Shown here: piece after piece, positions 1-10,912 of the stretch
Position numbering within the stretch: position 1 is the stretch's first letter
Layout: each line of letters begins with the position of its first letter
NCBI GenBank assembly: GCA_965263355.1
Contig: CBDHHL010000021.1
Location: 1 to 10,912 of the forward strand
Reading direction: 5' to 3'
Source: Leptolyngbyaceae cyanobacterium
GTDB lineage: Bacteria; Cyanobacteriota; Cyanobacteriia; Phormidesmidales; Phormidesmidaceae
Length of the DNA stretch: 10,912 nucleotides
The notes under the pieces: model-generated
The model's database searches: none
Told to the model about the DNA's origin: nothing
The model's input: the letters and a program-made list of their open reading frames with translations, nothing else
Made by a program: the position numbers and the translations under genes

Positions 1-159
1 TGAACACCGATCAATCGGACATTTCCGGCTGTTTGACCAGTCTTTAATCTGTCTTAAAGCATAGTTGTAAACGCTTCTAGACGTTTCGAGCCAGTCACAC
101 AAGATCATCTCTTGTTCAGCATCGGGATATAAACGATATTGGTAGTTCAGTGTTAGCAT
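1..159 (-). CDS. tnpB: IS200/IS605-family TnpB (OrfB), N-terminal 53 codons; continues beyond the window edge
   Basis: Manual translation from the ATG at 159: MLTLNYQYRLYPDAEQEMILCDWLETSRSVYNYALRQIKDWSNSRKCPIDRCS. It has the YxYRLYP...R.VYNYAL HTH_OrfB_IS605 start and the KDWxNSRKCxIDRCS segment typical of cyanobacterial TnpBs. Not in the supplied ORF track. Confidence 0.92.
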   Translation of the reverse strand, partial: MLTLNYQYRLYPDAEQEMILCDWLETSRSVYNYALRQIKDWSNSRKCPIDRCS

Positions 160-165
160 ACCCTT

Positions 166-205
166 AGTATAACTGGTTCTACTAGAGATGTGTTAGCTAG
201 TAGAA
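166..205 (-). promoter_or_regulatory. Putative tnpB promoter (-10 TATACT) with an adjacent 9-bp inverted repeat
   Basis: Minus strand reads TATACT (171-166), 6 nt, then ATG. IR TTCTACTAG (177-185) / CTAGTAGAA (197-205) lies just upstream. No clear -35. Confidence 0.45.
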
Positions 206-220
206 TTAAGTTTTCGTAAA

Positions 221-285
221 GTTAAGGGGGACTGGCATTCACCACAGCACTGAAAGTGCGAGTCCTCTGCCCTATCCCCCTTAAC
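221..285. repeat. Nested stem-loop, probable IS left-end subterminal hairpin
   Basis: Perfect 11-bp IR 221-231/275-285, GGCA/TGCC pair (234-237/268-271) and inner GCACTGAAAGTGC hairpin, all read directly from the sequence. Confidence 0.75.
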
Positions 286-334
286 AACCCCTAACTCAAG
301 ATAGACTGCTTAGTATTTCCATGGATTCCTTCGT

Positions 335-526
335 TTATAACGTTCCAAGATGTTCTCCCGTCGCTATAGCGACAACAATTTCACGTTGTTTCTGAGTTTT
401 AACCGGCATTCCTGTTATGGCTGCATACTGACGGATTGCCAGGTTTAGCGCCGTTGGCTCCGTGGCTGTAGCGATCGTTTTGATCACAAACTGTTGCCAT
501 TCTTTAGAACTAAGAACTTTAGCCAT
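335..526 (-). CDS. Hypothetical protein, 63 aa
   Basis: ORF track. Co-oriented with the operon; its ATG overlaps the end of the upstream reading frame (AAC CAT GGC TAA). Confidence 0.7.
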   Translation of the reverse strand: MAKVLSSKEWQQFVIKTIATATEPTALNLAIRQYAAITGMPVKTQKQREIVVAIATGEHLGTL

Positions 527-719
527 GGTTACTTAACGCTTGCAAGATTTTCACTTTTGTCTCATTGTCAACACCTTGAAGTTGATTAACCAAGTCAGGC
601 ATCAACAAATTAATTTTTTCTTACTTGCTTAACCCTGTCGGCAGAGTCGGCCTAGTAGCCGTCAAAAGCTTTTTGTTAATTGGCCTTCTTTCTTTCGGTT
701 GCCATGCTTCAATCGTCAT
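519..719 (-). pseudogene. 66-codon small gene interrupted by one in-frame TAA (621-623), or two tiny ORFs
   Basis: MTIEAWQPKERRPINKKLLTATRPTLPTGLSK*EKINLLMPDLVNQLQGVDNETKVKILQALSNHG*. Strong SD (GAGGGAG) before the ATG at 719; overlaps both neighbours in the coupled manner of the operon. Confidence 0.5.
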
Positions 720-831
720 GATCTCCCTCAAAATAAACGTCTATCCTTGGCCAAAGAACAACATACAAAGCAGTTAATACAAGGGATGCCGCCAAGATTA
801 CGATCCCTACCTGCAAGAAAAGACTTACCAT
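709..831 (-). CDS. Small single-pass membrane protein, ~40 aa (start moved from 906 to ATG 831)
   Basis: MVSLFLQVGIVILAASLVLTALYVVLWPRIDVYFEGDHDD: hydrophobic stretch of ~25 aa and an acidic tail. ATG 831 overlaps the stop of the 825-980 ORF (AAATGGTAA). Confidence 0.6.
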   Translation of the reverse strand: MVSLFLQVGIVILAASLVLTALYVVLWPRIDVYFEGDHDD

Positions 832-980
832 TTTACTGAAACCTGCGTACACAACGCCTTTTGTTGTTGATAATCGTAGATCGCTTCCTCGTGAGTCGCG
901 AAACATCGGTCAGACACTAGAATATTTGTTTTCCAGGTCCAAAAACCGTCTGAAGACTGGAAATATGTAACTTGATCCAC
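825..980 (-). CDS. Hypothetical protein, 51 aa (below the ORF-track cutoff)
   Basis: GTG at 980 with SD-like TAGGA upstream; MDQVTYFQSSDGFWTWKTNILVSDRCFATHEEAIYDYQQQKALCTQVSVKW*. Fills the gap between neighbours and is coupled to the next ORF. Confidence 0.6.
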   Translation of the reverse strand: MDQVTYFQSSDGFWTWKTNILVSDRCFATHEEAIYDYQQQKALCTQVSVKW

Positions 981-1000
981 TACTACAATTCCTATTCGTT

Positions 1001-1327
1001 TTACTGATCAGAAAAAGCTAAATGTATTTTCAGTAGATCTGAAAGATGTTGTTTTTCAATTTCTAGAAGAGCTTTTTCGTTATTTTTTTGACACAATTCA
1101 GCGTCGAGATTGACATACTCTTCATTTGTGCTTGTTAGATGGCTTAATGCAGCTTTGCGAGCGTCTGCATTTTTTAACGTTTTATCACTATTAACTTCCT
1201 GGCTTAATTCAGTAAGCTTTAGTGACATCGCTTTATTAATGCCAGCAATTAAATTAGATGTCGCTAAAACATCTAATCTGATTTGACGCAACTTATCAGC
1301 TAGATCAATGCATTCGTTTTTCATCAC
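1001..1327 (-). CDS. Coiled-coil hypothetical protein, 108 aa
   Basis: Heptad-like Leu pattern with a central DKTLKNADARKA motif resembling the LKNxxxRKA motif of small cyanobacterial/phage helical proteins. GTGA overlap with the upstream stop. Confidence 0.8.
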   Translation of the reverse strand: MMKNECIDLADKLRQIRLDVLATSNLIAGINKAMSLKLTELSQEVNSDKTLKNADARKAALSHLTSTNEEYVNLDAELCQKNNEKALLEIEKQHLSDLLKIHLAFSDQ

Positions 1328-1584
1328 AATTCCTTTTTTAATTCTTCAATAAATTCCCTAACACCCTGCTCATTCCTGGTGTAATCGACGAAACTTGCCC
1401 GTCTTACACCAGTCACAAGACCCGCAGCTTCTAACTGCCTCAAATGCCTAGAAGCCGTAGGATGATGCACCCCTAACGCGATCGCAACCTCGCCGCTAGT
1501 GAGCACGCCTTGTCTTTTCAGCACTTGCATCACTTCTAGTCGGCCAGGGTTAGCAAGCGCCGAAAGACAATCATGTACGCTCAC
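1324..1584 (-). CDS. ArsR/SmtB-family winged-HTH regulator (~86 aa; probable GTG start at 1584 rather than 1665)
   Basis: LSALANPGRLEVMQVL...LTSGEVAIALGVHHPTASRHLRQLEAAGLV...R...VDY matches the ArsR consensus ALadptRl.Il..L....v.ela..lg.sq.tvS.HL..L..aGLV. Confidence 0.9.
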   Translation of the reverse strand: MSVHDCLSALANPGRLEVMQVLKRQGVLTSGEVAIALGVHHPTASRHLRQLEAAGLVTGVRRASFVDYTRNEQGVREFIEELKKEL

Positions 1585-1807
1585 AAAGAATTTCAGCCGC
1601 CTTTTTAGACAACTGTTCGAAACTGCCGTAATACAACGTCTGATGGCTTGAGTACCCCAAGTCAAGGCAATACTTACTTGTGATAACAGGATTCCAATTA
1701 AGCTCTATGCAGCCCTGGTAAGCTTTACCTGGCAGATAAATAGACCAGGAATCGTCACCCATCTTTTTTAGTGTCATTTTCCTTTTTTGGAAAGTGTTCA
1801 ATTCCAA
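1571..1807 (-). CDS. Hypothetical protein (78 aa; alternative ATG at 1777)
   Basis: ORF track; co-oriented, fills the gap and overlaps the ArsR start by a few codons. Confidence 0.65.
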   Translation of the reverse strand: MELNTFQKRKMTLKKMGDDSWSIYLPGKAYQGCIELNWNPVITSKYCLDLGYSSHQTLYYGSFEQLSKKAAEILCERT

Positions 1808-1837
1808 TTATGGATGTTATTTCCAAATCTGTCAATA

Positions 1838-2191
1838 CTAAATTGCCGCAAACTGTTGAATTGATTGATTAATCTGCTCTCGCTTCTGCCAAAGGCTGCC
1901 TAGCCTTTTGGACTGTTTTTTCTCTAGCCAAACACCATGCTCAAGATAGTAGCTAATTTCATGAGCCTTTAGCCCTCTATGGGCCAAAATCTTTTCTAAT
2001 GCCTGAAAAGAAAAGTCGTCTAGTTGCTTAACATAATTGCCAGAACGCCAAGCCGCAATTGTTTGATGACTTGCTAGTCCATCGCAGCGATCGCTTAGGT
2101 CTCGAACCGTTGCATCAATTCCAGCTGCTTTAAGTATCTTTTTCGATAGCAGCTCTGATAATCTTTGTTTATATTGCGTTGATGCTCTCAT
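1838..2191 (-). CDS. Probable Xre/Cro-CI-like HTH DNA-binding protein, 117 aa
   Basis: TVRDLSDRCDGLASHQTIAAWRSG resembles the Xre HTH pattern (s.reLa...gvs..ti..We.G), followed by a LEKI helix. Confidence 0.6.
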   Translation of the reverse strand: MRASTQYKQRLSELLSKKILKAAGIDATVRDLSDRCDGLASHQTIAAWRSGNYVKQLDDFSFQALEKILAHRGLKAHEISYYLEHGVWLEKKQSKRLGSLWQKREQINQSIQQFAAI

Positions 2192-2201
2192 GGCCGTTAA
2201 A

Positions 2202-3056
2202 CTATGAAACTAAAACTTTCAGGCTAATTATTTCGATGGGGGGAAGTGCCCCTAGTGACAACATACCCTGCTTACATTCATAAGCAAGGCTCAAATCAGG
2301 CTTACTTGCTAAATTTACTCCTCTGTAAATAGTATTTACAGATTCCTTTGATTCTAGGATATCAAATTGTTTGGGCGGTCGCAGTAAATCAATTAAGTAT
2401 TTTGCTGAACCATCGCTTAAGTTATCGGCTTTATCGCCGACTGCTATCTTCCATCGCCAAACGTCATCACATCTAAATGATTGATAGCTAGGCAATGCCC
2501 ACCATTTCTGACGTTTCTTAGATTGCTGGTTCCATTTGCTGCAAAGCCAATTAAATATCTCTTCTCGACTTCGAACGCGTGGAGGGTGGTTGCGAGTATT
2601 TAACCAAAAAATATCAGGGTTTTGGACTAACCCATGCCAGTCACTATCAACGGTAGCCAAATAGATTTGATCGATCAATCCTGAGCTGCTATCTAGCCAT
2701 AGCCGAACAATAGCAGCGGCTACGTCGTCGGCTTCTTGTGATTTTATATCAATCAAAGAAGCACTGCTGCTTAATATGCCCTCCATCGCAGTATGGAATG
2801 ATGCGGGTTTAGGTTTGCGGCCTGCTTTGTAATCGGGGAATAGCTGATTACGCCAGTAGGGCTTAGAGTCAATTGCCCAAACGCATTTAGCAGTTGATTG
2901 CAACGCAGGGATCCAGCCTAGTGAATTAACCCATTCTGCCGCCATATAAGCGTAAGCTTTAGCATTAGTTTCGGTTAGACCTGCCTTGTCAATCTGTGCC
3001 GACATTTGGAAGGCGATCACAGACGTATCAACAACAATTAGGTTATTCACTATCAC
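2202..3056 (-). CDS. 5'-3' exonuclease / flap endonuclease (PolA N-terminal domain, T5 D15, T4 RNase H-like)
   Basis: Full FEN/PIN motif set in order: IVVDTS, WAIDSKPYWR...FPDYKAGRK, EADDVAA, TVDSDW, VGDKADNL. Confidence 0.93.
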   Translation of the reverse strand: MIVNNLIVVDTSVIAFQMSAQIDKAGLTETNAKAYAYMAAEWVNSLGWIPALQSTAKCVWAIDSKPYWRNQLFPDYKAGRKPKPASFHTAMEGILSSSASLIDIKSQEADDVAAAIVRLWLDSSSGLIDQIYLATVDSDWHGLVQNPDIFWLNTRNHPPRVRSREEIFNWLCSKWNQQSKKRQKWWALPSYQSFRCDDVWRWKIAVGDKADNLSDGSAKYLIDLLRPPKQFDILESKESVNTIYRGVNLASKPDLSLAYECKQGMLSLGALPPIEIISLKVLVS

Positions 3057-3132
3057 ACGAAAATATAAACATCAAATTTTTTCCCAAGATCTATCAAACC
3101 GATGCTGTATAACGGTTATTTAGATTTTTCGC

Positions 3133-4671
3133 TCAATCAGCCATCAGTTTGTAAATTAAACTTTGAGCTTTAGCGATGCATTCTTGAAACTCTTTTTCCT
3201 GAGCAGAGTCGACGGCGTACCACAATGTTTCTAGCCCTGGGATTGCAAGAAACCCGTCAATTTCGTACTCTTCACAAAAGCAGTCAATCAGGCAGATCAT
3301 GACGTGCATTGCATCGGTTAATGGTCTTAATTGCAACCAATCAGCCTTAGCTTTTTTGTTGGCTTTCACTGGCTCAGGGGGCTTAGCAAAATGCGTTTTA
3401 ATGTTCGGCTGGCTGGCTAGTGTCTTAGCTAATGCATTCCCTGGGATAATCGGCATTGGTACCCTAGCTTCAAACAGCATGTAACTAGTGGTTGGCTGAT
3501 CACTAACTCCAGTAATTAAAAATTGCCGAATCATCCAGTGATGACTCCAAATAGTGCTTTTGGGCATCCCTGATACATCATGAGCAGGGTTAAAGCCCAT
3601 ATTGGCCATGCCGTTAACGCTATATCCGTCACGAAATGTGCGCAAATGTGATTTGCCCCAATTAACTAAAGCAATATCATTAGAATCTCGTTTGCTAGGC
3701 TTAATTCCTTTTGCTTTTTCGTATTCAGTTTCTATATAAGAGACAAGTTCTTGCCAATCACCAACCGGATATCTAAGCCCAGTCGTTGCCGCCATGCCAT
3801 ACAAAATCACTGGACTGGGGCAATAGATATTCGCAACCAGTGGCCATAGTTCTTGAAACAATCGAAGGGTTACCCAGACATCTTGAGCGCAATATTCAAA
3901 CAGTGTCTTTGGCCCTTCCCCTCCAACTGTTTTCAGAATCTCAATTCCCAGCACATCACTAGCTAAACTGGCCAGATCCATATCGGATGCCTGGGTTACC
4001 CAATCAGGAGCAGGCTTGCCATTAGCGATCGCAACCTTGTACTTCTCATACTGCGATCGCTGTTCTTTATGCACACCTCTGACAAGCATTGCCAGGGCCA
4101 TCACATCTATAAATAGACAACGCTCTGGTCCATACTCGGCATAAGAACTACTAAGAAATTGCGAATCATGGGCAGCGCCGTTCTGAGTGATTATGATGCA
4201 ACCAGTTGGGAACGGAATAGTACGCCGCTTAGTTTCCGTCCAGCAATACATTGGGTTTTGCTCTTGCCATGCGTACCAGTAACCGTCGGCCCCATAGCAA
4301 ATGCATAGGCAGGGCAACCATGCGTCTATATCAGCGTTTGCCGTGAATGCTTGCAATTCAATGGATTCAACATCGAGAACCATGGTTGCAGGCAGGTCAT
4401 CAGGGGAAATGCATTGCCAGCTGCCCTCATCAAGACGAGACCAACCACTGCCGCCCACCTCGGCAAATGTTGGGATAAATTCAACTGGGAATCGCTCAAC
4501 TTGCACATTATTTAATAGGGGGGTTAATTCAACTGCGATGTCATGCCAAAGATCCCCAACCATTCCTTCTAGCCAAGCTCGCCACTCGGCACCTGTGGCC
4601 CCCTCCTTAGGGTATGGATATGAGCTGAACTTTGGTTCTGTTACTGGTCTAGTAATTGTTGTTGCTGACAT
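3133..4671 (-). CDS. DNA polymerase gamma-like (family A) protein: intact 3'-5' exonuclease with a degenerate polymerase domain
   Basis: Pol gamma-specific segments GWSR, VLDVE (ExoI D100/E102), WYAW, QNGAAHD (ExoII D169), FIDVMAL...G...QR, PDW, YCAQDVW.T...F....P....CPSPVILYGM (ExoIII Y260/D264). The C-terminus DAMHVMI......EEYEIDG resembles the Pol gamma palm but has no HDE. Confidence 0.85.
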   Translation of the reverse strand: MSATTITRPVTEPKFSSYPYPKEGATGAEWRAWLEGMVGDLWHDIAVELTPLLNNVQVERFPVEFIPTFAEVGGSGWSRLDEGSWQCISPDDLPATMVLDVESIELQAFTANADIDAWLPCLCICYGADGYWYAWQEQNPMYCWTETKRRTIPFPTGCIIITQNGAAHDSQFLSSSYAEYGPERCLFIDVMALAMLVRGVHKEQRSQYEKYKVAIANGKPAPDWVTQASDMDLASLASDVLGIEILKTVGGEGPKTLFEYCAQDVWVTLRLFQELWPLVANIYCPSPVILYGMAATTGLRYPVGDWQELVSYIETEYEKAKGIKPSKRDSNDIALVNWGKSHLRTFRDGYSVNGMANMGFNPAHDVSGMPKSTIWSHHWMIRQFLITGVSDQPTTSYMLFEARVPMPIIPGNALAKTLASQPNIKTHFAKPPEPVKANKKAKADWLQLRPLTDAMHVMICLIDCFCEEYEIDGFLAIPGLETLWYAVDSAQEKEFQECIAKAQSLIYKLMAD

Positions 4672-5000
4672 GATTTATTAGTTTGTTTGAACTTTTGACC
4701 GGCCCATTGTGCGTGCTTACGTTTCGCATTTTGAGCTTCTGTTTCTTTTGTATCGTCGTCATGGGCCACACCAACAGCTTGGCGACGGTATACCTCAATT
4801 AAGTAAGGGATTTTATGCTTTTTCTTATTGAGGCAATCAAGCCGTTGGTCAACATCTACCCACCAAATGCCATCAGAACGAGTTAGGCAATAATCACAGC
4901 GGCATAAGCTAGCGTCTAAGCCTGGGATGATGGCATTTGGCGAAGCAGTGCATTTGGTTTTAGAACGACGGGTTAAGGGTAGTTCTAATTGGTGAGGCAT
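4641..5000 (-). CDS. Hypothetical Cys-rich protein, possibly Zn-binding, 119 aa
   Basis: ORF track. Contains C-x15-CRCDYC and a later Cys; starts 2 nt after the KilA-N stop and overlaps the Pol gamma-like start by 31 nt. Confidence 0.7.
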   Translation of the reverse strand: MPHQLELPLTRRSKTKCTASPNAIIPGLDASLCRCDYCLTRSDGIWWVDVDQRLDCLNKKKHKIPYLIEVYRRQAVGVAHDDDTKETEAQNAKRKHAQWAGQKFKQTNKSCQQQQLLDQ

Positions 5001-5002
5001 GG

Positions 5003-5842
5003 TTATACAGGAAAGATTTCTAATGGGATGCCTGCACCTGTTTTTTTCAGGACTTGAGCGAATTCATTATCAATCAAATAAGCTTTCCACTTGTACATGG
5101 CCAATGGAACCATGTCGAATTCTTGCAAGCACCATTCTTTATAGCTTTGATACCATTTAGAAATTGGTTTTTGTTGGTTTCTAATCAAAGCTAAGCTAGC
5201 CAACCAGTTCTCAACACTACGCGCCTGTAATTCACGCTTTCGTTTGATAAGGTATTTTTTACGATTGTCTTCTGCAATCAATTGAGCGCACGCATATTCT
5301 GGATAACAAATTAGTGCAGCTCGGTGCTTAAGATCTCGAGATTGGGCGCAGTCCTTTGGAAACACATCTTCGATTTGCTCAACCATCTTAATGAACTTAA
5401 GTTCATGAGCTGGGATTGACTCTTCAGCCTCCAATCGGCCTTCAGTCATATAAGTACGAACCCATTTGCTAACTTGCAGGGCAAATGCTGGGCTGCACCA
5501 CATTGCAAATTGAATAGCAATATCAGGGTGTGCCCATGTCCCACCATTACGGCCTTGGATGGTTCTAATAGGTGGCTCAATATCCTTGCTATCACTAGCA
5601 TTTTCTGAAAACTCCCCCTCTGAGGGGGTAGATAAGTACGGACACTTTTGATGTCTTAAAAACTCATCAAACAATTCTTTCGTGGGCTCGGTTTTTAGCC
5701 AATGATCAATTCGCTTGCCGGTAGCATTAGCCATCTGATTGAGATTGATATAGCCATCTTCTCGCTTTTGCCAGATATCAACTTGATTAAAGCTGCGAAC
5801 GATATTGGAATCGTTATTGTCGTTGGAAGTGTTTATGGTCAT
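5003..5842 (-). CDS. KilA-N domain DNA-binding protein with a C-terminal primase-like (probable winged-helix) domain
   Basis: KilA-N motifs REDGYINLNQMANATGKRIDHWL and GGTWAHPDIAIQFAMWCSPAFALQVSKWV. The last 72 aa align with the C-terminus of the 8525-10774 primase. Confidence 0.92.
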   Translation of the reverse strand: MTINTSNDNNDSNIVRSFNQVDIWQKREDGYINLNQMANATGKRIDHWLKTEPTKELFDEFLRHQKCPYLSTPSEGEFSENASDSKDIEPPIRTIQGRNGGTWAHPDIAIQFAMWCSPAFALQVSKWVRTYMTEGRLEAEESIPAHELKFIKMVEQIEDVFPKDCAQSRDLKHRAALICYPEYACAQLIAEDNRKKYLIKRKRELQARSVENWLASLALIRNQQKPISKWYQSYKEWCLQEFDMVPLAMYKWKAYLIDNEFAQVLKKTGAGIPLEIFPV

Positions 5843-5913
5843 AGTTTTTAGCCTTTTCTTGTTTGATTTGAATTACTTGAATTGATGCACCGTGAATTGA
5901 CGAACTTGACTAG

Positions 5914-7641
5914 TTAGCACATAAAAATCAACTGTTTACGTGCCCTAGTAGCTGCGGTGTACAGCAGCTTTCGAGGATCCCAAGTTTCGTCAAATTTTGC
6001 TTGTGCGTTCGACATAAGAGTCTTCATGTCAAGCACGACAATATCTACTGTTACGCCTTGCAGCCGATGGCAAGTGCTCACATAGCTGTAACTGGCCTTA
6101 TCAGCAAAGTTGGCCAAGTCAAAGTAGTCTATCCACAATCCCGTTTTAAGCTTTTGATATTCATACTGCTGTAAAGGTTCGCCGTTCTTCTTTTTCCACC
6201 AATTTTTTAAACCAAACTCTTCCCAAACAGCCTTAGCCTGCTCCCCTTCCTGTCCTCTAATACCTGTAGATTTACGACTGCGGGTCTGAGTAACTTTTGC
6301 TCGGCTAGCTAGCTGCTTACATTCAAGCTGCCATTGGTCGTACTGAGCTGGGTTGAGCAAACATATTGCTTTTCGTTCCGAGAACGGTAGCCCTGACTCA
6401 TAACGCCGATACCGAAAAATCATCCGGCTAAATTTAGTACCAAGCTTTGATGTCATCTCAAATGACTGGTCTGTAAGAATTGTTCCAGAAGTGCCAAGAC
6501 TTACATATGCACCCGGTCCGCATAGGTCGCCAAGTTCTAAAAGTGTGCTGGTGTGCTCTTCCAGCTTCGATTTTTTCCCACCGCAAGCAACGTCATAAGC
6601 ATATGAACTGCTACGGCTAACAGCATTCAACGTCAACACAACATCCCCTGGATCGTAAAATAGTCCAGACAAATCCCCATCTTTGAGAATGCCGCGAATC
6701 TGATAATTAAGGGCCATCACCCTAGCGTTAGTCGCTGCAGCAAATCGGATAGACTCCCCAGCTGCGTACAGTTCTTTAAGTTGAGGCATGACTTCCCACT
6801 CTTGCAGAACCATTAAAGTGTCATCTTCCTCCACTCGCTGATGCAGCCAGTTGTAATCTCGTTCAGTACGAACCTTATTGCAGTATTCAAGAATTGCGCC
6901 CTTATAGCGAACAACCTCTGTTAACTCTTGGAATGACGGCAAAGACTCAACCTTGCTAATTGTTTCGCCAATAGGTGGCAGCTGAGCAGGATCCCCCAAG
7001 AAAATAATTTGAAAGTCAGGGTGCATCACTGGGTCATTCGCTAGTTCGCAAAAAAGCCCATATAGAAGCTTGTCGATCATTGACCATTCATCAACTAACA
7101 AAAATCTGACTTTCTCTATTCCTTCCTTGAGCTTTCCGCTAGGCACAAACGATTGAACTTCAGCGTCTGAAGCGTTACGACGTATCAATAAAGCATCAAT
7201 TAACGCCGATTCATCCGTACTTCTAAGCTCTTCCTTAATGCCTAAAAGGACATCTAATTTATCTTGGTCCTTTCGTTTGAACTCAACTGTCTTAGGCCGC
7301 AAACCAAGCAATGAATGAGCGGTAGTCACTTCAGTAACAGCACTTCCCCTCAACGAGTTCTCAATCACCCCTTTAGCTTGATGAGTAGGAGCGCAAGCCC
7401 AGACAGGACCATTAATAAGCCCCTCTTCAATAGCAGCCTGCACAACATATTTAATCACGGTGGTCTTTCCCGTCCCAGCAAAGCCAGTCACACGAGCAAG
7501 CTTAGAAGGCTTAAGCCTTAGCCATTCCAGTACCTCAGCTTTAAGAACCTCTTGCTGGCCTGTCAACGTTATTTTTGGCGATTCGTCATCGCCAGTAGCC
7601 ATCAATAATGACGACTGAATCGCCTCAACCATACAAATCAC
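5914..7641 (-). CDS. SF1B 5'-3' DNA helicase, Dda/RecD2-like (start may be 7641, 7632 or 7602)
   Basis: Motifs Q (LTGQQ), I GFAGTGKT, Ia APTHQAK, Ib TAHSLL, II LVDEWSMI, III GDPAQLPPI, IV LTEVVRY, IVa AATNARV, V TCHRLQGVTVD, VI LLYTAATRAR. Confidence 0.93.
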   Translation of the reverse strand: MICMVEAIQSSLLMATGDDESPKITLTGQQEVLKAEVLEWLRLKPSKLARVTGFAGTGKTTVIKYVVQAAIEEGLINGPVWACAPTHQAKGVIENSLRGSAVTEVTTAHSLLGLRPKTVEFKRKDQDKLDVLLGIKEELRSTDESALIDALLIRRNASDAEVQSFVPSGKLKEGIEKVRFLLVDEWSMIDKLLYGLFCELANDPVMHPDFQIIFLGDPAQLPPIGETISKVESLPSFQELTEVVRYKGAILEYCNKVRTERDYNWLHQRVEEDDTLMVLQEWEVMPQLKELYAAGESIRFAAATNARVMALNYQIRGILKDGDLSGLFYDPGDVVLTLNAVSRSSSYAYDVACGGKKSKLEEHTSTLLELGDLCGPGAYVSLGTSGTILTDQSFEMTSKLGTKFSRMIFRYRRYESGLPFSERKAICLLNPAQYDQWQLECKQLASRAKVTQTRSRKSTGIRGQEGEQAKAVWEEFGLKNWWKKKNGEPLQQYEYQKLKTGLWIDYFDLANFADKASYSYVSTCHRLQGVTVDIVVLDMKTLMSNAQAKFDETWDPRKLLYTAATRARKQLIFMC

Positions 7642-7661
7642 CCAAAATCTCTACAACCACA

Positions 7662-7690
7662 ATAATAGCAACCACAACCATACCTGTAAA
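7662..7690 (-). promoter_or_regulatory. Sigma70-type promoter for the helicase-to-small-ORF operon
   Basis: Minus strand: TTTACA (7690-7685), 17-nt spacer ending in TGC, TATTAT (7667-7662), about 20 nt upstream of the helicase start. Confidence 0.65.
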
Positions 7691-7758
7691 GACACTTGAC
7701 AAAAAATAAACGCCACTGACAGGCCAGCAAGCGAGTCCTTCAAAAGCAAAAATCAGAG

Positions 7759-8303
7759 CAACTGGCACACTAAAAAGCAAATTTAACGACAGAATGCGGG
7801 TTTCAGCGCTTTTTAGCTTTAGTGCATCAGTACTATAGTCTTTGGGTAAAACTTAGATTCTATTTAACAGACGTTAACCCCCTGGATTCTGCAAAAAAGC
7901 ATTCAAAAAATCACTGGGTTTCACCTACTAATCCACTGCTTTTCAGTAGTTATTTCATAGTTATTTCAAGCGCTTTTTATCGGCTGTATCCCTTGCTATA
8001 TATACGTTTCAGCTATTTCTATGCTTTAATATTTTATATATTTCAATTTCAAACTTTCTGTTTTAGAAATAGATAGAGGCTAATAGGGCATAGATAGGGA
8101 GCACTTCCATAGAAAACAGAAAGTTTGAGCCAAAAAATGGCCGTTTTGATAAAAAAATCGCTGAAACCATTGATATAAAAGGATTTCAAAATTCAAGTTT
8201 TAGTGAAATTCCTAGGAATTTACTAATGATTTTTGTGAAAAAACTGATCACTTTTTGGGCTTAACTACCACTAGTCCTACAAATCACTATCAACTGGCAC
8301 ACT
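7759..8303. other. Putative replication origin (non-coding, AT-rich, symmetric repeats)
   Basis: Lies just downstream of the primase-helicase. Contains a 16-bp perfect IR (8049-8064/8113-8128), inverted GCTGAAAC-type boxes (7983-8013, 8160-8190), tandem TAGTTATTTCA x2 (7947-7968), a 16-bp palindrome (8206-8221) and flanking 13-bp direct repeats (7759-7771, 8291-8303). Confidence 0.6.
8049..8128. repeat. 16-bp perfect inverted repeat TCAAACTTTCTGTTTT / AAAACAGAAAGTTTGA with a 48-bp purine-rich spacer
   Basis: Read directly from the sequence. Confidence 0.9.
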
Positions 8304-8456
8304 CAACCAGGGTTTTATGAAGACAGCCTACTTGGTGTCATTTGATACATCGCTAAGCTTTTCTTAGGTCCCCTCGTTCTAGGAAAGGGGAGGGGGGATG
8401 CGGCGGCAGTTTTGTTTTGCTGGCTCTAGGACTGGTTGCAGCGGTCGATATCGGCC

Positions 8457-8494
8457 AAAGTAAAAGCGCCTCAGGTTTGGTGGCCTGAAGCGCT
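8457..8494 (-). terminator. Rho-independent terminator of the primase gene
   Basis: Minus-strand RNA AGCGCUUCAGG-ccaccaaa-CCUGAGGCGCU (11 bp, one U-G pair) followed by UUUACUUU, 30 nt after the primase stop. Confidence 0.8.
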
Positions 8495-8524
8495 CGTGTA
8501 GTTGTCTGTTTCGATGTTTGTAGT

Positions 8525-10774
8525 TCAGTTGAATAGTCCTAGCATTTTTCTAATGTCAACGTCTTTTAGGGGAGGCAGTGTTAGCGGTATGCCTTCTCCT
8601 GTCTTCCTCTGAGTTTCGGCACCGGCGGCAAGGATATATTTTTTCCAATTTCTCATTTTTAATGGTTTGCAGCCTGTGTCAATCACCCATTCTTTATAAC
8701 GGTTGTACCAGACACTAATTATCTGAGTTTGAGCAACGGATAGTTCTAGATGTTCCATCCATTCGTAGACAGTATTTGACTCTGCCAAGTGACGTTGCTG
8801 TAATGCTATATTTTCTTCAGACTTGAGGTGGGTTTTTAGTGTTTCCACTGCTTCATCTAGGGAGATAGCCCAAGCCCAATTAAATATTCCTGGTAGCTCA
8901 GCTTTTAATTTGTTGGCCAGCTCAGTATCGATCTCGGTAGGTTTGCGGCTAAATGGGATATATAGTACTCGCCTACTAAGTCCTTCTTGGTCAGCTGCCC
9001 TGGACTTGATCGGCTGGTTCATGGCTGCCCATAAGACAGTTCTAAATTCTTCTGTTCGTTTGTCTTTATATTTAGCTTCTACGTCCAGGGGTTCGTTGAC
9101 ACAGATTGAATTAATATTTCCAACCGCCTGACTGCTCAATTCGCCTTTGAGGTCCATTGCAAAGCAAGCCCGTTTGCCGGACATCCCGTTCATGCCGCGA
9201 GCGTCATTTACATTGTGATAGTTCCAGGCGGCATAACTGCCCTCCCCTACCAGCTGTGTCAACACGCTCAAGAATGTTCCCTTACCAATGCCAGCTGGGC
9301 CAATTAGAACAGGCCAGATATGAACGGGATAGGGGCCTTGCTCTTTGGGCGTGATTGTCCAACGGATAAGGGCTTGAATAATCTCTGGCCACTTTTCATC
9401 ATCTTCGAATATCCAATTTAGCCAGGTTAGCCACTGGATGCATTGGGCCTCAGGGTCATAGGAAAACCCTAATGTCTGAGTAATATAATTTTGAGGAGAG
9501 TGTGGGATAAGCTCTTTTTTATTAAGCTCTAGCACTCCATTAATAAATCCTAGTAGATGCGGCTGGTCAAATTGGTCTTTGTTTAATCGGGTTTTGTTTT
9601 CTACAAACCTCAGTTCTTGCGCCGCGATCGCACGCTTCCTATTTAGCCAGTGCTGGGCATCAGCTATTTGTTCGGAAAGTAATTTCCAGGCTTCCTCGCC
9701 TACGTCTTTCCAGACACCTTCTGGATAATATTGACGTTTTGAATAATCAGGGATATTGGCATAAATCCCATGCAAGGATAGCCAACTGATTAACCCCCTA
9801 ACATGATGCTGTTTATTAATAGGAGTATCTTTGTGGGCATCGTCTCCCAATGGTTCAGCCGCAAACAGGCACTCAGTATCTAATGATTTGTCTTCCCACT
9901 TGCATTTTACTAATGGCAATGCATGTCTTAACAATTCCTTTACTGGCGATTCGCCCAATAGCATAATTGCGTCATCTAAGCCTAGTTTTTTGGTCTTTTT
10001 TTCATTACTAAGCTTCAACCGTGTTGGAAGCAGTGCATATTTTAGCTTTTTAGCTAATGCTAGTGTTCGGGTAGGCGCTCGCTCATTAGAACATGTCTCG
10101 TCTATTTCGAGCTGATGATAAGCCTCTATTAAGTTTCCAGCCAATGCTTTAATGGCCCTAGCGACTTGATGTTTGTGGGTGATATCGCTATCAAAAACTA
10201 TGGTTAAGGTTTGCGCGGCTCTAATATCAATCTCATCAACCAGGCATCCTAGAGCACGATTACCCCATTCATCCTTATCGCCAGTCTTGTAACTGTCAAC
10301 TCCTCCAATCCCTATACATGGGATATTACAGAGTGTTGCTAATAGGCTTTTTTTCTCGCCCTCTGCTAAGGCCAGGTTAAGTCCTGAAAACTTAGTAAAA
10401 TCTACTTTGTTAGCCACTCTCGGAAAATAAATCCGTGGGGGCGCTCCTTTTGGGGATAGATATTTGCATTTTGGGCTTGGCGGGTTGTCTGGCCTGAGTC
10501 TAAAAAATGGCCTGCTATCATCCCCCCATCGATATACGTCCTTGCCGTCAATCGTGAAATAAGTGAATATCAGACCGGCCCTACCGTGGCCTGTGAGCGT
10601 TCTAGCTAAGGCAGCATCAGCGCTAAATATGCCAGCTACTAGGGCAGCACTGGGACTTATACCGCTTTCTGCTAAATGACTAACGTGATGGGCTTCTAGA
10701 TAGTGCTGCTCGGGCAGCTCGGGAATAAACTTGCGTATTGACTTCCATCCAAAATCAGCTCCTAATCCACTCAT
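8525..10774 (-). CDS. Phage/plasmid primase-helicase, P4/D5-like (DUF3854 TOPRIM-type primase + D5_N + SF3 helicase + C-terminal wHTH)
   Basis: RLRPD...KYLSPKG, LAEGEKK, IGIGGV, IVFDSD, KLGLDD (DUF3854/TOPRIM); LLGFINGVLEL...PHSPQNYIT...YDPEAQC..W (D5_N); Walker A GPAGIGKGT, VEAKYKD, motif C AAMN, Arg finger LSRR, ELPGIFNWA. Confidence 0.93.
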   Translation of the reverse strand: MSGLGADFGWKSIRKFIPELPEQHYLEAHHVSHLAESGISPSAALVAGIFSADAALARTLTGHGRAGLIFTYFTIDGKDVYRWGDDSRPFFRLRPDNPPSPKCKYLSPKGAPPRIYFPRVANKVDFTKFSGLNLALAEGEKKSLLATLCNIPCIGIGGVDSYKTGDKDEWGNRALGCLVDEIDIRAAQTLTIVFDSDITHKHQVARAIKALAGNLIEAYHQLEIDETCSNERAPTRTLALAKKLKYALLPTRLKLSNEKKTKKLGLDDAIMLLGESPVKELLRHALPLVKCKWEDKSLDTECLFAAEPLGDDAHKDTPINKQHHVRGLISWLSLHGIYANIPDYSKRQYYPEGVWKDVGEEAWKLLSEQIADAQHWLNRKRAIAAQELRFVENKTRLNKDQFDQPHLLGFINGVLELNKKELIPHSPQNYITQTLGFSYDPEAQCIQWLTWLNWIFEDDEKWPEIIQALIRWTITPKEQGPYPVHIWPVLIGPAGIGKGTFLSVLTQLVGEGSYAAWNYHNVNDARGMNGMSGKRACFAMDLKGELSSQAVGNINSICVNEPLDVEAKYKDKRTEEFRTVLWAAMNQPIKSRAADQEGLSRRVLYIPFSRKPTEIDTELANKLKAELPGIFNWAWAISLDEAVETLKTHLKSEENIALQQRHLAESNTVYEWMEHLELSVAQTQIISVWYNRYKEWVIDTGCKPLKMRNWKKYILAAGAETQRKTGEGIPLTLPPLKDVDIRKMLGLFN

Positions 10775-10797
10775 ATTTATTAAATTCCAGGAAGCCC

Positions 10798-10901
10798 ATT
10801 ATATTTGCTGCGTTTTATATAATGGCATTGCTTTACAAGCATGGCTGTATTTTTTCTTTTTTGTCAAGCCCCTTGACAAACTTGATTGTATTTTTTAGTG
10901 T
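10798..10901. promoter_or_regulatory. Divergent promoter region with back-to-back TTGACA boxes forming a palindrome
   Basis: TTTGTCAAG-CCC-CTTGACAAA (10860-10880). Plus strand TTGACA-17 nt-TAGTGT (10873-10901). Minus strand TATAAT at 10803-10798, upstream of the primase ATG. Confidence 0.55.
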
Positions 10902-10912
10902 TGTACTTGTAA

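Follow-up and report, generated by a model that had tools for sequence, protein, structure and literature searches.

The KilA-N protein P0001, encoded in the window (the whole stretch of DNA analysed here, 10,912 nucleotides), ends in a tail that is, judged by its sequence, an old copy of the tail of the D5-type primase-helicase P0002 encoded in the same window. The design of a KilA-N domain joined to a primase-type tail is, on the comparisons below, both real and recurrent, with signs of divergence. The parts of the two proteins are:

5003–5842, minus strand: P0001 gene, encoding a KilA-N / linker / winged-helix protein of 279 residues (open reading frame, Pfam, nine aligned alleles)
5444–5773, minus strand: KilA-N domain of P0001, residues 24–133 (PF04383, E 1e-25)
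5546–5734, minus strand: KilA-N core exchanged between P0001 alleles, residues 37–99 (contig joint 5546–5732)
5243–5437, minus strand: P0001 linker, residues 136–200, without a family match (98–100% identical, nine alleles)
5003–5242, minus strand: P0001 tail, residues 201–279, a copy of the primase C-terminal winged helix by BLASTP, Smith-Waterman, AF2 and HMM
5009–5062, minus strand: wing hairpin of the P0001 tail, residues 261–278 (9/18 identical to its own primase)
8525–10774, minus strand: P0002 primase-helicase of 749 residues, with DUF3854 (Toprim-related), D5_N and DUF5906 (SF3) by profile matches
8567–8776, minus strand: C-terminal winged helix of P0002, residues 667–736 (PF03288, E 0.007, below the cut-off)

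The tail of P0001 and its primase counterpart

The preliminary description had aligned the two tails by hand, and its 28 identities over 72 positions, with two gaps of one residue and the three motifs that it quoted, are reproduced. BLASTP of P0001 against P0002 gives 51.2 bits (E 2e-11, 28/81 identities). The proposed shuffling check bears the similarity out: the tails have a Smith-Waterman score of 120 against a shuffle mean of 24.8 and maximum of 49, with none of 5,000 shuffles reaching 120, and these statistics rule out chance similarity. The whole proteins score 125 (shuffle maximum 68), and no other pair among the 10 open reading frames of the window scores above 44. We regard the copy as old because the codon-aligned DNA identity of the tails is just 50% over 69 codons (49%, 59% and 42% by codon position); a recent duplication is ruled out by the third-position value of 42%.

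At 90 bits against PF04383 (cut-off 23.8), P0001 belongs to the KilA-N family by Pfam, and KilA-N is the sole domain that Pfam and the phage-family profiles recognise in it, no nuclease domain being found with either. The tail is predicted by AF2 as helix-strand-helix-helix-strand-strand at a pLDDT of 87.9, in a model that leans on primase rows (15 of the 19 in its alignment); a single-sequence AF2 model of the whole protein (pLDDT 36) was unusable. A structure search with the tail model returned RFX5 (Z 7.5), RFX1 (5.9) and the P4 OBD 1ka8 (5.5, rmsd 3.3, 73 aligned), none of them at Z 8, and Foldseek gave no match at E≤0.001, its lists being headed by Cdc6/Orc1 and D5 primase tails. An RFX/D5-type winged helix is what the model predicts. 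A profile HMM built from 15 primase tails, with the own primase left out, finds the P0001 tail at E 4e-8 among 120 proteins. The tail has no match to PF03288, to which the primase tail (E 0.007) and the KilA-N protein P0244 described below (E 0.014) match below the cut-off, and a phmmer search with the primase tail gave no relative of solved structure.

The primase comparison set comprised 169 rows, 15 for the own primase and its alleles (one a tail-less fragment) and 154 for others. The P0001 tail scores 123–125 against the former and at most 76 against the latter, with 53 for P0006, the nearest sister of the own primase (64% core identity); in agreement with the preliminary description, it is nearer to its own primase than to unrelated D5-type domains. 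Two trees place the tail as sister of its own primase, with support of 85/85 and 85/88, and in AU tests neither a position outside the own primase and P0006 (p 0.22) nor one with the primase of the syntenic prophage L081 (p 0.18) was rejected. The tail branch is about 10 times longer than that of the primase (2.16 vs 0.18 changes per site), a length that suggests changed function.

When segments of the tail were ranked against 16 primases, the own primase came first for the recognition helix, for strand 1 together with helix 2 and, most clearly, for the wing, where 9/18 residues are identical to the own primase and at most 5 to any of the other 15. Helix 1 is kept least (3/11, at positions where the primases share 7/11), and there the own primase is not first, a contrast short of significance (p 0.33). 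AMYKWKA in the P0001 tail stands opposite KMRNWKK in the recognition helix of the primase, whose basic residues are not kept, and VLKK opposite TQRK in the first wing strand. The long branch and these changed basic residues weaken the idea of a shared DNA specificity, which the preliminary description had considered possible.

The replication gene run and its putative origin

A prophage in a cyanobacterial MAG (L081, genome G001) is syntenic with the window, with identities of 48% for the primase, 60% for the Dda-like helicase, 55% for the 119-residue open reading frame, 51% for the Pol-gamma-like protein and 54% for the exonuclease. In addition to the two genes above, the window holds:

2202–3056, minus strand: 5'-3' exonuclease (PF02739)
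3133–4671, minus strand: shortened Pol-gamma-like protein, exonuclease part recognisable (PF18136; Pol gamma E 5e-9)
4641–5000, minus strand: conserved open reading frame of 119 residues, directly after the KilA-N gene (found in L081)
5914–7641, minus strand: Dda-like SF1 helicase (phrog_325, E 2e-59; found in L081)
7642–8524, no strand assigned: putative replication origin, AT-rich in its centre and with inverted repeats (counterparts at the syntenic place in L081 and G1137; borders post hoc)
7662–7690, minus strand: sigma-70-like promoter TTTACA-17-TATTAT (10/12) before the Dda/KilA-N/polymerase-like gene run
8464–8495, minus strand: terminator-like hairpin 3' of the primase gene (same position in L081)

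The prophage carries genes for an integrase, both terminases, portal, major head and tape measure proteins, and contigs carrying near-identical window proteins reach 82–165 kb. From the syntenic prophage and these contigs, the window is likely a replication module, that of a large (~100-kb) temperate cyanophage; a P4-like satellite is improbable, given the virion genes (terminase, portal, major head, tape measure) of the relative. The KilA-N gene is absent from L081, in which three unrelated open reading frames lie between the Dda gene and the 119-residue frame; what matches P0001 best there, in a MAG that may be incomplete, is the primase tail. Scans of viral, genome and metagenome contigs with the window proteins or with a three-primase alignment gave no relatives, and plasmid and phage records gave KilA-N-only matches or primase matches of at most 30% identity among the matches listed. 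The large terminase of the G001 prophage (L293, 4000–6537) has 846 residues, and terminase profiles match two separate parts of it, which suggests an insertion such as an intein.

The Pol-gamma-like protein has 512 residues, less than half the size of Pol gamma, and reads AIPGLE where Pol gamma has SIHDEV, the aspartate being missing. The short form is found also in L081 (16416–17960, 51% identity), and it is likely a conserved exonuclease-only derivative. Downstream of the exonuclease gene are an ArsR-type HTH gene (1324–1665, minus strand; call from Pfam) and an open reading frame of 117 residues (1838–2191, minus strand; 37% identical in L081), and the start of an IS605 OrfB/TnpB-type gene lies at the window edge (1–159, minus strand; PF12323, E 7e-14).

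By analogy, the C-terminal winged helix of P0002 is likely its origin-reading domain, because the tails of SaPI Rep and P4 alpha serve in this way. In SaPI origins, as described, iterons of 5–6 nt lie on either side of an AT-rich stretch immediately 3' of rep and are recognised by the C-terminal winged helix (PMC9371898), and in SaPI5 PriRep5 the wing is described as reading iteron bases in the major groove (10.64898/2026.10.17.759575); both sources present SaPI-type Reps as self-loading, ring-forming proteins that bind iterons through the winged helix. A C-terminal winged helix is reported for P4 alpha too (PMC2777425), and the cyanobacterial Rep proteins of PMC10079941 include DUF3854 proteins.

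The preliminary description had put an origin between the KilA-N and primase genes. An origin-like region does lie beyond the primase gene, but it is situated between the primase and Dda genes, with the KilA-N gene 1.8 kb further on. These ~880 bp look like an iteron origin whose repeat differs among three relatives (the window, L081 and G1137). Of the 18 TGAAAY sites of the window, 10 fall in 7790–8230, where they face in opposed directions about the AT-rich centre (motif and borders being post hoc), and none of the 7–9-mers of the window origin exceeds the maximum in dinucleotide shuffles, so that its repeat signal is modest. In L081, 7 of 7 occurrences of AAAGTACA lie in the intergenic region (shuffle maximum 3), the origin-like region of G1137 has GGTGAA 10 times, and G1151 has no repeat array 3' of its primase gene. 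The pattern of opposed short repeats about an AT-rich centre is clear in L081 and G1137 and weaker in the window. There are also perfect inverted repeats of 16 nt, 48 nt apart (8049–8128), and of 15 nt, 151 nt apart (7551–7731, one arm in the Dda gene). The promoter-like site before the Dda gene has a counterpart at the same place in L081, with the -35 identical and one base different in the -10; overall, promoter-like sites number 3 vs 7.3 in shuffles, so they are not commoner than chance. Upstream of the primase gene a palindrome (10862–10880) has TTGACA on both strands, possibly as back-to-back promoters, and at this site L081 has a divergent gene of 410 residues with no Pfam family.

Recurrence, exchange and retention

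A KilA-N survey covered 117 other proteins, from 120 listed of 185 matches, and three of the 117 (P0244, P0245 and P0264) have a primase-type tail (E 3e-13 to 7e-12). P0244 (MEO0373396.1) and the primase P0031 (MEO0373398.1) are encoded two genes apart on one contig of 14,948 bp. The three tails group with the primases P0031, P0036 and P0039 (83/89), apart from the P0001 tail, and constraining all KilA-N tails to one group costs 13 log units without being rejected (p-AU 0.056). This suggests that tails were captured repeatedly from primases, a single origin being disfavoured at p 0.056. The whole tail of P0244 scores 93 to its own primase P0031 and 96 and 95 to two others, and for its wing P0031 is joint first of 16 primases; its linker weakly resembles that of P0001 (score 28). 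The co-variation of tail and cognate primase, a check proposed in the preliminary description, holds at clade level, in both pairs for which the cognate primase is identified (P0001 and P0244). The recognition helix of P0245 is 12/16 identical to that of primase P0036, and the wing tip reads KSNG in both of these proteins and KSHG in P0264 and primase P0296, possibly a parallel change in tail and primase.

Atlas clusters combine Bro-N with Pox_D5 (66% and 13% of members) and ORF6N with Pox_D5 (44%), with scores below 0.9 that make them leads only. Not every primase locus has the arrangement: among 290 such loci, many of them short, redundant or distant, a tail-only copy was found just in the window within the DNA examined. 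The tail profile matched primases only, both in 401 Cyanobacteriota genomes (2/401 matched) and in five chosen genomes (4/5); P0244 as query gave KilA-N-only matches, in 8/401 genomes; and a library-wide HMMER search with a 752-column primase profile gave primases only among the matches listed. Word-based searches are too insensitive for tails as distant as the P0001/P0002 pair. In 401 genomes of another phylum, 48 had a PF03288 match, mostly in long frames, with six frames below 400 residues. A Fusibacter chromosome (L092) has a 516-residue D5-type helicase frame twice (3281–4828 and 9794–11341), 95% identical and 6.5 kb apart.

The P0001 gene is retained under purifying selection. In three runs from one study, 12 of the 14 listed variants of the gene are synonymous (5/6 in the tail), and a pseudogene reading is ruled out by this count. 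Nine P0001 protein alleles are 95–100% identical in the tail and 98–100% in the linker, while the KilA-N core has three versions at 35–52% identity, one of them closely similar to KilA-N cores found elsewhere in cyanobacteria (P0240 and P0244, for example). Both end domains of P0001 are exchangeable. In P0270 and P0295 the first ~50 and last six residues are common with P0001, and T5orf172/MUG113 replaces linker and tail; the longest contig of P0270 and that of the primase allele P0027, a nearly identical primase, are both 36,505 in length. From the protein ends and the matching contigs, P0270/P0295 is likely an allele at the same locus as P0001, and the tail would be dispensable because this allele is without it. 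The slot of the KilA-N gene is a gene exchange hotspot. On either side of the gene, contigs in runs X1–X3 part from the sequence of the window (4976–5073, 5002–5004 and 5878–5895), and one contig of 1,600 nt has only the last ~23 codons in common with the window, at about 91% identity.

Possible roles of P0001 and known systems

Our best reading, held tentatively, is that P0001 is an optional, enzyme-free binder of the origin repeats that competes with the primase-helicase and so damps or times initiation. The primase-helicase would load itself at 7642–8524, its wing reading short repeats as in SaPI Rep, and the KilA-N gene would be expressed with the Dda and exonuclease genes from the origin-side promoter. 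The copied wing would still recognise the origin repeats, with the KilA-N domain contributing DNA affinity, and bound P0001, having neither ATPase nor primase, would block or delay loading of the helicase ring or repeat initiation. Origin function, co-expression, binding and the effect of P0001 are steps that we infer. The competitor reading is supported by the wing being best matched to the own primase (9/18 vs at most 5), with helix 1 kept least (contrast not significant), by the tail score of 123–125 and the sister position in two trees, by the origin-like region with lineage-specific repeats in three relatives, by the second pair (P0244/P0031) on the same contig with its wing joint first, and by the synonymous variants (12/14) and the conserved tail vs the variable KilA-N core; the iteron reading described for the PriRep5 wing (10.64898/2026.10.17.759575) adds to this support. 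The competitor reading is weakened by the long tail branch with its altered recognition helix and first wing strand, by AU tests that allow other placements and do not reject one origin for all KilA-N tails, by a P0244 tail that scores two other primases higher, by the modest repeat signal of the window origin, by the absence of gene or tail in relatives, and by the freedom with which KilA-N proteins swap C-terminal domains (PMC10111431).

The same long branch and altered recognition-helix residues would suit domain shuffling with a change of specificity, in which the primase-derived tail has become a DNA-binding module, generic or aimed at new targets, in a KilA-N/Bro-type transcription regulator or antirepressor with no link to the origin. 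The Atlas Bro-N/ORF6N plus Pox_D5 clusters (scores below 0.9), the likely allele with T5orf172 in place of linker and tail, and the other tails of 114/117 listed KilA-N relatives are in line with this. We consider it possible but on balance doubtful, as the wing is nearest (joint first for P0244) to the cognate primase in both identified pairs, the best tree has the tails following primase clades and not one group, and the KilA-N gene sits in a replication gene run.

P0001 might alternatively bind the origin of another element infecting the same cell, be it a relative or a satellite whose primase is similar, and stop that element replicating, in parallel to Odn or BstA. The ICP1 protein Odn is described as turning a borrowed origin-binding domain on PLE (PMC8263062), and BstA, a phage defence protein, as having a KilA-N-like domain (PMC8585504); the slot is variable, several lineages occur together in three runs, and fast divergence from the own primase would suit a foreign target. 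P0001 is, however, an allele without a nuclease, the BstA family matches its residues 92–126 only, and the closest known tail is that of its own primase and not a foreign one, so that we regard an anti-competitor factor as unlikely. Membership of BstA is ruled out, phrog_6287 covering those residues only with no homology in the C-terminal region, and so is membership of the Odn-type nucleases, there being no nuclease domain in P0001.

P4 Cnr acts on the alpha OBD, and by a comparable protein contact the tail of P0001 could pair with the primase winged helix and inhibit it, without competing for DNA. The P4 cnr gene is described as setting copy number (PMC8628076). We think this quite unlikely for P0001, since its DNA-reading wing is kept better than helix 1 and SaPI-type Reps are described as rings that bind iterons via the winged helix. 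The role of a loader that marks the origin and promotes primase-helicase loading, raised in the preliminary description and compatible with an origin-reading fold encoded in a replication gene run, is most improbable: SaPI Reps are described as loading themselves, the syntenic prophage is without the gene, and the likely allele without the tail lies beside a nearly identical primase.

More generally, temperate phages with self-loading D5 primase-helicases might repeatedly graft the cognate winged helix onto KilA-N/Bro proteins, keeping the wing matched to the iterons, as an inhibitor of initiation; we put this forward as a speculation that may well prove wrong. If true, these 'decoy initiator' regulators would form a general class not described so far, and part of the KilA-N/Bro network would gain its first defined role. 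To our knowledge, KilA-N/Bro proteins are common in phages with their function mostly undefined, and there are few systems in which the control of re-firing in D5-type self-loading helicases is understood. Should the copied wing have kept its reading of the cognate iterons, such fusions would test KilA-N/Bro function and re-firing control directly, and would offer a sequence handle for locating origins, and the specificity of their iterons, in phages not yet cultured. Otherwise P0001 is a well-documented case in which a phage regulator recruits a domain from its own replication protein.

Among the known systems near in plan is SaPI Rep/PriRep5, an SF3 primase-helicase with a C-terminal winged helix; its origin lies directly downstream, with short opposed repeats about an AT-rich centre, a layout that the window may share (PMC9371898; 10.64898/2026.10.17.759575). 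The window differs in having DUF3854 (Toprim-related) as its primase domain, in likely belonging to a complete phage, and in carrying the winged helix once more, free of enzyme domains, on a KilA-N protein; no counterpart of this copy is described for SaPI in these two sources. The P4 alpha OBD (1ka8) is of the same predicted fold class as the P0001 tail. Like P4 Cnr, P0001 is encoded by a small accessory gene near the primase and may, by analogy, limit replication; Cnr is, however, a separate small protein, whereas P0001 joins KilA-N to what can still be recognised as the cognate tail, in an element that is probably not a P4-like satellite. With the Bro-N/KilA-N network of PMC10111431 it shares an N-terminal KilA-N domain and an exchangeable C-terminal one, its alleles swapping the core and likely the tail for T5orf172, but the C-terminal module comes from its own replication initiator, and the ten Pfams given there for the network do not include Pox_D5. 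Odn (Gp88) of Vibrio phage ICP1 is likewise a chimeric phage protein with a DNA-binding domain resembling an origin-binding protein; it is described as a nuclease against the origin of a parasite (PMC8263062), whereas P0001 is nuclease-free and resembles its own initiator. KilA-N/Bro domain swapping is already described (PMC10111431), as is ongoing shuffling of phage replication proteins (PMC10684548), and we found no description of the capture of a cognate primase tail in the open-access literature. Domain swapping, origin reading by winged helices and P4 Cnr are parts known already, and the capture of the tail of the cognate primase would be the new part.
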